Shown: in pieces, positions 1 through 64,000 of the stretch | How positions within the stretch are numbered: position 1 is the stretch's first letter | Layout: the number at the start of each line of letters is the position of its first letter | Source: Escherichia phage REP2 | Sequence record: OQ174501.1 | Reading direction: 5' to 3' (one strand) | DNA length: 64,000 nucleotides | Notes under the pieces: generated by a model | Seen by the model: the letters and a program-made list of their open reading frames with translations, nothing else | What the model was told of the DNA's origin: nothing | The model's database searches: none | Program-made: the position numbers and the translations under genes

Positions 1-27
1 AGCCCCGACCGAAAGGTTGGGGCTTTT
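1..27 (+). terminator. Rho-independent terminator hairpin
   Basis: agcccc..ggttggggc stem followed by a T-run; a near-identical copy recurs at 557-585. Confidence 0.55.
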
Positions 28-30
28 TAG

Positions 31-38
31 TATAAATA
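31..38 (+). promoter_or_regulatory. T4-type late promoter (TATAAATA)
   Basis: Exact TATAAATA about 40 nt upstream of the Ip gene start. Confidence 0.5.
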
Positions 39-74
39 AGTATATTAAAACCACGAATTAAAACAGGAAATAAG

Positions 75-548
75 ATGAAATCATATGCTCAATTTTTAAA
101 TGAAGCGGTGTTAAATGAAGCATCTAGCACTGAAATTCAAGCTGTTGCAAAAGCTGCCATTGCCGCGGGTAAATATTCCTATAAAGATGCTTCCGATGAA
201 TCACGATTCCAATTTGCTCGTGATATGAAAGCCGAAGGATTTACAGGGAATGCAGTTAGTATGGCTTGGAAAAGTTTAGTTGCTACTGGAGCTGCTTTTG
301 CAAAGGCTTCGGGTAAACCTGCTCCTAAAGCAGATCCTAAAGCTGCACAAGAAAAAAATATTGTTAAAGGAATTATCTCCAAATATGAAGCTATCCTTAA
401 AGAGCTTTTAGTAATCAAAACTGAAGGCCAAAAGCTAGCTCGTGCTTATAGTTTCAAAGATAACCCACATGCTCACTCTCTTGAGTATGTTGAAGACATC
501 CAAAAAATTATTAAAGACCGCATTTGGTCTGCTAAACAAATCAAATAA
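75..548 (+). CDS. Internal protein (Ip) with capsid-targeting N-terminus
   Basis: N-terminus MKSYAQFLNE|A resembles the T4 Ip capsid-targeting sequence with a gp21-type LxE cleavage site; 157 aa; Lys/Ala-rich. Confidence 0.65.
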   Translation: MKSYAQFLNEAVLNEASSTEIQAVAKAAIAAGKYSYKDASDESRFQFARDMKAEGFTGNAVSMAWKSLVATGAAFAKASGKPAPKADPKAAQEKNIVKGIISKYEAILKELLVIKTEGQKLARAYSFKDNPHAHSLEYVEDIQKIIKDRIWSAKQIK

Positions 549-556
549 CATTCTTA

Positions 557-585
557 GCCCTAGCCGAAAGGTTGGGGCTTTTTGG
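557..585 (+). terminator. Rho-independent terminator hairpin
   Basis: agccctagccgaaaggttggggc + T-run; direct repeat of 1-27. Confidence 0.55.
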
Positions 586-704
586 TATCTAGGCCTTTCC
601 AGGCCTCTCTAGACATCATTTAGTTTCTACCCTTTATAATATATTATCCTATCCTTTAATTGCCCCTCCCTGCCCTAGAATTCCCCAAAACTTTTTAAAT
701 TTTT

Positions 705-752
705 TTCACAAAACTGTTTACATCCCTGTTCTTCCATGGTACTATACAACTA
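705..752 (+). promoter_or_regulatory. T4 early promoter
   Basis: aaaactGTTTACa -35 (716-721) and TACTAT -10 (740-745), about 18-nt spacer; conserved leader ending ggagaatgaaATG. Confidence 0.6.
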
Positions 753-788
753 TCAACTACTGATACAGAAAACAACTTGGAGAATGAA

Positions 789-1052
789 ATGGATAATTAC
801 GGCGAACTGTTCAACTTCTTTATGAAATGTGTTTCAGAAGATTTTGGTCGTACAGTGAATGATATTAAAGTTATCGGTCCTGACCATCCGATGTTTGAAA
901 CTTATGCAGTAATGGGTAATGAAGACGGTCAGTGGTATACTGTAAAGGTTGTGATTAACATGTTCACTGCTGAAGGTTATGTTAAACTGTCTTCTAAAGT
1001 TTACCATGATAACGATGAAATCGCAGAAGAATATTTCAATAATATGAAATAA
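789..1052 (+). CDS. Hypothetical protein
   Basis: ORF with SD ggagaa 5 nt upstream of ATG 789; the ORF track extends it to a TTG at 777. Confidence 0.55.
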   Translation: MDNYGELFNFFMKCVSEDFGRTVNDIKVIGPDHPMFETYAVMGNEDGQWYTVKVVINMFTAEGYVKLSSKVYHDNDEIAEEYFNNMK

Positions 1053-1121
1053 TTGTGTACAAACACCAAGGACGGTGTTATTATAGACTTATCAAAACAA
1101 ATACAGAAAACGGAGAAATAA

Positions 1122-1298
1122 ATGACTACTTTAATTATTTGGTTTGACGAAAATGAAGAAACATACTGCGTGAACATTGGCGAAAGCCCAATGCCAGAAT
1201 TTGAATCTTCAGATAAAAACTCGGTTGTATCTTGGGCTGAAGGTTATAAAGCAGCAAAAGGCGATGTTGAAATAGTTTACAAACTATCCGGAGTATAA
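1122..1298 (+). CDS. Hypothetical small protein (58 aa)
   Basis: ATG preceded by cggagaaataa; fills the gap between flanking ORFs; below the ORF-track size cut-off. Confidence 0.4.
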   Translation: MTTLIIWFDENEETYCVNIGESPMPEFESSDKNSVVSWAEGYKAAKGDVEIVYKLSGV

Positions 1299-1341
1299 TA
1301 CTCTCGTGGATTTTAAATCTTAATTAACCTAAGGAAATACT

Positions 1342-1935
1342 ATGAACACACTGAAGAAAATTGTTGAGTTTATTCGCACTAAACTTGGTTCTGCTATGGC
1401 TAAAAATCTATCTGTTGAAGAGCAGTATACCGCTGCGGCAGCAAAACTACTTGATAAGATTAAAGATCTAAAAACTGCTTCTGTTAAATCTATTAATGAA
1501 GAAAAGCGTATTCGTGAACTTATTGTCGAAAAGAATAAGCAGGCCGAATCAAAAGAGCGTGAAATTCGCAAGCTTCTTTCGGAAGGTCAAGATGTAACAA
1601 TGCATGCTAAACTTGGTTTACTATATCGTCGAACAGCTGAGCAGTTGACTACTAAAGCTGATGGTTATGCTGAAATGCGAATTGAAATCGCCAAGAAAGT
1701 AGTTGAGTTAGATGATGCTCGTCAAGAACTTGCGGTTAAATTGGAATATATCCGTGAAACTCGTGCAGCAAATGCCCTTGGAATTAGTACTGCCGATGAT
1801 GTAGTTGAAATTGCAGCACTGACTAAGGTTGATATTGAAGATACCCTTGCTCGAGTTGAAACCTTTAACGGCAATATTTCTGGGGTTGAAACTACCTCTG
1901 CCGATGTTCAGGAATACATTAATTCTCTGAAATAA
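1342..1935 (+). CDS. Coiled-coil protein, possibly PspA/IM30-like
   Basis: 197 aa, heptad-rich helical sequence; SD aaggaaa upstream. Confidence 0.5.
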
Positions 1936-1976
1936 TGATAAGGGGCTTCGGCCCCTATTACTTGGAGTAAGTAGGA

Positions 1977-2582
1977 ATGAAAATGCAAAGTGATTTCAAT
2001 TCAATGTTTGAAGAGTTCCAAAGACAGGTTGATGTTCCAGACCAATTATTAAATGCTCTTAAACGTATGGCAGAAGGACGTAATTACTATTGGGGTTCTT
2101 CATATGAAACTGATGAAAGTCTTTCTGGATTTTATAAAGGTAAAAAGTCTTTAATACGTCCTGGAATACTTATTAACAGTATTGAATCAATTCATTCATT
2201 AACATGTGATTTTGATGTTGAATTTACTGATTTCATTTCTCCTGAATGGACAGTATGTTATTTAAACGACGATTATGATTATCTTGGCGTTTATAGTTTA
2301 AGTGATGCATGGTTTAAACGTAATTTACAAAAGTCAAATTTATTTTATATTGATACTACGGTAAAATTTCAGGGAAAGAAATATTTCTTTACTCTTATAG
2401 TTGATTCTGAAACAAAGCATGAAAATAAACGTATTCTTAGTAAAAAGAATATCTTAACTATTGTTGATGATCTTTTTGATAAATTCGTAGAAAATCCTAA
2501 TTTTGAAAGCGATTTATTATTAGAAAAATTTGTTAAGGAATGTAGAGAATATGTCAAAGCCATCACTATACCTTCCAAGTAA
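1977..2582 (+). CDS. Hypothetical protein
   Basis: 201 aa; C-terminus FVKECREY shares the junction motif seen in the next three genes. Confidence 0.55.
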   Translation: MKMQSDFNSMFEEFQRQVDVPDQLLNALKRMAEGRNYYWGSSYETDESLSGFYKGKKSLIRPGILINSIESIHSLTCDFDVEFTDFISPEWTVCYLNDDYDYLGVYSLSDAWFKRNLQKSNLFYIDTTVKFQGKKYFFTLIVDSETKHENKRILSKKNILTIVDDLFDKFVENPNFESDLLLEKFVKECREYVKAITIPSK

Positions 2583-2943
2583 ACCGTTGAAGTATGAATT
2601 AAAGCGTCAGATAATTTCTACTGATGTGTTAATAGGTCCTGTGGTAGCCGTATCATTTGTGATTCTGCTGATTGCTGGAATAGTTATAGACGTTATGACT
2701 GATATTGAATCTGGTGCAATATTTGGAGCAACACTAATTCTTCCATTGGTAGTTCCGCTTTTATTAGTACCTATAAATTGGATAGGATATTGGTATCAAG
2801 GAAGACACTATCGTAAACGTGTACGTGAATGGAAAGCTCAGTGTAAAAAGATTAAAAAGGAACACCAGCTTAAACTTGCTGCGCATGAATTTAATGAAAT
2901 TATGAAATTTGTTAAGGAATCACGATGCAAAAGCCAAAACTAA
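2551..2943 (+). CDS. Small membrane protein (2 TM), paralogue family
   Basis: Hydrophobic segments VVAVSFVILLIAGIVI and LILPLVVPLLLVPI; charged C-terminal tail ending KESRCK. Confidence 0.55.
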   Translation: MSKPSLYLPSKPLKYELKRQIISTDVLIGPVVAVSFVILLIAGIVIDVMTDIESGAIFGATLILPLVVPLLLVPINWIGYWYQGRHYRKRVREWKAQCKKIKKEHQLKLAAHEFNEIMKFVKESRCKSQN

Positions 2944-3287
2944 ATAAAGTCAAATATTCTCTTCCTGAGTCATTTTTAATTTTTGCTGTAGCGTTGGCTA
3001 CAGCTCTTGCGGGTAGTCTTTTTGGATTGTTAATTGACTGTCTTATTTTAAACATTGACGGCACAGTAAATATAATAGAAGTTTGGAGTGAACTTCGTTA
3101 TACTATAGCGATTTCATTATTTTCATTCTTTGGTACCATGTTATATTTTCATTATGATAATTTTAAAATAAATTGGCAAAGAAAAAAGGATTACAAAATA
3201 CAATTAAATGAATATAATAACTACATGTCTTATATTGAAAAAGAATCAATGGAAGAGTTTGTGAGTGATTGTAGGAAAATTAAATGA
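2925..3287 (+). CDS. Small membrane protein (2 TM), paralogue family
   Basis: 120 aa; TM segments; C-terminal SDCRKIK. Confidence 0.55.
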   Translation: MQKPKLNKVKYSLPESFLIFAVALATALAGSLFGLLIDCLILNIDGTVNIIEVWSELRYTIAISLFSFFGTMLYFHYDNFKINWQRKKDYKIQLNEYNNYMSYIEKESMEEFVSDCRKIK

Positions 3288-3772
3288 TTTTAAAAACTCG
3301 CTGGTATGATTTAGATGATGGGGACGATGGCATTTCAGTTGATAGAGTTGACTGGAGTGGCTGTTCCGAAGATATGAAAAAATTGTTAATTAGGGAGTTT
3401 AGAATGGGATATCAAGCAGCTAAGCCATCTACTGTAACAGATGATAAATTCGTGTGTATTCAAAATGGTCGTGCTAAGTTAACGAACGCTGATTGGTTCA
3501 CAGATAAGAAGGTTATTCTGTGGTATATTATTAGTTTTCCTGTGACATCATTTGTATTTTGCTTCTTTGGAGAAAGTCCAGTAGGCAGAACGGAAGATTG
3601 GATTCTTTTAATTATACTTGTTAATATTTTTACAGCAGCAGTACTATCAGGAATATGGTGCGTGTTCATTGAAATGCCATGGCGGTTACGTAGGCAGCAA
3701 AAGATTTTTGATGAAAAGAAATATACTCAAAATTTAAATAATTTTATCACTGAATGCAGGAAATTAAAATGA
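3284..3772 (+). CDS. Small membrane protein, paralogue family
   Basis: 162 aa; TM segments; C-terminal TECRKLK; its stop overlaps the nudE start (ATGA). Confidence 0.55.
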   Translation: MILKTRWYDLDDGDDGISVDRVDWSGCSEDMKKLLIREFRMGYQAAKPSTVTDDKFVCIQNGRAKLTNADWFTDKKVILWYIISFPVTSFVFCFFGESPVGRTEDWILLIILVNIFTAAVLSGIWCVFIEMPWRLRRQQKIFDEKKYTQNLNNFITECRKLK

Positions 3773-4208
3773 AAACATTATCAGCTGGTATTATCTTTAT
3801 GACAGAAGATAAAGATTTATTTATGGGACGAGTTACTGGTTCTCGTAAGCCTGGAATGATGGCACATCGCTGGATATTCCAAAGGGGCGTGTAGAAAATT
3901 CTGATTTAAGCGCATTAGATGCAGCACGAAGAGAATGCTCAGAAGAGACTGGTTTTAACAATTATAATCCAGACCTTCTAGAAGACCTAGGTGTATTTAA
4001 ATATTCTAGTAATAAAGACTTACAGTTATTTTATTATACGATTCCAGTAGAGCATGAGATGTTCAGAAATTGCCGTTGTGAGTCTTATTTTGAAAATAAA
4101 GATGGCGTTATGATTCCAGAGATGGATGCTTTTGCTCTTATTCCTCGTACTCAGTGGCAATATGTGATGGGTCCTTCACTTTACCGAATAATGAACAGCC
4201 TCTTTTAA
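3769..4208 (+). pseudogene. nudE: Nudix hydrolase NudE (e.1) with apparent 1-nt deletion frameshift
   Basis: N-terminal 41 codons (MKTLSAGIIFMTED...MMAHRW) stop at 3892-3894; the rest, including the Nudix box GRVENSDLSALDAARRECSEETGF, continues in the -1 frame to 4208. The break is at tgg(g)atattcc. Confidence 0.6.
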
Positions 4209-4778
<570 letters not shown>

Positions 4779-4798
4779 CAGTTACTTGGAGGGATAAA

Positions 4799-5215
4799 AT
4801 GACTCGTATTAATTTGACTTTAGTATCTGAACTTGCTGATCAACATTTAATCGCAGAATACCGTGAATTGCCACGCGTTTTTGGTATAATTCGTAAGCAT
4901 GTGGCAAACGGTAAGCGCGTTAAAGATTTTAAAATATCTTCCGAGTTTATTTTAGGTTCTGGTCATGTTACGTTCTTTTACGATAAGTTAGAATTTTTGC
5001 GAAAGCGTCAATTAGACATTATAACGGAATGCTTAAAACGCGGGTTCAGTATAAAAGATACTGAAGTTCCTGACATCAGCGATATTCCAATAGAATGGAA
5101 AAATGATTATAATCCATGCAAATCAGCTATTAAATTGAGTCAACAACGACTTGATGAAAAAATTTTAATGAAACCACACTGGTATAAGTATTACGGTAAA
5201 AATATTTACATTTAA
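4799..5215 (+). CDS. denV: Endonuclease V (pyrimidine dimer DNA glycosylase)
   Basis: 138 aa; [17 protein letters not shown]...YRELPRVFG matches T4 DenV as I recall it. Confidence 0.93.
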
Positions 5216-5224
5216 AGGAAACAT

Positions 5225-5698
5225 ATGAAAACATATCAAGAATTTATCACTGAAGCAGCTATTAATTCTCAAATTATTGCTGAATCTTTTACCGATCTTT
5301 TGAAATTTAAAAAAGGTCAAAAAATCACTGCTGTATTGGATGATGGTACAGAAGTTGAGATGGATGTACAGGGATATAATTATGCAGTAGATGGAAAACT
5401 GTATAATAAATCTCATGCTAAATTTGATTCATTTGACGACTTTGTTAATACAGTTGAAGATGAAAAAACTCGTAGATCCATTGCAACTGGCGACGCTAAG
5501 GTTCTTATGGCACATGGCCATGAACGCATCCGCGCTAAACAGAATAAAATGGGCGAAGATAATTTTGCATTAGTTGGTTATCAATCTGGTAAACAAACTT
5601 ATGGCTATCAACGTACTGCTACCATGTATAATAAAAATGGTAAAATCGCTTTCGTGAATAGTAAAGGTTCTATTCAGTACGTTAAATCGTTCAAATAA
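5225..5698 (+). CDS. Internal protein (Ip) with capsid-targeting N-terminus
   Basis: MKTYQEFITE|A capsid-targeting sequence; 157 aa. Confidence 0.7.
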   Translation: MKTYQEFITEAAINSQIIAESFTDLLKFKKGQKITAVLDDGTEVEMDVQGYNYAVDGKLYNKSHAKFDSFDDFVNTVEDEKTRRSIATGDAKVLMAHGHERIRAKQNKMGEDNFALVGYQSGKQTYGYQRTATMYNKNGKIAFVNSKGSIQYVKSFK

Positions 5699-5837
5699 TA
5701 TGGGAACAACCTGGACCTCATGATTCTATGAGGGATTCCCGCCAACCTGTAATAAGGTCGAGCCTGAGTGCGGTAATGGGTAAATACAGAAATGGACAAT
5801 TCATGCGCCACGGAATGGCCCAAATTTAGAGAGAATA

Positions 5838-6379
5838 AAATGAGAACATTTTTAACTGGTCCTTATCTATCCCTGATGAATGCTTTTACACACCATTCTG
5901 ACGCTAGAGTAGAAGAAATTTGTAAAAACGAATATATCCCGCCATTTGAAGAATTACTTAAACAGTACTGCACACTTCGACTAGATGGTGGACGTCAATC
6001 TGGTAAATCAACTGCAGTAACTAATTTTGCCGCTAATTGGTTGTATGACGGTGGAACAGTTATTGTTCTTTCTAATACTTCAGCTTACGCTAAAATTTCT
6101 GCAAATAACATTAAAAAGGAATTTTCGCGTTATTCTAATGATGATATACGTTTTCGTTTATTTACTGATTCTGTACGCAGTTTTATTGGTAATAAAGGAA
6201 GTAAGTTCAGAGGTTTATCGCTTTCGCGAATTTTGTATATAATTGACGAGCCTGTCAAATCTCCTGATATGGATAAGATTTATAGTGTCCATATTGACAC
6301 TGTACACTGCTGCTGTAATATTAAATGTTGTATTGGTGGTATTACTCGTCCACAGTTTTTCGTAATCGGAATGCAATGA
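5838..6379 (+). CDS. P-loop (Walker A) protein
   Basis: GGRQSGKST Walker A motif; start placed at the ATG after ggagagaataaa (ORF track starts at 5792); Cys-rich C-terminus. Confidence 0.5.
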
Positions 6380-6705
6380 TGACAGACACACAGCTTTTCG
6401 AATATCTCTATTTTTCGCCAAAAACTATTAAAAATAAATTGGTAAATCATTTTGAAATTTTGGCAAATAACAACATTTTAAGCGAATTTTATCCCAAGCA
6501 ATACAAATTACAAAAAGGCGTATTCAAAGGATGCAGAGTTTTGTGCACGGCTCCTAATGCACGGCTAATGAATAAAATTCCATATTTTACCATGGAATTT
6601 ATTGATGGGCCTTTTAAAGGACTAATCACACAGAGTTTAATGGCATATGATTCTGAGCCATTTTTAATTAAAGAACAATCTTGGATAAATTTATTTTCTA
6701 ATTGA
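6376..6705 (+). CDS. Hypothetical protein
   Basis: ATGA start/stop overlap with the previous gene; 109 aa. Confidence 0.5.
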   Translation: MMTDTQLFEYLYFSPKTIKNKLVNHFEILANNNILSEFYPKQYKLQKGVFKGCRVLCTAPNARLMNKIPYFTMEFIDGPFKGLITQSLMAYDSEPFLIKEQSWINLFSN

Positions 6706-6711
6706 GGTTAT

Positions 6712-7074
6712 ATGAAAGCATATCAAATTCTTGAAGGCACACATAAAGGTACTATTTATTTTGAAGATGGTATTCAAGCACGAATTATTGTCTCTAAAAC
6801 CTTTAAAGAGGACTCTTTTGTAGACCCAGAAATTTTCTATGGTTTGCATGCCCGTGAAATTGAAATTGAGCAACAGCCTACAGTTAAAATTGAAGGTGGT
6901 CAACACCTGAACGTTAACGTTCTGCGTCGTGAAACTCTGGAAGATGCAGTTAAGCATCCGGAAAAATATCCGCAGCTGACCATCCGTGTATCCGGTTATG
7001 CAGTTCGCTTTAACTCTCTGACTCCGGAACAGCAGCGCGACGTTATCGCTCGTACCTTCACCGAGAGTTTGTAA
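6712..7074 (+). CDS. Autonomous glycyl radical cofactor (GrcA/YfiD-like)
   Basis: C-terminal ~60 aa ([59 protein letters not shown]) matches E. coli GrcA with the glycyl-radical RVSGY motif; this half has host-like codon usage (ctg, cgt, ccg). Confidence 0.85.
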
Positions 7075-7295
7075 TGGCAAAGATAATTATTGAAGGTTCT
7101 GAAGATGTGCTAAATGCTTTCGCCGAGTGGTTTAGTAATTCAGGCGAACAGCAATTTAACGAAGCATGGAACATGGGTGATATTAATGGAATTTATCCTA
7201 CGACAGAAATTTCTGTTCAAGGATATGGCATTCATGAACCTATTCGTTTAGTTGAATATGATTTGGGAACAGGTGAGGAAGTAAAATATGATTGA
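7074..7295 (+). CDS. Hypothetical small acidic protein
   Basis: TAATG overlap with the upstream gene; 73 aa. Confidence 0.5.
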   Translation: MAKIIIEGSEDVLNAFAEWFSNSGEQQFNEAWNMGDINGIYPTTEISVQGYGIHEPIRLVEYDLGTGEEVKYD

Positions 7296-7554
7296 AGACA
7301 TTAAAGGTTATAAACCACATACTGACGATAAAATCAGTAAAGTGAATGCTATCAAAGATGCTGAAGTTCGTTTAGGGCTTATCTTTGATGCTTTATATGA
7401 TGAATTCTGGGAAGCATTTGATAGCTGTGAAGATGATGAACTCGCGAAGAATTACGCCGAAAGCCTCGATCAGTTAACTATTGCTAAAACGAAACTCAAA
7501 GAATCCAGTATGTGGGCTTGTCGTGCAGTGTTCCAACCAGAGGAAAAATACTAA
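7288..7554 (+). CDS. Hypothetical small helical protein
   Basis: 88 aa; SD upstream. Confidence 0.5.
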
Positions 7555-7832
7555 TGGCTCAATTAAGCGCAGGGTTTGGTTATGAGTATTATACTGCCCC
7601 TCGTCGTGTATCTGTTGCTCCTAAGAAAATTCAAAGTCTTGATGATTTCCAGGAAGTAGTTCGTAACGCTTTCCAGGACTATGCACGTTATCTTAAAGAA
7701 GATTCACAGGACTGTCTCGAAGAAGATGAAATTGCTTACTATGAGCAGCGTCTTGAACAGCTCAAAAATCTACATGAGGTTCGTGCAGAAGTTTCAAAGT
7801 CTATGAATAAATTGATTAGATTTAAAGAATAA
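7554..7832 (+). CDS. Hypothetical small helical protein (vs.3/vs.4 position)
   Basis: ATG 7554 after SD gagga (ORF track starts at 7512); 92 aa; immediately upstream of regB. Confidence 0.5.
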
Positions 7833-7866
7833 CTGTTTACTTTTCCTCTTGACTGTGGTATAATTT
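7830..7866 (+). promoter_or_regulatory. T4 early promoter (regB)
   Basis: GTTTAC 7835-7840, TATAAT 7859-7864. Confidence 0.65.
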
Positions 7867-7891
7867 TTCTATCAGTTAAGAGGAGAATAAC

Positions 7892-8353
7892 ATGACTATC
7901 AATACAGAAGTTTTTATCCGTCGAAATAAGCTTCGTCGTCACTTTGAGTCGGAGTTTCGTCAAATTAACAATGAGATTCGTGAGGCATCAAAAGCAGCAG
8001 GAGTCTCATCGTTTCATCTAAAATATTCTCAACATCTTCTTGATCGTGCAATTCAACGGGAGATTGATGAGACATATGTTTTTGAATTATTCCATAAAAT
8101 AAAAGACCATGTTTTAGAAGTTAATGAATTCCTGAGTATGCCTCCGCGTCCTGACATTGACGAGGATTTTATTGATGGGGTTGAATATCGTCCTGGACGT
8201 TTAGAAATCACAGATGGAAATCTTTGGCTTGGATTTACAGTTTGTAAACCTAACGCGAAGTTCAAAGACCCGTCACTTCAATGTAGGATGGCAATTATCA
8301 ACAGTCGTCGTTTACCAGGAAAGGCTTCTAAAGCAGTAATTAAAACTCAATGA
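7892..8353 (+). CDS. regB: RegB site-specific endoribonuclease
   Basis: 153 aa; MTINTEVFIRRNKLRRHFESEFRQINNEIREASK matches T4 RegB as I recall it. Confidence 0.93.
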   Translation: MTINTEVFIRRNKLRRHFESEFRQINNEIREASKAAGVSSFHLKYSQHLLDRAIQREIDETYVFELFHKIKDHVLEVNEFLSMPPRPDIDEDFIDGVEYRPGRLEITDGNLWLGFTVCKPNAKFKDPSLQCRMAIINSRRLPGKASKAVIKTQ

Positions 8354-8360
8354 GGTAAGC

Positions 8361-8906
8361 ATGAGAAAAGCACTACTCGCTGGTCTATTGGCCATTTCAA
8401 TGATGGCACATAGCTCCGAGCATACTTTCAGTAATGTCCAACTCGATAACATGCGTTACGCGTATCAATTCGGGGAACAATTTTCTAAGGATGGAAAATA
8501 TAAAACACACAAAAATATCCACAAGAGCGGATTAGGTCATATAATGGCTGCTATTTTATGGCAAGAAAGCTCTGCCGGAGTTAATTTAAAATCTAAACCA
8601 AAGCATCATGCCTATGGAATGTTCCAAAATTATTTGCCTACTATGCGAGCAAGAGTTAAGGAACTTGGTTATAATATGACCGATGCTGAAATAAAAAGAA
8701 TGTTGAATAAACGGTCCAATTCAGCTTCCTGGGCGTACATTGAACTTTCTTATTGGTTAAATATACATAAGGGCGATATAAGAAAGGCGATATCCTCTTA
8801 TAATTCGGGATGGAATGTTAAAGCAGGTTCTAAATATGCTTCTGAAGTCCTAGAAAAGGCTAATTACCTTAAAAATAATAAACTTTTGGAAATAGTAAAT
8901 GACTAA
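8361..8906 (+). CDS. Periplasmic lytic transglycosylase-like protein
   Basis: Signal peptide MRKALLAGLLAISMMAHS; family-1 LT motifs WQESSAG, GMFQ, SYNSGW. Confidence 0.65.
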   Translation: MRKALLAGLLAISMMAHSSEHTFSNVQLDNMRYAYQFGEQFSKDGKYKTHKNIHKSGLGHIMAAILWQESSAGVNLKSKPKHHAYGMFQNYLPTMRARVKELGYNMTDAEIKRMLNKRSNSASWAYIELSYWLNIHKGDIRKAISSYNSGWNVKAGSKYASEVLEKANYLKNNKLLEIVND

Positions 8907-9240
8907 AATTTTGGTTTTATGTATAGGATTAATTTCATTTTCTGTGTTAGCAGATACATCATATACTGAAATTAGAGAGTATGTAAACCGTACTGCCGCG
9001 GATTATTGTGGGAAAAATAAAGCATGCCAAGCTGAATTTGCGCAGAAATTAATATATGCATATAAAGACGGAGAAAGAGATAAATCAAGCAGATATAAAA
9101 ATGATACATTGTTAAAACGATATGCTAAAAAGTGGAATACTTTAGAATGTTCAGTTGCGGAGGAGAAAGATAAAGCCGCTTGTCATTCAATGGTTGACCG
9201 TTTAGTAGATTCTTATAATCGAGGATTGAGTACTAGATGA
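8899..9240 (+). CDS. Secreted Cys-containing small protein
   Basis: Signal peptide MTKILVLCIGLISFSVLA; four Cys; 113 aa. Confidence 0.5.
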   Translation: MTKILVLCIGLISFSVLADTSYTEIREYVNRTAADYCGKNKACQAEFAQKLIYAYKDGERDKSSRYKNDTLLKRYAKKWNTLECSVAEEKDKAACHSMVDRLVDSYNRGLSTR

Positions 9241-9716
9241 TTGTAAAATATATCAAGGGCGATATTGTCGCCCTATTTCTTCAAGGTAATATTATTGCGC
9301 ACGGGTGCAATTGCTTCCACACAATGGGCTCTGGCGTAGCGGGTCAATTAGCAAGAGCCTATCCCAAAATTTTAGAAATAGATAAAACCACTACCGAGTA
9401 CGGTTCTCGTGATAAATTAGGCGATATGTCTATTGTTTTTAAACATAGTCCTACGGGATTTGGTATATGCTATAACCTGTATACACAATACGAACCGGGT
9501 CCTAATCTTGATTATGGTGCTTTAGTAAACTGCATGATAGAATTAAATCTACAGGCAGAAACCCTTTTGTTTAAACCAGTAATTTACATTCCACGCATAG
9601 GTTGCGGTATTGCTGGCGGCGATTGGGATAAGGTTTCTAAATTAATCGACATGTTTACTCCTGATATTGATTTAATAGTGGTGGATTATGAAAGTACATT
9701 ACCCGCATCCGTTTGA
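9237..9716 (+). CDS. Macro-domain protein (ADP-ribose binding/processing)
   Basis: Macro motifs IIAHGCNCFHTMGSGVAGQLARA and IPRIGCGIAGGDW; 159 aa. Confidence 0.7.
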   Translation: MIVKYIKGDIVALFLQGNIIAHGCNCFHTMGSGVAGQLARAYPKILEIDKTTTEYGSRDKLGDMSIVFKHSPTGFGICYNLYTQYEPGPNLDYGALVNCMIELNLQAETLLFKPVIYIPRIGCGIAGGDWDKVSKLIDMFTPDIDLIVVDYESTLPASV

Positions 9717-9900
9717 TCCTAAAAACAAAGTGGAAATTATTCGTCAATGGGAACGCATTTGCCGTACTAAATGCCCAATTAATAGTCCACATGATGTAGA
9801 TAAAGACTATATTGGAACATTCGTTGAATATACCTTTATTGATAGGAAAGGTCGTAAACAACATGTAGAAGAATATTGTTTAAAGGTTACATGGTTATGA
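9688..9900 (+). CDS. Hypothetical protein
   Basis: 70-aa ORF, 3' end overlaps the next gene. Confidence 0.4.
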   Translation: MKVHYPHPFDPKNKVEIIRQWERICRTKCPINSPHDVDKDYIGTFVEYTFIDRKGRKQHVEEYCLKVTWL

Positions 9901-10103
9901 GCCAAACTAGTATTCTTAAAAATGCCCACTGCGAAAAGTGTGAATGGCCAGTTGTTTTTGCTTTATGTAATGATGAAATGGCTTGTGATTTCGATTATTG
10001 GTGCTATTGTTCTAATAAAGGATGCATCAATCATAAAGGTGAAGGATTTTATTCGGGATTTTATCCTTATCCAGATTTCGTTAAAGAAGGTAAACCGAAA
10101 TGA
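9897..10103 (+). CDS. Cys-rich small protein
   Basis: ATGA overlap start; 11 Cys in 68 aa. Confidence 0.45.
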   Translation: MSQTSILKNAHCEKCEWPVVFALCNDEMACDFDYWCYCSNKGCINHKGEGFYSGFYPYPDFVKEGKPK

Positions 10104-10273
10104 ATAGTTCTGAGTTACAATATGAAGTGTTACGTGAACTTGATAATTTAATTGAACTCGCTGTTAATAAAGGTTTTGCCATTGGAATTGGTCAAAAAGA
10201 TACTGGTCATTTAACTATGGAAATATTTAAGCAAAAGCGAATTATTTTAAAACTCCTGGAAATTAATATATGA
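10100..10273 (+). CDS. Hypothetical small protein (57 aa)
   Basis: ATGA overlap with both neighbours. Confidence 0.4.
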   Translation: MNSSELQYEVLRELDNLIELAVNKGFAIGIGQKDTGHLTMEIFKQKRIILKLLEINI

Positions 10274-10455
10274 GTCTGAGTAAAGAACAAAAAGATAAAT
10301 TGTTTGAGCTTATCCATGAACTTCTAGATGAGCATACAGAAGCAAACACCTTTTATGATGAATACGGCCCGCTATCTCCCGAACAGCAAGAAGAATTTGC
10401 TGATCGGTTTGATAAGAAAGAAAACGAATTAATAGCTTATGTGAATATGCTTTAA
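10270..10455 (+). CDS. Hypothetical small acidic protein
   Basis: 61 aa. Confidence 0.5.
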   Translation: MSLSKEQKDKLFELIHELLDEHTEANTFYDEYGPLSPEQQEEFADRFDKKENELIAYVNML

Positions 10456-10464
10456 GAAGGTGAT

Positions 10465-11046
10465 ATGGCGAGTTTAATTTTTACTTACGCAGCAATGAAT
10501 GCTGGAAAATCTGCTTCTCTTTTGACTGCTGCACATAATTATAAAGAACGCGGAATGGGTGTATTAGTTCTTAAGCCTGCTATTGATACTCGCGATTCTG
10601 TCTGTGAAGTCGTTTCTCGCATTGGAATTAAGCAGGAAGCGAATATTATTACGGATGATATGGATATTTTTGAGTTCTATAAATGGGCTGAAGCACAAAA
10701 AGATATTCATTGTGTATTTGTAGATGAAGCTCAGTTTTTAAAAACTGAACAGGTGCATCAATTAAGTCGAATTGTTGATACATATAATGTTCCTGTTATG
10801 GCTTATGGGCTAAGGACTGATTTCGCTGGAAAATTATTTGAAGGTTCTAAAGAACTTTTGGCGATTGCAGATAAACTTATTGAACTAAAGGCAGTTTGTC
10901 ATTGTGGTAAAAAAGCTATTATGACAGCTCGATTAATGGAAGATGGAACACCAGTTAAAGAAGGTAATCAAATCTGTATTGGTGATGAAATTTATGTTTC
11001 TTTGTGTAGAAAACATTGGAACGAATTAACTAAAAAGCTCGGTTAG
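10465..11046 (+). CDS. tk: Thymidine kinase
   Basis: 193 aa; P-loop AAMNAGKS; C-terminal Cys zinc motif CHCGKKA...C typical of TK1-type enzymes. Confidence 0.9.
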   Translation: MASLIFTYAAMNAGKSASLLTAAHNYKERGMGVLVLKPAIDTRDSVCEVVSRIGIKQEANIITDDMDIFEFYKWAEAQKDIHCVFVDEAQFLKTEQVHQLSRIVDTYNVPVMAYGLRTDFAGKLFEGSKELLAIADKLIELKAVCHCGKKAIMTARLMEDGTPVKEGNQICIGDEIYVSLCRKHWNELTKKLG

Positions 11047-11055
11047 TGCAAAAGT

Positions 11056-11063
11056 TATAAATA
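11056..11063 (+). promoter_or_regulatory. T4-type late promoter (TATAAATA)
   Basis: Exact TATAAATA upstream of the rI-region genes. Confidence 0.45.
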
Positions 11064-11088
11064 GGTTTATCTAACTAAAGGGGTATAT

Positions 11089-11301
11089 ATGCTACAATTA
11101 ACTGAAAAGCAACTTCGCAATCTTACTGTTCTTCAATTAGATGAAATTCGTAGGGAAGTTGGAAATATCATTTCAGCTTTGCGTCGAGAAGTATCACTCA
11201 ACCAATCTCCGGCAGACTATACTAGATTGCGAAATTTTGAAAAATACCTTGATAAAGTTAAGGCCGTGCATCGGCATAAAGTAAATACAGGACAAAAATG
11301 A
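11089..11301 (+). CDS. Hypothetical protein (rI.1 position)
   Basis: 70 aa; SD aaagggg. Confidence 0.5.
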
Positions 11302-11313
11302 TAGGAGGCCTTT

Positions 11314-11607
11314 ATGGCCTTAAAAGCAACGGCACTATTTGCCATGCTAGGATTAGCGTTTGCCTTATCTCCACCAATTGAAGCGAATGTCGATCCTCAT
11401 TTTGATAAATTTATGGAATCTGGTATTAGACACGTTTATATGCTTTTTGAAAATAAAAGCGTAGAATCATCTGAACAGTTCTATAGTTTTATGCGAACGA
11501 CTTATAAAAATGACCCGTGCTCTTCCGATTTTGAATGTATAGAGCGAGGCGCGGAGATGGCACAATCATACGCTAGAATTATGAACATTAAATTGGAGAC
11601 TGAATGA
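11314..11607 (+). CDS. rI: Lysis inhibition regulator RI (periplasmic antiholin-type)
   Basis: 97 aa with N-terminal signal/anchor MALKATALFAMLGLAFALS; located next to tk as in T4. Confidence 0.75.
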   Translation: MALKATALFAMLGLAFALSPPIEANVDPHFDKFMESGIRHVYMLFENKSVESSEQFYSFMRTTYKNDPCSSDFECIERGAEMAQSYARIMNIKLETE

Positions 11608-11990
11608 AATTCAGCGACTTTTCACAAAGTGGAAAACCTTCAAAGGCAGATGAATACTTAGGTTTATTAATGGCTGCACAAGCTTATTTTCATTCTGCGC
11701 ATTTTGAAACTAAAAGTTATGCTAGACACAAAGCATACGATTTTATTTTCTCTGAGTTGCCAGATTTGATTGATAAATTTGGTGAGCAATATTTGGGGTA
11801 TTCTGGTAGAAAATACACGCCTTCTATTCCAGATGCCAGTAAACTTCCTACCGACACAATTAAAATGATTGATCGCATACTAGACCAATCTAACAGCATT
11901 TATAAAGAAATGCCTCCAGCCATTCAAAGCACGATAGATGATATTACTGGGATGTTTTACCAGAGTAAATATCTTCTTTCCCTCGAATAA
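11604..11990 (+). CDS. Hypothetical protein (rI.-1 position)
   Basis: 128 aa; ATGA overlap with rI. Confidence 0.55.
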
Positions 11991-11994
11991 CATT

Positions 11995-12017
11995 AGTCTC
12001 CTTCGGGAGACTTTTTT
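11995..12017 (+). terminator. Rho-independent terminator
   Basis: agtctcc-ttcg-ggagact hairpin + T6. Confidence 0.7.
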
Positions 12018-12019
12018 CA

Positions 12020-12062
12020 TTTTACCGGTTTACTTTCCATTTGAGCTGTGATACTATACAAC
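12020..12062 (+). promoter_or_regulatory. T4 early promoter
   Basis: GTTTAC 12028-12033; -10-like gatactat. Confidence 0.5.
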
Positions 12063-12085
12063 TATCGGATAAAGAGGAGAACATC

Positions 12086-12274
12086 ATGAAAATTGAAGCA
12101 CTTAATCAAGAAGGAAATATCTACGTCATCATTAATGGTGATTTTTTCGTCGACATGGATGAAGTTACTAGTGAAGAACTTGTAGAACTTCTTAAGAAAC
12201 GTTATGATATGTGTGATGAAGCTGCAACTCATATGGCGTGTGCAATATTCTCTCTTTCATATGTGGTGGAATAA
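12086..12274 (+). CDS. Hypothetical small protein
   Basis: ATG after SD aaagaggag (ORF track starts at 12041). Confidence 0.5.
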
Positions 12275-12477
12275 TGACTAGAATTGAACAAGCAGATAAA
12301 ATCAAGGAATTAGTGGCTTCAATTCGTAAAGCAGATGAAGAGCTGATTGACTTTGCTTGGTATTCATCGGGTATTTCGAATAAAGGCATTAAAGACTTTG
12401 AAACTAAAGTGGATAATGCTATAGAAGCGTTAGATATGTTTCTTGATGAAATTATTGATCATAATACGAGAGTTTAA
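12274..12477 (+). CDS. Hypothetical small protein
   Basis: TAATG overlap start. Confidence 0.45.
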   Translation: MTRIEQADKIKELVASIRKADEELIDFAWYSSGISNKGIKDFETKVDNAIEALDMFLDEIIDHNTRV

Positions 12478-12479
12478 GT

Positions 12480-12674
12480 ATGCTAACACGTGAACAGTTT
12501 GAAAAAATCATTAAATTAGCACGTGATATTGAAATAGATTCATATCAATTAGCAGTTGAGCATTGTGAAGGATACTCATACGATGGTATAGAAGCAGCTA
12601 AAAAGGATTTGGATAAATCCAAAGCTAAGTTAGTTCAATATCTTGAAATGATTAGGTGGAATAATGAAAACTGA
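12480..12674 (+). CDS. Hypothetical small protein
   Basis: 64 aa. Confidence 0.5.
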   Translation: MLTREQFEKIIKLARDIEIDSYQLAVEHCEGYSYDGIEAAKKDLDKSKAKLVQYLEMIRWNNEN

Positions 12675-12837
12675 AAAGCAGATGTTTTTAATGAAGCTAA
12701 TTGAAGAATATGCTAATGCAGTTTCTGACTATGAGTATTCTGCTAGGGAAAGAGGTACAGCTTTCGCAAAGGAAGAAATGAAAATCATGGTTGATGCTCA
12801 CACAAAGCTTCAGAATTTTATTGAAAACGTCATTTAA
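12664..12837 (+). CDS. Hypothetical small protein (57 aa)
   Basis: Overlapping start; below the ORF-track cut-off. Confidence 0.35.
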   Translation: MKTEKQMFLMKLIEEYANAVSDYEYSARERGTAFAKEEMKIMVDAHTKLQNFIENVI

Positions 12838-12872
12838 TGGTTTACAAGTTGGCAAGGTTATGATATAGTAAT
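12835..12872 (+). promoter_or_regulatory. T4 early promoter with flanking inverted repeat
   Basis: GTTTACA 12840-12846, TATAGT 12864-12869; caagttggcaagg ... cttgtcaactgccaagg arms around the -10. Confidence 0.55.
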
Positions 12873-13004
12873 CTTGTCAACTGCCAAGGAGAAGAGAATG
12901 AAAGTTTTGTTTGTTGTGTATGTGATGATTCAATATAATTATCCAATGTTTACTTATAATCTGGTGAACAACATTATTGATATTATTCAAAGGAGTGTGT
13001 AATT

Positions 13005-13562
13005 GTGGGTGAGTCGAAGAGAATCAATATGAAACGATTAGTATTAGAAGTTAGTCCGCTTTTTGGTGAATTAGCTATAGAAAAAGTAAATAATATGTAT
13101 CGTTTGACACAAGAAGACGATATGCTATATTTTACGCCTAGTGAAATCATTCATTTAACCCAAATTGAATATCCTTATACTGATAAAATAGTAAGCATCA
13201 ATGATGAGCACAAAATTCATTTTTATTCTTCATGCCCAGGATTTAATATTAAAAGTGAGTCAATGTGTTTATCAGTTATCCATTGGGATAGTTTTATAGA
13301 TAAGATTAAATATTTTTATTATTCTAATGAAAGAAAACATAGTTTAAAATGGCTCAAAAATTGCAATGCTATTATTACTAACGCTTGCAATCAGAATGAT
13401 GAAACTGTTTTAAACGTATCAAAATGCTATGAAGATGGTGATGTCTTAACTATTCGTCAAATTGATGATTTTCGATCGTATATTGTCACATTTACCAAAG
13501 ACGAAGCTATTGCGCTAAAGACTTATCTCGATTCTGTCATTCCAACTATGATTTCAAAGTGA
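13005..13562 (+). CDS. Hypothetical protein, paralogue A
   Basis: GTG start 7 nt after aaaggagtg; C-terminus DEAIALKTYLDSVIPTM resembles that of the next gene. Confidence 0.55.
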   Translation: MGESKRINMKRLVLEVSPLFGELAIEKVNNMYRLTQEDDMLYFTPSEIIHLTQIEYPYTDKIVSINDEHKIHFYSSCPGFNIKSESMCLSVIHWDSFIDKIKYFYYSNERKHSLKWLKNCNAIITNACNQNDETVLNVSKCYEDGDVLTIRQIDDFRSYIVTFTKDEAIALKTYLDSVIPTMISK

Positions 13563-13568
13563 GGAAAT

Positions 13569-14090
13569 ATGTTTATTTCAAGTGGAAGTGGTTTAATTCG
13601 TGTTGAATTTAAAAATGACATCTTCCTTATTCAAGGAGATGATATTATTAAAATGAGTTATGATGAAATTAAGAAAATTTGTAATGCTCTTGAAAGTCAT
13701 GGAAAAGTGAACGCTGTTATTGATATTGGTGATTTATGGGTGACACTTTATGAAGTATCCGAAGGATTTAATATTGAAGATGAAAACAACATCTTAGCTA
13801 TTGATAAAAGAAGCGATTTGTTTGATGTGTTAAAAGTTTATGAACAGTCAAACGGTGGAAGAAAAGCTGTATTGATTTATCAAAAACCACATTCATGTGG
13901 AACTGCTTCAATCATTTCAGATATTGAAGATGAAACTGATACTTATATGTGTGTTTTAAAAGCTGGTGGTGACCGTCATCCGGATTTTATTTCTATTCGT
14001 CAAAACAATGGAGAAATTTCATTATCAAAATCAGAAGCTGAAGCTATGATTAAGTATTTAACAACTGTTACACCTTCAATGAAAGGATAA
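13569..14090 (+). CDS. Hypothetical protein, paralogue B
   Basis: C-terminus SEAEAMIKYLTTVTPSM; 173 aa. Confidence 0.55.
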   Translation: MFISSGSGLIRVEFKNDIFLIQGDDIIKMSYDEIKKICNALESHGKVNAVIDIGDLWVTLYEVSEGFNIEDENNILAIDKRSDLFDVLKVYEQSNGGRKAVLIYQKPHSCGTASIISDIEDETDTYMCVLKAGGDRHPDFISIRQNNGEISLSKSEAEAMIKYLTTVTPSMKG

Positions 14091-14092
14091 TT

Positions 14093-14554
14093 ATGATTAT
14101 TAATGAAAACTCTTGGCACTATAAATTATTCAAACTGTTTAACGACGAATGGAAACGACCTAAGACACTGTGTGCATACTTTTGGTCTATTGTTATCCCT
14201 ACATTTTTCGTTTCTTTTTTCGGATGTACTATACTCGCAGGTCTAACTATTATCTGTGCAGAAATCATACAGAAATGGCTTATTTTTGGTAGTTTATGGA
14301 CTCTTCTTCCATCGGCATTTATACTTGCACTTTTGGTTGTTTTACTTATTATCGGTTCATTTGTTATTCCTGCACATTTGCGTGAAAAATATAAAGATTA
14401 TAAATGGAAAAAGGATTATGCTTTACACGTAGAAAATATTGATAGGGCGTATAAAGGTTTACCTCCTATTCAACCAAAGAAATCGGTTATCGTTGAATTT
14501 TTAAAAGCTCGTAAAGCTAAAGTATGTCCTGTTATTGAATATAAGGCTGAATGA
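14093..14554 (+). CDS. Membrane protein (3 predicted TM)
   Basis: Hydrophobic segments; ATGATG overlap with the downstream NTase gene. Confidence 0.55.
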   Translation: MIINENSWHYKLFKLFNDEWKRPKTLCAYFWSIVIPTFFVSFFGCTILAGLTIICAEIIQKWLIFGSLWTLLPSAFILALLVVLLIIGSFVIPAHLREKYKDYKWKKDYALHVENIDRAYKGLPPIQPKKSVIVEFLKARKAKVCPVIEYKAE

Positions 14555-15564
14555 TGAAAACAGTAATGAAAAGCTATTTTGGTAGTCATCTTTATGGAAC
14601 TTCTACCCCAGAATCTGATGTAGATTTTAAAGAAATCTTTGTTCCTCCTGCTCGCGATATTCTTATCGGAAATGTTAAAGAGCATATGAGTAAAAACACT
14701 AACAACACATCATCTAAAAACACTAAAGATGATATTGACCATGAACTATACAGTCTTAAATATTTCTTTAAATTAGCAGCAGATGGTGAAACTGTAGCGT
14801 TAGATATGCTTCACACTCCACCTGAACTAGTGGTTAAATCTGATTTGCCTGATGTGTGGAAGTTTATTCAAGACAACCGTTCTCGTTTTTATACGACTAA
14901 CATGAAATCCTATTTAGGATATGTTCGCAAGCAAGCTTCTAAATACGGTGTCAAGGGTTCTCGTTTGGCTGCATTACGCGATGTATTGAAAGTAGTTAAT
15001 CAAATCCCCGAGCAATGGGTTGATTACCAAGAAGACGGTTCCATTAAGCAGCGTCGTACTAAAGTTGAAGATATTAAGCATCGTCTTCCAGAAAACGAAT
15101 TCTGTGAATGGGTGTTCCATAATCATGAGAAAACAGGTCCACAAACGTTCTACACAGTGTTGGGTCGTAAATATCAGACAACGCTTTCTCTTATTGAGCT
15201 TAAGCAGTCACTGAACAAATTAGATGCTGAATATGGTGAACGTGCTCGTAAGGCCGAAGCCAATGAAGGTATTGACTGGAAAGCTCTGAGTCATGCTTGT
15301 CGTGGTGGACTTCAACTATTGGAAATTTACAAAACTGGTGACTTGGTTTATCCACTCCAAGATGCTCCATTTATTCTCGACGTGAAGTTGGGTAAACATC
15401 CATTTAAAACAGTTCAAGAGTTTTTGGAAGATGTGGTCGATCAAGTAGAAGCAGCATCTACTGAAGCTTCTAAGAATGGTATGCCTAAAACAGTAGATAT
15501 GAGCTTTTGGAATAATTTCCTCGAACAGGTTTATCTTGAAAACCACCGAAGTTATTATAAATGA
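14551..15564 (+). CDS. Pol-beta-superfamily nucleotidyltransferase-like protein
   Basis: FGSHLYGTSTPESDVDF (GS-x11-DxD) and downstream DDIDHE acidic motif; 337 aa. Confidence 0.6.
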   Translation: MMKTVMKSYFGSHLYGTSTPESDVDFKEIFVPPARDILIGNVKEHMSKNTNNTSSKNTKDDIDHELYSLKYFFKLAADGETVALDMLHTPPELVVKSDLPDVWKFIQDNRSRFYTTNMKSYLGYVRKQASKYGVKGSRLAALRDVLKVVNQIPEQWVDYQEDGSIKQRRTKVEDIKHRLPENEFCEWVFHNHEKTGPQTFYTVLGRKYQTTLSLIELKQSLNKLDAEYGERARKAEANEGIDWKALSHACRGGLQLLEIYKTGDLVYPLQDAPFILDVKLGKHPFKTVQEFLEDVVDQVEAASTEASKNGMPKTVDMSFWNNFLEQVYLENHRSYYK

Positions 15565-15566
15565 TA

Positions 15567-15591
15567 GGGAGCCTTCGGGCTCCCTTTTTTT
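15567..15591 (+). terminator. Rho-independent terminator
   Basis: gggagcc-ttcg-ggctccc + T7. Confidence 0.75.
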
Positions 15592-15604
15592 ATTTCAAAA
15601 ATTT

Positions 15605-15652
15605 TTTCACAAAATTGTTTACAAGCATAAAGCTTTATGGTACTATACAACT
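15605..15652 (+). promoter_or_regulatory. T4 early promoter
   Basis: GTTTAC 15617-15622, TACTAT 15641-15646; leader tatacaactatcaact...ggagaataaaATG shared with 705-790 and 43380-43458. Confidence 0.6.
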
Positions 15653-15680
15653 ATCAACTGATACGGATTTGGAGAATAAA

Positions 15681-16649
15681 ATGAAAACTGTAACTATCAA
15701 TAAGGGTATCTACTTCGGTAAAGAAATCTCTGGAACTTTTGAGCTCTTAGGCGAATGGTTCCCAGATAATGCTCCAGTAGATGCACAAGGAGATGGTAAA
15801 GTTTTTGTTGAAATTGACGGTAAACGTCGCGGTGTTTGGGTTTACAAATCAGACATTTCATATGATGGTGTAAAAGTTGAAGAAGTTAAAGAAACGTATG
15901 AAGATATGAAAACCCGCATTAATAAAAGATTTAATGTTATGGGAATGATGACGAATGGTATTATTAACGGAAACATTCGTTCATTAATTATCTCTGGTGC
16001 GGCAGGCATTGGTAAAACGTATTCTTTAGATAAAGCTTTAAATAAAGCAAATGATATTGGATACATTGAATATAAAAGCATTAATGGTAAAATCTCTGGT
16101 ATTGGTCTTTATGAACAGCTTTGGAATAATCGTGAAGAGAATTCTGTCCTTTTGATTGATGATGTGGATGTTTTCTCTGATATGGACATTCTTAATCTTC
16201 TGAAAGCTGCTCTGGACACCGGAGAGACCCGTAAAGTCTGCTGGAGCACTGCGTCTTCTTACTTAGAAGAAAAAGGCATTGAGCGTGAGTTTGAATTTAA
16301 AGGAACGATTGTTTTTATCACAAACGTTGACATTGACCGCGAATTAGACCGTGGTACTAAACTTGCTCCACATTTACAAGCATTAGTGTCCCGCTCGGTT
16401 TATTTGGATTTGGGTGTTCACACTAATGAAGAAATTATGGTCAGGGTTGAAGATGTTATTCTTTCAACTGACATGATGCAAAAGCGCGGTCTTTCTGATG
16501 AAGAAACTTATAAAGCATTATCATGGATGAAAGTTAATGTTAATCGTTTACGCAATGTTTCACTGCGTACTGCTCTTTATCTTGCTGACTTTATTATGAC
16601 CGACAAAAACGGTTGGGAAGAAATTGCTGAGGTTACTCTTCTGAAATAA
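15681..16649 (+). CDS. AAA+ family ATPase
   Basis: Walker A GAAGIGKT, Walker B VLLIDDVD; start at ATG after ggagaataaa (ORF track starts at 15561). Confidence 0.65.
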   Translation: MKTVTINKGIYFGKEISGTFELLGEWFPDNAPVDAQGDGKVFVEIDGKRRGVWVYKSDISYDGVKVEEVKETYEDMKTRINKRFNVMGMMTNGIINGNIRSLIISGAAGIGKTYSLDKALNKANDIGYIEYKSINGKISGIGLYEQLWNNREENSVLLIDDVDVFSDMDILNLLKAALDTGETRKVCWSTASSYLEEKGIEREFEFKGTIVFITNVDIDRELDRGTKLAPHLQALVSRSVYLDLGVHTNEEIMVRVEDVILSTDMMQKRGLSDEETYKALSWMKVNVNRLRNVSLRTALYLADFIMTDKNGWEEIAEVTLLK

Positions 16650-16747
16650 TTCATAAGAGGACTTCTATGACAAAAAGGCAGTTCAGAAATAGATTATATG
16701 GACTGCCATTAAAAAGATGACTAGAATTAAACTGGTAAATGGAGGTA

Positions 16748-17053
16748 ATGATGTTATACTCAAAGGCTCGTGAAATTTACGAAACTAAAATTAAAGAAGC
16801 AGTATTTCAGTTCGCAACAACGATGCGATGGACAAATGATTGGGAGTATTCAAAAAATCATAAGAAGCCCATGGTGACAAGAAAGGCTCATATGTTAGTG
16901 TTAATAGACCGTGAGCAGATTAAAGCCCGAGAAGCCCTCCAGAATCATAAAAAGGCTGCCTTTGAATGGTTTATGGATAACACCGCTCCTGAGACTAAGA
17001 AAGCAGTGAGCGCGTGGTTCAGTGGAAAAAATTGTGAAAGAAGTTTCTTTTAG
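16748..17053 (+). CDS. Hypothetical protein
   Basis: SD tggagg; start ambiguous among 16739, 16748 and 16751. Confidence 0.5.
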   Translation: MMLYSKAREIYETKIKEAVFQFATTMRWTNDWEYSKNHKKPMVTRKAHMLVLIDREQIKAREALQNHKKAAFEWFMDNTAPETKKAVSAWFSGKNCERSFF

Positions 17054-17092
17054 TGGTTTACAAGACCGTTCCTCTGTGGTACTATACAACTA
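17045..17092 (+). promoter_or_regulatory. T4 early promoter with flanking inverted repeat
   Basis: GTTTAC 17056-17061, TACTAT 17080-17085; ccgttcctctg ... cggaggaacag arms. Confidence 0.6.
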
Positions 17093-17113
17093 TCAACTAC
17101 GGAGGAACAGAAA

Positions 17114-17641
17114 ATGAACGCTAAAGATATTTTCAACTTGGTAAATTACAACGATGGTAAATTTAAATCTGAAGCACAAAGCAAGTTCTTTAATGACATC
17201 TCAATCGGAGGTGAAATCACTGTTGATGGAGGACAAATTTACAAATCCCGTTGGAATTGGATCGTTATTATCGATGAGATTGGTATTGTAGAAATTTACA
17301 AGAATACGAATAAAAATCGTACATTACACTGGTCTCGTGATACTAACGAACAGTACAAAAAGGATAAAGCATCTAAATTATCTCGTGTAACTCAAGAAGA
17401 TATTGAGTTCATCAAGAAAGATATTTTGATGTATGATAACTTAATTGCTGAAGAGCAAGTTGTTATTGATAAATTTGACGAGATTAAAGCTTCTCGTGAA
17501 ATTCCTGATTTTATGAAAGAATCAGTAAATGAACGATATACTCTCATTTCAGAGCGTATTGAAACTTACAAAAAGCAAAGAGCTGAACGCCAAAATACTC
17601 TTCGGAAGTTTGAAGAACGGTTAAAGACGGTACTCGCATAA
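17114..17641 (+). CDS. Hypothetical protein
   Basis: 175 aa; SD ggagg. Confidence 0.55.
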   Translation: MNAKDIFNLVNYNDGKFKSEAQSKFFNDISIGGEITVDGGQIYKSRWNWIVIIDEIGIVEIYKNTNKNRTLHWSRDTNEQYKKDKASKLSRVTQEDIEFIKKDILMYDNLIAEEQVVIDKFDEIKASREIPDFMKESVNERYTLISERIETYKKQRAERQNTLRKFEERLKTVLA

Positions 17642-17696
17642 CCGCTTTATACCAAGGATGGTATAATGGTTCTAAGCCCTTTTAATTGAGATTATT

Positions 17697-18101
17697 ATGA
17701 AACAGTTGATAATTAAAAGATTGAATTTATTGATATGTTGTTTATGCGTAGTAATTGCATATGGTTATTACGCAATTAATGATTATATGCATTATAAAGA
17801 TTATGATGTTACTGTAGTTAATACCTTTACAGGAACTCAAGGAAAGGGGTCTAGTTTATCGTTTATTGCTGTATATGAACTTAAAGACGGTTATAGATTT
17901 AGCGAATATATTTCACCAGAGATGTATTCATCAATAGAAAAAGGCGATAATATTACTGTAAGTTTACGTCCTTTCGACGTAAAACAGACATGGTTTGATA
18001 ATATTGTTTGGTTCTTTGGAATGGTATTAGTTCAATCTGTATGCGGTGCTTATATAGTTTTTTCCATCATATTCTGCGTATTTAGTAAAATTGAAAATTG
18101 A
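17697..18101 (+). CDS. Membrane protein
   Basis: N- and C-terminal hydrophobic helices; 134 aa. Confidence 0.5.
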   Translation: MKQLIIKRLNLLICCLCVVIAYGYYAINDYMHYKDYDVTVVNTFTGTQGKGSSLSFIAVYELKDGYRFSEYISPEMYSSIEKGDNITVSLRPFDVKQTWFDNIVWFFGMVLVQSVCGAYIVFSIIFCVFSKIEN

Positions 18102-18112
18102 GTGAGGAAAAT

Positions 18113-19000
18113 ATGTCAGTAGTAATTAATAATGTCAATGCAGTAATTAAATCTTTAGTTAATAAAAAATTGAATGAATGGACTGTACTTCGTCGTGGAG
18201 AGCCAGATAAATTTTTTCATAGATTTAACCCAACTTTAGATTTGAATGTTATTGACAGAGATGTTCATGCAGAAATTTTAGATAAGTTTAAAGTTGATAT
18301 TGGATTTGGATTAGAAAAACATTTACAGCGAACAAACGGGTCTGGAATGGGTTTATCTAATCGCATTATGAAAGCCCTTAATAAAATTGGAGCATTGTCT
18401 CGTATTAATGCAAGTGAAATTCTTCGCAATTATAATAAAGGCTATGATCTTTACGGTCGACTAATGCCGAAATTATCATTTGACCAAATGATCGCAGATT
18501 TGTGGGAAAATCAACGACGATTATTAGCATTAGGCGCTCGATTAGCTAAAGGTCTAGATAAACAAATGATTTTTAAGACCAATAATACAGAAGACCTTAA
18601 ATGCTTTAAATTTAGTATTCGCGGCGATGATTATTATATCAGAGCTCGCTCTACTGATTATGTTAATATGGGGCATCATCTCTGTTTAGCTTTTGAAGTT
18701 TTAAAAGAAGCCGGAACATTAGAATATGTGTCTGGTGCAAAATGCCCTATTGGTTCAAGTTGTATTTTAATTTATCGCCCGGATGAATCCAGTTCAACTA
18801 CATTGCCTACGAAACCTGTACCAGTTCGTAGTAACGAAAAACATTCTGAACAAATTGATTATTTTAATAAACAGATTGAAGAACTGAATATTTCTATTCA
18901 ACAATATGATGATGAAATTTTCAGACTATCTGGACTGAGTAGTAAAGCTAAATCTGAGCGTGAAAAGTTAATTAAAATTGTCGATTTACTTAAATCTTAA
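18113..19000 (+). CDS. Hypothetical protein with C-terminal coiled coil (tandem family, member 1)
   Basis: ATG after gaggaaaat (ORF track starts at 18098); C-terminal heptad-rich tail. Confidence 0.55.
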   Translation: MSVVINNVNAVIKSLVNKKLNEWTVLRRGEPDKFFHRFNPTLDLNVIDRDVHAEILDKFKVDIGFGLEKHLQRTNGSGMGLSNRIMKALNKIGALSRINASEILRNYNKGYDLYGRLMPKLSFDQMIADLWENQRRLLALGARLAKGLDKQMIFKTNNTEDLKCFKFSIRGDDYYIRARSTDYVNMGHHLCLAFEVLKEAGTLEYVSGAKCPIGSSCILIYRPDESSSTTLPTKPVPVRSNEKHSEQIDYFNKQIEELNISIQQYDDEIFRLSGLSSKAKSEREKLIKIVDLLKS

Positions 19001-19008
19001 GGAACACC

Positions 19009-20028
19009 ATGAAAACTCGTTCTCAAATTGAAGATATGGTTCGTAATGCCAGCTATACTCGTGATGTTATGACATTTTTGTGCCAAAATAATTTAGACCC
19101 TGATAAAGTTAATCGTGATATTCACTTTAAGTATATGAATAGCAGTGAATGGTTACGTCATTTTAATGAAGCAGGGTATATTACTCAAATGACTGCTCGT
19201 GAGCAGCTCACCGATTTCTGTAAAACTATTGATTATAAAAATCCTCTATTTGTTCAAGGCGTTGGTCAAAGTAAGGTCGATTTATCATCTGGATTTTTCA
19301 ATCCAAATCATTATCGTATTGAATGGAGATTTATTGCTCTATTCCGTAGACAATTAAAGCAAATTTTGTCTACTGCTAGTCGATTAAAAGGTTCTGATAT
19401 TAACTTAAAGAATCTTAAATTTGATGGTTATACTCTTCAGATGGAAGTAAGACCATTAAAAGAAAATAATAGAACTGCACGAATTAGCTTTAAACCTAAT
19501 ACAAAAAATTCTCTTTCAATTTGTGAATGCCTTAAATCGCAGTTGACAGAAGCATTTAAGTATATGGATGTTGTTGCTGCTGTTCAGTCTAAGATTTCAC
19601 AGCATTTCGAACGATTTAAATTAGACACAACAGCGTATGAACTTGATATGATCGTTTCATTTAAATATGAATTTTTGAGAAAAGATGAAGTCCCGCAAGA
19701 GAAAAAGCAGGAAGTGCAAGATAACTTAAATTTATCCAATTACTTATCAAACGATCCTAAATTTTGGATGTATAGTTCAGGTAATAAAGATGCATGGAAA
19801 TTTAATAAAGTGAATTTTCTTCCTATTGAAAATCCGAGTCTTAAACCTGTTGAAAAATGGCATGCAGATGCGATTGAGAAGTCTATCAAGGCAGTAGATG
19901 ATGAACTCGTTAAAGCAACTAATGAAGTGCTAGAAGCTGAAAAGATGTTGGAAAAAGCTCAAGAAAAAGTCAAAAATCTTACGAAGCAACGTTCTAAACT
20001 GAACAATGCACTAAATGCACTGAACTAG
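19009..20028 (+). CDS. Hypothetical protein with C-terminal coiled coil (member 2)
   Basis: 339 aa; C-terminal ~50 aa coiled coil. Confidence 0.55.
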   Translation: MKTRSQIEDMVRNASYTRDVMTFLCQNNLDPDKVNRDIHFKYMNSSEWLRHFNEAGYITQMTAREQLTDFCKTIDYKNPLFVQGVGQSKVDLSSGFFNPNHYRIEWRFIALFRRQLKQILSTASRLKGSDINLKNLKFDGYTLQMEVRPLKENNRTARISFKPNTKNSLSICECLKSQLTEAFKYMDVVAAVQSKISQHFERFKLDTTAYELDMIVSFKYEFLRKDEVPQEKKQEVQDNLNLSNYLSNDPKFWMYSSGNKDAWKFNKVNFLPIENPSLKPVEKWHADAIEKSIKAVDDELVKATNEVLEAEKMLEKAQEKVKNLTKQRSKLNNALNALN

Positions 20029-20060
20029 TTTACATTGCCACAAGGATGTGGTATAATGTT
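20020..20060 (+). promoter_or_regulatory. T4 early promoter
   Basis: GTTTAC 20028-20033, TATAAT 20052-20057. Confidence 0.6.
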
Positions 20061-20085
20061 CTTACTTTCTACTGAGGAGATTATT

Positions 20086-21087
20086 ATGACTCGTAACGAA
20101 TATATCAAATCATTCAATAGCGTTATTGATGATAAAGCTATACCGATGTTTGGTCAAAATATCGTTCTTTCTATTATCAATCAATGGCTCAATAGTGTTG
20201 ATGCAAGTATTGTTTCTTCTACTAAATTTATTCATGAAATTCGTAAAATTTCTAGCCGTGTAGATAAAGATGTTATCAAGAAAACCTTTAAAGAGTCTCG
20301 TCTTCTTTCATATTTGGTTAATCGGGATATTCTTGGTAATTTTGGGAAAGAAATTAAACGAACCAAAGATGTAGTAGGATATAATTGGTTCGGTGATGTT
20401 AATTCTTATCATCTTAATAATAAAGAAGACCCTGAGAATATTTTTACTCGTCGTTGGATTAGTAATTTCAGACTTTTCAAAGGACAGATTCTAAAATCAG
20501 CTTCTAAATTATGTTATGGCGATTATCGTCAAATTCATCCTTTGGCTTCTGATATGATTATCATAAAAGAATATGAACTTGATAAAAATAAAGTATCTAT
20601 TTTTGTGAATTATGGATTTTTTACACCAAACGCTAACCAAAAGAACATTAATAAATTTTTCTCAATTGCTAGCACTATAACTCGTCAGTTAGAGACTGCA
20701 TTACTTTGTATGGAAACAGTAGAAAATATTCATACATATCCTTTTAAGAATATATGCGGATGGGAAGGATATAAAATTGTAATTAGTCTTCGTGAAGTGA
20801 AATGTGCTTATTCACCTACTGATAAAGAAATTTATCAACAAAAATGTGAGGAAATTGTGAATACTCCTAAAGAAGAAACTACCCTTGAGGAACTAATGGA
20901 TAATCTTGATGATTCGCCTGAACCGGCAGAAATTCGTCCAGAAGTTATTGCACTAGAAAAAGCTTATAAAGAAGTTCTAGAAATTTCTAATAAAGCGCAG
21001 AAAGAATATGAGCAGGCTAAAAGGATTTGGGAAGAATCTGTTAATCGTCTTGATCGTTTGGAACAAGCTTTACAGTTAATTAAGTAA
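20086..21087 (+). CDS. Hypothetical protein with C-terminal coiled coil (member 3)
   Basis: ATG after gaggag (ORF track starts at 20035). Confidence 0.55.
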   Translation: MTRNEYIKSFNSVIDDKAIPMFGQNIVLSIINQWLNSVDASIVSSTKFIHEIRKISSRVDKDVIKKTFKESRLLSYLVNRDILGNFGKEIKRTKDVVGYNWFGDVNSYHLNNKEDPENIFTRRWISNFRLFKGQILKSASKLCYGDYRQIHPLASDMIIIKEYELDKNKVSIFVNYGFFTPNANQKNINKFFSIASTITRQLETALLCMETVENIHTYPFKNICGWEGYKIVISLREVKCAYSPTDKEIYQQKCEEIVNTPKEETTLEELMDNLDDSPEPAEIRPEVIALEKAYKEVLEISNKAQKEYEQAKRIWEESVNRLDRLEQALQLIK

Positions 21088-21139
21088 TTTAAAGCCAAGG
21101 ATGGCTCGGAGTATAAACCATTAACCAAGTGAGAAGAAT

Positions 21140-22063
21140 ATGAAAACTCGTAAACATTATATTGATTATTTTGACAGTCTTATTACTAAACACCGTAATT
21201 ATCAGATCGGACACAGAGCAGTAATCAATAATATTCTTCGTGATTTTTTAGACTATATTGGATGGGAAAACCATATTTGTAAAGATACACAAAATGCGTA
21301 TTCACATTCTCTTGGTTCTTTGCTCGAGTGGTTCAAACGTTCCCGATTACTATCTTCTGTGATAGCTGTTAATAATGTTAAAAAATTTATGTATCCAAGC
21401 TACATTGAGACTAATGTATCAAATGCTAATGTTGTTACATTTAATATTATTAATGACGTGAAAAGAACTTATTTAGAAGAATGGTTTTCTAAAAATAGTA
21501 AAGAAAAATTTGCTAGTGAGTTTTCACACGAATTTAATAATAATGTGAATATGCTTTTTAAGCATTCTCGTAGACTGTTTTGTCATGGCGATGACCGTAC
21601 TATTAATGTAAATGTAAAAGATTGGGTTACGGCTAAATTCATTCCATCGCAGAATGGACCAGTTGAATTGTCAATTATTGTTTGTGCTCCACATGAAATA
21701 TATAAAAATCTTCCATATATGAAACCATGCGAAGCTAATAAACATAATAAAACGATTCGTTCTTTGACTTATAATCTTCGTACGTTATTGTCTAAAATGG
21801 ACGTAGTTGAATCCTTTGATGATAATACGAATTATGGTCTTTCACTGTTTGAAACTAAAATTGTTATTAAGTTAAAGGACCCTAGTAAATTTAAACCTAC
21901 ACCAAAGCCCAATCATGGGAATGATACTATGAAAGAAGAACGCGAATATCTCAGTGCTCGTTTGATTGAAGTTGAAAAACAGATTGAAGAGCATACTAAA
22001 GTTCTTAAGGCTTTAACAGCCAAAGCAAATGGTTTACGTGATGCTATTGAGGTACTGAAATGA
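21140..22063 (+). CDS. Hypothetical protein with C-terminal coiled coil (member 4)
   Basis: 307 aa. Confidence 0.55.
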   Translation: MKTRKHYIDYFDSLITKHRNYQIGHRAVINNILRDFLDYIGWENHICKDTQNAYSHSLGSLLEWFKRSRLLSSVIAVNNVKKFMYPSYIETNVSNANVVTFNIINDVKRTYLEEWFSKNSKEKFASEFSHEFNNNVNMLFKHSRRLFCHGDDRTINVNVKDWVTAKFIPSQNGPVELSIIVCAPHEIYKNLPYMKPCEANKHNKTIRSLTYNLRTLLSKMDVVESFDDNTNYGLSLFETKIVIKLKDPSKFKPTPKPNHGNDTMKEEREYLSARLIEVEKQIEEHTKVLKALTAKANGLRDAIEVLK

Positions 22064-22377
22064 AAAAGCGTTTATTAGAAGATATTGCAGCTTCAAGTAA
22101 TTCCAGTCTAATTAAAATTATTATGGCTGGTGAGGAAGATGATATGGAAATGCGTGGAAAGATTCACGGCTGCGACGATTTAGATTTTAAACCTCCAGCA
22201 TGGGATGCTATTATGGCTATGGTTGAACGACGTGAAAGAGCTTCTAAAAACGTTCCTAATTGCCCTGAGTGTGGAACTGAACAGGTGCAATTGGTCCATT
22301 GGCAGACTAATAATCTTCGTTATAAATGTCGTCATTGTAAACGCCGATTTGACCGAGAAGAAAATGACAAAGCGTAA
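22060..22377 (+). CDS. Zinc-ribbon protein
   Basis: CPECG...CRHC motif; 105 aa. Confidence 0.5.
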
Positions 22378-22606
22378 AGAATATATGGAGGCTGCTGAAA
22401 AGGCAGTCCGTGAATTAGCAATAGCTTATTATAATGAACATGGTAAATTTCCTGATAGATACAGCGTGCTTAAATCAGCTTTAACTCGTTCATATAAAAA
22501 TATGCTATCAGAAGTAAGTGATATTATATACAAACATAAAGAACAAACGGGCCAAAGTCTTGATTACGACGAGACTTTTAAACAAGTACTAGGAATTAAG
22601 GAATAA
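22364..22606 (+). CDS. Hypothetical protein
   Basis: 80 aa; ORF track merges it into a longer overlapping frame from 22205. Confidence 0.45.
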
Positions 22607-22607
22607 T

Positions 22608-22871
22608 ATGTTTAAAGTATATGGTTATGATAGCAACATTCATAAATGTGTGTATTGCGATAATGCAAAACGTCTTTTGACCGTGAAGAAACAGCCGTTT
22701 GAATTTATCAACATTATGCCGGAAAAAGGTGTTTTTGATGATGAGAAAATCGCTGAGCTTCTGACTAAACTAGGTCGTGATACTCAAATCGGCTTGACAA
22801 TGCCCCAGGTATTTGCTCCTGATGGAAGTCATATTGGTGGATTTGACCAACTGCGAGAATATTTTAAATGA
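22608..22871 (+). CDS. nrdC: Thioredoxin/glutaredoxin NrdC
   Basis: 87 aa; CVYC active-site motif; position relative to tk and gene 49. Confidence 0.85.
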   Translation: MFKVYGYDSNIHKCVYCDNAKRLLTVKKQPFEFINIMPEKGVFDDEKIAELLTKLGRDTQIGLTMPQVFAPDGSHIGGFDQLREYFK

Positions 22872-23083
22872 TGCTCGAAGGAACTGACTATATTCACGAT
22901 TACCGCGGAAGCGCGGTATATGTAGGTGATGAAGTTGCAGTTTATTATGGGTATGGAACTTTGATGACAGCCAAGGTTATTCAAATTAAAAATAATCGTG
23001 CTAAACTCGAAGTTTATTATTCTAATGGCGAAAAGTCTATTTCTAAGTGGAAATACGGCGATTGCATGGTCAAACTGGGGTAA
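22868..23083 (+). CDS. Hypothetical small protein
   Basis: 71 aa. Confidence 0.5.
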   Translation: MMLEGTDYIHDYRGSAVYVGDEVAVYYGYGTLMTAKVIQIKNNRAKLEVYYSNGEKSISKWKYGDCMVKLG

Positions 23084-23085
23084 AT

Positions 23086-23256
23086 ATGATTTACGATATT
23101 AATGTAGCAAGAGCTCCGTCAATGGTTACTATTCCTGCTGAAGAACTAGATCGTCTTCAGAAAATTGAAGAACTTCTTTGGGAAATTGAATGTGACCTGC
23201 CATCAGGACTAGAATCCTGGATTGATGATGAAGAACTTAATAAATTGCGAAATTAA
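23086..23256 (+). CDS. Hypothetical small acidic protein
   Basis: 57 aa; ATG after ggggtaaat. Confidence 0.4.
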   Translation: MIYDINVARAPSMVTIPAEELDRLQKIEELLWEIECDLPSGLESWIDDEELNKLRN

Positions 23257-23266
23257 TTGGTGAAAA

Positions 23267-23587
23267 ATGACTATTGAAAATAAATTAGATGTTGATGCAG
23301 TTCTGAGCGAAATCATTGAAGACCATGATGCATTTTCGGAAAACTATGATTTCGATTTTTCCGACTATCTTAAACCTATCGAAATAGAAGACTGGGTGCA
23401 AGATGGTAAATGCCAATATCGTCAGTGTGTTTACTTTAGTCCAAAACATAATGTACATGTAGCGGTAAATGAATCTCGGTCAGGTTCTTATCATTCTGAT
23501 TGGTATTATGCAGTTCCGACTGTTGAACTAGTCGAGCCCCATGAACGTGTAGTAACTCAGACAGTACGAGAATGGATTACGCTATAA
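23267..23587 (+). CDS. Hypothetical protein
   Basis: 106 aa. Confidence 0.5.
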   Translation: MTIENKLDVDAVLSEIIEDHDAFSENYDFDFSDYLKPIEIEDWVQDGKCQYRQCVYFSPKHNVHVAVNESRSGSYHSDWYYAVPTVELVEPHERVVTQTVREWITL

Positions 23588-23710
23588 AACCTTGGTGGGC
23601 GGCTAGATGGGAAACTGTAGAGCCAGAGCCGGAAGAACCGGTTTACACTGATGAAGAAACAATATATAATGAACCAACGATAAATGACTTAATTGATATG
23701 GAGATGGGAC

Positions 23711-24196
23711 ATGATTACAGTAGATAAGTGGTTTAGAATTAATCGTGCTGATACAGGGCTGTGTAATTACTGGCCGGAACTTAGTGCAGGTACTGTCTTT
23801 AAAGTTCGTGAACTTGCAAAAGAATGTGAAGATGATATAGAGCCTGATACTGGAATTATTGAAATTGAACTTTCTGATGGAAAGATTATTAACATCTACG
23901 ATAAGCCAATTACGTATTGGTGCTTGTGGAATACTGAATCAGTAGAAAATGGCGAAATTGAAGAAGTTGTAGATAGAACTAATCAAGTTGTTCAGAAGCC
24001 TAAAGCTGATTTTCAAGGTGAACGTATTTCATACGCATTAGCTAAATTAGCTGCACAAGAAAATAACGATGGCTATGAAGGAAATTTGATGCAAGCTGCG
24101 GCAGAATATATTGAATGGCTTGAAACCCAAATTTCTTTTTCTGACCAAAAGATTCGGCAATATAAGCGATTGAATCAAATGTTTTTCAATACTTGA
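23711..24196 (+). CDS. pin: Pin (inhibitor of host Lon protease), tentative
   Basis: 161 aa from ATG 23711; sits immediately upstream of gene 49 as in T4. Confidence 0.6.
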   Translation: MITVDKWFRINRADTGLCNYWPELSAGTVFKVRELAKECEDDIEPDTGIIEIELSDGKIINIYDKPITYWCLWNTESVENGEIEEVVDRTNQVVQKPKADFQGERISYALAKLAAQENNDGYEGNLMQAAAEYIEWLETQISFSDQKIRQYKRLNQMFFNT

Positions 24197-24238
24197 AAAT
24201 AATAAATACCCTTATCTATTTAAGGTAAGGGTTTTATT

Positions 24239-24712
24239 ATGTTATTGACTGGCAAATTATACAAAGAAGAAAAACAAAAATTTTATAATGCACAAAACGG
24301 TAAATGCTTAATTTGCCAACGAGAACTAAATCCTGATGTTCAAGCTAATCATCTTGATCATGACCATGAATTAAATGGACCAAAAGCAGGAAAGGTACGT
24401 GGATTGCTTTGTAATCTCTGCAATGCCACAGAAGGTCAAATGAAACATAAATTTAATCGTTCTGGCTTAAAGGGGCAAGGTGTTGATTATCTTGAATGGT
24501 TAGAAAATTTACTTACTTATTTAAAATCCGATTACACCCAAAATAATATTCACCCTAACTTTGTTGGAGATAAATCAAAGGAATTTTCTCGTTTAGGAAA
24601 AGAGGAAATGATGGCTGAGATGCTTCAAAGAGGATTTGAATATAATGAATCTGACACTAAAACACAATTAATAGCTTCATTTAAGAAGCAGCTTAGAAAG
24701 AGTTTAAAATGA
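24239..24712 (+). CDS. 49: Endonuclease VII (Holliday junction resolvase)
   Basis: 157 aa; zinc motif CLICQ...CNLCN and HxH; matches T4 gp49 as I recall it. Confidence 0.9.
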   Translation: MLLTGKLYKEEKQKFYNAQNGKCLICQRELNPDVQANHLDHDHELNGPKAGKVRGLLCNLCNATEGQMKHKFNRSGLKGQGVDYLEWLENLLTYLKSDYTQNNIHPNFVGDKSKEFSRLGKEEMMAEMLQRGFEYNESDTKTQLIASFKKQLRKSLK

Positions 24713-26526
24713 CAATTGAAAAAGAAATTGAAGGATTGATTCATAAAACTAATAAAGACCTTTTAAACGAGAATGCTAATAAAGATTCTCGTGTTTTTCC
24801 AACTCAACGGGACCTTATGGCTGGTATTGTGTCTAAACACATTGCCAAAAATATGGTCCCGTCTTTTATTATGAAAGCGCATGAAAGCGGAATTATTCAT
24901 TTCCATGATATTGATTATTCCCCTGCTCTTCCATTTACTAATTGCTGTTTAGTAGATTTAAAAGGAATGCTTGAGAACGGATTTAAGCTTGGTAATGCAC
25001 AGATTGAAACTCCTAAATCAATTGGCGTTGCTACTGCAATTATGGCACAAATTACTGCGCAAGTTGCTTCCCATCAATATGGCGGAACGACTTTTGCTAA
25101 TGTAGATAAAGTACTTTCTCCTTATGTTAAACGCACCTATGCAAAACATATTGAGGATGCAGAAAAATGGCAAATCGCTGATGCGTTAAATTATGCTCAA
25201 TCTAAAACAGAAAAAGATGTATACGATGCATTCCAAGCTTATGAATATGAAGTAAATACTCTCTTTAGTTCAAACGGACAAACACCTTTTGTAACAATTA
25301 CATTTGGTACAGGAACTGACTGGACTGAACGAATGATTCAGAAAGCAATTCTGAAAAATCGTATTAAAGGTCTCGGTCGTGATGGGATAACTCCTATTTT
25401 CCCTAAGCTTGTTATGTTCGTTGAAGAAGGTGTTAATCTTTATAAAGACGATCCGAACTATGATATTAAACTGCTTGCTCTAGAGTGCGCAAGCAAAAGA
25501 ATGTATCCTGATATTATTTCAGCTAAGAACAATAAAGCTATCACTGGCTCATCTATTCCTGTTTCTCCAATGGGTTGTCGTAGTTTCTTGAGCGTATGGA
25601 AAGATTCGACTGGCAATGAAATTCTTGATGGACGTAATAATCTCGGTGTTGTAACACTGAATCTTCCTCGTATCGCATTAGATTCTTATATTGGAACACA
25701 GTTCAATGAACAGAAATTTATCGAATTGTTCAATGAACGAATGGATTTATGTTTTGAAGCTTTGATGTGTAGAATTAGTTCCTTAAAAGGAGTTAAAGCG
25801 ACTGTTGCTCCTATTCTTTACCAAGAAGGTGCATTCGGGGTTCGTCTTAAACCTGATGACGACATAATTGAGTTATTTAAAAACGGTAGAAGTTCAGTGT
25901 CTTTAGGATACATTGGTATTCATGAATTGAATATTCTTGTCGGTCGTGATATTGGACAAGAAATTTTAACTAAAATGAATGCTCGTCTTAAACAGTGGAC
26001 TGAAAGAACTGGGTTTGCTTTTAGTTTATATTCGACTCCTGCTGAAAACCTTTGTTATCGCTTCTGTAAACTCGATACAGAAAAATATGGAAGCGTAAAA
26101 GATGTTACTGATAAAGGCTGGTACACTAACAGTTTCCACGTTTCAGTAGAAGAAAATGTTACTCCGTTTGAAAAGATTTCTCGTGAAGCGCCATATCATT
26201 TCATTGCGACAGGTGGTCACATTTCTTATGTTGAACTTCCTGATATGAAAAATAACTTAAAAGGTCTTGAGGCTGTATGGGATTATGCCGCACAACATTT
26301 AGATTATTTTGGTGTTAATATGCCAGTAGATAAATGTTTTACATGTGGAAGTACCCATGAAATGACTCCTACTGAAAACGGATTTGTTTGTTCTATTTGT
26401 GGAGAAACTGATCCTAAAAAGATGAATACAATAAGAAGAACATGTGGTTATTTGGGAAATCCGAACGAGCGCGGATTTAATCTCGGTAAAAATAAAGAAA
26501 TCATGCATAGGGTTAAACACCAATGA
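24709..26526 (+). CDS. nrdD: Anaerobic ribonucleoside-triphosphate reductase
   Basis: 605 aa; C-terminal glycyl radical motif RRTCGYLG and Cys zinc motif; uninterrupted ORF with no intron. Confidence 0.93.
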   Translation: MTIEKEIEGLIHKTNKDLLNENANKDSRVFPTQRDLMAGIVSKHIAKNMVPSFIMKAHESGIIHFHDIDYSPALPFTNCCLVDLKGMLENGFKLGNAQIETPKSIGVATAIMAQITAQVASHQYGGTTFANVDKVLSPYVKRTYAKHIEDAEKWQIADALNYAQSKTEKDVYDAFQAYEYEVNTLFSSNGQTPFVTITFGTGTDWTERMIQKAILKNRIKGLGRDGITPIFPKLVMFVEEGVNLYKDDPNYDIKLLALECASKRMYPDIISAKNNKAITGSSIPVSPMGCRSFLSVWKDSTGNEILDGRNNLGVVTLNLPRIALDSYIGTQFNEQKFIELFNERMDLCFEALMCRISSLKGVKATVAPILYQEGAFGVRLKPDDDIIELFKNGRSSVSLGYIGIHELNILVGRDIGQEILTKMNARLKQWTERTGFAFSLYSTPAENLCYRFCKLDTEKYGSVKDVTDKGWYTNSFHVSVEENVTPFEKISREAPYHFIATGGHISYVELPDMKNNLKGLEAVWDYAAQHLDYFGVNMPVDKCFTCGSTHEMTPTENGFVCSICGETDPKKMNTIRRTCGYLGNPNERGFNLGKNKEIMHRVKHQ

Positions 26527-26993
26527 ATTACGATAGATTTTATCCCTGTGATTTTGTGAATGGCCCTGGATGCAGGGTCGTTCTTTTCGTTACAGGTTGT
26601 TTGCATAAATGTGAAGGGTGTTATAATAAATCAACATGGAATGCTAGAAATGGTGTTCCATTCACTGGTGAAACACTAGAACAATTAATTGAATGTTTGA
26701 ATAATGATTATATAGAAGGATTGACTATAACCGGAGGTGACCCTCTCTATCCTGATAACAGAGACGTGATTCACTCTGTGGTTCAAACTATTAAAAATCT
26801 TTATCCCAATAAAAGCATTTGGTTGTGGACAGGATATAAGTTTGAAGATATTAAACAACTAGAAATGCTTAAATATGTTGATGTTATTATTGATGGGAAG
26901 TATGAGAAAAATCTTCCGACCAAAAAGCTGTGGCGAGGATCAGATAATCAGCGACTTTGGTCAAATACCGATGGGGTGTGGAAACATGATTAA
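26523..26993 (+). CDS. nrdG: Anaerobic RNR activating enzyme (radical SAM)
   Basis: CLHKCEGC radical-SAM cluster motif; 156 aa. Confidence 0.9.
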   Translation: MNYDRFYPCDFVNGPGCRVVLFVTGCLHKCEGCYNKSTWNARNGVPFTGETLEQLIECLNNDYIEGLTITGGDPLYPDNRDVIHSVVQTIKNLYPNKSIWLWTGYKFEDIKQLEMLKYVDVIIDGKYEKNLPTKKLWRGSDNQRLWSNTDGVWKHD

Positions 26994-27107
26994 ATTGAAT
27001 TACATTATGGATACTATAAATGATATGATTTTCATTTTGGTCCAGAATTTTATTCGCAATATAGTTTAGTGCTTATCAATGCTTGGTTAATCAATTAAGG
27101 GTAAAAT

Positions 27108-27323
27108 ATGTATAAATTTCGTAAAGGTTTAGCTGATTTTCTTACAACTGTAACATTCTTTCTGTTTATGGCAGTTGGAGCTATTTTCCTTATTCCTTTT
27201 ATTGTTGTATTTTTCGTGATTAGCTTAATTTCTCCAGAAAAAGGCTTATCTTCTAGTGAGTTCAATGAGCGTCTGGATAAAATTACTAACAAGCTGAATG
27301 CTGTTCTTGATAAAAAGGCTTAA
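27108..27323 (+). CDS. Small membrane protein
   Basis: TM helix FFLFMAVGAIFLIPFIVVFFVISLI. Confidence 0.5.
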   Translation: MYKFRKGLADFLTTVTFFLFMAVGAIFLIPFIVVFFVISLISPEKGLSSSEFNERLDKITNKLNAVLDKKA

Positions 27324-27325
27324 TT

Positions 27326-27637
27326 ATGATTAGTTTTGAGCGGTATGTAGTAGAGAGTTGGAATGGTTTTGATATGTTCGGTAATGACTATTATTTCTAT
27401 GAATGTAGTCTGAACCCAAGCTTCTGGGCTGGACGTGAACAAGACCTCGAAGAAATCAACGCTCGTGCTGATTTGTTAGGTGAACTGCCTACTACTTATT
27501 TCACCTTTGATGAATCCGGCTTCGTTATCCAGGTTTATTTTCCTGAAGAAAACTCTGGTGAGGATTCTGTTAACCCGCCATACTGGGCTTATCAAGGAAT
27601 TATTTCTCGTGGAACAAAACTCGAACTTAAAGAATAA
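27326..27637 (+). CDS. Hypothetical protein
   Basis: 103 aa. Confidence 0.5.
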   Translation: MISFERYVVESWNGFDMFGNDYYFYECSLNPSFWAGREQDLEEINARADLLGELPTTYFTFDESGFVIQVYFPEENSGEDSVNPPYWAYQGIISRGTKLELKE

Positions 27638-27638
27638 G

Positions 27639-27932
27639 ATTGAAGTCTATGGAATTCCAGATGAAGTAGGTCGTTGTCCTGGATGTCAATCAGTTACAAA
27701 ACTTCTAAAGGAGCTCAATGCTCCTTTTACTTTCTATAAAGTTCTTACAAATAACGGTAAGATTGAGTATGATCGTCCGCTGATTGTATCTCTTGCTAAA
27801 CGCGCTGGATTCACATCTCTTAACATTCGTTATCCAGTCATTTTCATTAATGATTCTAGACAAAAGAACATTAAACACTTCAAAGAAACTCTCATTTCAC
27901 TTGGATATGATAGAGATATCATAGAAGACTAA
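27639..27932 (+). CDS. Glutaredoxin-like protein (nrdH position), start codon uncertain
   Basis: CPGC redox motif in KIEVYGIPDEVGRCPGCQ; no in-frame ATG in the non-overlapping part, so a non-ATG start is implied. Confidence 0.5.
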   Translation: MEVYGIPDEVGRCPGCQSVTKLLKELNAPFTFYKVLTNNGKIEYDRPLIVSLAKRAGFTSLNIRYPVIFINDSRQKNIKHFKETLISLGYDRDIIED

Positions 27933-27933
27933 G

Positions 27934-27956
27934 ACGGGCCCTCTGGGCCTTTCTTT
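27934..27956 (+). terminator. Terminator-like hairpin
   Basis: gggccc-tct-gggcc stem followed by a T-rich run. Confidence 0.5.
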
Positions 27957-28021
27957 CTCACATTCTGTATATTACCATTCTAAGCTATCGTTCCCTTCTT
28001 ATCATTCCCTAAAATAATTTT

Positions 28022-28062
28022 CACAAAGTTGTTTACAAGAAGTTCAAACCGTGGTATTATTA
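28022..28062 (+). promoter_or_regulatory. T4 early promoter
   Basis: GTTTAC 28031-28036, TATTAT 28055-28060. Confidence 0.55.
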
Positions 28063-28090
28063 ACATATGAATTACCTTTGAGGAATTGAT

Positions 28091-28267
28091 ATGGTTGATA
28101 AAGAGATTAAAATTGACCAGTACTATCGTGTTAACGGACATATCGTTATTGTTACAGCAGTCGATGATTTAGATGTTCATTATACTGTGATTAAATGGAA
28201 CAAACATATGATTTGTGATCGTGCTGTATTTAGTTCAGTTGCTAAGGAAATTAAACTCCATGGGTAA
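28091..28267 (+). CDS. Hypothetical small protein (58 aa)
   Basis: ATG after gaggaattgat. Confidence 0.4.
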   Translation: MVDKEIKIDQYYRVNGHIVIVTAVDDLDVHYTVIKWNKHMICDRAVFSSVAKEIKLHG

Positions 28268-28553
28268 AACGTATCGTCGTAAAGACTTAAAAGTGCGTGA
28301 TTATGACTATTTTGGAAAGCGTAAAGCTCCAGACGGTGTAAGTCATAAAGATATGGTTGAAAACATTTTTCGCTCAGATAAATGGCGTAGAATGAAAGGT
28401 ATTGATTCAGAAGTTAAAGATGAGCTAAATCGCCAATTACGTGGTGAAGTAAGAAAGTTGAAAAAATCAGTTTACATTGACGATGATTTTGATTATAATA
28501 CTTCTCAACTAGTTGCTAAGCGTAAATCAAACGAGTGCTATCGTTACAGCTGA
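28260..28553 (+). CDS. Hypothetical basic protein
   Basis: Start at ATG 28260 (ORF track starts at 28215); Lys/Arg-rich. Confidence 0.5.
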   Translation: MGKTYRRKDLKVRDYDYFGKRKAPDGVSHKDMVENIFRSDKWRRMKGIDSEVKDELNRQLRGEVRKLKKSVYIDDDFDYNTSQLVAKRKSNECYRYS

Positions 28554-28560
28554 GGAAAAT

Positions 28561-28695
28561 ATGAATATCAAACGAATGCTTTTTAAGCAAGGGCTATATA
28601 CTTTAAATGTTACTCCAAAAGGCGATACAACTAAGTGGTCAGTAAATGACGGATTAAATTTATTGATGAAAACGGTAACTGGAAAATTTAAATGA
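28561..28695 (+). CDS. Hypothetical small protein (44 aa)
   Basis: ATG after gaggaaaat. Confidence 0.35.
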   Translation: MNIKRMLFKQGLYTLNVTPKGDTTKWSVNDGLNLLMKTVTGKFK

Positions 28696-28892
28696 ATCCT
28701 GAATCTATGTTATCGCAAAAGCTTCGTGAAGAACGCGCCAAATTTTTCCAGAACATGAAACACAATGGTATTGAGGATGAAGTTTTTCTAAATTGGTTCT
28801 GGAATAATAAGTACACAGCATGCGAAGGAGCTTTGTCATTGTCAGTCGCAATGATGTACGAAGGCTGGAAGGGTGCCAAACAGTTTAGCTAA
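28692..28892 (+). CDS. Hypothetical small protein
   Basis: 66 aa. Confidence 0.5.
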   Translation: MNPESMLSQKLREERAKFFQNMKHNGIEDEVFLNWFWNNKYTACEGALSLSVAMMYEGWKGAKQFS

Positions 28893-28910
28893 GGGCTTCG
28901 GCCCTTTTTT
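28892..28910 (+). terminator. Rho-independent terminator
   Basis: gggc-ttcg-gccc + T6. Confidence 0.7.
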
Positions 28911-28945
28911 GGATAATAAAATTTTAATGCAATTGAGGATAATGT

Positions 28946-29272
28946 ATGACTATTCAAATTAAAAACGCCATCAATTCTTACGCATATGATAAAGTAGTTT
29001 CTTTGCTAGAAAAAGGCGATATTGTAACTCCTCAAATTTTGGATAAATGGGAAAAAGAGCTTCATCAAATGATGAAACAGAATGATCAGAAGATTGGACG
29101 CAATACTGTCCGTGAATTGTTGGTTCAATATATCTTGTCGGAATTTGATGTTAAAGCTTTTGGTGTAGAATCTAAAGCTTATCAAAAGCATGAAATTTCC
29201 GATAAAACTATTCGTCGCATGAAAAATCAACGCAAGAAAAAATTTGCAGACCTGAAAATTACTAAGGTATAA
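28946..29272 (+). CDS. Hypothetical protein
   Basis: 108 aa. Confidence 0.5.
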   Translation: MTIQIKNAINSYAYDKVVSLLEKGDIVTPQILDKWEKELHQMMKQNDQKIGRNTVRELLVQYILSEFDVKAFGVESKAYQKHEISDKTIRRMKNQRKKKFADLKITKV

Positions 29273-29274
29273 TT

Positions 29275-29490
29275 ATGAACGAAGCTCTTATTAACGATTT
29301 ACGTCTTGCCGGATATGAAGTAAATACAAATGGCATTGGTTTAACTCAAATTGAAGGAAACGGATTCATCCTTGAGTATGAATTTAGCCAATGGTGGTTA
29401 TACGCTAATTACGGCGAATTGATTGAATACGTTGACCAATTTGATTCACTAGATGCAGCTCTTGAAGCGGCTAAGTTGATGAATGTATGA
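29275..29490 (+). CDS. Hypothetical small acidic protein
   Basis: 71 aa. Confidence 0.5.
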   Translation: MNEALINDLRLAGYEVNTNGIGLTQIEGNGFILEYEFSQWWLYANYGELIEYVDQFDSLDAALEAAKLMNV

Positions 29491-29756
29491 AATTTAGTAA
29501 TATTTCTATTACTATTGAAAATTATGGCATTTTCTATGTTGACCAATACATGAAAATTTCATTTTTCCCAAATAAGACTGGTGTTGGATATTGGGAAAGC
29601 CATGTTTCTGAATTAAATGAAAGTGAATATGTTAGTACACATGAAAAGTTTTTAGACTTTTTATATCATGCTGATCTAACTAGTCATTATATAGATATTC
29701 ATGAATTTAAAAAGATGATGGAAAAAGTATTCCAAGCATACTGTTTACTTAGATAA
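29487..29756 (+). CDS. Hypothetical protein
   Basis: 89 aa. Confidence 0.5.
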   Translation: MKFSNISITIENYGIFYVDQYMKISFFPNKTGVGYWESHVSELNESEYVSTHEKFLDFLYHADLTSHYIDIHEFKKMMEKVFQAYCLLR

Positions 29757-29834
29757 CTGATATCCTCTATGCTTTAAGATAGATCTTCAAATATTATGAT
29801 ATAATAGATCTATGAATTGAGCTAAGAGGTGAAA

Positions 29835-30392
29835 ATGTCAGAAACTAAGCCTAAATATAATTACGTAAACAATAAAGAGCTTTTACAAGCTATTATTGAT
29901 TGGAAAACAGAATTAGCAAATAATAAAGACCCAAATAAAGTAGTTCGTCAGAATGATACTATCGGATTAGCCATTATGCTTATTGCAGAAGGCTTATCTA
30001 AACGTTTCAACTTTTCAGGATACACCCAGTCTTGGAAACAAGAAATGATTGCAGATGGTATAGAAGCTTCTATTAAGGGGCTTCACAATTTTGATGAAAC
30101 GAAATATAAAAACCCACATGCATATATAACTCAAGCTTGTTTTAATGCATTCGTCCAACGTATTAAAAAAGAACGTAAGGAAGTTGCAAAGAAATATAGT
30201 TACTTCGTTCACAATGTCTATGACAGCCGTGACGACGATATGGTTGCGTTAGTAGATGAAACTTTTATTCAAGACATCTATGATAAAATGACGCATTACG
30301 AAGAATCAACTTATAGAACACCGGGGGCTGAAAAGAAAAGTGTTGTAGACGATTCTCCTAGTTTGGATTTTTTATATGAGGCTAACGATTAA
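29835..30392 (+). CDS. 55: Late-transcription sigma factor gp55
   Basis: 185 aa from ATG 29835; [24 protein letters not shown] matches T4 gp55 as I recall it. Confidence 0.9.
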
Positions 30393-30594
30393 CCTCTCCG
30401 GATTCTTGGAAGAAATACCTGAAGTTGAAGCTATTCCCTATTTACTTAAAATGTATCTCAGGGAAGTTTTAGCTCTTGACATTGATATTGATCCAGAAAA
30501 TCCGTATGATACCGCTTTTAAATCTAATGGTGTAGAATTAAACTATCGGTATCATTTAACAGATGATGATTTTTATTTTATATTAGAGAAATAA
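30376..30594 (+). CDS. Hypothetical small acidic protein
   Basis: 72 aa. Confidence 0.45.
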
Positions 30595-30595
30595 T

Positions 30596-30913
30596 ATGAC
30601 TGATAAACCCGAAATTAATGATGAAGTGGAAAAGCTTATTTCTTCTATTGAAGAAAAGAACCGTCTTGAAGCAGAAAGAAAAGCAAATAAGTTATTGTCT
30701 AAAAACAAACGCGAACTGAATCGTCTTTATAAGCACGCTCAGATCGCAGCTGAAAATAATAATTTTGCTCAATACGAATATGCTATCAAGAAAAGTCGGG
30801 ATATTCTAAAACAGCCATATAACGATGAACTCATCAGTATTCTTTGGAAGACTACTAGATCGCAAATTGAGGATATGATTGATGCTTACACACGTAAAAT
30901 TCAAGCGTCTTAA
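30596..30913 (+). CDS. Hypothetical protein
   Basis: 105 aa, helical. Confidence 0.5.
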   Translation: MTDKPEINDEVEKLISSIEEKNRLEAERKANKLLSKNKRELNRLYKHAQIAAENNNFAQYEYAIKKSRDILKQPYNDELISILWKTTRSQIEDMIDAYTRKIQAS

Positions 30914-31085
30914 AATTAATGCAGGATTTACTGAATCTTTGAATGGTCATCTTTGTGTGAAAATTTCTGAAAAAGAATACCATGATAGTTCAATTAAAGA
31001 AGTTAATCCTCCTATTGTAAGAGCAGACCCTAATATGAAAGTGTGGGTTGATTCTTATCAAGTCAAAAAATGGTGGCAGTTATGA
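30879..31085 (+). CDS. Hypothetical small protein
   Basis: 68 aa. Confidence 0.4.
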   Translation: MMLTHVKFKRLKINAGFTESLNGHLCVKISEKEYHDSSIKEVNPPIVRADPNMKVWVDSYQVKKWWQL

Positions 31086-31328
31086 AAGATGAACACCCAG
31101 ACTTCTGAAATAGATTATAATAAAATTCGTTCCTCTAAAGAGGAAATGATGAGACTCTTTAAAGCGTCTCATGATAAAGCTAAAGCAGAAGGAACTATAA
31201 AATATAAGCGCATAAAATTTAAAAGTTCTAATGAGCCTCTGTATGGCGTATTATGTGGATAGGAGCTTCGGCTCCTATATTGCTTTATAAATTTTTGGTA
31301 AAATAAACCAAAACAAAGAGGATATTAA

Positions 31329-32531
31329 ATGAAAGTATGTATTTTTATGGCTCGAGGTCTTGAAGGTTGTGGTGTAACTAAATTTTCTCTTGAGCAACGT
31401 GATTGGTTTATTAAGAATGGTCATGAAGTAACTTTGGTTTATGCTAAAGATAAATCATTTACTCGTAATTGCGCGCATGATTATAAATCATTTTCAATTC
31501 CGGTTTTATTGGCAAAAGAATATGATAAAACACTTAAGCTGGTAAATGATTGTGATATTCTAATTATCAATTCAGTTCCTGCTACTTCGGTTGAAGAAGA
31601 CACTATTAATAACTATAAAAAAATTATTGATAACATTAAACCTTCTGTTCGTGTTGTAGTTTATCAACATGACCATTCTTCTCTTTCTTTGCGCCGAAAT
31701 TTGGGATTAGAAGAAACTGTTCGTCGAGCTGATGTTATTTTTAGCCATTCTGATAATGGTGATTTTAATAAAGTTCTGATGAAAGAATGGTATCCAGAAA
31801 CAGTTTCTCTGTTTGATGATATTGAAGAAGCACCGACCGTATATAACTTTCAGCCTCCGATGGATATTGCGAAGGTTCGATCAACCTACTGGAAAGATGT
31901 TTCTGAAATTAACATGAATATCAACCGTTGGATTGGTCGTACGACTACATGGAAAGGTTTTTATCAGATGTTTGATTTCCATGAAAAACATCTTAAACCT
32001 GCAGGACTAAGTACTATTATGGAAGGTCTGGAACGTTCTCCAGCGTTCATTCCTATTAAAGAAAAAGGAATTCCATACGAGTATTATCGTCTTCATCAAG
32101 TAGACCAAATTAAAATTGCTCCTAATTTGCCAACGCAAATTCTTGACCGTTATGTAAATAGCGAAATGCTTGAACGCATGAGTAAATCCGGATTTGGTTA
32201 TCAGCTGAGTAAGTTGGACAAAAAATATCTACAACGTTCTTTAGAATATACTCATCTCGAGCTTGGTGCATGTGGAACAATTCCGGTATTTTGGAAATCT
32301 ACTGGCGAAAATTTAAAATTCCGTGTTGATAATACTCCTTTGACCTCGCATGATAGCGGTATCATTTGGTTTGATGAAAATGACATGGAATCAACATTTG
32401 AGCGTATTAAAGAACTGTCATCTGACCGAACTCTTTATGACCGTGAACGCGAAAAAGCTTATGAATTTTTGTATCAGCATCAAGATTCAAGCTTCTGCTT
32501 TAAAGAACAGTTTGACATTATTACAAAATAA
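31329..32531 (+). CDS. agt: DNA alpha-glucosyltransferase
   Basis: 400 aa; ICIFMARGLEGCGVTKFSLEQRDWFIKNGHEVTLVYAKDKSF matches T4 alpha-gt as I recall it. Confidence 0.9.
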   Translation: MKVCIFMARGLEGCGVTKFSLEQRDWFIKNGHEVTLVYAKDKSFTRNCAHDYKSFSIPVLLAKEYDKTLKLVNDCDILIINSVPATSVEEDTINNYKKIIDNIKPSVRVVVYQHDHSSLSLRRNLGLEETVRRADVIFSHSDNGDFNKVLMKEWYPETVSLFDDIEEAPTVYNFQPPMDIAKVRSTYWKDVSEINMNINRWIGRTTTWKGFYQMFDFHEKHLKPAGLSTIMEGLERSPAFIPIKEKGIPYEYYRLHQVDQIKIAPNLPTQILDRYVNSEMLERMSKSGFGYQLSKLDKKYLQRSLEYTHLELGACGTIPVFWKSTGENLKFRVDNTPLTSHDSGIIWFDENDMESTFERIKELSSDRTLYDREREKAYEFLYQHQDSSFCFKEQFDIITK

Positions 32532-32547
32532 AGGGCTTCGGCCCTTT
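32532..32547 (+). terminator. UUCG-tetraloop hairpin (weak terminator / RNA stability element)
   Basis: gggc-ttcg-gccc + ttt. Confidence 0.45.
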
Positions 32548-32570
32548 AGCTTTATACGGAGTTTGATATA

Positions 32571-32711
32571 ATGATATTTCTTGGATATGTGATACTTTTT
32601 CTCGCATTTTATCTATTCGCTAGAGCATGTTGGATTGGGTTCTTTAGCACTCCAGATGGATTTATTTCAATAATTTTATTTTGCATTTCAATGACGGTTC
32701 TTGATATATGA
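32571..32711 (+). CDS. Small hydrophobic peptide (46 aa)
   Basis: MIFLGYVILFLAFYLF...; ATGA overlap with the downstream endonuclease gene. Confidence 0.35.
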   Translation: MIFLGYVILFLAFYLFARACWIGFFSTPDGFISIILFCISMTVLDI

Positions 32712-33331
32712 AAAAATATATAACTTATTTAACAATATATAGTGGAGATAAACTTCCTCCTTTTTATATTGGATCTACGTCTTTAGATAGGCATTTAGCT
32801 GGATATCATGGTTCAGTTTTATCTAAAAAGTATAAGAAAATTTATAATAAAGAGCTTTCAGATAATCCTCACTTATTTGATTCATGTATTTTAGCTGAAT
32901 TTGATACGCGTGAAGAAGCTATTAAATGCGAGTTATATTATCAACGATTGCATGATGCAGTTAAAAATCCATTATTCTTTAATATGTCATATGCTGCTCC
33001 AAAAGGTTCATTTGGAAGAGATAATAAAGGACAAAATCATCCATTATATGGTTCTCATAATTGTAAAGGAAATATACATTCACATGATCCATTAACAGGA
33101 AAATCTGCCTTTTTGCCTTATATTCCAGAAGGTTATGTAAAAGGAAGGTCAAATAAATTTAAAGCTTCATCACATAATAAAGGTAAAAAATGGTATAATA
33201 ACGGAGTTAAGCAAATGTTATGTCATGAACCTCCTGGTCCTGAATGGACAAAAGGAAAAATTAAAGAACTGGTTTCAAAAGCAGCTAAATTAGGATGGAA
33301 AAGACACCATGAAAATACTAAACTTGGGTGA
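32708..33331 (+). CDS. GIY-YIG (Seg-like) homing endonuclease
   Basis: N-terminal YITYLTIY...FYIGSTS GIY-YIG-like motifs; NUMOD3-like GQNHPLYGSHN; lies between alpha-gt and 47, the T4 mobB position. Confidence 0.6.
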   Translation: MKKYITYLTIYSGDKLPPFYIGSTSLDRHLAGYHGSVLSKKYKKIYNKELSDNPHLFDSCILAEFDTREEAIKCELYYQRLHDAVKNPLFFNMSYAAPKGSFGRDNKGQNHPLYGSHNCKGNIHSHDPLTGKSAFLPYIPEGYVKGRSNKFKASSHNKGKKWYNNGVKQMLCHEPPGPEWTKGKIKELVSKAAKLGWKRHHENTKLG

Positions 33332-34328
33332 TTGGCATTTAGGCGTTAAAGCTGATGATGAGTGGATTCGCGGTATTCAAATTGATGGAATTAAGCAAGC
33401 GATAGAATATTCTAAGAAAAATGGAATTACTGTATGGATTCAATATGGTGATATTTTTGATGTGCGAAAAGCAATCACACATAAAACTATGGAGTTTGCC
33501 CGTGAAATAGTTCAAATGCTTGATGACGCTGGAATCACATTACATACTATTGTAGGAAATCACGATCTCCACTACAAAAATGTAATGCATCCAAATGCCT
33601 CTACTGAGCTTTTGGCTAAATATCCTAATGTTAAAGTATATGATAAGCCTACTACAGTAGATTTTGACGGATGTTTAATTGATTTAATTCCTTGGATGTG
33701 TGAAGAAAATACTGGTGAAATTCTTGAACACATCAAAACTTCATCTGCTTCTTTTTGTGTTGGTCACTGGGAGCTGAATGGATTTTATTTTTATAAAGGA
33801 ATGAAATCTCATGGTCTTGAACCTGATTTCCTTAAGACTTATAAAGAGGTGTGGTCTGGTCACTTCCATACTATCTCTGAGGCTGCTAACGTCAGATATA
33901 TTGGGACACCATGGACACTAACTGCAGGTGACGAGAATGACCCTCGTGGGTTCTGGATGTTTGATACAGAAACAGAACGAATGGAATTTATTCCAAACAA
34001 TACTACCTGGCATCGTAGAATTCATTATCCATTTAAAGGAAAAATTGACTATAAAGATTTTACAAATTTATCAGTACGTGTTATAGTAACTGAAGTAGAC
34101 AAAAATCTGACGAAGTTCGAATCTGAACTAGAAAAAGTTGTGCATTCATTACGAGTTGTGTCAAAGATTGATAACTCTGTCGAGTCAGATGATAGTGAAG
34201 AAGTTGAAGTTCAATCTCTTCAGACGTTGATGGAAGAATACATTAATGCAATTCCAGACATCACTGATTCTGACCGCGAAGCACTTATTCAATATGCAAA
34301 TCAGTTATATGTAGAGGCAACACAATGA
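33309..34328 (+). CDS. 47: Recombination endonuclease subunit gp47 (Mre11-like)
   Basis: 339 aa; phosphoesterase motifs LGDWH, GDIFD, GNHD. Confidence 0.9.
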   Translation: MKILNLGDWHLGVKADDEWIRGIQIDGIKQAIEYSKKNGITVWIQYGDIFDVRKAITHKTMEFAREIVQMLDDAGITLHTIVGNHDLHYKNVMHPNASTELLAKYPNVKVYDKPTTVDFDGCLIDLIPWMCEENTGEILEHIKTSSASFCVGHWELNGFYFYKGMKSHGLEPDFLKTYKEVWSGHFHTISEAANVRYIGTPWTLTAGDENDPRGFWMFDTETERMEFIPNNTTWHRRIHYPFKGKIDYKDFTNLSVRVIVTEVDKNLTKFESELEKVVHSLRVVSKIDNSVESDDSEEVEVQSLQTLMEEYINAIPDITDSDREALIQYANQLYVEATQ

Positions 34329-34588
34329 CTTTTGATGAATTTAAAAATGTTATGATGAGTCAGCATTTTGAATGCGAAGTAAAAGATGATATTGGGCATA
34401 AAGAAATTATTGAATATTGGTTTGAACCGCTAGAGGTTGAAGATAATTGTATTAAAAAGGTTACAGTCTGCACTGACTGGGCTGTATCTTTTAACTTCAA
34501 CATTTTAGATAATGACACACCTAAATCATTACGAGATATGGCTGTATCTTGTATTAAGGATGCATACTGTGAAGTTTTCGACATTTGA
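34325..34588 (+). CDS. Hypothetical protein (46.2 position)
   Basis: 87 aa. Confidence 0.5.
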   Translation: MTFDEFKNVMMSQHFECEVKDDIGHKEIIEYWFEPLEVEDNCIKKVTVCTDWAVSFNFNILDNDTPKSLRDMAVSCIKDAYCEVFDI

Positions 34589-34775
34589 CATTAATGATGA
34601 ATTCATAGCAAACATTGATTATACCGAAGAAGATTCTAGATATGTTGGAATAATTTATATTACATCAAAAACAGCACAAGGTGTTGTTTGCATGGCTGAA
34701 TTTGATGAATACTTTTTAGATTATGATGATATGATAGAATGGTCTAAAAGATACATTAAAAGGAATCTTTTGTGA
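34569..34775 (+). CDS. Hypothetical protein (46.1 position), start uncertain
   Basis: Putative GTG start after aagga; ORF track starts at 34512. Confidence 0.4.
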   Translation: MKFSTFDINDEFIANIDYTEEDSRYVGIIYITSKTAQGVVCMAEFDEYFLDYDDMIEWSKRYIKRNLL

Positions 34776-36460
34776 AGAATTTTAAACTAAACCGAGTTAG
34801 GTATCAAAATATAATGTCAGTAGGTGGAAATCCTATTGACATTCAATTAGATAAGGTTCAAAAAACTCTTATTACTGGACGAAATGGCGGTGGTAAGTCT
34901 ACTATGTTAGAAGCCATCACATTTGGGCTTTTTGGCAAGCCATTTCGTGATGTAAAGAAAGGTCAATTAATAAACAGCACAAATAAGAAAGAACTTTTAG
35001 TTGAACTGTGGATGGAATATGATGAGAAAAAGTACTATATCAAAAGAGGACAAAAACCAAACGTTTTCGAAATCACCGTTAACGGTACACGTCTTAATGA
35101 ATCTGCCAGCAGTAAAGATTTCCAAGCAGAATTTGAACAGCTTATCGGAATGTCATATGCCAGTTTCAAGCAGATTGTTGTCCTTGGTACAGCAGGGTAT
35201 ACCCCTTTCATGGGTTTGTCGACCCCTGCGCGAAGAAAGCTTGTGGAAGACCTGCTTGAGGTAGGAACATTAGCTGAAATGGATAAGCTTAATAAAGCAC
35301 TAATACGTGAATTAAATTCGCAGAACCAAGTGCTTGATGTTAAAAAAGATAGTATTATCCAACAAATTAAAATATATAATGATAACGTTGAACGCCAGAA
35401 AAAATTAACGGGTGACAACCTTACACGTCTACAAAATATGTATGATGATTTGGCAAAAGAAGCTAGAACGCTAAAATCGGAAATAGAAGAAGCTAACGAA
35501 AGATTAGTTAATATTGTTTTGGATGAAGACCCGACTGATGCATTTAATAAAATCGGTCAAGAAGCAGTTTTAATTAAATCAAAAATTGACTCGTATAATA
35601 AAGTCATTAATATGTATCACGAAGGTGGATTATGTCCAACCTGTTTGTCACAATTAAGTTCCGGTGATAAAGTTGTTTCTAAAATTAAAGATAAAGTTTC
35701 TGAATGTACGCATTCGTTTGAACAGCTTTCAACACACCGTGATAATTTAAAAGTTCTTGTTGATGAATACCGAGATAATATTAAAACTCAGCAGTCGTTG
35801 GCAAATGATATTCGCAATAAAAAGCAATCTCTAATCACGACGGTAGATAAAGCTAAAAAAGTTAAAGCAGCTATAGAAAAAGCATCTTCTGAGTTTATTG
35901 ACCATGCTGATGAAATAGCACTGCTTCAAGAAGAACTTGATAAAATTGTTAAGACAAAAACTAATTTAGTAATGGAAAAATACCACCGAGGAATTTTGAC
36001 TGATATGCTCAAAGATTCTGGTATTAAAGGTGCTATTATTAAAAAGTACATTCCATTATTTAATAAGCAGATTAACCATTATCTTAAAATAATGGAAGCG
36101 GATTATGTGTTTACATTAGATGAAGAATTTAATGAGACAATTAAATCCCGTGGTCGTGAAGATTTTAGTTATGCTTCATTCAGTCAAGGTGAAAAAGCAC
36201 GAATTGATATTGCTCTTTTATTTACTTGGCGTGATATTGCTGAAAAAGTTTCAGGTGTTAAAATAAGTTGTTTATTTCTTGATGAAGTGTATGACGGTGC
36301 ATTTGATGCTGAAGGCATTAAAAATGTAGCTAAAATTTTAGATGGTTTGAAGGATACCAACTTCTTCATAATTTCGCATAAAGACCATGATCCGCAGGAT
36401 TATGGACAGCATATTAAAATGGAAAAAGTTGGTAGATTTAGTGTTGCCACTATTAATTAA
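34772..36460 (+). CDS. 46: Recombination endonuclease subunit gp46 (Rad50/SbcC-like ATPase)
   Basis: 562 aa; Walker A GRNGGGKST, long coiled coil with CPTC zinc hook, C-terminal signature/Walker B LFLDEV; GTG start. Confidence 0.9.
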   Translation: MKNFKLNRVRYQNIMSVGGNPIDIQLDKVQKTLITGRNGGGKSTMLEAITFGLFGKPFRDVKKGQLINSTNKKELLVELWMEYDEKKYYIKRGQKPNVFEITVNGTRLNESASSKDFQAEFEQLIGMSYASFKQIVVLGTAGYTPFMGLSTPARRKLVEDLLEVGTLAEMDKLNKALIRELNSQNQVLDVKKDSIIQQIKIYNDNVERQKKLTGDNLTRLQNMYDDLAKEARTLKSEIEEANERLVNIVLDEDPTDAFNKIGQEAVLIKSKIDSYNKVINMYHEGGLCPTCLSQLSSGDKVVSKIKDKVSECTHSFEQLSTHRDNLKVLVDEYRDNIKTQQSLANDIRNKKQSLITTVDKAKKVKAAIEKASSEFIDHADEIALLQEELDKIVKTKTNLVMEKYHRGILTDMLKDSGIKGAIIKKYIPLFNKQINHYLKIMEADYVFTLDEEFNETIKSRGREDFSYASFSQGEKARIDIALLFTWRDIAEKVSGVKISCLFLDEVYDGAFDAEGIKNVAKILDGLKDTNFFIISHKDHDPQDYGQHIKMEKVGRFSVATIN

Positions 36461-37170
36461 TGTTTGTGCTTACAGTTATCATTATGCCACCTTGATAAAT
36501 TTCCGAAAGTGGTAACTTTACCGCAATGGACGCAAGTACCAGTCTTTTCAGTTTTCTTGCGTCCATTTGGATTTTTCTTGCAGAAATTTCTATGCGCTGC
36601 GATAACGCATTTCTTGCCTATCATTCCGCAGAATTCGCAGGATGTTTCTTCAAGAACGATTGCTTTAAGCCCGTTTGAGATATTATTTCTGTGTTCTTTA
36701 GACATTGGTGGTCTAACTTTAGGATTAGGGTGATTTGGGCAGTTATCAAAATGCCAACGATTCATATTCCCGCTTAATCCAGACTTACCGCAATGAGGAC
36801 AAGTTAGTCTTGCTTTATTAGCTACTGCATCAGACATTTTCTTTCGTGTCTCTTGGGAGAATTCTTTGTTCTTTTCTATTTCCCAGAGTTTACGACGAAT
36901 CCAACCGAAAGTTTTATTGTTGCGTTTAGCGTATTTCGTAGAAACTGTCATCATGTTAGCAGCATAGACTAATTTTGGTTCAGAAGGATAAATTTTTACT
37001 AAAAGTTGATGAGCTACATAGTGCTCTTCTGGTGTTAAATCTACTAAGTTTGAAGCATCATCACTTCCATTTAAACAGCGCGGTATAATGTGATGAGATT
37101 CAGTATAACAATCAAGTTTTCGAGATTTAGCATTAGAGATTAACTTTTCATAAATTAGTTTATAATTCAT
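36457..37170 (-). CDS. HNH homing endonuclease with C-terminal zinc-finger repeats
   Basis: HNH motif ESHHIIPRCLNGSDDASNLVDLTPEEH; three CxxC...H...C repeats; own SD aagga; convergent with gene 46, 4-nt overlap. Confidence 0.8.
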   Translation of the reverse strand: MNYKLIYEKLISNAKSRKLDCYTESHHIIPRCLNGSDDASNLVDLTPEEHYVAHQLLVKIYPSEPKLVYAANMMTVSTKYAKRNNKTFGWIRRKLWEIEKNKEFSQETRKKMSDAVANKARLTCPHCGKSGLSGNMNRWHFDNCPNHPNPKVRPPMSKEHRNNISNGLKAIVLEETSCEFCGMIGKKCVIAAHRNFCKKNPNGRKKTEKTGTCVHCGKVTTFGNLSRWHNDNCKHKH

Positions 37171-37221
37171 AATATATCCTTTTGATACAGCGAGTGATAA
37201 ACATATTTATACGGAGGAACT

Positions 37222-37413
37222 GTGGCAGAATATTCAACTGGACAGCATCTATTAACTATTCCTGAAATAAAACGATATATTCTGAGAAATAATTTTTCTA
37301 ATGAAGAGCATATAGTTACTGAATCTATGCTTAGGAATGCATTTAAAGCAGAATATACAAAAATAATGTCCAATAGAAATGAAGCTTGGACTGTTACTGA
37401 TTATTATGACTAA
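37222..37413 (+). CDS. Hypothetical protein (45.2 position)
   Basis: GTG start after ggagg; 63 aa. Confidence 0.5.
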   Translation: MAEYSTGQHLLTIPEIKRYILRNNFSNEEHIVTESMLRNAFKAEYTKIMSNRNEAWTVTDYYD

Positions 37414-37422
37414 AGGTGTATT

Positions 37423-37812
37423 ATGACTAAAATTACTGTGAATTATACTGTTGATGTAAAAGATATTCAGCCAAAACACGTGCGTTCTGACTCAAATCCG
37501 CAAAACCAAAATAAAATTCGTCGAGCATGGGTTTTGTCTCTTTCTGATAACGCAATGGAAGTTATTCAGAATAAAATTAAATCTGCACCTGCTCGTCATG
37601 CGTATTATGAAGCTATCGATCGTGAAGTAAGTAATAAATGGATTGAACTAATGCGCAAACATACTACAGAATCCCTAAACGCCGGTGCTAAATTTATTAT
37701 GACTTCATGTGGTGAACGCCTTGAAGATGAATATTGCGGTAATGCAGATGAACGTCTAATTGTTGCTGCTCAAATTGTTGCCGAAACAATCGCAGCTGAT
37801 TTTAATCGTTAA
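37423..37812 (+). CDS. rpbA: RNA polymerase binding protein RpbA
   Basis: 129 aa; located between 46 and 45 as in T4. Confidence 0.7.
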
Positions 37813-37867
37813 TTGCTTTATTTAATTAGTTATAAAATTAAATCTCATTTGAATTGAAGGAAATTAC

Positions 37868-38554
37868 ATGAAACTGTCTAAAGATACTACTGCTCTGCTG
37901 AAAAATTTCGCTACTATTAACTCTGGTATTATGCTTAAATCCGGTCAATTTATTATGACTCGTGCGGTTAATGGTACAACTTATGCAGAAGCGAATATTT
38001 CTGACGTTATTGATTTTGATGTAGCAATTTACGATTTGAACGGTTTTCTCGGTATTCTGTCTCTAGTTAATGATGATGCAGAAATTTCCCAGTCAGAAGA
38101 TGGTAATATTAAAATTGCTGATGCTCGTTCAACAATTTTTTGGCCAGCAGCCGATCCGAGTACAGTAGTTGCTCCTAATAAACCAATTCCATTCCCGGTA
38201 GCATCTGTTGTTACTGAAATTAAAGCTGAAGACCTTCAACAACTGTTGCGTGTATCTCGTGGTCTGCAAATTGATACAATTGCTATCACGGTAAAAGAAG
38301 GTAAAATCGTAATTAACGGTTTTAATAAAGTAGAAGATTCTGCTCTGACCCGTGTTAAATATTCTTTGACTCTTGGTGATTATGATGGTGAAAATACATT
38401 TAATTTTATTATCAATATGGCAAATATGAAAATGCAACCAGGAAATTATAAACTTCTGCTCTGGGCAAAAGGTAAACAAGGTGCTGCTAAATTTGAAGGT
38501 GAACACGCGAATTATGTAGTAGCTCTTGAAGCTGATTCTACCCACGATTTTTAA
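37868..38554 (+). CDS. 45: Sliding clamp gp45
   Basis: 228 aa; MKLSKDTTALLKNFATINSGIMLKSGQFIMTRAVNGTTYAEANISD matches T4 gp45 as I recall it. Confidence 0.95.
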   Translation: MKLSKDTTALLKNFATINSGIMLKSGQFIMTRAVNGTTYAEANISDVIDFDVAIYDLNGFLGILSLVNDDAEISQSEDGNIKIADARSTIFWPAADPSTVVAPNKPIPFPVASVVTEIKAEDLQQLLRVSRGLQIDTIAITVKEGKIVINGFNKVEDSALTRVKYSLTLGDYDGENTFNFIINMANMKMQPGNYKLLLWAKGKQGAAKFEGEHANYVVALEADSTHDF

Positions 38555-38557
38555 TAG

Positions 38558-38574
38558 AGGGCTTCGGCCCTTTA
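38558..38574 (+). terminator. UUCG-tetraloop hairpin
   Basis: gggc-ttcg-gccc + ttt. Confidence 0.45.
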
Positions 38575-38605
38575 TAATTTACACTAAAACTTGAATGAGG
38601 AAATT

Positions 38606-39565
38606 ATGATTACCGTAAATGAAAAAGAACACATTCTTGAACAGAAATATCGTCCATCTACTATCGATGAATGTATTCTTCCCGCCTTTGATAAAGAAAC
38701 CTTTAAATCTATTACAAGTAAAGGTAAGATTCCACATATTATTCTTCATTCTCCTTCTCCAGGAACAGGTAAAACAACTGTAGCAAAAGCATTGTGTCAT
38801 GATGTAAATGCTGATATGATGTTTGTGAATGGGTCAGATTGTAAAATTGATTTCGTTCGCGGTCCTTTGACTAATTTTGCCAGCGCAGCTTCATTTGATG
38901 GTCGTCAAAAAGTAATCGTTATTGATGAATTTGACCGTTCAGGGCTAGCAGAGTCTCAGCGACATCTTCGTTCCTTTATGGAAGCTTATAGTTCAAACTG
39001 TAGTATTATTATTACTGCTAACAATATTGATGGTATTATTAAACCACTTCAGTCACGCTGCCGAGTTATTACATTCGGTCAACCGACCGATGAAGATAAA
39101 ATTGAAATGATGAAGCAGATGATTCGTCGATTGACTGAAATCTGCAAGCATGAAGGAATTGCTATAGCTGATATGAAAGTTGTAGCAGCTTTGGTTAAAA
39201 AGAATTTTCCTGATTTTCGTAAAACTATTGGCGAGCTCGATAGTTATTCATCTAAAGGTGTTTTGGATGCTGGTATTTTATCACTGGTTACTAACGATCG
39301 TGGTGCTATTGATGATGTTCTTGAGTCTCTCAAAAATAAAGATGTTAAACAGCTCAGAGCTTTAGCACCAAAATATGCAGCTGATTATTCGTGGTTCGTA
39401 GGTAAACTTGCCGAAGAAATCTATACACGCGTAACTCCGCAAAGTATTATTCGTATGTATGAAATTGTTGGTGAAAATAACCAGTATCATGGAATTGCGG
39501 CTAATACTGAATTACATTTAGCATATCTTTTCATTCAATTGGCATGTGAAATGCAGTGGAAGTGA
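38606..39565 (+). CDS. 44: Clamp loader large subunit gp44
   Basis: 319 aa; Walker A SPGTGKTT; ATG 38606 after gaggaaatt. Confidence 0.93.
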
Positions 39566-39566
39566 T

Positions 39567-40130
39567 ATGAGCTTATTTGAAGATGATATTCAATTAAACG
39601 AGCATCAAGTTGCTTGGTATTCAAAAGATTGGACAGCTGTCCAATCCGCTGCTGATTCTTTTAAAGAAAAAGCTGAAAATGAGTTTTTTGAAATAATTGG
39701 AGCTATTAATAATAAAACTAAATGCTCTATTGCTCAAAAAGATTATTCAAAATTCATGGTTGAAAATGCATTATCACAATTTCCAGAGTGCATGCCAGCT
39801 GTATATGCTATGAATTTAATTGGATCAGGCTTAAGTGATGAAGCCCATTTTAATTATCTAATGGCTGCAGTTCCTCGTGGTAAAAGATATGGTAAATGGG
39901 CAAAACTGGTTGAAGATTCTACCGAAGTATTGATTATTAAGTTACTTGCTAAACAGTATCAAGTTAATACAAATGATGCAATTAACTATAAATCAATTCT
40001 TACTAAAAATGGAAAACTACCTTTAGTATTAAAAGAACTTAAAGGATTAGTCACGGATGATTTTTTGAAAGAAGTGACTAAGAACGTAAAAGAACAGAAA
40101 CAACTCAAAAAACTAGCATTGGAATGGTAA
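39567..40130 (+). CDS. 62: Clamp loader small subunit gp62
   Basis: 187 aa; ATG 39567 directly after the gp44 stop. Confidence 0.85.
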
Positions 40131-40131
40131 A

Positions 40132-40500
40132 ATGATTGAAATTACTATTAAAAAACCTGAAGATTTTCTGAAAGTAAAAGAAACTTTGACTCGTATGGGA
40201 ATTGCTAATAATAAAGATAAAGTTCTGTATCAGTCCTGTCATATTCTTCAGAAAAAAGGACTATACTATATCGTTCATTTTAAAGAAATGCTTCGTATGG
40301 ATGGCCGTCAAGTTGAAATGACAGAAGAAGATGAAGTTCGTCGTGATTCGATTGCATGGCTGTTAGAAGATTGGGGACTGATTGAAATCGTTCCTGGACA
40401 AAGAACTTTTATGAAAGATTTAACTAATAACTTCCGAGTTATTTCTTTTAAACAAAAACATGAATGGAAACTCGTTCCTAAATATACGATTGGTAATTAA
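40132..40500 (+). CDS. regA: Translational repressor RegA
   Basis: 122 aa; conserved position between 62 and 43. Confidence 0.85.
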   Translation: MIEITIKKPEDFLKVKETLTRMGIANNKDKVLYQSCHILQKKGLYYIVHFKEMLRMDGRQVEMTEEDEVRRDSIAWLLEDWGLIEIVPGQRTFMKDLTNNFRVISFKQKHEWKLVPKYTIGN

Positions 40501-40503
40501 GCA

Positions 40504-40524
40504 AGGGGCTTCGGCCCCTTATTT
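40504..40524 (+). terminator. UUCG-tetraloop hairpin
   Basis: ggggc-ttcg-gcccc + ttattt. Confidence 0.5.
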
Positions 40525-40578
40525 GGAGTATAATATATCAAGAGCCTAATAACTCGGGCTATAAACTAAGGAATATCT

Positions 40579-43275
40579 ATGAAAGAATTTTATATCTCTA
40601 TCGAAACAGTCGGAAATAACATTGTTGAACGTTATATTGATGAAAATGGAAAGGAACGTACTCGCGAAGTAGAATATCTTCCAACTATGTTTAGACATTG
40701 TAAGGAAGAGTCAAAGTACAAAGACATCTATGGTAAAAATTGCGCTCCTCAAAAATTTCCATCAATGAAAGATGCTCGAGATTGGATGAAGCGAATGGAA
40801 GACATCGGTCTCGAAGCTCTCGGTATGAACGATTTTAAACTCGCTTATATCAGTGATACGTATGGTTCAGAAATTGTTTATGACCGAAAATTTGTTCGTG
40901 TAGCTAACTGTGACATTGAGGTTACTGGTGATAAATTTCCTGACCCAATGAAAGCTGAATATGAAATTGATGCTATCACTCATTACGATTCAATTGATGA
41001 TCGTTTTTATGTTTTCGACCTTTTGAATTCAATGTACGGTTCAGTATCAAAATGGGATGCAAAGTTAGCTGCTAAGCTTGACTGTGAAGGTGGTGATGAA
41101 GTTCCTCAAGAAATTCTTGACCGAGTAATTTATATGCCATTTGATAATGAGCGTGATATGCTCATGGAATATATTAATCTCTGGGAACAGAAACGACCTG
41201 CTATTTTTACCGGTTGGAATATTGAGGGATTTGACGTTCCGTATATCATGAATCGTGTTAAAATGGTTCTCGGTGAACGTAGTATGAAACGCTTCTCTCC
41301 AATCGGTCGAGTAAAATCTAAACTAATTCAAAATATGTATGGTAGCAAAGAAATTTATTCTATTGATGGCGTATCTATTCTTGATTATTTAGATTTGTAC
41401 AAGAAATTCGCTTTTACTAATTTGCCGTCATTCTCTTTGGAATCAGTTGCTCAACATGAAACCAAAAAAGGTAAATTACCGTATGATGGTCCTATTAATA
41501 AACTTCGTGAGACTAATCATCAACGATACATTAGTTATAACATCATTGACGTAGAATCAGTTCAAGCAATTGATAAAATTCGCGGGTTTATCGATCTAGT
41601 TTTAAGTATGTCTTATTATGCTAAAATGCCTTTTTCCGGTGTAATGAGTCCTATTAAAACCTGGGATGCCATTATTTTTAACTCATTGAAAGGTGAACAT
41701 AAGGTTATTCCTCAACAAGGTTCGCATGTTAAACAGAGTTTTCCGGGTGCATTTGTGTTTGAACCTAAACCAATTGCTCGTCGATATATTATGAGTTTTG
41801 ACTTGACGTCTCTGTATCCGAGCATTATTCGTCAGGTTAACATTAGTCCTGAGACTATTCGTGGTCAGTTTAAAGTTCATCCAATTCATGAATATATCGC
41901 AGGAACAGCTCCTAAACCAAGTGATGAATATTCTTGTTCTCCGAATGGATGGATGTATGATAAGCATCAAGAAGGTATCATTCCAAAGGAAATCGCTAAA
42001 GTATTTTTCCAGCGTAAAGATTGGAAAAAGAAAATGTTCGCTGAAGAAATGAATGCCGAAGCTATTAAAAAGATTATTATGAAAGGCGCAGGGTCTTGTT
42101 CAACTAAACCTGAAGTTGAACGATATGTTAAGTTCAGTGATGATTTCTTAAATGAATTATCGAATTACACTGAATCTGTTCTTAATAGTCTGATCGAAGA
42201 ATGTGAAAAAGCAGCTACACTTGCTAACACAAATCAGCTGAACCGTAAAATTCTTATTAACAGTCTTTATGGTGCTCTTGGTAATATTCATTTCCGTTAC
42301 TATGATTTGCGAAATGCTACTGCTATCACAATTTTCGGCCAAGTTGGTATTCAGTGGATTGCTCGTAAAATTAATGAATATCTGAATAAAGTATGCGGAA
42401 CTAATGGCGAAGATTTCATTGCAGCAGGTGATACTGATTCGGTATATGTTTGTGTAGATAAAGTTATTGAAAAAGTTGGTCTTGACCGATTCAAAGAGCA
42501 GAACGATTTAGTTGAATTCATGAATCAGTTCGGTAAGAAAAAGATGGAACCTATGATTGATGTTGCATATCGTGAGTTATGTGATTATATGAATAACCGC
42601 GAGCATCTGATGCATATGGACCGTGAAGCTATTTCTTGCCCTCCACTTGGTTCAAAGGGCGTTGGTGGATTTTGGAAAGCGAAAAAGCGTTATGCTCTGA
42701 ACGTTTATGATATGGAAGATAAGCGTTTTGCTGAACCACATCTAAAAATCATGGGTATGGAAACTCAGCAGAGTTCAACGCCTAAAGCGGTCCAAGAAGC
42801 TCTCGAAGAAAGTATTCGTCGTATTCTTCAGGAAGGTGAAGAGTCTGTCCAAGAATATTACAAGAACTTCGAGAAAGAATATCGTCAACTTGACTATAAA
42901 GTTATTGCTGAAGTAAAAACTGCGAACGATATAGCGAAATATGATGATAAAGGTTGGCCAGGATTTAAATGTCCGTTCCATATTCGTGGTGTGCTAACTT
43001 ATCGTCGAGCTGTTAGCGGTTTAGGTGTAGCTCCAATTTTGGATGGAAATAAAGTAATGGTTCTTCCATTGCGTGAAGGAAATCCATTTGGTGACAAATG
43101 CATTGCTTGGCCGTCGGGTACAGAACTTCCAAAAGAAATTCGTTCTGACGTACTGTCTTGGATTGACTACTCAACTTTGTTCCAAAAATCGTTTGTTAAA
43201 CCGCTTGCGGGTATGTGTGAATCGGCTGGCATGGACTATGAAGAAAAAGCTTCGTTAGACTTCCTGTTTGGCTGA
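40579..43275 (+). CDS. 43: DNA polymerase gp43 (family B)
   Basis: 898 aa; exonuclease and polymerase motifs (YGDTDS, KILINSLYGALG). Confidence 0.97.
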   Translation: MKEFYISIETVGNNIVERYIDENGKERTREVEYLPTMFRHCKEESKYKDIYGKNCAPQKFPSMKDARDWMKRMEDIGLEALGMNDFKLAYISDTYGSEIVYDRKFVRVANCDIEVTGDKFPDPMKAEYEIDAITHYDSIDDRFYVFDLLNSMYGSVSKWDAKLAAKLDCEGGDEVPQEILDRVIYMPFDNERDMLMEYINLWEQKRPAIFTGWNIEGFDVPYIMNRVKMVLGERSMKRFSPIGRVKSKLIQNMYGSKEIYSIDGVSILDYLDLYKKFAFTNLPSFSLESVAQHETKKGKLPYDGPINKLRETNHQRYISYNIIDVESVQAIDKIRGFIDLVLSMSYYAKMPFSGVMSPIKTWDAIIFNSLKGEHKVIPQQGSHVKQSFPGAFVFEPKPIARRYIMSFDLTSLYPSIIRQVNISPETIRGQFKVHPIHEYIAGTAPKPSDEYSCSPNGWMYDKHQEGIIPKEIAKVFFQRKDWKKKMFAEEMNAEAIKKIIMKGAGSCSTKPEVERYVKFSDDFLNELSNYTESVLNSLIEECEKAATLANTNQLNRKILINSLYGALGNIHFRYYDLRNATAITIFGQVGIQWIARKINEYLNKVCGTNGEDFIAAGDTDSVYVCVDKVIEKVGLDRFKEQNDLVEFMNQFGKKKMEPMIDVAYRELCDYMNNREHLMHMDREAISCPPLGSKGVGGFWKAKKRYALNVYDMEDKRFAEPHLKIMGMETQQSSTPKAVQEALEESIRRILQEGEESVQEYYKNFEKEYRQLDYKVIAEVKTANDIAKYDDKGWPGFKCPFHIRGVLTYRRAVSGLGVAPILDGNKVMVLPLREGNPFGDKCIAWPSGTELPKEIRSDVLSWIDYSTLFQKSFVKPLAGMCESAGMDYEEKASLDFLFG

Positions 43276-43288
43276 TAGAATAAATCTA

Positions 43289-43309
43289 GGGACCTCCGGG
43301 TCCCTTTTT
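43289..43309 (+). terminator. Rho-independent terminator
   Basis: gggacc-tccg-ggtccc + T5. Confidence 0.75.
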
Positions 43310-43379
43310 CATACAAGTAATATAAATCTATACTTATGAAAAACAGATGATTCTGGACCTTTAGAATTCCCTAAAAAAT

Positions 43380-43427
43380 TTTCACAAAACTGTTTACAAG
43401 ACTGTTCTTCCATGGTACTATACAACT
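43380..43427 (+). promoter_or_regulatory. T4 early promoter
   Basis: GTTTAC 43392-43397, TACTAT 43416-43421; shared leader ...ggagaataaaATG. Confidence 0.6.
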
Positions 43428-43455
43428 ATCAACTAATACGGATTTGGAGAATAAA

Positions 43456-43692
43456 ATGAAAATTATTATGGGATGCTTAGCAGTTTGTTTAGTTGCATTA
43501 GCAGCAGTTCCATTTGTTAGTGTTGAAAATGATACTCAACCTGTGATTGAATCTAGCACCGTTATTCACACTAATGGTAAAATATCAGTTAAAATTGATG
43601 ATAATCTTCATGTGAATACAAATGGATCTTTAGGTGTGCAAATGGGTAATACCTGCATAAGCACTACTGGAGTAATTACTACTTGCATTTGA
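43456..43692 (+). CDS. Secreted small protein
   Basis: Signal peptide MKIIMGCLAVCLVALAAVPFVSV; ORF track starts at 43444. Confidence 0.5.
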   Translation: MKIIMGCLAVCLVALAAVPFVSVENDTQPVIESSTVIHTNGKISVKIDDNLHVNTNGSLGVQMGNTCISTTGVITTCI

Positions 43693-43702
43693 GGAAATTA
43701 TT

Positions 43703-44083
43703 ATGAAAATCGCTATTTTGGTTATTGCATTAGGTCTTACTGGTTGTGTAGCTCAAGGACCGGTAGTAAATCAGTCTGATGTAGGAAAAATTGTAAATTG
43801 TTCAAGCAAATTTTATAATCCTAATGTCAAGTGTTATAAAGAAGCTCCAAAACAGACAGTAGAACAAATGCAGGCGAATTTTGACGAAGCTATTCGTCCA
43901 GATGAATCTGCTCAAGCATATCGTAATTCTGATGTAATTACACGCGAAGAAAAAATTGAAAACTACTGCGCCGAAATTTGGGCTAATTGGGCTAATAATT
44001 ACCAATGGCGTACCGGTAAAAATGCTCCGATGGAGTATGTAGTGAATTCTTATAATTCATGTGTAAAAAATTTGACTAAGTGA
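43703..44083 (+). CDS. Lipoprotein
   Basis: Lipobox LTGC after MKIAILVIALG; 126 aa. Confidence 0.6.
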   Translation: MKIAILVIALGLTGCVAQGPVVNQSDVGKIVNCSSKFYNPNVKCYKEAPKQTVEQMQANFDEAIRPDESAQAYRNSDVITREEKIENYCAEIWANWANNYQWRTGKNAPMEYVVNSYNSCVKNLTK

Positions 44084-44090
44084 GGAAAAC

Positions 44091-44342
44091 ATGGAAACTT
44101 TAGTAGCAGGTTCAATTTTTATGGTTTTAGTTTCAGGTGTGTTGGCTATTATTATATACATGCTTCCATGGTTTATCGCCTTGATGCGTGGGTCAAAATC
44201 GACAGTAGGAATCTTTTTCACATCTTTACTGTTTAACTGGTCAATTATTGGTTGGTTTATTACATTTATTTGGTCAATTGCGGGTGAAACTAAAAAGTCT
44301 GCACAACCAAATCAGGTAATTATCATCAGAGAGAAGGAATGA
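44091..44342 (+). CDS. imm: Immunity (superinfection exclusion) membrane protein Imm
   Basis: 83 aa, two TM helices; between 43 and 42. Confidence 0.85.
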   Translation: METLVAGSIFMVLVSGVLAIIIYMLPWFIALMRGSKSTVGIFFTSLLFNWSIIGWFITFIWSIAGETKKSAQPNQVIIIREKE

Positions 44343-44488
44343 AAAGCAAAATTATAGCAGTGTTGCTTTTAATCTTGATGATTATAATAAGTATATACTA
44401 TAGTGTAACGGTTCCTCTTATGATTCCAACTATTATTTTAGGCTGGGGTTTATTACTGTTACAAGTTAAATATGAATGTATCAATTGA
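44339..44488 (+). CDS. Small membrane protein (49 aa)
   Basis: ATGA overlap with imm; strongly hydrophobic. Confidence 0.4.
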   Translation: MKSKIIAVLLLILMIIISIYYSVTVPLMIPTIILGWGLLLLQVKYECIN

Positions 44489-44495
44489 GGTTTAA

Positions 44496-45236
44496 ATGAT
44501 TAGTGACTCTATGACAGTTGAAGAAATCCGTCTTCATTTGGGGCTTGCATTAAAAGAAAAAGATTTCGTAGTTGATAAAACTGGCGTTAAAACTATTGAA
44601 ATTATTGGCGCATCATTTATAGCAGATGAACCGTTTATTTTTGGCGCTCTTAATGATGAATACATTCAGCGTGAACTTGAATGGTATAAATCTAAGAGCT
44701 TGTTCGTTAAAGATATTCCGGGTGAAACACCGAAGATTTGGCAACAAGTAGCATCTTCTAAAGGTGAAATTAACTCGAATTATGGCTGGGCTATCTGGTC
44801 AGAAGATAACTATGCCCAGTATGATATGTGTTTAGCTGAACTTGGTCAAAATCCTGATTCTCGACGTGGTATCATGATTTATACTCGTCCATCCATGCAA
44901 TTTGACTACAATAAAGATGGTATGTCAGATTTCATGTGTACTAATACAGTACAGTACCTGATTCGTGATAAGAAAGTCAATGCGGTTGTTAGCATGAGAA
45001 GCAATGATTGCTGGGCAGGCTATCGTAATGATTATGCTTGGCAAAAATACGTACTAGATAAATTAGTATCTGATTTGAATGCAGGCGACCCATCGCGGCA
45101 ATATAAAGCAGGTTCTATTATATGGAACGTTGGAAGTCTTCATGTGTACGAAAATCAGTTTTATTTAGTTGACCATTGGTGGAACACCGGTGAGACTCAT
45201 ATTGCTAAAAAGGATTATACTGGAAAATGGAAGTAA
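44496..45236 (+). CDS. 42: dCMP hydroxymethylase gp42
   Basis: 246 aa; thymidylate-synthase-like fold; conserved position. Confidence 0.88.
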   Translation: MISDSMTVEEIRLHLGLALKEKDFVVDKTGVKTIEIIGASFIADEPFIFGALNDEYIQRELEWYKSKSLFVKDIPGETPKIWQQVASSKGEINSNYGWAIWSEDNYAQYDMCLAELGQNPDSRRGIMIYTRPSMQFDYNKDGMSDFMCTNTVQYLIRDKKVNAVVSMRSNDCWAGYRNDYAWQKYVLDKLVSDLNAGDPSRQYKAGSIIWNVGSLHVYENQFYLVDHWWNTGETHIAKKDYTGKWK

Positions 45237-45867
45237 ATGTGCCACATGTTTATAAGTATAAACATCCTAAAACTAAAAAGTGGTATATAGGAAGTCATGA
45301 TGGTCACAACCCGAATTATGATGGTTCGGGTGTAGTTTGGCAACATGCTAAAAAGAAATATGGAATAAAATCCTTTAATAAAGAAATATTATATGAAGGA
45401 CCAATGTTTAGACAGGTTGAAGAAATTATTTTAACTTGTTTAGATGCTGCTAATTGTCCGGATTCATATAATTTAAAGAATGAAGCATGGGGAGGAAGTT
45501 TTCCAGGCAAATTAAATGGAATGTACGGTAAAAACTATCTCCAGAAGAAAGATATAAGTGCGGAAATGCCTTTCGTGGAATCAAGCGTCCTGATCATTCT
45601 AAAAGAATGAAAGGCGAAGGTAATCCAATGTATGGTAAAAATGAGCAGGCATATGGAATTATAAATCGAGCCAAGGAAAATTCTGGTAAAACTTATGAAG
45701 AAATTTTTGGCGTAGAAAAAGCTAAAATAATTAAAGAAACGATGTCTAAAAATCGTAAAGGAAAACCTCATAATTTGATAGAAAAAATATGTCCGCATTG
45801 CGGACTAAAAGGACGTGGGCCAAATATGACAAGATACCATTTTGACAAATGTAAGGCACTTAAATGA
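45227..45867 (+). pseudogene. GIY-YIG (Seg-like) homing endonuclease gene split by a frameshift
   Basis: ORF 45227-45610 carries VYKYKHPKTKKWYIGSHDG (GIY-YIG) and NUMOD-like GKLNGMYGKN; the second frame, open from 45559 to 45867, carries GNAFRGIKRPDHSKRMKGEGNPMYGK repeats and the zinc finger CPHCGLKGRGPNMTRYHFDKC. Confidence 0.6.
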
Positions 45868-46706
45868 TTCAATTCGTAATTCCAAGTTATCAGCGTGTAG
45901 GGGCAGTTTCTGCCCTTAATATGTTTCCGACTGATTATGAACCCCATATTGTAGTGCGTGAACACGAAGAAAAAGCTTATTATGATGCTTATGGGTCTAG
46001 AGCTAAAATTATAACTATTCCTGATGATGTAAACGGAATTGCCGGTACTCGTAAAGCAATTACTGATATGTATGCAGGCCAACGAATCTGGATGATTGAC
46101 GATGATACTACTATTCGTATGAGTTCAATGCGAAAAAGAGATGACCGTCGTTGCGTGGATAAAGTCAATCAATTGACTCATGAACAGTTCTATGAATTGA
46201 TTCAATACGTCGAAGATGCCATGGATTGCGGGTATTATCACGGTCATGCTCGCCTACCAATTTTTAAAATTACTTCATCTTGGGGTAATTATCGTGAAAA
46301 TTCATATGGATTCACGAATACATGGTATGACCTTGGAAAACTTACGACAGAACAAATTGGGTATGGAAAAATTGATTTGTGCGAAGATATGTATGCATTT
46401 CTTAATTTAATTAATCAAGGTTATCCGCATTTGGCCTTGTTCAAATATCTGGTTGTATCTGGAAAAGCGCAAGCTCCTGGTGGGTGTAGTTCAATTCGTA
46501 GTAATTCTAAACATAATAGAGCGCTTGAGCAAATCAATAGAGAGTTTCCAGAGCAAGCTCGTTGGAAAACTTCTAATATCGAAAAACGAAAATCGTTGGG
46601 TGAAGAAGACGAGCCATTAAAGGTTCTTCGCATGTGTGTTTCGCGTAAAGAAAAATCAGAAGCATTTCATAAGTTTAATGCTATTCATCCAATAGCAGTT
46701 GATTAA
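45864..46706 (+). CDS. GT-A-type glycosyltransferase (possible T2/T6-type beta-alpha glucosyltransferase)
   Basis: 280 aa; IPSYQR...DDD motif; occupies the T4 beta-gt position between 42 and uvsX but does not match T4 beta-gt. Confidence 0.55.
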   Translation: MIQFVIPSYQRVGAVSALNMFPTDYEPHIVVREHEEKAYYDAYGSRAKIITIPDDVNGIAGTRKAITDMYAGQRIWMIDDDTTIRMSSMRKRDDRRCVDKVNQLTHEQFYELIQYVEDAMDCGYYHGHARLPIFKITSSWGNYRENSYGFTNTWYDLGKLTTEQIGYGKIDLCEDMYAFLNLINQGYPHLALFKYLVVSGKAQAPGGCSSIRSNSKHNRALEQINREFPEQARWKTSNIEKRKSLGEEDEPLKVLRMCVSRKEKSEAFHKFNAIHPIAVD

Positions 46707-46783
46707 TGCCTAAATTTATTGTGTTATAATTACTCTATCTTTAACCAGTGAGGAAAATATAATGATGCCTATGGAAAAAATGA

Positions 46784-47965
46784 ATGTCTATTGCAGATTT
46801 AAAATCCCGTTTGATTAAAGCTTCCACTTCTAAAATGACTGCTGAACTGACTACATCTAAATTCTTTAATGAAAAGGATGTAATTCGTACAAAAATTCCA
46901 ATGCTTAATATTGCTATTTCTGGTGCAATTGATGGCGGTATGCAGTCTGGTTTAACTATTTTCGCAGGGCCTTCTAAACACTTTAAATCAAATATGTCTT
47001 TGACTATGGTTGCGGCATATTTGAACAAATATCCTGACGCGGTTTGTCTATTCTATGATAGCGAATTTGGTATTACTCCAGCTTATTTGCGATCCATGGG
47101 AGTTGACCCGGAACGTGTAATTCATACGCCAATTCAGTCAGTTGAACAACTGAAAATTGATATGGTGAACCAGCTTGAAGCTATTGAGCGTGGTGAAAAG
47201 GTTATTGTATTCATCGACTCAATCGGTAATATGGCTTCTAAGAAAGAAACGGAAGATGCCTTGAATGAAAAATCTGTGGCAGATATGACTCGTGCTAAAT
47301 CACTGAAGTCATTATTCCGTATTGTTACTCCTTACTTTAGCATTAAAAATATTCCATGTGTTGCGGTTAACCATACAATTGAAACAATTGAAATGTTTAG
47401 TAAAACCGTGATGACAGGTGGTACAGGCGTAATGTATTCGGCTGATACTGTATTCATTATCGGTAAGCGTCAGATTAAAGATGGTTCTGATCTTCAGGGG
47501 TATCAATTTGTTCTAAATGTAGAAAAATCTCGTACCGTTAAAGAAAAAAGTAAATTCTTTATTGATGTTAAATTTGACGGTGGTATCGATCCTTATTCTG
47601 GATTGTTAGATATGGCTCTAGAATTAGGATTTGTAGTAAAACCTAAGAATGGTTGGTATGCTCGTGAATTTCTTGACGAAGAAACCGGCGAGATGATTCG
47701 CGAAGAAAAATCTTGGCGTGCAAAAGATACCAACTGCACTACATTCTGGGGTCCTTTATTTAAGCATCAACCATTCCGAGATGCTATTAAACGCGCTTAT
47801 CAGTTAGGTGCTATTGATAGTAATGAAATTGTTGAAGCTGAAGTTGATGAATTGATTAACTCAAAGGTTGAAAAATTTAAATCTCCAGAAAGTAAAAGTA
47901 AACCAGCAGCTGATTTAGAAACTGACCTCGAGCAGTTAAGTGATATGGAAGAATTTAATGAATAA
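46784..47965 (+). CDS. uvsX: Recombinase UvsX (RecA-like)
   Basis: 393 aa; Walker A GPSKHFKS; RecA-like core. Confidence 0.93.
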   Translation: MSIADLKSRLIKASTSKMTAELTTSKFFNEKDVIRTKIPMLNIAISGAIDGGMQSGLTIFAGPSKHFKSNMSLTMVAAYLNKYPDAVCLFYDSEFGITPAYLRSMGVDPERVIHTPIQSVEQLKIDMVNQLEAIERGEKVIVFIDSIGNMASKKETEDALNEKSVADMTRAKSLKSLFRIVTPYFSIKNIPCVAVNHTIETIEMFSKTVMTGGTGVMYSADTVFIIGKRQIKDGSDLQGYQFVLNVEKSRTVKEKSKFFIDVKFDGGIDPYSGLLDMALELGFVVKPKNGWYAREFLDEETGEMIREEKSWRAKDTNCTTFWGPLFKHQPFRDAIKRAYQLGAIDSNEIVEAEVDELINSKVEKFKSPESKSKPAADLETDLEQLSDMEEFNE

Positions 47966-48302
47966 AGATGATTTAGATTTAGATCTAGAAATTATCGATG
48001 AATCCCCCTCTTCGGAGGGGGAAGAAGAAAGAAAAGAACGTCTTTTTAATGAATCTCTTAAGATAATTAAATCTGCCATGGAAAATGTTATCCAGGAGAT
48101 TGTCATTAAACTAGAAGATGGTTCTACACACATTGTGTATGTGACAAAATTAGATTGGGTTGATGGAAAGGTTGTAATGGACTTTGCTGTTCTTGACCAA
48201 GAAAGAAAAGCTGAGTTAGCTCCTCATGTAGAAAAATGTATTACAATGCAACTACAAGATGCATTTAATAAAAGGTCAAAGAAAAAATTTAAATTCTTTT
48301 AA
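47940..48302 (+). CDS. 40: gene 40-position protein (tentative)
   Basis: 120 aa; between uvsX and 41. Confidence 0.55.
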   Translation: MIWKNLMNKDDLDLDLEIIDESPSSEGEEERKERLFNESLKIIKSAMENVIQEIVIKLEDGSTHIVYVTKLDWVDGKVVMDFAVLDQERKAELAPHVEKCITMQLQDAFNKRSKKKFKFF

Positions 48303-48311
48303 GGAGTAAGT

Positions 48312-49739
48312 GTGGTAGAAATTATTCTTTCTCATCTTATATTTGATCAAGCTTATTTTTCAAAAGTTTGGCCATATATGGATTCAGAATATTTTGAAAG
48401 TGGTCCAGCTAAAAATACATTCAAATTAATTAAATCTCATGTTAATGAGTACCATAGCGTTCCATCTATTAATGCGCTAAATGTTGCATTAGAAAATAGT
48501 TCATTTACTGAAACAGAATATTCTGGTGTAAAAACACTTATTTCAAAACTGGCTGATTCTCCAGAAGACCACAGCTGGTTAATAAAAGAAACAGAAAAAT
48601 ATGTTCAGCAAAGGGCGATGTTTAATGCTACGTCTAAAATAATCGAAATTCAAACCAATGCTGAGCTTCCTCCAGAAAAACGAAATAAGAAAATGCCAGA
48701 TGTAGGTGCTATTCCTGACATCATGCGCCAAGCATTATCAATTTCATTTGATAGCTACGTTGGCCATGATTGGATGGATGACTATGAAGCACGTTGGCTA
48801 TCTTATATGAATAAAGCTCGTAAGGTTCCATTTAGACTCAAAATTCTAAATAAAATTACAAAAGGCGGAGCTGAAACAGGAACACTGAACGTTTTAATGG
48901 CTGGCGTTAACGTTGGTAAATCATTAGGACTTTGTTCATTAGCAGCAGATTATTTGCAGCTTGGTCATAACGTTCTTTATATCTCCATGGAAATGGCAGA
49001 AGAAGTCTGTGCTAAACGTATTGATGCTAATATGCTTGATGTTTCTCTTGATGACATTGATGATGGACATATTTCTTACGCTGAGTATAAAGGAAAAATG
49101 GAAAAATGGCGTGAGAAATCTACTCTCGGTCGTTTAATCGTTAAGCAATATCCTACTGGTGGAGCAGACGCTAATACATTTCGATCACTTTTAAATGAAT
49201 TGAAGCTCAAAAAGAATTTTGTTCCAACAATCATTATTGTCGACTATCTAGGTATTTGTAAATCTTGCCGCATCAGAGTTTATTCAGAAAATAGTTACAC
49301 AACTGTTAAAGCTATTGCAGAGGAATTACGTGCTCTGGCTGTTGAAACAGAAACTGTTCTTTGGACTGCAGCACAGGTTGGTAAACAAGCTTGGGACTCT
49401 TCTGATGTTAACATGAGTGATATCGCAGAATCTGCTGGTCTTCCAGCAACAGCTGATTTTATGCTTGCAGTCATTGAAACCGAGGAGCTAGCAGCTGCTG
49501 AACAACAACTCATTAAGCAAATCAAATCACGATATGGTGATAAGAATAAGTGGAATAAGTTTTTGATGGGTGTTCAAAAAGGAAATCAAAAATGGGTAGA
49601 AATTGAACAAGATTCTACTCCAACAGAAGTGAGTGAAGTAGCGGGTTCACAACAGATTCAGGCTGAACAGAATCGCTATCAAAGAAACGAATCAGCTCGA
49701 GCTCAGTTAGATGCTTTGGCAAATGAATTAAAATTTTAG
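48312..49739 (+). CDS. 41: Replicative DNA helicase gp41 (DnaB-like)
   Basis: 475 aa; Walker A GVNVGKS; GTG start; matches T4 gp41 as I recall it. Confidence 0.95.
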   Translation: MVEIILSHLIFDQAYFSKVWPYMDSEYFESGPAKNTFKLIKSHVNEYHSVPSINALNVALENSSFTETEYSGVKTLISKLADSPEDHSWLIKETEKYVQQRAMFNATSKIIEIQTNAELPPEKRNKKMPDVGAIPDIMRQALSISFDSYVGHDWMDDYEARWLSYMNKARKVPFRLKILNKITKGGAETGTLNVLMAGVNVGKSLGLCSLAADYLQLGHNVLYISMEMAEEVCAKRIDANMLDVSLDDIDDGHISYAEYKGKMEKWREKSTLGRLIVKQYPTGGADANTFRSLLNELKLKKNFVPTIIIVDYLGICKSCRIRVYSENSYTTVKAIAEELRALAVETETVLWTAAQVGKQAWDSSDVNMSDIAESAGLPATADFMLAVIETEELAAAEQQLIKQIKSRYGDKNKWNKFLMGVQKGNQKWVEIEQDSTPTEVSEVAGSQQIQAEQNRYQRNESARAQLDALANELKF

Positions 49740-49770
49740 TTTACAAGCTGACAAGACTATGGTATAGTAG
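49730..49770 (+). promoter_or_regulatory. T4 early promoter with flanking inverted repeat
   Basis: GTTTAC 49739-49744, TATAGT 49763-49768; caagact / agtcttg arms. Confidence 0.6.
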
Positions 49771-49797
49771 TCTTGTTGGTTAAATGAGGAGATTGTT

Positions 49798-49980
49798 ATG
49801 GAATTGGTAAAGGTAGTTTTTATGGGGTGGTTTAAGAATGAAAGCATGTTTACTAAAGAAACCACAATGATGAAAGATGACGTTCAATGGGCTACTACTC
49901 AATATGCTGAAGTTAATAAAGCATTAGTTAAAGCTTTCATTGATGACAAGAAAGTATGTGAAGTAGATTGCCGAGGATAA
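49798..49980 (+). CDS. dmd: Dmd antitoxin (inhibitor of host RnlA/LsoA RNases)
   Basis: 60 aa; MELVKVVFMGWFKNESMFTKE...VCEVDCRG matches T4 Dmd as I recall it. Confidence 0.88.
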   Translation: MELVKVVFMGWFKNESMFTKETTMMKDDVQWATTQYAEVNKALVKAFIDDKKVCEVDCRG

Positions 49981-49981
49981 T

Positions 49982-50239
49982 ATGCATATTGTTTTATTTA
50001 AACCTACTCCATATAACGTCAGGAAAAATACGCAATTCAAAGCACTTATTGCAGATACATGGGAATTGGTGCTAGATATTCCAGCAGAAGAAAGTCCTCC
50101 ATTTGGTCGAGTGGAATTTATTAAGTTTGCTGTACGTCCTACGAAGAGGCAGATTCGTCAATGCAAAAGATATTTTCGTAAGATCGTTAAGTTAGAGAAA
50201 CAGTTTGTAACATGTGATTATGCAGAAGTTTTAAAATAA
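49982..50239 (+). CDS. 61.4-position small basic protein (possible TifA-like anti-ToxIN factor)
   Basis: 85 aa, basic C-terminus; position between dmd and sp. Confidence 0.45.
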   Translation: MHIVLFKPTPYNVRKNTQFKALIADTWELVLDIPAEESPPFGRVEFIKFAVRPTKRQIRQCKRYFRKIVKLEKQFVTCDYAEVLK

Positions 50240-50299
50240 CTATTTACTTTTGTTGGAAATTGAGATACTATATAAACATAAACTACTGAGGAGATTATC

Positions 50300-50593
50300 A
50301 TGAAAAAATTTATTTTTGCTACAATTTTTGCTTTAGCTTCTTGTGCTGCTCAGCCTGCTATGGCAGGTTATGATAAAGATTTGTGTGAATGGTCTATGAC
50401 TGCGGATCAGACTGAAGTTGAAACTCAAATTGAAGCAGATATTATGAATATCGTTGAGCGCGATCGCCCTGAAATGAAAGCTGAAGTGCAAAAACAGCTT
50501 AAGTCTGGCGGTATCATGCAGTACAATTATGTTTTGTATTGCGATAAAAACTTCAATAATAAAAATATCGTAACCGAAATCACAGGTGAATAA
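50300..50593 (+). CDS. sp: Spackle (periplasmic lysozyme inhibitor / superinfection exclusion)
   Basis: 97 aa with signal peptide MKKFIFATIFALASCAAQPAMA. Confidence 0.8.
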   Translation: MKKFIFATIFALASCAAQPAMAGYDKDLCEWSMTADQTEVETQIEADIMNIVERDRPEMKAEVQKQLKSGGIMQYNYVLYCDKNFNNKNIVTEITGE

Positions 50594-51230
50594 TATGATT
50601 TATTATATGCACAAAAATCCACCGTTTAAATACGGTAAATTTCCTGATGCACAATGTTATAATATAACGCCGAATGAAAATAATAACGGATATCATATTG
50701 GTGTAATTTTTGTAATTGTTAAAGATAACGAAATCGTTGCCTGGGCAGATTTTAAAGGTACAACATATGATGTTAATCCTGTGCCTTTCACATATTACAA
50801 TATAATGGATTTGGCATATGATTATAATTGGTTTAATCATGACGCGTTGGCTCATATTGAAGGTGTAGGATTTGACATCTCTTATTCTAGCTATTCATTA
50901 TGTCCTATGAGCCGAGCTCACGGTAAAGATGTATCATATCTTTCAATTCGGAAACGTGTAATCTTCAAACGTAGTACAGAGTATGTTGGCGGGCTCTTTG
51001 TTAAAGATAATAAAATAACCCGCATTAGTTATCCTTTAAGTGTAGATCAAAAAGATGTTGATGTTGATTTAGACTTAACTGAAAATAACATTAATCGTAT
51101 TGCTTCTGTGTATTTTGATATCGATGAAAAAATTGTAGTGTGTGGATACGAATTACCAGCAGAAAAACAGTCTAAAGTAAATGTTTCTATTGATGACCAA
51201 ATTTTTAATGCTTTTATGAATAGAGGTTAA
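50586..51230 (+). CDS. 61.2-position protein (AdfA-like anti-DarT candidate)
   Basis: 214 aa; position between sp and 61. Confidence 0.5.
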   Translation: MNNMIYYMHKNPPFKYGKFPDAQCYNITPNENNNGYHIGVIFVIVKDNEIVAWADFKGTTYDVNPVPFTYYNIMDLAYDYNWFNHDALAHIEGVGFDISYSSYSLCPMSRAHGKDVSYLSIRKRVIFKRSTEYVGGLFVKDNKITRISYPLSVDQKDVDVDLDLTENNINRIASVYFDIDEKIVVCGYELPAEKQSKVNVSIDDQIFNAFMNRG

Positions 51231-51231
51231 T

Positions 51232-51396
51232 ATGAAAACATATAAAGAATTTATTAAAGAAGATATGGTTGCTGGAGATTCAGGTGGTAATCTTGAAAAT
51301 ATCTCTACTGGAACAACATCAGGTGCTGTAGTAAATAAAGGTCCTGAACAAATTCCTAAAAAGAAAAAAGAGGAATCTAAAGAAAAAGAAGAGTAA
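51232..51396 (+). CDS. Small protein with Ip-like capsid-targeting N-terminus
   Basis: MKTYKEFIKE|D mirrors the Ip capsid-targeting sequence MKTYQEFITE|A; 54 aa; Lys/Glu-rich tail. Confidence 0.5.
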   Translation: MKTYKEFIKEDMVAGDSGGNLENISTGTTSGAVVNKGPEQIPKKKKEESKEKEE

Positions 51397-51398
51397 AA

Positions 51399-52427
51399 AT
51401 GTCATCAATACCTTGGATTGATAATGAGTTTGCATACCGTGCATTAGCTCATTTACCTAAATTCACACAAGTAAATAATAGTTCAACTTTTAAATTGCGG
51501 TTTAGATGCCCTGTTTGTGGAGATTCAAAAACCGACCAAAATAAAGCTCGTGGATGGTATTATGGTGATAATAATGAAGGAAATATTCATTGTTATAACT
51601 GTAACTATCATGCACCAATCGGAATATATTTAAAGGAGTTTGAACCCGATTTATATCGTGAGTATATCTTTGAAATAAGAAAAGAAAAAGGTAAAAGTCG
51701 TCCAGTAGAAAAACCTAAAGAACTTCCTAAACAACCTGAGAAGAAAATAATTAAATCTCTTCCGTCATGTGTTAGATTAGATAAACTGGCGGAAGACCAT
51801 CCAATTATAAAATACGTAAAAGCTCGTTGTATTCCAAAGGATAAATGGAAATATCTTTGGTTTACAACCGAATGGCCTAAATTAGTTAATAGCATAGCAC
51901 CAGGAACATACAAAAAGGAAATTTCTGAGCCTCGTCTTGTTATTCCAATTTATAATGCTAATGGAAAAGCTGAGTCTTTTCAAGGGCGTGCATTAAAGAA
52001 AGATGCTCCTCAAAAATATATCACCATTAAAGCTTATCCTGAGGCAACAAAAATATATGGAGTCGAACGAGTTAAAGATGGTGATGTATATGTTCTAGAA
52101 GGACCTATAGATTCACTTTTTATTGAAAATGGTATAGCTATTACGGGTGGTCAATTAGACCTAGAAGTTGTTCCATTTAAAGATAGACGAGTGTGGGTTT
52201 TAGATAATGAACCTCGTCACCCTGACACTATCAAGCGAATGACTAAATTAGTTGATGCAGGAGAAAGGGTTATGTTTTGGGATAAATCTCCCTGGAAATC
52301 AAAAGATGTCAATGATATGATTAGAAAGGAAGGTGCAACCCCTGAACAAATTATGGAATATATGAAAAATAATATTGCCCAGGGGTTGATGGCTAAAATG
52401 CGGCTATCTAAATATGCTAAGATTTAA
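51399..52427 (+). CDS. 61: DNA primase gp61
   Basis: 342 aa; zinc-binding CPVCGDS...CYNC, TOPRIM-type core. Confidence 0.93.
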   Translation: MSSIPWIDNEFAYRALAHLPKFTQVNNSSTFKLRFRCPVCGDSKTDQNKARGWYYGDNNEGNIHCYNCNYHAPIGIYLKEFEPDLYREYIFEIRKEKGKSRPVEKPKELPKQPEKKIIKSLPSCVRLDKLAEDHPIIKYVKARCIPKDKWKYLWFTTEWPKLVNSIAPGTYKKEISEPRLVIPIYNANGKAESFQGRALKKDAPQKYITIKAYPEATKIYGVERVKDGDVYVLEGPIDSLFIENGIAITGGQLDLEVVPFKDRRVWVLDNEPRHPDTIKRMTKLVDAGERVMFWDKSPWKSKDVNDMIRKEGATPEQIMEYMKNNIAQGLMAKMRLSKYAKI

Positions 52428-52624
52428 ATTAACCCAACTAAAGCAAATGCTAAATCTACAAATGTATCAAGAGTAACTACTGGAATATTAACACCATGCG
52501 CAATTGCAATTGGTGATAAAATAAAGTTCCAGAGTAAAATTCCTACCATAGCAGAAATAGTAAAAGCTATACGTTTCTTATTACCTTTGATGGCATTAAC
52601 AAGTGCCATTAATTTTTGTACCAT
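52424..52624 (-). CDS. Small membrane protein (66 aa)
   Basis: Minus-strand ORF with AGGAGG 5 nt upstream of its ATG; hydrophobic helices; convergent with gene 61. Confidence 0.5.
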   Translation of the reverse strand: MVQKLMALVNAIKGNKKRIAFTISAMVGILLWNFILSPIAIAHGVNIPVVTLDTFVDLAFALVGLI

Positions 52625-52695
52625 ATGTCCTCCTTATTGCTTTATATATTTATTGTATAATTAATCTACTAACCCATGAATTGAAAGGAAAAATA

Positions 52696-53214
52696 ATGGC
52701 TTACTTTAACGAATGTAGTCAACTGATTGAAGGCGCTGATAAAGCTCAAAATGAATATTGGGATATTCTCGGTGATGAAAAAGACCCGCTACAGGTTATG
52801 CTTGATATGCAGAAATCTTTACAGATTCGTTTAGCTAAAGATAAACCTGAATATAATCGTCATCCTGATGATTTGGCTACTGCCGGTGAAGTTGTTGATT
52901 GGTTGCGTAATCAGAAAGATTATATTGATGATGAATTCCGTGAACTTCTGACTTCTCTTGGTGGTATGAGTAATGGTGAAAAAGACGCATCTGCTGTATG
53001 GAAACCTTGGAAGTCGCAGCATGGTGAACGTCGTGAAACTCTGATTACTGATTTGTCTCCGCAAGACCAACTGGAAATTAAGTTTGAAATGATTGATATT
53101 CTCCATTTCGTTCTGAACATGTTCCAAGGTCTTGGTCTTACAGCAGAAGAAATCTTTAAACTTTATTACCTGAAAAATGCTGAAAATTTCGCACGTCAAG
53201 ACCGAGGTTATTAA
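52696..53214 (+). CDS. 56: dCTPase/dCDPase gp56
   Basis: 172 aa from ATG 52696; MAYFNECSQLIEGADKAQNEYWDILGDEKDPLQVMLD matches T4 gp56 as I recall it. Confidence 0.88.
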   Translation: MAYFNECSQLIEGADKAQNEYWDILGDEKDPLQVMLDMQKSLQIRLAKDKPEYNRHPDDLATAGEVVDWLRNQKDYIDDEFRELLTSLGGMSNGEKDASAVWKPWKSQHGERRETLITDLSPQDQLEIKFEMIDILHFVLNMFQGLGLTAEEIFKLYYLKNAENFARQDRGY

Positions 53215-53244
53215 CAGCTCGTCTTAAAAGCCGCGAGAATTTAT

Positions 53245-53252
53245 TATAAATA
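53245..53252 (+). promoter_or_regulatory. T4-type late promoter (TATAAATA)
   Basis: Exact TATAAATA about 30 nt upstream of soc. Confidence 0.6.
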
Positions 53253-53282
53253 ATCATGTAATTTAAATAAAAGGAGAATTAC

Positions 53283-53540
53283 ATGGCTAGTACTCGCGGT
53301 TATGTTAATATTAAAACATTTGATCAAACAGTTGATGGTGGTACAATTCAGGGTAAAGAAATTTCTGTAGCTTTCCCTCTTTATTCTGATGTTCACAAAA
53401 TTTCTGGTGCTCATTATCAGACATTCCCTTCTGAAAAAGCAGCATATTCTACAGTATATGAAGAAAATCAGCGTACTGAATGGATCACTGCTAATGAAGG
53501 TCTTTGGACTGTTACACCTACACCAGGTGTAGGTGGTTAA
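53283..53540 (+). CDS. soc: Small outer capsid protein Soc
   Basis: MASTRGYVNIKTF...ISVAFPLYSDVHKISGAHYQTFPSEKAAYSTVYEENQRTEW matches T4 Soc as I recall it. Confidence 0.9.
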   Translation: MASTRGYVNIKTFDQTVDGGTIQGKEISVAFPLYSDVHKISGAHYQTFPSEKAAYSTVYEENQRTEWITANEGLWTVTPTPGVGG

Positions 53541-53548
53541 ATAATTTA

Positions 53549-53573
53549 AGGAATCCTTCGGGATTCCTTTTTT
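53549..53573 (+). terminator. Rho-independent terminator
   Basis: aggaatcc-ttcg-ggattcct + T6. Confidence 0.75.
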
Positions 53574-53577
53574 CATT

Positions 53578-53615
53578 TTATGGTTTACATGTCAAAATGA
53601 GTGTGGTATAATAAA
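53578..53615 (+). promoter_or_regulatory. T4 early promoter
   Basis: GTTTAC 53584-53589, TATAAT 53607-53612. Confidence 0.6.
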
Positions 53616-53638
53616 AATATCTTATAGAGGAGAACACT

Positions 53639-53851
53639 ATGTTAAATCGTTGGATTAAACCAAATGAAGACCTTCAGAAGGTTCTTGATAAAGCTATCTC
53701 TGATAAATGGGGTATGAAAAGCTGGGATTGTGATGTCGTCACGCATTCATTCATGATGCATGTGGATGGTTCAGTCGAGTTCAATGCTGAAATGCGATAT
53801 ACTGACTGGGATGGATTTCAAAGAGTCGAATTTCAAAGAGGATTTTTGTGA
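53639..53851 (+). CDS. Hypothetical small protein
   Basis: 70 aa; SD gaggag. Confidence 0.5.
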   Translation: MLNRWIKPNEDLQKVLDKAISDKWGMKSWDCDVVTHSFMMHVDGSVEFNAEMRYTDWDGFQRVEFQRGFL

Positions 53852-54192
53852 TGTTTATCTTTAAATGGTTTAAAAATTTCTTTACGGATTTTTTCTCTAC
53901 GACTCCTGGAGAAGGTGTAGTTCCTATTTCAAATGACTATCTTCCTTTAACTGTAGTTGAGTATGTTTATATGGGAGATGGAACAGTAGAAGCAGTTACT
54001 ATGACTTATGAAGAAGCCCAAGAATATTATAAAAATCCTTGGCGCTGGTCAGTACCTACTACATCATCTAATGCACAGAATACACAGTCTAGTTCTGATT
54101 TATATGATACTAATGTTCCTGTTCATGTATGGACGGGCGATTCATGTGGAAGTTCTTGTGATTCTAGTTGTTCATCTACATCTTGTGATTGA
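53848..54192 (+). CDS. Hypothetical protein with Cys/Ser-rich C-terminal tail
   Basis: C-terminus [18 protein letters not shown]. Confidence 0.5.
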
Positions 54193-54200
54193 GGAAAATT

Positions 54201-54695
54201 ATGGAAGCAATTTTGTTTGAAATGTTTATCAATAGTATTAGTACGGTGTTTGTCAAGGATGTTCCAATTACTGTAGCAGTAATGATTGACAAAAGATATG
54301 ACAATAGCATGTATCTAGTAGAAGATTTTATTTCAATGCCAGTTCCAGAAGATGTTGAAATAAAACTTAAAAAGATCGGAATTATTGAAACTGTACAAAA
54401 TTCTCCGTTTACGTCAATTCAAGCATTTACTAAATCTAACTATATTGATGCTGGTGAAGCATTTTATAACAATAAACCGTTGTCCTTCTATTCATATGAT
54501 TCAGTACATGACTGGAAAATAGATAAGGGAGATAAGGGAAATAAATTCATAATTGCGGAAGAAATTGCGCTATCATATTTTATTACTTCTTTATGGAATA
54601 AATTAACTCCAAATTTGCTAAAAATTCATAAATTTGACGATGCTCCTACTGTTGTTTTAGGTAAAACAAATGAAAGCTCTGAAGAAGATGCTTGA
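54201..54695 (+). CDS. Hypothetical protein (mrh region)
   Basis: ATG after gaggaaaatt (ORF track starts at 54189); 164 aa. Confidence 0.5.
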
Positions 54696-54873
54696 ATGGT
54701 TCAATAGACCAAACTCAATGTATATTGATGATGGTTGGGTTGAACAGGCAAATAAAGAAATGCAGAACGAATCAGAAGAATGGATGAAATCAATGATTAG
54801 TGCTGAGAAAGAAAAGAAATTAGAACGCTCAGCGCTTAAATTAATGAGAGACATCTATGGGGATAAATCGTGA
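54670..54873 (+). CDS. Hypothetical small protein (srh-position candidate)
   Basis: 67 aa. Confidence 0.45.
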
Positions 54874-54881
54874 ACAGAGAT

Positions 54882-55034
54882 ATGATATTAGAAGAGGCTA
54901 AAGCTAAAGCAAATGAAGCAATGGATTTGCTTCTTAAAATTGGCAGTAAAATGATGGAAGAAAATGAGAAATATATCCAGGAAAACAAAATTCCTGACGG
55001 TCCATTAGTAGGCAAGAGGAAATCGCATGATTGA
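54882..55034 (+). CDS. Hypothetical small protein (50 aa)
   Basis: Short ORF filling the gap; alternative GTG start at 54870. Confidence 0.3.
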
Positions 55035-55497
55035 AGTAGCAAAACATTATTCAATAGAATTTATGTCTAAAGAAGGTAAATCAGTAAATGCACTTGATAA
55101 AAAATGCTCATTAATTATTCCTTTAGCAGAAAATCCGGATCTTTTAATTAAAGATATAAAAGAAAGAAAATATCCAGAAAATGTTATTCTAATTATAAAG
55201 CATACTGAAGATATTTTACAGAATACTGATTCACCGTTTTCTTCTTCTGAAGCTTTAACTATTAAAGGCTATAAAAGAGCCCATGAATATGGTCTTTTTG
55301 ACCTGTTTGAAGACGATAAAGTTAAATTAGCGAGTCAACCTTCTAAAAGTAAATCATTCATTATTGAAGATATTAAAGATATAAATGCATTTGTTAAGAT
55401 GGTCTGGGCTCATTTTGATGTTGGACTACGCTGGAGAATGTCTGAAGAAGAAAGAAAGATTATTGAAGCTAATCGTTATTTTGGTTTTTATCGCTAG
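55027..55497 (+). CDS. Hypothetical protein
   Basis: 156 aa. Confidence 0.5.
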
Positions 55498-55505
55498 GAA
55501 TTAAT

Positions 55506-55688
55506 ATGGATTTATTTGAGATGTTAGAAGATAATCATTCTACGAATATCCAGAATGATTCTAGTGATTATAAGAAAGAGTACCGTATAGTATTACAGAA
55601 TTATGGAATTGAAGCCCCAGATGCTCTTCTAGAAGAACTAGCTTCATACCATCTTGACCCTCCGCCTTGGGCTCCCTGGGCAAAATAA
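55506..55688 (+). CDS. Hypothetical small acidic protein
   Basis: 60 aa. Confidence 0.45.
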   Translation: MDLFEMLEDNHSTNIQNDSSDYKKEYRIVLQNYGIEAPDALLEELASYHLDPPPWAPWAK

Positions 55689-55691
55689 TTC

Positions 55692-55732
55692 AAAAAGTTG
55701 TTTACTTTCCTTCCTAACAATGATATGATAGC
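55692..55732 (+). promoter_or_regulatory. T4 early promoter
   Basis: GTTTAC 55700-55705, TATGAT 55724-55729. Confidence 0.5.
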
Positions 55733-55755
55733 TTCTGAAGTATATGGAGGCTATC

Positions 55756-56379
55756 ATGATTATTAATCTCACAGATGTTGAACAGTTATCTATAAAAGCT
55801 GAAAGTGTCGATTTTCAATATGATATGTACAAAAAGGTCTGTGAAAAATTTACTGACTTTGAACAGTCAGTTCTTTGGCAGTGTATGGAAGCCAAAAAGA
55901 ATGAAGCTCTTCATCGGCAGTTGAATAAAATCGTTAAAAAGCATTTAACTAAATCGCCTTATCAGCTATATCGTGGTATATCAAAATCGACAAAAGAACT
56001 CATTAAAGATTTACAAGTTGGAGAAGTGTTTTCAACGAACAGAGTAGATTCATTTACTACTAGTTTGCACATAGCATGTGGTTTTTCTTATGTTGAGTAT
56101 TTCACTGAAATAATATTTCGCTTAAAAACTGATAAAGCTTTTAATTATTCTGACCATATCAGCGATATTATACTTTCTTCTCCTAATACTGAATTTAAGT
56201 ATACATATGAAGATACTGATGGATTAGATTCAGAACGTACTGATAACTTAATGATGATTGTACGTGAACAAGAATGGATGATTCCAATTGGAAAGTATAA
56301 AATAACTTCTATTTCAAAAGAAAAATTACACGATTCATTTGGAACATTTAAAGTGTATGATATTGAGGTAGTTGAATGA
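55756..56379 (+). CDS. modB: ADP-ribosyltransferase ModB
   Basis: 207 aa; ART R-S-E motifs (YRGI, FSTN, EQEWMIP); first of a tandem ART pair upstream of dda. Confidence 0.75.
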   Translation: MIINLTDVEQLSIKAESVDFQYDMYKKVCEKFTDFEQSVLWQCMEAKKNEALHRQLNKIVKKHLTKSPYQLYRGISKSTKELIKDLQVGEVFSTNRVDSFTTSLHIACGFSYVEYFTEIIFRLKTDKAFNYSDHISDIILSSPNTEFKYTYEDTDGLDSERTDNLMMIVREQEWMIPIGKYKITSISKEKLHDSFGTFKVYDIEVVE

Positions 56380-56978
56380 AATACTCAGTAATGCAACTAA
56401 AAGATTTTAAAATAAAATCAATGGATGCATCGGTGCGTGCTTCTATTCGTGAAGAATTACTTTCCGAAGGATTTAATTTATCTGAAATTGAACTTTTAAT
56501 TCATTGTATTACTAATAAACCAGACGATCATTCTTGGTTAAATGAAATAGTCAAATCTCGTTTGGTTCCAAACGATAAACCTCTTTGGAGAGGTGTTCCA
56601 GTTGAGACTAAACAGGTGTTAAATCAAGGAATTGATATTATTACATTTGATAAAGTAGTATCAGCTTCATATGATAAAAATATAGCTCTACATTTTGCTT
56701 CTGGATTAGAATACAACACACAAGTTATTTTTGAATTCAAAGCTCCTATGGTGTTTAATTTCCAGGAGTATGCTATAAAAGCTTTACGTTGTAAAGAATA
56801 TAGTCCGAGTTTTAAGTTTCCGGATAGCCATCGCTATCGTAATATGGAATTAGTTTCAGATGAACAAGAAGTAATGATACCAGCTGGAAGTGTATTTAGA
56901 ATTGCGGATAGATACGAGTATAAAAAGTATTCAACATACACTATCTATACTCTTGATTTTGAAGGATTTAATCTATAA
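56376..56978 (+). CDS. modA: ADP-ribosyltransferase ModA
   Basis: 200 aa; ART motifs (WRGV, VSASYD, EQEVMIP). Confidence 0.75.
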   Translation: MKYSVMQLKDFKIKSMDASVRASIREELLSEGFNLSEIELLIHCITNKPDDHSWLNEIVKSRLVPNDKPLWRGVPVETKQVLNQGIDIITFDKVVSASYDKNIALHFASGLEYNTQVIFEFKAPMVFNFQEYAIKALRCKEYSPSFKFPDSHRYRNMELVSDEQEVMIPAGSVFRIADRYEYKKYSTYTIYTLDFEGFNL

Positions 56979-57027
56979 TGGAAGGACTTAGATTCATTAT
57001 ACCATGAAAGTTTTAAAGCATTTTTCA

Positions 57028-57066
57028 TAAAGTTGTTTACAAGCTGAAGTAAAAATGTTATAGTAT
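57028..57066 (+). promoter_or_regulatory. T4 early promoter
   Basis: GTTTAC 57035-57040, TATAGT 57059-57064. Confidence 0.6.
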
Positions 57067-57094
57067 AAGTAGTTAACCCGTCCGTGAGAAAAAT

Positions 57095-57841
57095 ATGAAA
57101 CTGTCTAAAAATCAAATTCGTAAAATTACACGTCGTCTAGAGCACACTCAGGCATCTGCTAAAAGACGTTCTAAAGATTTTAACTTAGACTTCAATTACA
57201 TTAAGAACATTTTAGATCAGAAAGTTTGCGCTTACTCAGGAGAACCTTTTGATAATCGTATTGAAGGAGAGAAATTATCATTAGAACGTTTTGATAATAA
57301 CGTTGGATACATTAAAGGGAATGTTATTGCAGTAAAGAAAAAGTACAATACATTTCGTTCTGATTATACTTTAGAAGAGTTGATTGAAAAGCGTGATTTA
57401 TTTGCTTTGCGAATTGGTCGTTCATCTGCGAAAAAAGTTTATAAACTAAATTTAGATGAAAAGAAATGGGCTAAAATCAAAAAGACTTATAATCAAATTA
57501 AAGCTATACAGAAAAAACGTGAAAACCGAATTGAGCACATTTCTCAGCTTTCTAAATCAAAACAGACCTCTGACGTTAAGCTAACGATTGTAGCACTCAA
57601 AGCTCGTATTGATGGTTCTCGTATAGCAGAAGGAACTGAAGTTGTTAAATTGAACGTTCTTCTTAAAGGCTCGGATTGGAAAACTGTGAAAAAGTTGTCA
57701 GAAGCAGAAATGCAATATGATATGTGTGATAAAATTATTCAAGGTGTAGAGCGGTATCAAAACTTGTCTTTTATTGATAAACTTAAACTGAAAAGAGGAT
57801 ACCCGCTAAATTGTTCAATTTTTAAACTTATCCGAGGATAA
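57095..57841 (+). CDS. Hypothetical protein (srd position)
   Basis: 248 aa; between modA and dda.1; identity as Srd not verified. Confidence 0.5.
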   Translation: MKLSKNQIRKITRRLEHTQASAKRRSKDFNLDFNYIKNILDQKVCAYSGEPFDNRIEGEKLSLERFDNNVGYIKGNVIAVKKKYNTFRSDYTLEELIEKRDLFALRIGRSSAKKVYKLNLDEKKWAKIKKTYNQIKAIQKKRENRIEHISQLSKSKQTSDVKLTIVALKARIDGSRIAEGTEVVKLNVLLKGSDWKTVKKLSEAEMQYDMCDKIIQGVERYQNLSFIDKLKLKRGYPLNCSIFKLIRG

Positions 57842-57842
57842 T

Positions 57843-58154
57843 ATGGTTTATGTATATGCGATAGTTTACCGAGACAAAGACGGATTTACGGCGCCAGTTC
57901 CACTTGATGAACATCGTCCTGCTGTATTTTTTGAAAGGGAGATTGCTGATAAAGTATTTACTACTCTTAAAGAGCAGTATCGACTAGCTTTAGGTATGGG
58001 AATTCCGAGATTAGTTGAGACTCCACGCAAGTTTTGGTTTAATAAAATAGAAGTTAAACATGTTAAGCCTGATGTAGACACACAAAGATTATATCGGCGA
58101 ATTTTAGATACTGGGCGTATTGTTAGTATACCAATTGCAGGGAATTTACGATGA
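57843..58154 (+). CDS. Hypothetical protein (dda.1 position)
   Basis: 103 aa; overlaps the dda start. Confidence 0.55.
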   Translation: MVYVYAIVYRDKDGFTAPVPLDEHRPAVFFEREIADKVFTTLKEQYRLALGMGIPRLVETPRKFWFNKIEVKHVKPDVDTQRLYRRILDTGRIVSIPIAGNLR

Positions 58155-59470
58155 CATTTGATGATTTGACCGAAGGTCAGAAAAATGCCTTTAACATTGT
58201 TATGAGGGCTATCAAAGAAAAGAAACATCATGTGACTATTAATGGACCTGCCGGTACTGGTAAGACTACTCTTACCAAGTTCATCATTGAAGCCTTAATA
58301 TCTACAGGCGAAACTGGCATTATTTTAGCAGCTCCTACACATGCAGCTAAAAAGATTCTTTCAAAACTATCAGGGAAAGAAGCGAGTACTATTCACAGTA
58401 TTCTTAAAATTAACCCAGTAACATATGAAGAAAACGTTCTTTTTGAACAAAAAGAAGTACCGGATTTAGCTAAATGCAGAGTATTAATCTGCGACGAAGT
58501 GTCAATGTATGATAGAAAGCTATTCAAAATTCTACTTTCAACTATCCCGCCATGGTGTACTATAATTGGAATAGGGGATAATAAGCAAATTAGACCTGTT
58601 GACCCAGGAGAAAACACTGCTTATATCAGTCCATTCTTTACACATAAAGATTTTTATCAGTGTGAACTCACTGAAGTTAAACGCAGTAATGCTCCTATTA
58701 TTGATGTAGCTACTGATGTTCGCAACGGTAAGTGGATTTATGATAAAGTTGTTGACGGCCATGGAGTACGTGGATTTACTGGTGATACCGCTTTACGCGA
58801 TTTTATGGTAAATTATTTTTCAATCGTAAAATCACTAGACGATTTGTTTGAAAATCGCGTAATGGCATTTACAAATAAATCTGTTGATAAGTTAAATAGC
58901 ATTATTCGCAAAAAGATTTTTGAAACTGATAAAGATTTTATCGTTGGTGAAATTATTGTAATGCAGGAACCATTAATTAAAACATATAAAATTGATGGAA
59001 AGCCTGTGTCAGAAATTATTTTTAATAACGGACAATTAGTTCGTATTATAGAAGCAGAGTATACATCAACATTTGTTAAAGCTCGCGGTGTTTCTGGAGA
59101 ATATCTAATTCGTCATTGGGATTTAACAGTAGAAACTTACGGCGATGATGAATATTATCGTGAAAAGATTAAAATAATTTCATCTGATGAAGAGCTGTAT
59201 AAGTTTAACTTATTTTTAGGTAAAACGGCAGAAACTTATAAAAATTGGAATAAAGGTGGAAAAGCTCCGTGGAGTGATTTTTGGGATGCTAAATCACAGT
59301 TTAGTAAAGTGAAAGCACTTCCCGCATCAACATTCCACAAAGCTCAGGGCATGTCTGTAGACCGTGCTTTCATTTATACGCCTTGTATTCATTATGCAGA
59401 CGCTGAACTAGCTCAGCAGCTTCTTTATGTTGGTGTTACTCGTGGTCGTTATGATGTGTTTTATGTGTGA
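58151..59470 (+). CDS. dda: Dda DNA helicase (SF1B)
   Basis: 439 aa; Walker A GPAGTGKTT; matches T4 Dda as I recall it. Confidence 0.93.
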   Translation: MTFDDLTEGQKNAFNIVMRAIKEKKHHVTINGPAGTGKTTLTKFIIEALISTGETGIILAAPTHAAKKILSKLSGKEASTIHSILKINPVTYEENVLFEQKEVPDLAKCRVLICDEVSMYDRKLFKILLSTIPPWCTIIGIGDNKQIRPVDPGENTAYISPFFTHKDFYQCELTEVKRSNAPIIDVATDVRNGKWIYDKVVDGHGVRGFTGDTALRDFMVNYFSIVKSLDDLFENRVMAFTNKSVDKLNSIIRKKIFETDKDFIVGEIIVMQEPLIKTYKIDGKPVSEIIFNNGQLVRIIEAEYTSTFVKARGVSGEYLIRHWDLTVETYGDDEYYREKIKIISSDEELYKFNLFLGKTAETYKNWNKGGKAPWSDFWDAKSQFSKVKALPASTFHKAQGMSVDRAFIYTPCIHYADAELAQQLLYVGVTRGRYDVFYV

Positions 59471-59476
59471 GGATAT

Positions 59477-59737
59477 ATGATTAACATCAATTCAAAATAT
59501 TTAAATCGTCTAATAGATGGTATAAAGAAGCATACTGATAAGCAAGATAACCTCAGTGTTATGGTAACAGGAGCTGAGCTCCTTTATAAACTTAATCTTA
59601 TAAGTGATACTATACTAGCAATTAAACGAATTGAAAAACAATCATATCATAGTAATACAGACACGGTAATTACATTAGATGAAAGTGTCTGTAAGCTGCT
59701 GATTAAATTTGAGGAAGCTATTCGTGGAAATAACTAA
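59477..59737 (+). CDS. Hypothetical small protein
   Basis: 86 aa. Confidence 0.45.
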   Translation: MININSKYLNRLIDGIKKHTDKQDNLSVMVTGAELLYKLNLISDTILAIKRIEKQSYHSNTDTVITLDESVCKLLIKFEEAIRGNN

Positions 59738-59969
59738 AGACCAGTTTTATCTGCTTCAAGATAAAGTGAGCGAAATTTATGAAATTGCTTATAGCAAAAA
59801 TCGTGAAACTGTAAAAATAGAATCTAGTAAGTTGAGGCTTCAATTAGAAGAAATTGAACGAGATTTAATTGCGTTAGAATTCTTTTGTGGTGAAGTGAAA
59901 ACTGTTACAATCAATGATTATATTTTAGGCGAAATTAGCTATCTTTATAAGGCGATTATTAATGATTGA
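59709..59969 (+). CDS. Hypothetical small protein, paralogue of the next ORF
   Basis: 86 aa; shares a ...TINDYILGEI / ...IQDYTVGQI motif with 59962-60204. Confidence 0.45.
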   Translation: MRKLFVEITKDQFYLLQDKVSEIYEIAYSKNRETVKIESSKLRLQLEEIERDLIALEFFCGEVKTVTINDYILGEISYLYKAIIND

Positions 59970-60204
59970 ATTGAGTTGGTACCAGTTTAAATCTCTTATG
60001 ACAAATGTTAAAGCTGTCATTGAAGAAAATCCGGGTCCTGAAAATATTACTATTCGCGAAAAAGCTTCAAAGATAGTATACAGTCTTGAAGAGATACAAA
60101 AAGACATTGAATCTATGGCAAAATTTATTGATGAGCCTATTAATAAAGTTTATATTCAAGACTATACTGTAGGTCAAATTCGCGATTTAGCAAGGAAAAT
60201 TTAA
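59962..60204 (+). CDS. Hypothetical small protein
   Basis: 80 aa. Confidence 0.45.
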   Translation: MIELSWYQFKSLMTNVKAVIEENPGPENITIREKASKIVYSLEEIQKDIESMAKFIDEPINKVYIQDYTVGQIRDLARKI

Positions 60205-60887
60205 TGTTTGATTTTATTATAGATTTTGAAACAATGGGAAGCGGCGAAAAGGCAGCTGTTATTGATTTAGCTGTAATTGCTTTTGACCCTAATCCAGAAG
60301 TCGTTGAAACATTTGATGAATTAGTTTCACGTGGCATTAAAATCAAGTTTGATTTAAAAAGCCAAAAAGGACATCGTCTTTTTACTAAAAGTACTATCGA
60401 ATGGTGGAAGAATCAATCCCCTGAAGCTCGAAAAAATATTGCACCATCAGATGAAGATGTAAGCACCATCGATGGTATTGCAAAATTTAATGATTACATC
60501 AATGCACATAATATCGATCCTTGGAAATCTCAAGGCTGGTGCCGTGGAATGTCGTTTGATTTTCCAATTTTAGTCGATCTCATTCGTGATATTCAACGTC
60601 TTAATGGTGTTTCTGAGAATGAGCTTGACACATTTAAGTTAGAACCGTGTAAATTCTGGAATCAGCGTGATATTCGTACCAGAATTGAAGCACTTCTGCT
60701 TGTTCGTGATATGACCACATGTCCTCTTCCAAAGGGAACTTTAGATGGATTCGTTGCACATGATTCTATTCATGACTGTGCGAAAGACATCCTGATGATG
60801 AAGTATGCTTTGCGATATGCTATGGGTCTTGAAGATGCTCCGTCAGAGGAAGAGTGCGATCCTCTGTCTCTTCCAACAAAACGATAA
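60204..60887 (+). CDS. dexA: Exonuclease A (DnaQ-like 3'-5' exonuclease)
   Basis: 227 aa; N-terminal DFETMG exonuclease motif; position downstream of dda. Confidence 0.85.
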   Translation: MFDFIIDFETMGSGEKAAVIDLAVIAFDPNPEVVETFDELVSRGIKIKFDLKSQKGHRLFTKSTIEWWKNQSPEARKNIAPSDEDVSTIDGIAKFNDYINAHNIDPWKSQGWCRGMSFDFPILVDLIRDIQRLNGVSENELDTFKLEPCKFWNQRDIRTRIEALLLVRDMTTCPLPKGTLDGFVAHDSIHDCAKDILMMKYALRYAMGLEDAPSEEECDPLSLPTKR

Positions 60888-60925
60888 AAAGTTGTTTACT
60901 TCCTCGGTTAGTTGTGGTATTATAA
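60885..60925 (+). promoter_or_regulatory. T4 early promoter
   Basis: GTTTAC 60894-60899, TATTAT 60918-60923. Confidence 0.6.
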
Positions 60926-60950
60926 CACCATAGCTACTGAGGATAATAAA

Positions 60951-61451
60951 ATGAAAATTTATCGTGTTGAATCATCGTTTAGTATTCTTGATTATGAAGA
61001 TGCTATAACAATACGTCGAAATCTTTGTGTTCAAATAACGCCGTACAGGAGTATAATAGATTCATGGAGCGAAGAGTGGCTATTACACGTAGGTTATGAC
61101 AGACCTAATTTTATGCATCATAGCGATAATAATAAAAGAATTCCTTTACCACACGAAGATAAACTATTAGTTAAAAACGCTAATATAGTAATTAATACTA
61201 AGTTCAAGAAAGATTATGTTGGAGTAGAATATCATATTCCCGGATGGTTTATAGCTCTTTATCATTTTGCTTTTGCTAGCGAATATGATATGATGAGATG
61301 GTTCACACGAGAAGAGCGTGAAGAATTATCTTCGAAAGGATTTTATCTTGCTGTATACGAAGTACCAGATGACCAAGTTATCGTTGGCGGGCATCAAGTA
61401 ATGTTCCGCAAATCTCATGCCGAACTAAAAGGCTTTATTACCTTAGATTAA
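60951..61451 (+). CDS. Hypothetical protein
   Basis: 166 aa from the ATG after gaggataataaa (ORF track starts at 60912). Confidence 0.5.
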   Translation: MKIYRVESSFSILDYEDAITIRRNLCVQITPYRSIIDSWSEEWLLHVGYDRPNFMHHSDNNKRIPLPHEDKLLVKNANIVINTKFKKDYVGVEYHIPGWFIALYHFAFASEYDMMRWFTREEREELSSKGFYLAVYEVPDDQVIVGGHQVMFRKSHAELKGFITLD

Positions 61452-61461
61452 AGAGAAAATT

Positions 61462-61965
61462 ATGATTAAAAATAATGCTGTTTATCAATTGAAAAAATTT
61501 GATGAAATTAAGAATTTTCCGGTACTGTCTAATACAGCTCATAATAAGTTTTGTGAACTTCTTGCTTTAACTGGCGGATATCCTTTTACTGTTATTAGTG
61601 TTAATAGCGGAATTCTTATCGGCATGATGTATATTGAAATTAGAAACTATTATGGAATGGTGTCATCGCTTATTATTTATGAAAAAGATTTTAGTCTATT
61701 GACAGAAATTGAAAAAGAAGAACAGGAAAAATCCCATATTGATATGGATTTAGTTTCTATGTATGTGGCACCAGTTGAAAAAATTGAAGACCCGACTGAT
61801 TTGTTGTGTAAGGCAGTTTACATTCGTCGTCCATTCGCGAATCCGGTCGGTGGTTGGGTAACTGACCAGTGGATTGAAGATGGCGTTGAACTTCTGAACG
61901 TAGTTCATGCTGGAGAATACTCTGTAGTTCCTCGTAGCGCAGTGATTAATGTTCGTGTAAGCTAG
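61462..61965 (+). CDS. Hypothetical protein sharing a C-terminal domain with the next gene
   Basis: C-terminal GGWVTDQWIEDGVELLNVVHAGEYSVVP resembles TDQWVEDGVKLYNAVFLGTYKVIP in 62039-62530. Confidence 0.5.
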   Translation: MIKNNAVYQLKKFDEIKNFPVLSNTAHNKFCELLALTGGYPFTVISVNSGILIGMMYIEIRNYYGMVSSLIIYEKDFSLLTEIEKEEQEKSHIDMDLVSMYVAPVEKIEDPTDLLCKAVYIRRPFANPVGGWVTDQWIEDGVELLNVVHAGEYSVVPRSAVINVRVS

Positions 61966-61996
61966 TTTACAAACTCTTGGGACCAGAGTATAATGG
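61958..61996 (+). promoter_or_regulatory. T4 early promoter with flanking inverted repeat
   Basis: GTTTAC 61965-61970, TATAAT 61989-61994; gggacca / tggtcc arms. Confidence 0.6.
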
Positions 61997-62038
61997 TCCT
62001 GTGGAGTATAAAATCTTTTTAACAAGTGAGAGATAATT

Positions 62039-62530
62039 ATGAATATTAATATCGGCGAAATTGCTCGTGTATCTGATAAATCCCGTTCTAAAGCAGCAGG
62101 AAAATTGGTCGAAGTTGTAAGCATTCAGCTTAAACACGGTGTTAAAGATGAAGATTCTGAAGTAAAAGTACGTATCATTGCTAAAGATGGAATGTCTAAG
62201 CCCCAGTTTGGTTATGTTCGATGGAAATTTCTTGAGCCTGCGTTTTTGAAAGCTGTTCCTGCTAAAGGAATTGAAACGATTGATACTTCGCATGTAGGTG
62301 TAGACTTTAAGTGGAAACTTGGTCAAGCTATCAAGTTCATTGCTCCTTATGAGTTTGAATTTATCGAAGGTGGACAACCACTTCCTCGGCGTACTCGCGC
62401 TATGTGTGCATACATTACTGATCAATGGGTAGAAGATGGCGTTAAGTTATACAACGCGGTATTTTTAGGAACATACAAAGTCATTCCTGAAAGTTGGATT
62501 AAACACTATAGCAAAGCTCGCTATGCATAA
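62039..62530 (+). CDS. MotB-position protein (tentative)
   Basis: 163 aa; position downstream of dexA. Confidence 0.45.
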   Translation: MNINIGEIARVSDKSRSKAAGKLVEVVSIQLKHGVKDEDSEVKVRIIAKDGMSKPQFGYVRWKFLEPAFLKAVPAKGIETIDTSHVGVDFKWKLGQAIKFIAPYEFEFIEGGQPLPRRTRAMCAYITDQWVEDGVKLYNAVFLGTYKVIPESWIKHYSKARYA

Positions 62531-62702
62531 AGTTTAAAATTTTTTCATAAAACTATATACATCAGTAGTTGATTATGGTACTATATCAATATCAACTACT
62601 GATATAGAAAATAATTTGGAGAATAAAATGGAAAATTTGCTAAAGGTGCTGCTACTCTTCTGAAACGCATCGCTCCAATGTTCAATTAACGAGGAAATTG
62701 TA

Positions 62703-62918
62703 ATGAAACGTAAAATTGTTCAGAACTGCACTAATGACGAATTTGAAGATGTGTTATTCGATCCAGATTTGGTAGTAGTTCAAAAGGAACACACTGCTAA
62801 GTTTACTCACTTGACTTCGGTTTATGTGTATGAAAAGGTTGGGGATAAACAACCAATTTACGGTGTATTTCGTGAAATCACTGAAGATGGTACAACTTAC
62901 TGGAAGGAAATTTATTAA
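62703..62918 (+). CDS. Hypothetical small protein
   Basis: 71 aa. Confidence 0.5.
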
Positions 62919-63337
62919 TGGCTATTAAATTTGAAGTTAATAAATGGTATCAATTTAAAAATAAACAAGCTCAAGAAAATTTTATTAAAGACCATACTGA
63001 TAACGGAATCTATGCGCGGCGTTTAGGTATGGAACCTTTTAAAGTTATAGATATTGACCATCTTGGTCGTCCTACTAAAATTGTGACATCTACTGGAAGA
63101 TTGGCGTTATCCTCCGGTAAAGATATTTTGGATGAAGATTTTATTTGGCTTTCAACGAGCGAAGCTGAGTTCTTTAATGAAGTGGAAAATCCATATCAGG
63201 CAGCTGAAGAACAAGAGCAGGAAGAGCAAGAACAAATAGAAGATTTCACAGAATTCCCGATCATGAAAGTTACTATTGAAAATAATGAACAAGCATGGTC
63301 CTTGTATCAGATGTTGAAAGCACACTTTAAGGAATAA
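62918..63337 (+). CDS. Hypothetical protein with acidic EQ-rich segment
   Basis: 139 aa. Confidence 0.5.
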
Positions 63338-63339
63338 TT

Positions 63340-63516
63340 ATGCCAATGTATGATTATAAATGCCAATCCGAAGATTGCGGGCATGAATATGAAAAAATTA
63401 AAAAGATTTCTGAACGAGAAAATGATGTTTGCCCTAAATGTCATCGTCTGTCTACTCGTCGGCCTTCTGCTCCTAAGCATGTGAATGGTGGATTTTACGA
63501 CTTACTTAAAGGGTAA
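63340..63516 (+). CDS. Zinc-ribbon small protein (FmdB-like)
   Basis: MPMYDYKCQSEDCGHEY...CPKCH, two CxxC pairs; 58 aa. Confidence 0.5.
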   Translation: MPMYDYKCQSEDCGHEYEKIKKISERENDVCPKCHRLSTRRPSAPKHVNGGFYDLLKG

Positions 63517-63518
63517 TT

Positions 63519-63890
63519 ATGTTTAAAATCGGTAAGAAATATCGCATTCGTGAAGGTGAAGAACAGAAATATCTACTTTCTGCTAGTAATAGGAATAGTT
63601 CTATTAATGCTGTAATATTGACTAGTGAATTTATCGTTGAAGATATGAAAGGTCATAATGTTACAATGATTAGTACAGCATCTGGAAATGATGGAAAAAT
63701 TCTTCACAGTTTTCAGAGTAATGTTCTAATATATGATGAAGAATTTGACCTATTCGAAGAAGTCCCCGAAGGTTTTGATTTTGAATGCACTATCACTATG
63801 AAATCTGGTGACCCTCTTTCATTTACGGTTAAAGATGAAAGAAGTCGCTTGAGAATTATTAGTCTCCTTCAAGCCATTAAATTTGAGTGA
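63519..63890 (+). CDS. Hypothetical protein
   Basis: 123 aa. Confidence 0.5.
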   Translation: MFKIGKKYRIREGEEQKYLLSASNRNSSINAVILTSEFIVEDMKGHNVTMISTASGNDGKILHSFQSNVLIYDEEFDLFEEVPEGFDFECTITMKSGDPLSFTVKDERSRLRIISLLQAIKFE

Positions 63891-63894
63891 AATT

Positions 63895-64000
63895 ATGAAA
63901 TATATTAATCGTTCTATCGCAGCATTAGTATTAGCAGTGTCTTTAGCAGGATGTACTGATACTGATAATGCAACCAAAATTTTGTCATCAAGCGGTTTTA
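63895..64000 (+). CDS. Lipoprotein (partial, runs off the window end)
   Basis: MKYINRSIAALVLAVSLAGC lipobox; truncated by the window edge. Confidence 0.45.
   Translation, partial: MKYINRSIAALVLAVSLAGCTDTDNATKILSSSGF

Follow-up and report, generated by a model that had tools for sequence, protein, structure and literature searches.

A GTG codon within the upstream gene as the probable start of the glutaredoxin-like gene nrdH in Escherichia phage REP2

In the DNA of Escherichia phage REP2 (OQ174501.1), of which one stretch of 64,000 nucleotides (hereafter the window) was analysed, a small gene for a redox protein raises the question of where its translation begins. The frame that encodes the CPGC motif is open from 27480 to the stop codon at 27930-27932, and translation of 27639-27929 contains no Met codon. 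All three ATG triplets at 27590-27700 are out of this frame, and the sole in-frame ATG of the open frame, at 27510, lies 129 nt upstream of the ATT at 27639 and within the preceding gene ar1_077. The preliminary description was correct in recognizing a CPGC-containing, glutaredoxin-like product and in finding no in-frame ATG outside the upstream gene, although the absence of a nearby ATG alone is not statistically remarkable. It also placed the gene downstream of nrdG, which holds for the gene order but not for direct adjacency, as 55.8 and ar1_077 intervene. It then concluded that translation requires either a non-canonical start codon, for example ATT or ATA around 27639, or coupling or reinitiation at the upstream stop. 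The relevant genes and signals are:

24709-26526, plus strand: nrdD
26523-26993, plus strand: nrdG
27108-27323, plus strand: 55.8
27326-27637, plus strand: ar1_077, the upstream gene (103 aa, PHROG 2749), which shares its final 29 nt with nrdH, in the -1 frame
27510-27512, plus strand: in-frame ATG at which the AR1 GenBank record begins nrdH (140 aa); not accepted here
27594-27598, plus strand: Shine-Dalgarno AAGGA, 10 nt before GTG 27609
27609-27611, plus strand: GTG, proposed nrdH initiation codon, in frame and 10 codons before ATT 27639
27609-27932, plus strand: nrdH as re-delimited from the open reading frame, its translation and the Pfam match, with a GTG start, 107 codons and the stop TAA 27930-27932
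27639-27641, plus strand: ATT, the start proposed earlier; read here as internal Ile11, first residue of beta-strand 1 (IEVYG)
27675-27686, plus strand: CPGC redox motif with Cys23 and Cys26 (numbering of the 107-aa product)
27936-27960, plus strand: intrinsic-terminator-like hairpin GGGCCC-TCT-GGGCC (hairpin 27936-27950) with a T-rich tail, 4 nt past the nrdH stop

The 661 bases around the gene match Escherichia phage AR1 (AP011113, Tequatrovirus) with 100% identity, where they lie on the reverse strand of the record, and show 95-99% identity to hundreds of T4-like phages. Within this locus, nrdD and nrdG share an ATGA-type overlap (26523-26526), 55.8 and ar1_077 are separated by a gap of 2 nt, and the stop codon of ar1_077 (TAA 27635-27637) ends 1 nt before ATT 27639. 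Downstream of the terminator-like hairpin follow 55.6 and further genes, and a sigma-70-like promoter (TTTACA-17-TATTAT, 28032-28060) is located ahead of the 55.6 gene. Besides, a short open reading frame at about 26985-27100 occupies the gap between nrdG and 55.8 and overlaps the 3' end of nrdG; it is carried as a 37-aa hypothetical protein in phages Ac3, SHSML-52-1, PhiZZ6, W143 and CT01 and is uncalled in the AR1 and T4 records. The small overlapping or antisense frames ar1_075, ar1_071 and ar1_072 of the AR1 record (window 27980-28270; L001 2181-2366), marked there as "No matched to nr", look like over-calls. A simple scan also returned a second terminator-like hairpin (AAAGGAGCTCAATGCTCCTTT with a T-rich tail) at 27707-27727 within the nrdH coding sequence, which is probably a chance match.

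The start codon of nrdH is very probably the GTG at 27609, which the preliminary description overlooked because its search was confined to the sequence outside the upstream gene. This GTG sits within the ar1_077 codons CGT-GGA (Arg-Gly), in the last 29 nt of that gene, and the junction reads ...AAGGAATTATTTCTC GTG GAA CAA AAC TCG AAC TTA AAG AAT AAG ATT GAA GTC TAT GGA. The AAGGA at 27594-27598 forms a duplex with the 3' tail of 16S rRNA of -5.4 kcal/mol, a strength of -5 kcal/mol or better being reached at about 11% of the window positions. Among the standard in-frame candidates, GTG 27609 has the best Shine-Dalgarno sequence (-5.4 kcal/mol versus +2.6 kcal/mol for ATG 27510 and -1.0 kcal/mol for GTG 27558). 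Its spacing of 10 nt to the start codon belongs to the long end of the usual range. Translation from this GTG would give MEQNSNLKNKIEVYG...CPGC..., a protein of 107 aa and about 12.3 kDa. The homologous GTG is the annotated nrdH start in phages Ac3, SHSML-52-1, W143, CT01 and RB69, and Ac3 additionally carries the AAGGA as an annotated ribosome-binding site.

With respect to initiation strength, GUG is one of the three standard start codons of E. coli with 10-100% of the activity of AUG, and it starts about 14% of the E. coli genes (bioRxiv 10.1101/063800). Initiation at AUU, AUA or AUC reaches 1-2% of AUG, and an AUU start is confirmed only for E. coli infC and pcnB (bioRxiv 10.1101/063800). 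Since a standard GTG with a ribosome-binding site is available 30 bases upstream of the ATT, no exotic mode of initiation is needed, and the claim that the start must be non-canonical does not hold. This claim had arisen because the GTG was not considered and the interior of the upstream gene was left unexamined. Two other in-frame codons, GTG 27558 and GTG 27480, were rejected as starts, as both lack a Shine-Dalgarno sequence and are unconserved or interrupted by stops in relatives. Likewise, we rejected a regulatory RNA structure at the nrdH start: a predicted weak hairpin could pair the Shine-Dalgarno sequence with the downstream GGAAUUCC, and the fold of 27575-27665 is no better than that of shuffled sequences (z = -1.3).

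A homologue of nrdH is present in 1348 phage records, and we read the junction in about 30 distinct loci from GenBank phages and IMG/VR. In every examined locus of Tequatrovirus, Mosigvirus (RB69, SHSML-52-1), Gaprivervirus (VR26, VR20, CJ20), Dhakavirus (JS10 and relatives) and Kanagawavirus (Q7622, CIP9), a Shine-Dalgarno sequence precedes a GTG in the nrdH frame. The distance from the GTG to the conserved IE(V/I)YG is 5, 7 or 10 codons in these five genera, and the Shine-Dalgarno-like elements are AAGGA, AAGGAG, AAGGTGGT or CAGGGGGT with duplex energies of -5.4 to -8.6 kcal/mol; the equivalents are TAAGGA in T4, AAGGAG in VR26 and JS10, and AAGGTGGT in Q7622. In at least eight distinct genomes the GTG is the sole in-frame ATG, GTG or TTG, owing to an in-frame stop shortly upstream (T4, PhiZZ6, three IMG/VR contigs of T4 type [L008-L010], L041, VR26, CJ20, VR20, fDHCT2 and CT01). 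Furthermore, the upstream gene was deleted on two independent occasions, in the T4 type and in the CT01 type, and the Shine-Dalgarno sequence and the GTG were kept in both. The deletion in Shigella phage CT01 removed about 27305-27564 and joined 55.8 to the final 24 codons of ar1_077.

The codon of ar1_077 that spans the GTG differs between genera (CGT, TGT or AGT for Arg, Cys or Ser): its first position varies, while the G and the "silent" T are invariant, which is the reverse of the pattern expected from selection on the upstream protein alone. Nevertheless, the conserved motif YQG(I/V)IS(R/C)G of the upstream protein overlaps both AAGGA and GTG and explains part of their conservation, too. 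The amino acids of the N-terminal tail of NrdH are loosely conserved (x-Q-N...K). Several substitutions in the overlap are silent in the upstream frame and non-synonymous in the nrdH frame; another one, AAT to AAC, is silent in nrdH and converts the upstream stop to Gln. Concerning selection on this tail, the substitutions are mixed and too few of them are independent.

Outside these five genera, distant homologues have an ATG 1-4 codons before the same Ile or Val; these include Jiaodavirus JD18, Erwinia phage Cronus, Gelderlandvirus STML-198, Acinetobacter phage Kimel, Krischvirus MIZ6, Slopekvirus P-KP2 and Aeromonas phage Aeh1, among others. As the starts in the distant homologues are located just ahead of it, the conserved Ile/Val is never residue 1. 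The Serratia phage CHI14 group (L045, L046; Winklervirus) has neither an ATG nor a GTG start for nrdH. The standard in-frame starts of this group, just ahead of position 601 in both loci, are TTG only, 2 and 5 codons before VEIYG, with weak Shine-Dalgarno sequences of about -3 kcal/mol.

These comparisons bear directly on the ATT at 27639, where initiation, or termination at TAA 27635-27637 followed by reinitiation, would yield a 97-aa protein. The geometry is suggestive, as the upstream stop lies 1 nt before the ATT in AR1, VR26, CJ20 and JS10 and overlaps it as ATTGA in RB69, Q7622 and L041; moreover, ATT is the codon found in most genomes of the GTG clade, and E. coli infC and pcnB have been proven to start at AUU (bioRxiv 10.1101/063800). 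However, the ATT is not preceded by a Shine-Dalgarno sequence (-0.9 kcal/mol), initiation at AUU has only 1-2% of the strength of AUG (bioRxiv 10.1101/063800), and a standard start with a Shine-Dalgarno sequence precedes it by 30 nt. In the T4-type genomes, no stop of an open reading frame adjoins the ATT, the 55.8 stop being located 2 nt before the GTG. Reinitiation at the ATT can therefore not be general for the clade, even though the coding sequence of these genomes is 98-100% identical. The preliminary description had itself named a comparison with homologues as a check, and this comparison speaks against the ATT start: the GTG is conserved across five genera, whereas the Ile codon drifts. 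Two JS10-like genomes (L048, L072) have ATC at this position and keep the GTG, and ATA, ATC, GTT, GTG or GTA occur where an ATG or TTG is located just upstream; across the genomes compared, the codon is ATT, ATC, ATA, GTT, GTG, GTC or GTA. This drift is the behaviour of an ordinary internal codon. The ATA that had been named as another candidate near 27639 does not exist in frame, only the ATT does. On the basis of Shine-Dalgarno strength, codon drift and the T4 layout we rejected ATT 27639 as the nrdH start, and judged from these alignments it is an internal Ile codon. We regard initiation at this codon as very unlikely and, at best, as the source of a minor isoform.

The in-frame ATG at 27510, chosen in the AR1 record, is another conceivable start. 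A protein of 140 aa would result, with 43 N-terminal residues encoded in the +1 frame of ar1_077. This codon is the only in-frame ATG in a frame that is open from 27480, and it has a counterpart in RB69-type genomes. On the other hand, a Shine-Dalgarno sequence is missing (+2.6 kcal/mol), and a start at this position would imply an overlap of 128 nt with the upstream gene. In addition, the region of the 43-residue extension is interrupted by in-frame stops or affected by deletion in T4, PhiZZ6, CT01, VR26, CJ20, VR20 and fDHCT2, and the extension is encodable in no homologue beyond the AR1/RB69 type. A start at ATG 27510 is hence highly improbable.

A further alternative dispenses with a separate start altogether: a programmed +1 frameshift in the terminal part of ar1_077 would make NrdH a fusion with the upstream protein. 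In its favour, an overlap of the two genes is seen in all genera that possess both of them, and in Pectobacterium phage PM2 the ar1_077-like and NrdH sequences form one open reading frame of 199 aa. However, we found no slippery or stimulatory motif at 27600-27637, and the upstream gene is entirely missing from T4 and other genomes. The PM2 frame (L053 307-906; KF835987 41901-42500; homologous to window 27326-27932 and annotated as "glutaredoxin nrdH") comes from the single PM2 genome in the collection. It contains a run of seven A residues at the junction, at about 42,190-42,200 of KF835987, and one added A restores the standard layout with a TAA 1 nt before the ATT and a GTG 7 codons upstream. 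The PM2 fusion is therefore most simply explained by a homopolymer sequencing error or a recent frameshift, and judged from this run it is probably not a true fusion. We consider it extremely improbable that NrdH of the window arises by frameshifting.

Taken together, our data argue for a nrdH gene that starts at GTG 27609 with AAGGA as Shine-Dalgarno sequence, encodes 107 aa, overlaps ar1_077 by 29 nt and is probably coupled to it. In the mechanism that we propose from the sequence comparisons, AAGGA 27594-27598 would place the 30S subunit, and initiation at GTG 27609 would give rise to fMet-EQNSNLKNK-IEVYG... with a total length of 107 aa. As the Shine-Dalgarno sequence and the GTG are both contained in the last 44 nt of ar1_077, with an overlap of 29 nt, ribosomes that finish ar1_077 are expected to keep the nrdH start site unfolded and could in this way aid initiation. 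The first ten residues (MEQNSNLKNK) would then form a short variable tail ahead of beta-strand 1. Thus, of the suggestion that translation depends on coupling or reinitiation at the upstream stop, the tie to the end of the upstream gene is retained, with coupling being plausible at the GTG, while reinitiation at the stop itself is not supported. A literature search for an experimentally determined N-terminus, proteomics or initiation profiling of AR1 or T4 NrdH returned no such data.

The upstream gene itself is widespread, with homologues in 526 phage records from at least six Tevenvirinae genera, and, where present, it is always located immediately upstream of nrdH and overlaps it. It is absent from T4, where it was lost, and is partly deleted in Shigella phage CT01; the 103-aa protein has no Pfam match. 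In every genus with both genes, nrdH has a weak start other than ATG (a GTG or, in the CHI14 group, a TTG) that lies within the terminal part of this PHROG-2749 gene, and one could speculate that this is a conserved device that ties the synthesis of NrdH to translation of the 103-aa protein. If so, the two proteins would cooperate, perhaps as accessory factors of the anaerobic ribonucleotide reductase NrdD/NrdG, whose genes lie just upstream. A minor 97-aa isoform might also result from reinitiation at UAA-G-AUU. We regard such a device as unlikely.

The nrdH product matches Pfam PF00462 (Glutaredoxin; E = 4.1e-5) with 24.1 bits, just above the threshold of 22.9. Its match to PHROG 22 "thioredoxin domain" has an E-value of 5e-16. 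The only relative with a solved structure that was detected by sequence is the T4 glutaredoxin NrdC, also named "T4 thioredoxin" (1ABA and 1AAZ; E = 5e-4). A CxxC after beta-strand 1 and a cis-Pro before beta-strand 3 are both present and align to 1ABA, and C23, C26 and P76 are invariant in an alignment of 13 sequences (A1). Judged by these sequence features, the protein is a member of the glutaredoxin/thioredoxin-fold superfamily. When the product is aligned with 1ABA/1AAZ, the residue encoded by ATT 27639 corresponds to residue 2-3 of these structures, at the beginning of the first beta-strand. A single-sequence structure model was of poor quality (pLDDT 48.5), with residues 1-10 unstructured and the first strand starting at residue 11, and gives a weak hint that the tail is disordered and followed by a strand from Ile11 onwards. 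Concerning function, glutaredoxin activity appears solely as an annotation of the T4 record ("has glutaredoxin activity"), and a literature search for primary data on glutathione-dependent disulfide reductase activity of T4 NrdH found none.

The gene name is a separate matter. NrdH-redoxins of the E. coli type, the reductants of class Ib ribonucleotide reductase, reportedly carry the motifs CVQC and WSGFRP (Jordan et al. 1997 and Stehr et al. 2001, cited in PMC3653736). The phage protein has CPGC instead of CVQC as active site and lacks WSGFRP, and no NCBIfam family matches NrdH at E <= 0.01, just as none matches ar1_077 or 55.8. On sequence grounds, the phage name "nrdH" is historical and the protein is a T4 NrdC-like glutaredoxin paralogue. 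In Citrobacter phage PhiZZ6, a 24-nt in-frame deletion in nrdH (L014 ~901-1167) removes IPDEVGRCP and turns the active site into YGCGCQ, so that this copy may encode an inactivated or altered glutaredoxin.

Public records treat the gene in a discordant manner. It starts at ATG 27510 in the AR1 record (140 aa), at an upstream ATG in Q7622, at an internal ATG in JS10 and fDHCT2 (88 aa) and at an internal start in VR20 (82 aa), the latter three having lost beta-strand 1; PM2 carries the 199-aa fusion, and in PhiZZ6 and some other records the gene is uncalled. Compared with the conserved GTG, the start in the AR1 GenBank record and those in several other records look mis-annotated. The practical value of our analysis is therefore one of annotation quality, as the comparative evidence leads to one consistent nrdH start across these records. 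It also illustrates that searches for start codons must cover GTG and TTG as well as the 3'-terminal part of the preceding gene. The biological import is small, since a GTG-initiated nrdH with a gene overlap is ordinary and the GTG start is already part of the T4 reference annotation.

In T4, nrdH (formerly ORF 55.7; NP_049686) is annotated in the reference genome with a GTG start and 102 aa. The mass of this 102-aa protein, 11,751 Da, agrees with the Swiss-Prot designation "11.8 kDa protein in Gp55-nrdG intergenic region", taken here as quoted in another phage record, and together with the T4 annotation this makes the GTG start the long-standing annotation of the gene. The nrdH gene of the window is orthologous to T4 nrdH, with 98% identity over the shared length, the conserved order nrdD-nrdG-55.8-[ar1_077]-nrdH-55.6 and a GTG that follows a Shine-Dalgarno sequence at a distance of 6-10 nt. 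Both genes are positioned between 55.8 and 55.6 downstream of nrdD-nrdG, share AAGGA and GTG followed by xAA CAA AAy, and have the same terminator past the stop codon. The T4 junction reads ...AGTAAGGAATAG TT GTG AAA CAA AAT AAG ATT GAA GTC..., with a spacing of 6 nt (TAAGGA-ATAGTT-GTG). In contrast to T4, where nrdH directly follows 55.8, AR1 has the additional 103-aa gene ar1_077 between them; as a result, the AR1 nrdH start is embedded in ar1_077 and the spacing between Shine-Dalgarno sequence and GTG is 10 nt instead of 6 nt. Moreover, the AR1 tail contains five extra codons (SNLKN), and the AR1 GenBank record picked a different start, ATG 27510.

Compared with T4 NrdC, NrdH is a distant paralogue: residues 12-83 align to residues 3-73 of NrdC, the CxxC follows beta-strand 1 in both proteins, and the cis-Pro region is common to them (YPVIF in NrdH, MPQVF in NrdC). 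The two differ in the active site (CPGC in NrdH, CVYC in NrdC) and in the N-terminal tail and the longer C-terminus of NrdH; in NrdC, the initiating ATG immediately precedes the first strand (MFKVYG). The preliminary description implied an analogy to E. coli infC and pcnB, which are AUU-initiated and use an Ile codon as start without an ATG. Unlike these genes, nrdH has an in-frame GTG with a Shine-Dalgarno sequence upstream, and its Ile codon varies among homologues. A resemblance also exists to coupled overlapping gene pairs of T4-type phages and bacterial operons, where the second gene has its Shine-Dalgarno sequence and start codon within the 3'-terminal part of the first. With 29 nt, the overlap of ar1_077 and nrdH exceeds the common overlaps of 1 or 4 nt and is well within the normal range, and GTG initiation as well as short gene overlaps are routine in T4-type phages.

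Follow-up and report, generated by a model that had tools for sequence, protein, structure and literature searches.

The region between a-gt and gene 47

The window, by which the whole 64,000-nucleotide stretch of Escherichia phage REP2 DNA analysed here (OQ174501.1) is meant, comes from a T4-like phage (Tequatrovirus). The endonuclease region is flanked upstream by the conserved DNA α-glucosyltransferase gene a-gt (31329-32531, plus strand; Pfam AGT, E 4e-237), which is annotated in phage REP3, and downstream by gene 47 (33309-34328, plus strand; Pfam Metallophos). The latter is an essential gene for an Mre11/SbcD-like recombination nuclease subunit; its product is 99 % identical to T4 gp47, and it is the presumed target of the endonuclease. 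Two ORFs are located in this gap on the plus strand, a micro-ORF of 46 codons (32571-32711) and an ORF for a protein of 207 amino acids (32708-33331), and both had been placed here correctly by the sequence-only reading of this DNA. The overlap proposed between them is also real: the stop codon of the micro-ORF and the start codon of the 207-aa ORF share the sequence ATGA. The 3' end of the 207-aa ORF shares 23 nt with gene 47. The statement of the sequence-only reading that T4 carries mobB at this position was mistaken, as mobB of T4 lies between a-gt.2 and a-gt while the gap between a-gt and gene 47 holds only gene 47.1. In the window mobB is not present, the spacing between the a-gt.2 homolog and a-gt being just 66 nt, and no paralog of the nuclease domain of the 207-aa protein was found there. 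Literature searches returned no paper on the 207-aa endonuclease gene or on gp47.1.

A GC-rich hairpin with a UUCG loop (32529-32548, plus strand) directly follows the a-gt stop codon; it is terminator-like or stabiliser-like and has been annotated as a terminator in phage SA20RB. Next to it lies a predicted T4 middle-promoter-like element, GCTT-N14-TATAAT (32549-32572, plus strand), a call based on the consensus and on what other groups annotated in phages SA20RB and Lutter. In other clades this element is found in front of the endonuclease gene or of gene 47. A generic sigma-70 scan gave sites no more commonly than expected by chance. The predicted -10 hexamer (32567-32572) overlaps the start codon of the micro-ORF; if this promoter is real, transcripts would start inside the micro-ORF and lack its start codon, by which translational coupling would be undercut on those mRNAs. 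A GGAG sequence is present 9 nt 5' of the start codon of the micro-ORF. The endonuclease gene has no Shine-Dalgarno sequence of its own, which, together with the ATGA overlap, makes low-level translation by termination-reinitiation the most likely mode of its expression. No obvious Shine-Dalgarno sequence is visible for gene 47 in the window either. The predicted RNA folding at the starts of the endonuclease gene (z = +0.12) and of gene 47 (z = +0.61) was no better than that of shuffled sequences and thus lends no support to sequestration of a ribosome-binding site of the kind used for I-TevI.

The micro-ORF is gene 47.1

The product of the micro-ORF is 97.8 % identical to T4 gp47.1 (45 of 46 residues, the one substitution being T18A), a protein annotated in T4 as a hypothetical predicted membrane protein, and it matches phrog_6693 at an E-value of 6e-31. 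Its gene occupies the same position as 47.1 in T4, after a-gt, and the upstream hairpin and the GGAG sequence are shared; the micro-ORF is the ortholog of T4 47.1. The peptide contains two hydrophobic segments and the core RACW[IV]GFFSTPDGFIS. Its hydrophobicity, noticed by the sequence-only reading, is borne out by a GRAVY value of 1.79, the highest among the 96 ORFs in the window that encode 40-60 aa. An ORF of 46 aa is by itself unremarkable in the AT-rich DNA of the window. The micro-ORF is judged to be real because it is conserved, as is apparent from the match to phrog_6693, the presence of orthologs in three phage clades and a dN/dS of 0.06-0.4. The 47.1 peptide, encoded by an ORF of 46-47 aa directly 5' of gene 47 and having an invariant core of 15 residues, is under purifying selection.

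In T4 the stop codon of 47.1 overlaps the start codon of gene 47, whereas in the window it overlaps that of the inserted endonuclease gene. The sequence-only reading had left the role of the peptide between leader, membrane peptide and remnant. That the ORF would form part of an endonuclease cassette, be it as a remnant or as a leader or regulatory peptide, could be read from the ATGA overlap and from the lack of a Shine-Dalgarno sequence in front of the endonuclease gene, but this is very improbable. About 465 phage records carry 47.1 without an endonuclease gene and with an uninterrupted 47.1/47 junction, in which 47.1 is coupled to gene 47 itself, an arrangement known from three clades, while homologs of the homing endonuclease gene (HEG) lack an upstream 47.1 at five loci (L025, L028, L041, L043, and L044). 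As each of the two genes thus occurs without the other, and given the selection on the peptide and its invariant core, the peptide was rejected both as a dedicated leader and as a remnant. The micro-ORF is a conserved resident gene, 47.1, older at this site than the HEG.

The 207-aa protein has a GIY-YIG fold

The free-standing 207-aa ORF (32708-33331, plus strand) had been described as a GIY-YIG/NUMOD-type gene, and the first half of this description holds. Pfam GIY-YIG (PF01541) matches the protein with an E-value of 3e-4 and 21.4 bits, just below the gathering cut-off of 22.6. Among 39 homologs, GIY-YIG was matched in 14 (at E <= 0.01), NUMOD3 in 18, and HNH in none. NUMOD3 (PF07460) did not match the 207-aa protein itself at E <= 1; the homologs that do match it mostly have other C-termini. 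A NUMOD3-like half motif, GQNHPLYG, is present at residues 108-115, in front of the C-terminal region.

An AlphaFold2 model of the protein was obtained with a mean pLDDT of 84.6, rising to 93-98 over residues 1-100, which form the catalytic domain (32708-33007, plus strand). The order of secondary structure elements in the model, whose three-stranded sheet holds the GIY and YIG strands and has helices on its flanks, is β-β-α-α-β-α (strands 4-11 and 19-25, helices 26-30 and 43-52, strand 57-65, and helix 68-81). Using Foldseek, the best matches in the PDB were structures of the I-TevI catalytic domain (1mk0 and 1ln0; probability 0.99, target TM-score 0.60). The GIY-YIG domain of UvrC came next, as a weak match (E 2.2, probability 0.14). 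Named matches in BFVD at E <= 1e-3 were GIY-YIG, NUMOD, Seg-like or intron endonucleases, and neither the BFVD nor the PDB matches included an HNH structure. When the PDB was searched by sequence, with a profile of the 39 homologs or with the N-terminal 118 residues, nothing relevant came up, the matches at E > 0.004 being to ceruloplasmin and designed repeat proteins, and NCBIfam has no model for either this protein or the 47.1 product.

Y7, Y20, I21, G22, E75, and N92 are invariant in the alignment of the 39 homologs, as are Y33, G35, and S39, and the family carries the signature Y-x-T-Y-x-G-x-K-L-P-x-F-Y-I-G-S...G-Y-x-G-S. The column of the canonical catalytic arginine, R28 here, is occupied by K, R, N, or Q in members of the family; either the active site is atypical or the assignment of this column is off. 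Residues 116-207 (33053-33328, plus strand), modelled as two β-hairpins and a terminal helix and containing the sequence NKGKKWYNNG, are presumed to bind DNA by analogy with the architecture of I-TevI and the Seg proteins. The dN/dS of the ORF, 0.05-0.26 over its whole length both within Tequatrovirus and between genera, shows that it is under purifying selection.

Together, the sequence and structure comparisons show that the 207-aa protein belongs to the GIY-YIG fold class. The homology check against HNH proteins and MobB leaves this assignment standing: besides the lack of HNH Pfam matches in the 39 homologs, hhalign gave a probability of 0.4 % with T4 MobB. The common GenBank label "HNH endonuclease", which is found in RefSeq-style records and was also given to phrog_10820, is therefore wrong, and with the present assignment a widespread annotation error is corrected.

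Insertion site and silent changes in gene 47

Alignment with T4 reveals that the endonuclease gene is a clean insertion of 601 bp after the sequence ATGAAAA. In T4 nothing separates 47.1 from 47, which are joined by an ATGA overlap of stop and start codon, and this overlap is the insertion point. The insertion is bordered by 7-bp direct repeats of ATGAAAA, the left copy being the start of the endonuclease gene (32708-32714, plus strand) and the right copy that of gene 47 (33309-33315, plus strand). Over 230 bp aligned 5' of the insertion only 2 differences with T4 are present; over about 85 bp aligned 3' of it, four silent changes constitute the only differences. Further out, the divergence of the flanks in a-gt and gene 47 is mosaic. 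The endonuclease reading frame takes its last seven codons from the beginning of gene 47, and the ATGAAAAT start of gene 47 lies embedded in the codons for the C-terminal tails, (H/N)-E-N.

The four silent substitutions are located in codons 3-6 of gene 47 (33317-33326, plus strand), at nt 9, 10, 15, and 18 of the gene, where the window has ATA CTA AAC TTG and T4 has ATT TTA AAT TTA. All are at wobble positions or at first positions of leucine codons. The variant codons were present in every carrier sampled, and the T4 codons in almost all non-carriers; the 23-nt overlap was identical in all six HEG-carrying Tequatrovirus loci examined. Seven HEG-less loci with T4-type codons all differ from the window at these four sites and at no other site in all seven, the next difference being found at nt 45 of gene 47 or beyond. 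About 9 HEG-less records, representing 7-8 phages, have the variant codons, an allele that is the exact product expected from a deletion between the ATGAAAA repeats. In a second genus (L025 compared with L022-24/31) the same positions differ, albeit against a background of 85-110 differences per 1020 nt, which makes this observation only weakly independent. The substitutions are a candidate target-site immunity polymorphism; they could instead be a scar of recombination or co-conversion, or serve the tuning of gene 47 translation.

Distribution of the endonuclease family

The junction with the HEG is carried by 68 of about 530 records, a count that includes RefSeq/GenBank duplicates and in which the records are not independent phylogenetically. 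HEG-carrying loci were taken from GenBank phage records and Logan contigs; no HEG-carrying Tequatrovirus was found in IMG/VR. With the 207-aa protein as the query, tblastn at E <= 1e-5 matched 173 phage records. In four other lineages, homologs with 60-76 % identity are encoded immediately in front of gene 47, with which their genes overlap, and are preceded by an a-gt.2 homolog with a promoter-like element, by another ORF, or by a-gt. These loci show that the position of the family in front of gene 47 is conserved in several genera. The 207-aa gene is a member of an uncharacterised homing-endonuclease family whose specialisation, in several T4-like genera, is the 5' end of gene 47. As such it is a mobile element of a type that is commonplace in phages.

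Frameshifted copies were encountered in KMB22 and ESh16, in both cases through a 1-nt change in a run of A residues. These copies and that of KNP1 were not counted as evidence of decay, as their defects are such A-run changes or runs of N and two of the three records, among which that of ESh16, are labelled UNVERIFIED. Mosaic blocks occur in gene 47 of L007, L008, and L026 (nt 58-75 and 225-281), a-gt of T4 is mosaic from about 465 nt upstream of the junction, and in L028 the N-terminal ~135 aa of gp47 form a foreign block beside the HEG.

Proposed homing into the start of gene 47

The arrangement described above is best read as a free-standing GIY-YIG HEG, carried as a promoter-less cassette of 601 bp in the ATGA overlap of 47.1 and 47, that would home into the start of gene 47 and whose carrier would be immune through the silent changes; we give this reading a probability of roughly 0.7. 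The cassette would have been inserted into the overlap by which 47.1 was coupled to gene 47, and termination-reinitiation after 47.1 would most likely give low-level translation of the endonuclease. When a carrier infects a cell together with a relative that lacks the HEG, T4 for instance, the enzyme would cleave the allele of the latter within the first ~20 bp of gene 47 or close to them, and repair of the cut allele from the HEG-carrying genome would copy the HEG in. Gene 47 of the carrier would be protected by the changes in codons 3-6. Both the cleavage activity and the target site are inferred here from the comparisons given above.

A bolder form of this proposal is that this GIY-YIG family behaves like an intron-encoded endonuclease, with a site in the first ~20 bp of gene 47 that abuts the insertion point, with expression only through termination-reinitiation after 47.1, and with three natural allelic states: empty and sensitive, occupied and resistant, and empty and resistant. 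We hold this only tentatively. The characterised free-standing endonucleases of T4 are reported to cut hundreds to thousands of bp away from their own genes (PMC2988022), and a target right beside the insertion point would be out of the ordinary. If it is true, a compact natural system would be available for the complete life cycle of a homing endonuclease, situated at the gene for the Mre11-like repair nuclease of the phage.

The same habit of distant cutting (PMC2988022) would suit a real homing endonuclease with its cut site elsewhere in gene 47, in 47.1, or in a-gt, in which case the silent changes would be a scar from a diverged donor or an adaptation of the translation start. The mosaic blocks common in the vicinity, in gene 47 and in a-gt of T4, and the foreign block adjoining the HEG in L028 are in line with such a scar, and the insertion, by replacing the 47.1 coupling context, changed the translation start region of gene 47. 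Still, no site other than the four differs in every one of the seven HEG-less loci with T4 codons, and the four lie within 18 nt of the junction while the next difference is at least 27 nt further away. The persistence of the variant codons in HEG-less genomes that have the original coupling to 47.1 argues against a purely translational adaptation. A cut site outside codons 3-6 is possible but rather unlikely. More doubtful still is the reading of the ORF as a former homing endonuclease gene, now domesticated or catalytically dead and kept because the start codon and translation initiation region of gene 47 lie within its 3' end, so that a precise deletion alone would be tolerated. Retention of T4 endonuclease genes through embedded host expression signals is a known route (PMC2988022), and the 23-nt overlap with an essential gene that lacks an obvious Shine-Dalgarno sequence would fit it, as would the subthreshold Pfam score, the unconserved arginine column, and the frameshifts in KMB22 and ESh16. 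Against this stand the purifying selection across the whole ORF and the invariance of the Tyr, Tyr, Glu, and Asn positions; the frameshifts may be sequencing errors, and the patchy distribution (68 of about 530 records) is, like the occurrence in several genera with gene 47 as the constant site, in line with ongoing mobility.

Homing into the start of gene 47 can be tested in a simple manner, with T4 as the phage without the gene and REP3-type phages as carriers, as the flanks near the junction are almost identical. The four silent sites provide a concrete candidate target that can be mutated. Together with the relabelling of the "HNH" records, the identification of the micro-ORF as a conserved gene and not a cassette leader is of use for annotation. 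The impact on the field is incremental, and a long-standing question is not opened.

Comparison with known endonucleases

The sequence-only reading had called the endonuclease Seg-like, which is apt for its architecture and does not extend to its sequence. Like T4 SegA-SegG, it is encoded by a free-standing, promoter-less ORF that has the orientation of its neighbours and lies between conserved genes, and its N-terminal GIY-YIG domain precedes a C-terminal part with a presumed role in DNA binding. As with the seg genes, it is present or absent among close relatives and is located beside an essential gene of DNA metabolism. The family differs from the Seg proteins in the lack of detectable sequence homology, its own signature, and the variable arginine column. 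As tblastn at E <= 1e-5 matched just 173 records, the seg genes common to about 500 Tequatroviruses were not matched, and hhalign with SegF, the sole Seg protein compared directly, gave a probability of 0.4 %. Comparison with I-TevII was marginal (E 4e-4) and covered just the stretch from the helix with the conserved Glu to the NUMOD3 region; hhalign against single T4 sequences, as used for SegF, MobB, and I-TevII, is an insensitive method. A further difference with the Seg proteins is that their targets lie hundreds of bp away, while the candidate target in gene 47 abuts the insertion point.

MobB of T4 is likewise a free-standing endonuclease in the neighbourhood of a-gt, but it has an HNH fold, its gene is inserted at another site, between a-gt.2 and a-gt, and it shows no similarity to the 207-aa protein.

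The closest structural relative of the catalytic domain is that of I-TevI from the td intron of T4. E75 and N92 of the 207-aa protein nearly coincide in position with E75 and N90 of I-TevI. Neither a zinc finger nor a helix-turn-helix was detected in the 207-aa protein. The endonuclease differs from I-TevI in that it is not encoded by an intron and in that the sequence identity is 17-19 %. Both proteins are modular, with their parts laid out as 'beads on a string'. A target near the insertion site, as proposed for the start of gene 47, would be a further resemblance to I-TevI.

Organization of the a-gt/47 region

The 3.1-kb region around the micro-ORF and the endonuclease ORF is 100 % identical to that of Escherichia phage REP3 (OQ174502; T4-like, genus Tequatrovirus) and 98-99 % identical to that of many other T4-like phages. 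A record from a supposed Pseudomonas aeruginosa phage (GenBank PV654520, 'Pseudomonas phage vB_PSGBLB0006'; database hits H34/H50) also shares 98 % identity with this stretch of an E. coli Tequatrovirus; its host label or the sample itself is probably wrong. Gene 55 is the first in order at the locus, followed by homologs of a-gt.5, a-gt.4, a-gt.3, and a-gt.2, by a-gt (31329-32531; Pfam AGT, E 4e-237), a UUCG-loop hairpin (32529-32548), a micro-ORF of 46 aa (32571-32711), the endonuclease ORF of 207 aa (32708-33331), gene 47 (33309-34328; Pfam Metallophos), and genes 46.2, 46.1, and 46. Both ORFs lie where the sequence-only reading had placed them, and the ATGA overlap between the micro-ORF stop and the endonuclease start codon was confirmed. 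The endonuclease ORF and gene 47 have 23 nt in common.

In the RefSeq record of T4, a-gt is followed by gene 47.1, of 46 aa and annotated as "hypothetical predicted membrane protein", the stop of which overlaps the start of gene 47. Alignment with T4 revealed a clean 601-bp insertion in the window. The T4 junction reads ...GATAT ATGAAAA TTTTAAATTTAGGTGATTGG, and those of the window read ...GATAT ATGAAAA AATATATAAC...[endonuclease]...GACACC ATGAAAA TACTAAACTTGGGTGATTGG. As ATGAAAA is present at both window junctions (32708-32714 and 33309-33315), the cassette is bounded by a 7-bp direct repeat. The endonuclease start occupies the ATGA coupling site used by gene 47 in T4, while the last codons of the enzyme (H-E-N-T-K-L-G-stop) derive from the initial 23 nt of gene 47, read out of frame. 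The sequence contains no Shine-Dalgarno motif before the endonuclease start, and no significant RNA structure was found around the start codons of the endonuclease gene and gene 47.

The sequence-only reading had placed mobB of T4 at this position. This was mistaken, because both the T4 record and Table 1 of Edgell et al. (2010; PMC2988022) put mobB between a-gt.2 and a-gt, on the other side of a-gt. The window lacks mobB, the gap between the a-gt.2 homolog and a-gt being only 66 nt (31262-31329). With mobB absent and the endonuclease gene present, the a-gt neighborhood thus differs from that of T4 by two endonuclease presence/absence polymorphisms. The short gap contains a promoter-like element and a UUCG hairpin (31259-31278) at the place where T4 has mobB, a 264-aa HNH gene.

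Two further observations concern the surroundings of the cassette. The a-gt proteins of T4 (locus L003) and the window are only 91 % identical; nucleotide differences from T4 and a second phage locus (L004) are dense in the segment 31300-32240 (approximate limits), from a point some 465 nt 5' of the 47.1/47 junction. The window type of a-gt also occurs in other phages without the endonuclease gene (L005-L008, L026), and this is a mosaic boundary within a-gt, unrelated to endonuclease presence. Immediately after gene 46, an ORF of 237 aa on the minus strand (36457-37170), annotated in REP3 as 'homing endonuclease', gives a weak Pfam HNH match below threshold (E 0.007). T4 has no gene at this position, where gene 46 is followed by 45.2, and the ORF looks like a second, antisense endonuclease insertion beside the 46/47 operon.

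The 207-aa product belongs to the GIY-YIG class

The best PHROG match of the protein, phrog_10820 (E 1e-94), bears the name "HNH endonuclease", a label repeated in many GenBank records; others use "putative homing endonuclease". The Pfam GIY-YIG profile matches residues 4-84 with an E value of 3e-4 and 21.4 bits, slightly below the cut-off of 22.6 bits. A search of a large database yielded 170 homologs, with NUMOD3, GIY-YIG, or I-HmuI NUMOD-like as precomputed Pfam domains. When 39 diverse homologs were scanned with Pfam, NUMOD3 was found in 18, GIY-YIG in 14, SegE_GIY-YIG in one, and an HNH domain in none. An AlphaFold2 model built on the homolog alignment (mean pLDDT 84.6; 93-98 over residues 1-100) has the secondary structure beta-beta-alpha-alpha-beta-alpha. 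Its best PDB matches are the catalytic domain of I-TevI (1mk0, 1ln0; probability 0.99, target TM-score 0.60), followed by a weak match to the GIY-YIG domain of UvrC (E 2.2, probability 0.14), and every named BFVD hit at E <= 1e-3 falls among GIY-YIG, NUMOD, Seg-like, or group-I-intron endonucleases. The protein is therefore a GIY-YIG protein, as proposed from the sequence alone, and the HNH label is ruled out by the domain scan, the Pfam GIY-YIG matches, and the I-TevI-like model. Invariant in the family are Y7, T9, Y11, G13, P17, Y20, I21, G22, S23, Y33, G35, S39, L56, F57, A71, E75, and N92. The column of R28, the expected position of the catalytic Arg, departs from the canon in holding K, R, N, or Q. 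Values of dN 0.010 and dS 0.159 within Tequatrovirus and of dN/dS 0.06-0.26 between genera indicate that the ORF is under purifying selection at both levels.

Other T4-like lineages have homologs of 60-76 % identity, which immediately precede gene 47 and overlap with it. Upstream of the endonuclease gene, loci L025 and L028 have an a-gt.2 homolog and no 47.1, which is present at that place in their relatives without the endonuclease (L022-L024, L031); L041 and L043 have a hairpin and a TGCTT...TATAAT element, and L044, with a protein identical to the homolog named in Klebsiella phage KP185, has a-gt and an unrelated ORF. The ATGAAAAT of gene 47 is embedded in the coding sequence for the C-terminal tails, (H/N)-E-N-..., of these homologs. 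The first 300 nt or so of gene 47 in L025 are far more diverged from endonuclease-free relatives than the remainder, and the first ~135 residues of gp47 in L028 are a foreign block, the rest being identical to L025. Both divergences are consistent with recombination tracts beside the endonuclease gene. The L028 endonuclease (2249-3004), of 251 aa, has a different, longer C-terminus and lies alongside the diverged gene 47 block (3001-3400), in what looks like a recombination boundary within gene 47, next to the endonuclease gene. In a further set of homologs, similarity is limited to the N-terminal nuclease domain; these have NUMOD3-rich C-termini and are encoded at other loci, which indicates domain shuffling, the same catalytic module having been re-used with other DNA-binding modules. 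Hits H71-H76 belong here: encoded close to the left end in other T4-like genomes (e.g., at 5791-6156 in vB_EcoM_G2285 and around 5 kb in Klebsiella phages), these proteins are 53-66 % identical over residues 3-123/156 and have NUMOD3-type C-termini. No paralog of the nuclease domain was found in the window.

The micro-ORF is gene 47.1

The micro-ORF product is indeed hydrophobic: its GRAVY value of 1.79 ranks first among the window's 96 ORFs of 40-60 aa, with hydrophobic stretches at residues 1-17 and 29-46. It is identical to T4 gp47.1 at 45 of 46 positions and matches phrog_6693 (E 6e-31). Orthologs of 46-47 aa, each placed immediately before gene 47 and having the ATGA overlap, occur in Tequatrovirus and in two more clades, the gp47 of which is only about 71-73 % identical to that of the window; they share the invariant core RACW[IV]GFFSTPDGFIS. 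Between clades, dS is saturated, dN is 0.14-0.35, and dN/dS is 0.06-0.4. This conservation and the dN/dS values mark it as a protein-coding gene under purifying selection and not a remnant, one of the roles suggested earlier. A leader belonging to the endonuclease, another such role, is contradicted by the uninterrupted 47.1/47 junction in about 465 phage records and by the five loci of other lineages in which 47.1 is missing upstream of endonuclease homologs.

A predicted T4-type middle-promoter-like element, GCTT-N14-TATAAT (32549-32572), was annotated by other groups in phages SA20RB and Lutter; its -10 hexamer overlaps the 47.1 ATG. If this promoter is real, transcripts would begin within 47.1 and would not encode the full peptide, and coupling from 47.1 could not work on those mRNAs. 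A similar TGCTT...TATAAT element lies 5' of gene 47 or the endonuclease gene in clades without 47.1 (L010-L013, L041, L043).

Allelic states at the start of gene 47

An endonuclease copy of at least 90 % identity was found in 68 phage records, and the endonuclease/gene 47 junction likewise in 68. Seven Tequatrovirus loci with T4-type codons and no endonuclease were compared with the window: all differ from it at nt 9, 10, 15, and 18 of gene 47 (ATT TTA AAT TTA versus ATA CTA AAC TTG), and all four changes are silent. The next difference is at nt 45 or further, and only at those four positions do all seven differ. The overlap sequence is identical in all six endonuclease-carrying Tequatrovirus loci examined. 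Nucleotide 18 is G or C in five of five lineages with the endonuclease and A in every sampled lineage without it, variant-codon alleles apart. These alleles form a third state, in which the variant codons occur without the endonuclease (about 9 records from 7-8 phages, e.g., Ec_YwIITB1, vB_Eco_BCPEco_001, vB_Sen_BCPSen_003, and SHFML-26), and their junction is the exact product expected of deletion between the two ATGAAAA repeats. RB14 is intermediate (ATT CTA AAT TTA). The three states (empty/sensitive, occupied/resistant, and empty/resistant) match the prediction of a homing-endonuclease cycle; the pattern is suggestive rather than proof, since the records are not phylogenetically independent and all four sites are synonymous. 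Frameshifted endonuclease copies with 1-nt changes in A-runs occur in KMB22 (L035; window-equivalent 33256) and ESh16 (L037; 33184), and an N-gapped copy in KNP1 (L036). Two of these three records are marked UNVERIFIED, and the defects could be early gene decay or sequencing errors.

Proposed cycle and comparison with known systems

The analysis establishes the fold class, the junction of the insertion, the polymorphism with its associated silent sites, the selection on both ORFs, and the locus specificity of the family. In the most likely cycle, the cassette would have no promoter and be transcribed as part of the a-gt/47.1/47 message, and the endonuclease would be translated at a low level through reinitiation after 47.1. 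In a mixed infection, the enzyme would cut the endonuclease-free allele at or near the gene 47 start, the cassette would be copied in by recombinational repair, and the four silent changes would protect the carrier.

No description of this endonuclease or of gp47.1 was found in the literature searched. The 207-aa protein had been called Seg-like, which holds for lifestyle and architecture, in which the T4 Seg endonucleases are the closest system, but not for sequence: the protein has no significant similarity to T4 Seg proteins, by tblastn and by an hhalign comparison with SegF, and falls outside the Seg sequence families. In catalytic fold, and possibly also in having a target near the point of insertion, it is closest to I-TevI, and it is unlike both the HNH and the Mob endonucleases.

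Follow-up and report, generated by a model that had tools for sequence, protein, structure and literature searches.

A predicted free-standing Mob-family HNH endonuclease at the gene 46/45.2 junction of T4-like phages shares a zinc-finger module with GIY-YIG nucleases

The window analyzed here, a 64,000-nt stretch of phage DNA with 100% identity to the public REP3 record, carries between genes 46 and 45.2 an intact minus-strand ORF of 237 aa with an ATG start (36457..37170). The ORF list and a PHROG match (phrog_655, E=1.5e-68) assign it as a free-standing HNH homing endonuclease gene orthologous to RB32ORF054w. Its product is a 100% match to WCA46101.1, annotated "homing endonuclease" in REP3, and a protein search returned 2340 homologues. 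As first claimed, it is the sole substantial minus-strand gene: Over the span of the window, the REP3 record annotates just one other CDS on that strand, a 66-aa ORF at 52424-52624, and further minus-strand ORFs of at least 120 aa carry no annotation there. The expected convergent overlap with the 3' end of gene 46 is also present, the stop codons of gene 46 (plus strand, ending at 36460) and of the endonuclease (minus strand) sharing the TTAA at 36457..36460. The gene is not group I intron-encoded; it lies on the opposite strand between two complete genes, 46 and 45.2. Some records label it "intron-like DNA endonuclease."

Comparison of the 46/45.2 junction with insert-free phages (T4, T2, RB27, and KMB22), proposed alongside the original prediction, confirmed that their sites are empty and mapped the edges of the inserted cassette. 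Alignments put its left edge inside the final ~4 gene 46 codons and its right edge at the start of gene 45.2 (GTG-GCA-G, 37222..37228, plus strand), which behind the cassette has one more Ala codon than the ATG-G start of insert-free phages; from 37229 on, identity to T4 is 100%. The cassette, ~770 nt long, substitutes for the last ~4 gene 46 codons, the intergenic spacer, and the 45.2 start codon. T4 has no homing endonuclease at this site: Its spacer between 46 and 45.2 is just 55 nt.

Presence and absence at this one fixed site are polymorphic among collinear relatives. The site is filled in about 58 Tequatrovirus records (58-59), with RB32, RB51, RB68, slur07, G4498, and PhiZZ30 among the named carriers, and empty in 444 Tequatrovirus records that have a T4-type junction at 95% identity or more; carriers are ~1 in 10 among T4-like phages. 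RB32ORF054w and its copies in the named carriers occupy the same site in the same orientation at 97-99% nucleotide identity, and the Tequatrovirus filled copies are near-identical among themselves (97-100%). The REP3 copy departs from these only in its final codons, which overlap the gene 46 end (237 vs 238 aa); REP3 and RB32 are 99% identical, with a dN/dS of 0.11. Other orthologues stand at 46|45.2 in the same orientation in Dhakavirus KIT01, Mosigvirus mar005p1, and two metagenomic T4-like lineages. The six orthologues are 232-238 aa long and stop-free, share about 45-66% protein identity across genera, and, with dN/dS of 0.11-0.23, are by this measure under purifying selection. Distant one-finger relatives are found at unrelated loci. 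Long vertical residence with repeated loss would also account for a single site being occupied in several genera at divergences that roughly follow those of the hosts.

The novelty implied by the original prediction does not hold, because the gene is already annotated at 46|45.2 in RB32, RB51, RB68, and dozens more records. These records, like REP3, name it "homing endonuclease," and the annotation note on RB32ORF054w reads "similar to mobB." Already on record are the gene itself, the class it belongs to, its type of finger, and the module-shuffling idea. A 2010 review tallies two mob-like HNH genes for RB32 (PMC2993671); no paper found in our literature search describes the RB32ORF054w-type gene at 46|45.2.

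Sequence comparison identifies the N-terminal part of the protein (~residues 1-100; 36871..37170, minus strand) as an HNH domain of Mob type in which no catalytic residue has been lost. It matches T4 MobB (44% identity, E=2.7e-29) and MobE (42.5%, E=1.5e-28) in blastp, with identities of 37-53% over MobB, MobC, MobD, and MobE together (E 4.5e-22 to 2.7e-29), and RB3 MobE matches the endonuclease at 36% (E=6e-23). The Mob-family motif by which we judged N-terminal homology, MNYxxIYxxLI ... HHIIPxCxGGxDDxxNLVxLTxxEH, is present. Catalytic residues H26, H27, N41, and H50 (37009-37101, minus strand) show no variation across 75 aligned homologues and correspond to H26/H27/N39/H48 of I-TevIII, the residues mutated in PMC1865063. 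The family profile reaches the HNH domain of EcoKMcrA (E=8e-4); the single sequence scores below the Pfam HNH threshold (17 vs 21.4 bits). An AlphaFold2 model of the endonuclease (pLDDT 92.9) has the HNH strand-strand-helix at residues 24-60 (strands 24-27 and 42-45, helix 47-60). Foldseek matches in the PDB were uniformly weak (E at least 0.016), C2H2 arrays (CTCF) ranking first along with HNH domains from Cas8-HNH, IscB, and McrA; none is a close structure, and a sequence search of solved structures with the single protein gave nothing significant.

The likeness to the T4 Mob proteins lies in the homologous N-terminal HNH domain and in a free-standing gene set between conserved genes. The T4 mob genes differ in their insertion sites, and mobE is promoterless and co-transcribed with nrdA, whereas the 46|45.2 gene lies on the opposite strand with its own predicted late promoter. 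MobE has been proven to be a homing nuclease of the free-standing HNH kind and introduces a nick in T2 nrdB (PMC2790892). MobB, MobC, MobD, and RB3 MobE have no fingers, in contrast to the three at the C terminus of the 46|45.2 endonuclease; T4 mobE and the adjoining nrdB.1 ORF resemble a split, one-finger version of it.

The C-terminal region is modeled as a NUMOD3-like helix followed by three classical-type CCHC fingers, each a hairpin plus helix; together with the invariant residues of the HNH core, this bears out the architecture first proposed. The helix (residues 103-117; 36820..36864, minus strand) is suggested by a sub-threshold Pfam NUMOD3 match at residues 103-115 and by a helix at 106-117 in the AlphaFold2 model; PF07460 is present in many homologues. 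Finger 1, CPHCGKSGLSGNMNRWHFDNC (36739..36801, CX2CX12HX3C), and finger 3, CVHCGKVTTFGNLSRWHNDNC (36472..36534), both on the minus strand and identified by regex scan and model, match CX2CX12-13HX3C exactly. Finger 2, CEFCGMIGKKCVIAAHRNFC (36580..36639, minus strand), identified from sequence and model, is a CX2CX11HX3C variant whose second Cys and His are separated by 11 residues instead of 12. The modeled hairpin and helix span residues 121-143, 175-196, and 210-232 for fingers 1-3, respectively, and 12/12 zinc ligands are present. Finger 3 is common to all 75 homologues, and its ligands (C213, C216, H229, and C233) are invariant among them.

These fingers have characterized homologues in I-TevIII, which is encoded in the RB3 nrdB intron and has two C-terminal fingers. 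Residues 174-234 match its two-finger domain at 38% identity over 63 aa (E=1.4e-7), and finger 1 matches its finger 2 at 50% over 28 aa and T4 NrdB.1 at 44% over 41 aa. Each CX2CX12-13HX3C finger of I-TevIII binds one zinc, DNA binding depends on the fingers (PMC1865063), and the dimer interface of the enzyme adjoins them. Unlike the free-standing, three-finger 46|45.2 enzyme, I-TevIII is intron-encoded with two fingers, and its HNH domain is of another subtype that has no blastp match to the N terminus of the endonuclease. Classical C2H2 fingers (CTCF) space their ligands alike (C-X2-C-X12-H-X3-) and share the hairpin-plus-helix fold of the model; the endonuclease fingers differ in having Cys, not His, as the last ligand and long helix-containing spacers. 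The CCHC finger is not among NUMOD1-4, and the Pfam copy used contains no model for it.

A putative SegE-like GIY-YIG gene occupies 45227..45867 (plus strand), between gene 42 and the glucosyltransferase gene. It bears the finger as predicted but is not the single ORF first described: The span is broken into ORFs 45227-45610 and 45607-45867, which lie in different frames because an A run has lost 1 nt (A5 at 45530-45534 vs A6 in G4498, where the gene is intact and encodes 213 aa). Like the endonuclease, it is polymorphic for presence at its site (77/300 records). The gene contains the motif HVYKY-X10-WYIGS, and its own sequence matches phrog_314 (E=4e-20) with no Pfam GIY-YIG match. Its relatives match PF19835 SegE_GIY-YIG (26.1 vs 25 bits) or PF01541, and it is through these relatives that it is assigned to the SegE-like GIY-YIG endonucleases (PF19835). 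The best PDB match of its family profile, at a weak E=0.018, is the I-TevI catalytic domain. The shared finger is found in none of the T4 seg genes, in contrast to the window gene, which has it near its C terminus as CPHCGLKGRGPNMTRYHFDKC (45790-45852, plus strand), matching finger 1. NUMOD3-like helices precede the fingers in both the HNH and the GIY-YIG gene of the window.

The region upstream of the endonuclease gene contains candidate signals for late expression. A copy of TATAAATA, the T4 late promoter, lies 33 nt upstream of the ATG (37204..37211, minus strand) and would serve as the late promoter of the gene; perfect copies stand 31-45 nt upstream in 5/6 orthologues from different genera. 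It is followed by a Shine-Dalgarno sequence, AAGGA (37177-37181, minus strand). Between the two lies a leader element, TATCA-N7-TATCAAA (37181..37199, minus strand), kept in 6/6 orthologues although the proteins are just 46-66% identical. In other T4 homing endonuclease genes an RNA hairpin hides the ribosome-binding site; we considered such a hairpin here and rejected it, the leaders of the six orthologues having no consensus structure. A scan of 36200-37500 for sigma-70 promoters and terminators gave sites no more numerous than in shuffled sequence.

The gene 46 flank differs between carriers and most other records. A hypervariable patch (36201..36380, plus strand) is 77-80% identical to T4/T2/RB27, against 98% for the preceding 600 nt, and its RB32-type allele and the endonuclease gene are linked: 58/59 carriers of this gene 46 3' allele have the gene, with KMB22 carrying the allele alone. 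A 326-nt query covering the patch and the gene 46 end (36150-36475) is matched by 58 records at 95% identity or more and by 450 at 80-90%. The patch is not a pure endonuclease footprint, since T4 and T2, both empty, are 74% identical there and a Mosigvirus pair differs too. Five substitutions at the gene 46 end set REP3/RB32 apart from insert-free Tequatroviruses. A general "immunity" role for them is rejected: mar005p1, KIT01, and L020 keep the insert-free gene 46 end (KVGRFT) up to the cassette. Carriers thus show no consistent set of "immunity" substitutions, and for the target there are only candidate regions.

Read in antisense, the first 13 codons of the gene (Tequatrovirus copy) match the T4 spacer at 28/40 positions, a score equaled in 0/300 shuffles. 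The L020 copy matches at 24/40 in the same position, marginally (6/100 shuffles as good), and the Mosigvirus, Dhakavirus, and L022 copies do not match. The idea that the spacer is a deletion scar of the 5' end of the gene thus fails in other genera, and we leave the match unexplained or ascribe it to chance.

We consider it likely that the 46|45.2 gene is a free-standing, late-expressed, Mob-family homing endonuclease that targets the empty junction. Transcription would occur only late, from its own TATAAATA promoter, and the gene, because it is antisense, would go unread in the early and middle transcripts from the 47-46-45 cluster. During mixed infection, the fingers would bind an insert-free phage genome at its intact 46|45.2 junction, and near there the enzyme would either nick, in the manner of MobE, or make a double-strand break as a dimer, in the manner of I-TevIII; recombinational repair off the insert-bearing genome would then copy the cassette, with adjacent gene 46 sequence, into the recipient. 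The carrier would be protected, its target being split by the cassette itself. Such a process would amount to intronless homing with co-conversion, which has been shown for SegF, SegG, and MobE.

A different history is conceivable, though we hold it improbable: The gene may have entered 46|45.2 ancestrally, lost its mobility, and been inherited vertically with repeated loss, retained for a benefit to the phage, for instance because it excludes the genomes of competing phages or has a regulatory or DNA-binding role. Its sharing of one site and orientation by Tequatrovirus, Mosigvirus, Dhakavirus, and two metagenomic lineages at 46-66% protein identity, and the purifying selection acting on it (dN/dS 0.1-0.2), would suit such a resident, and KMB22, with the linked gene 46 allele minus the endonuclease, looks as it might after loss. 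The 28/40 antisense match could likewise be a deletion scar, but it is absent from Mosigvirus, Dhakavirus, and L022 and marginal in L020. Filled copies that are 97-100% identical, beside a gene 46 segment ~82% identical to the ~450 other matching, mostly insert-free records, look instead like a recently spread cassette with a hitch-hiking flank; the characterized relatives MobE and I-TevIII are mobile; and exclusion of competitors is in any case how homing appears at the population level. Still less credible is that the ORF is a decaying, inactive relic carried along by its neighbors, like the truncated I-TevIII or mobA of T4. Decay does occur in this setting: The GIY-YIG gene 9 kb off is frameshifted in the same genome, T4 annotations include several defective homing endonuclease genes, and REP3 finger 3 has V for P and N for F relative to the family consensus. 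These finger 3 deviations are not specific to REP3, however, since RB32 has the same finger and WHNDNC variants occur in other homologues. The ORF is full-length, with every catalytic residue and twelve zinc ligands intact; the late promoter and Shine-Dalgarno sequence are both still in place; and dN/dS is low both against the 99% identical RB32 copy (0.11) and across genera (0.1-0.2).

The finger likeness between the HNH and GIY-YIG genes could in principle reflect convergence or chance among short Cys/His motifs, a reading to which we give almost no credence. The motif is just 21 residues long with four of them metal ligands, DNA identity is only 60% (38/63 nt), and a Pfam and NCBIfam scan for a finger model yielded only sub-threshold noise (zinc ribbon, Lar, and YnfU). 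Against this, CPHCGLKGRGPNMTRYHFDKC and finger 1 are identical at 13/21 residues, nine of them non-ligand (including G5, G8, N12, M13, R15, F18, and D19), so that the alignment extends well past Cys spacing, and the C-terminal piece of the GIY-YIG gene matches phrog_655, the PHROG of the HNH gene (E=5e-4). The finger is carried by 118/120 HNH and 59/70 GIY-YIG homologues, and one consensus, CPHCxKxGxxxNMxR[WY]HFD[NK]C, is common to hundreds of proteins of both kinds. Variants cross the family boundary as well: "GPNMTRYHFDKC," typical of GIY-YIG proteins, also occurs behind an N-terminal HNH motif in some proteins (P0185, with a just sub-threshold Pfam HNH match at E=3e-4, and P0189, HNH by motif alone), and a second finger "RWHFDNC" occurs in some GIY-YIG proteins. 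A single finger profile matched 9,331 protein clusters in an exhaustive representative search; a Pfam scan of the 144 top-scoring carriers found GIY-YIG (24), SegE_GIY-YIG (17), HNH_3 (7), and HNH (6) domains. Copies number 1-3 in the endonuclease lineage and up to 7-8 in tandem elsewhere; the profile also matches a 3179-aa multi-C2H2 protein, and a 44-aa version run against a word-indexed protein database found at least nine small finger-only ORFs.

The original suggestion of module exchange between unrelated nuclease families is therefore right in kind, yet it restates an established principle. The NUMOD modules of homing endonucleases (Sitbon and Pietrokovski 2003, ref. 31 in PMC1564403) share that principle, short DNA-binding modules being common to GIY-YIG and HNH enzymes. 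Recent finger exchange between the two window genes is rejected: With their fingers just 60% identical in DNA, the sharing must be old. On these sequence comparisons, the shared finger reflects old, recurrent shuffling of one DNA-binding module.

Direct repeats of 12-13 nt (GGWCARCATYT) lie on both sides of the insertion point and vary together from genus to genus. A more speculative proposal, which we regard as improbable, is that the three fingers read these repeats at the 46|45.2 locus and that the finger, more than a clamp, is an arrayable sequence-reading unit akin to classical zinc fingers, one that at least four catalytic families of phage homing nucleases swap and multiply so as to change target. 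If true, bacteriophages would have in this family a finger-to-DNA recognition system that is natural and can be decoded.

The gene carries little weight as a discovery, and its practical value is modest. The finger is very widespread, has no dedicated Pfam model in the copy used, and receives varying pipeline labels ("RpoP," "Zn ribbon," and "intron-like endonuclease"); the REP3 annotation presents the frameshifted GIY-YIG gene as two CDS and labels a GIY-YIG gene HNH. Six diverged three-finger orthologues on one junction form a convenient natural series for DNA reading by I-TevIII-type fingers. From sequence, the Mob-type nuclease that REP3/RB32-type phages carry is probably active and directed at the 46/45.2 junction; in crosses of such phages with T4 or T2, it could bias marker inheritance near genes 46 and 45, essential genes of recombination and replication.

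The endonuclease gene is a 237-aa open reading frame (ORF) with an ATG start at 36457–37170 on the minus strand. Gene 46 (34772–36460, plus strand) reaches four bases into it at its 3′ end, so that TTAA is common to both stop codons, confirming the convergent overlap described in the original prediction. Escherichia phage REP3 (Tequatrovirus; OQ174502.1) matches the window at 100% identity and lists this ORF as CDS WCA46101.1, "homing endonuclease." Over the equal span, its only other annotated minus-strand CDS encodes 66 aa (52424–52624); the endonuclease gene was therefore rightly called the only substantial minus-strand gene. The 66-aa ORF is hydrophobic, lies between a gene 56 homologue and the primase gene at roughly the dam position of T4, and gave no match in a Pfam search. 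T4 has no such endonuclease gene: Its 46-to-45.2 spacer is just 55 nt. The gene is not new, being an ordinary, previously annotated feature: 97–99% identical copies occupy the same place in RB32 (RB32ORF054w, noted as "similar to mobB"), RB51, RB68, slur07, G4498, PhiZZ30, and others, and 58–59 records hold a near-identical gene there. Two mob-like HNH homing endonuclease genes were listed for RB32 in a 2010 review (PMC2993671); our literature search found no paper characterizing this gene.

Residues 1–125 are a T4 Mob-family HNH domain. T4 matches include MobB (44% identity, E = 2.7e-29), MobE (42.5%, E = 1.5e-28), MobD, and MobC, and RB3 MobE is 36% identical (E = 6e-23). H26, H27, N41, and H50 show no variation in an alignment of 75 homologues and are counterparts of I-TevIII residues whose mutation abolishes cleavage (PMC1865063). 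A family profile search ranked the EcoKMcrA HNH domain best (E = 8e-4), followed by Cas8-HNH and IscB. The C-terminal half carries the three expected fingers, with a helix ahead of each one: ZF1 (CPHCGKSGLSGNMNRWHFDNC), ZF2 (CEFCGMIGKKCVIAAHRNFC), and ZF3 (CVHCGKVTTFGNLSRWHNDNC). ZF1 and ZF3, both CX2CX12HX3C, fall within the I-TevIII motif CX2CX12–13HX3C, and the I-TevIII finger pair aligns with residues 174–234 (38% identity, E = 1.4e-7); those I-TevIII fingers hold one zinc apiece and are both required for DNA binding (PMC1865063). An AlphaFold2 model from 75 homologues (mean pLDDT 92.9) contains the HNH strand–strand–helix and three hairpin-plus-helix fingers, and Foldseek returned no close solved structure, its weak top matches being CTCF C2H2 arrays and HNH domains. 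By homology, given this Mob-family N terminus and these C-terminal fingers, the protein combines a Mob-type nuclease with fingers of the I-TevIII type. T4 mobE (141 aa) and nrdB.1, the small ORF just downstream (41716–42416 in the T4 locus L005), look like a split Mob–NUMOD3–finger gene: nrdB.1 (83 aa) has one finger of the same type, CPHCGKKVNKGNALRWHYDKC, and aligns with residues 105–144 of the REP3 protein. RB3 MobE (243 aa) lacks a finger.

The cassette stands in place of the final ~4 gene-46 codons, the spacer, and the gene 45.2 ATG, with 100% identity to T4 from 37229 on. The empty T4-type junction (160 nt) is found at ≥95% identity in 444 records. Orthologues with 45–65% protein identity lie on the opposite strand between genes 46 and 45.2 in Dhakavirus KIT01, Mosigvirus mar005p1, and two metagenomic T4-like lineages, one of which has other genes beyond 45.2; distant one-finger relatives occupy unrelated loci. 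In T2, another annotated homing endonuclease gene, distinct from this one, lies between 46.1 and 46 (255–869 in the T2 locus L012), a site empty in REP3, RB32, and T4, and this second insertion makes the 47–45 cluster a hot spot for homing-endonuclease insertions.

A direct repeat of 11–13 nt, GGWCARCATYT, encodes G-Q-H-L in both gp46 and gp45.2 and lies on both sides of the insertion point, at 2754–2765 and 2875–2886 in T2 (L012), 2755–2767 and 2881–2893 in Mosigvirus (L014), and 1929–1939 and 2766–2776 in KIT01 (L015). The window has one copy at 37240–37250 and an altered one at 36404–36414, the gene-46 copy being altered in both REP3 and RB32; the pattern occurs once in the 64 kb against 0.41 expected. 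Across three genera the two copies vary in step (CAG/CATCT, CAA/CATCTTC, CAG/CATTT). The nuclease could use them as paired half-sites, or they could be an outcome of gene conversion.

Within gene 46, a 180-nt patch (36201–36380, Walker B to H-loop of the Rad50-like protein) is 77–80% identical to T4, T2, and RB27, and the 600 nt upstream of it are 98% identical. Tequatrovirus alleles of the patch number at least three, mutually 74–80% identical inside 97–99% identical sequence. A 326-nt query spanning the patch through to the gene 46 end matched 58 records at ≥95% identity versus 450 at 80–90%, so the RB32-type allele travels with the endonuclease gene, as expected from co-conversion; KMB22 has this allele without the gene. 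We rejected the patch as a simple footprint of the endonuclease gene because it also differs between T4 and T2 and within a Mosigvirus pair; on these comparisons it is a general hot spot. Over 36392–36461 (the final ~70 nt of gene 46 with the overlapping endonuclease tail), REP3 is 82–90% identical to all other carriers in 60-nt windows, versus 97–100% elsewhere, and gp46 ends in ...RFSVATIN in REP3 versus ...RFSLAKIS in RB32.

A perfect TATAAATA, the T4 late-promoter consensus, lies 31–45 nt upstream of the ATG in five of the six orthologues at this junction (37204–37211 for REP3), from which we infer late expression of the endonuclease gene, from the antisense strand. A leader motif, TATC(A/T)-N7-TATCAAA, is kept in all six even though the proteins are 46–66% identical; the window's copy (TATCA-N7-TATCAAA, 37181–37199, minus strand) sits downstream of the late promoter and upstream of the Shine–Dalgarno sequence. 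A conserved RNA fold was sought in the six leaders and not found; the motif might serve as an autoregulatory operator like that of I-TevI. The insert-free spacer (T2, L012 2797–2840; T4 identical), compared with window 37132–37221, is a tandem duplication of 22 nt from the gene 46 end, ATGGTTTAATTTATAAGAGATT / ATGCTTTAATTTATTAGAGTAT, whose second copy provides a MotA-box-like TGCTTTA with TATAAT 12 nt downstream. The TGCTT box is missing in REP3 and RB32, so the promoter feeding 45.2–rpbA–45 is probably different in carriers. The T4 spacer also matches the antisense of the endonuclease gene's first 13 codons at 28 of 40 positions (0/300 shuffles as good), for the Tequatrovirus copy only.

The partner GIY-YIG gene (45227–45867, plus strand) ends in the predicted finger (45790–45852, CPHCGLKGRGPNMTRYHFDKC) but is not a single ORF: A 1-nt deletion leaves two ORFs in the window and two CDSs in REP3, the A run at 45530–45534 being A5, one short of A6. 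Phage G4498 has the gene intact (213 aa), and the other full-length matches listed for an 801-nt query over it were all one base longer; either the gene is genuinely a pseudogene in REP3 or the homopolymer was misread during sequencing. The 70 homologues are SegE-like GIY-YIG proteins, with relatives matching PF19835 or PF01541, and a PDB search with the family profile ranked the I-TevI catalytic domain first, at only E = 0.018. REP3 labels as "HNH endonuclease" a 207-aa ORF overlapping the gene 47 start (32708–33331, plus strand), where T4 has gene 47.1. Its N terminus reads YITYLTIY...FYIGST, and the ORF matches Pfam GIY-YIG (E = 3e-4), shows no similarity to the HNH gene, and is probably a third, mislabelled homing-endonuclease-type gene in the window.

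The best reading of the endonuclease gene is intronless homing. Expressed late, the protein would use its fingers to bind the 46|45.2 junction where it is still intact, in a co-infecting phage without the insert, and the HNH domain would nick or cut close by; repair would then copy the cassette into the recipient together with the gene-46 sequence next to it, and the carrier would be protected by the cassette itself, which splits the target. The gene's identity, architecture, distribution, and selection come from this analysis, whereas its expression time, target, and mobility are modeled on MobE (PMC2790892) and I-TevIII (PMC1865063). Vertical residence with repeated loss is an unlikely account of the same gene. 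That it is an inactive relic seems very improbable; all six orthologues are intact (232–238 aa), with dN/dS of 0.11–0.23.

Finger similarity between the HNH and GIY-YIG genes by chance is the least credible alternative. The 45790–45852 finger shares 13 of 21 residues with ZF1, nine of them non-ligand, so the proposed common module aligns beyond Cys spacing, and the C-terminal piece of the GIY-YIG gene matches a PHROG profile of the HNH family. The sharing is old, because the DNA of these two fingers is only 60% identical. The finger closes 59 of 70 GIY-YIG homologues (typically GxGPNMTRYHFDKC), and 118 of the 120 best HNH homologues have it. Crossovers occur: Database proteins P0185 and P0189 pair an N-terminal HNH motif with a GIY-type finger variant, and some GIY-YIG proteins bear a second finger, RWHFDNC. 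A 44-column profile of finger plus leader, searched against 1.84 billion representatives, matched 9,331 clusters at E ≤ 1e-3, with up to 7–8 fingers per protein; Pfam domains in the 144 top-scoring carriers include GIY-YIG (24), SegE_GIY-YIG (17), HNH_3 (7), HNH (6), and NUMOD3 (40). Proteins with 7–8 tandem fingers include P0200 (357 aa) and P0203 (554 aa). The profile also cross-matches P0212, a multi-C2H2 protein of 3179 aa, and PF28519.1, a precomputed Pfam entry on P0025, might represent either the finger or this subtype of HNH.

The earlier observation is thus confirmed and its interpretation supported. Judged from the crossovers, the 9,331 clusters, and the several nuclease Pfam families that carry the finger, exchange of this DNA-binding module between unrelated nuclease families is real and recurrent, an instance of a principle already stated for homing nucleases (cf. 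the NUMOD concept).
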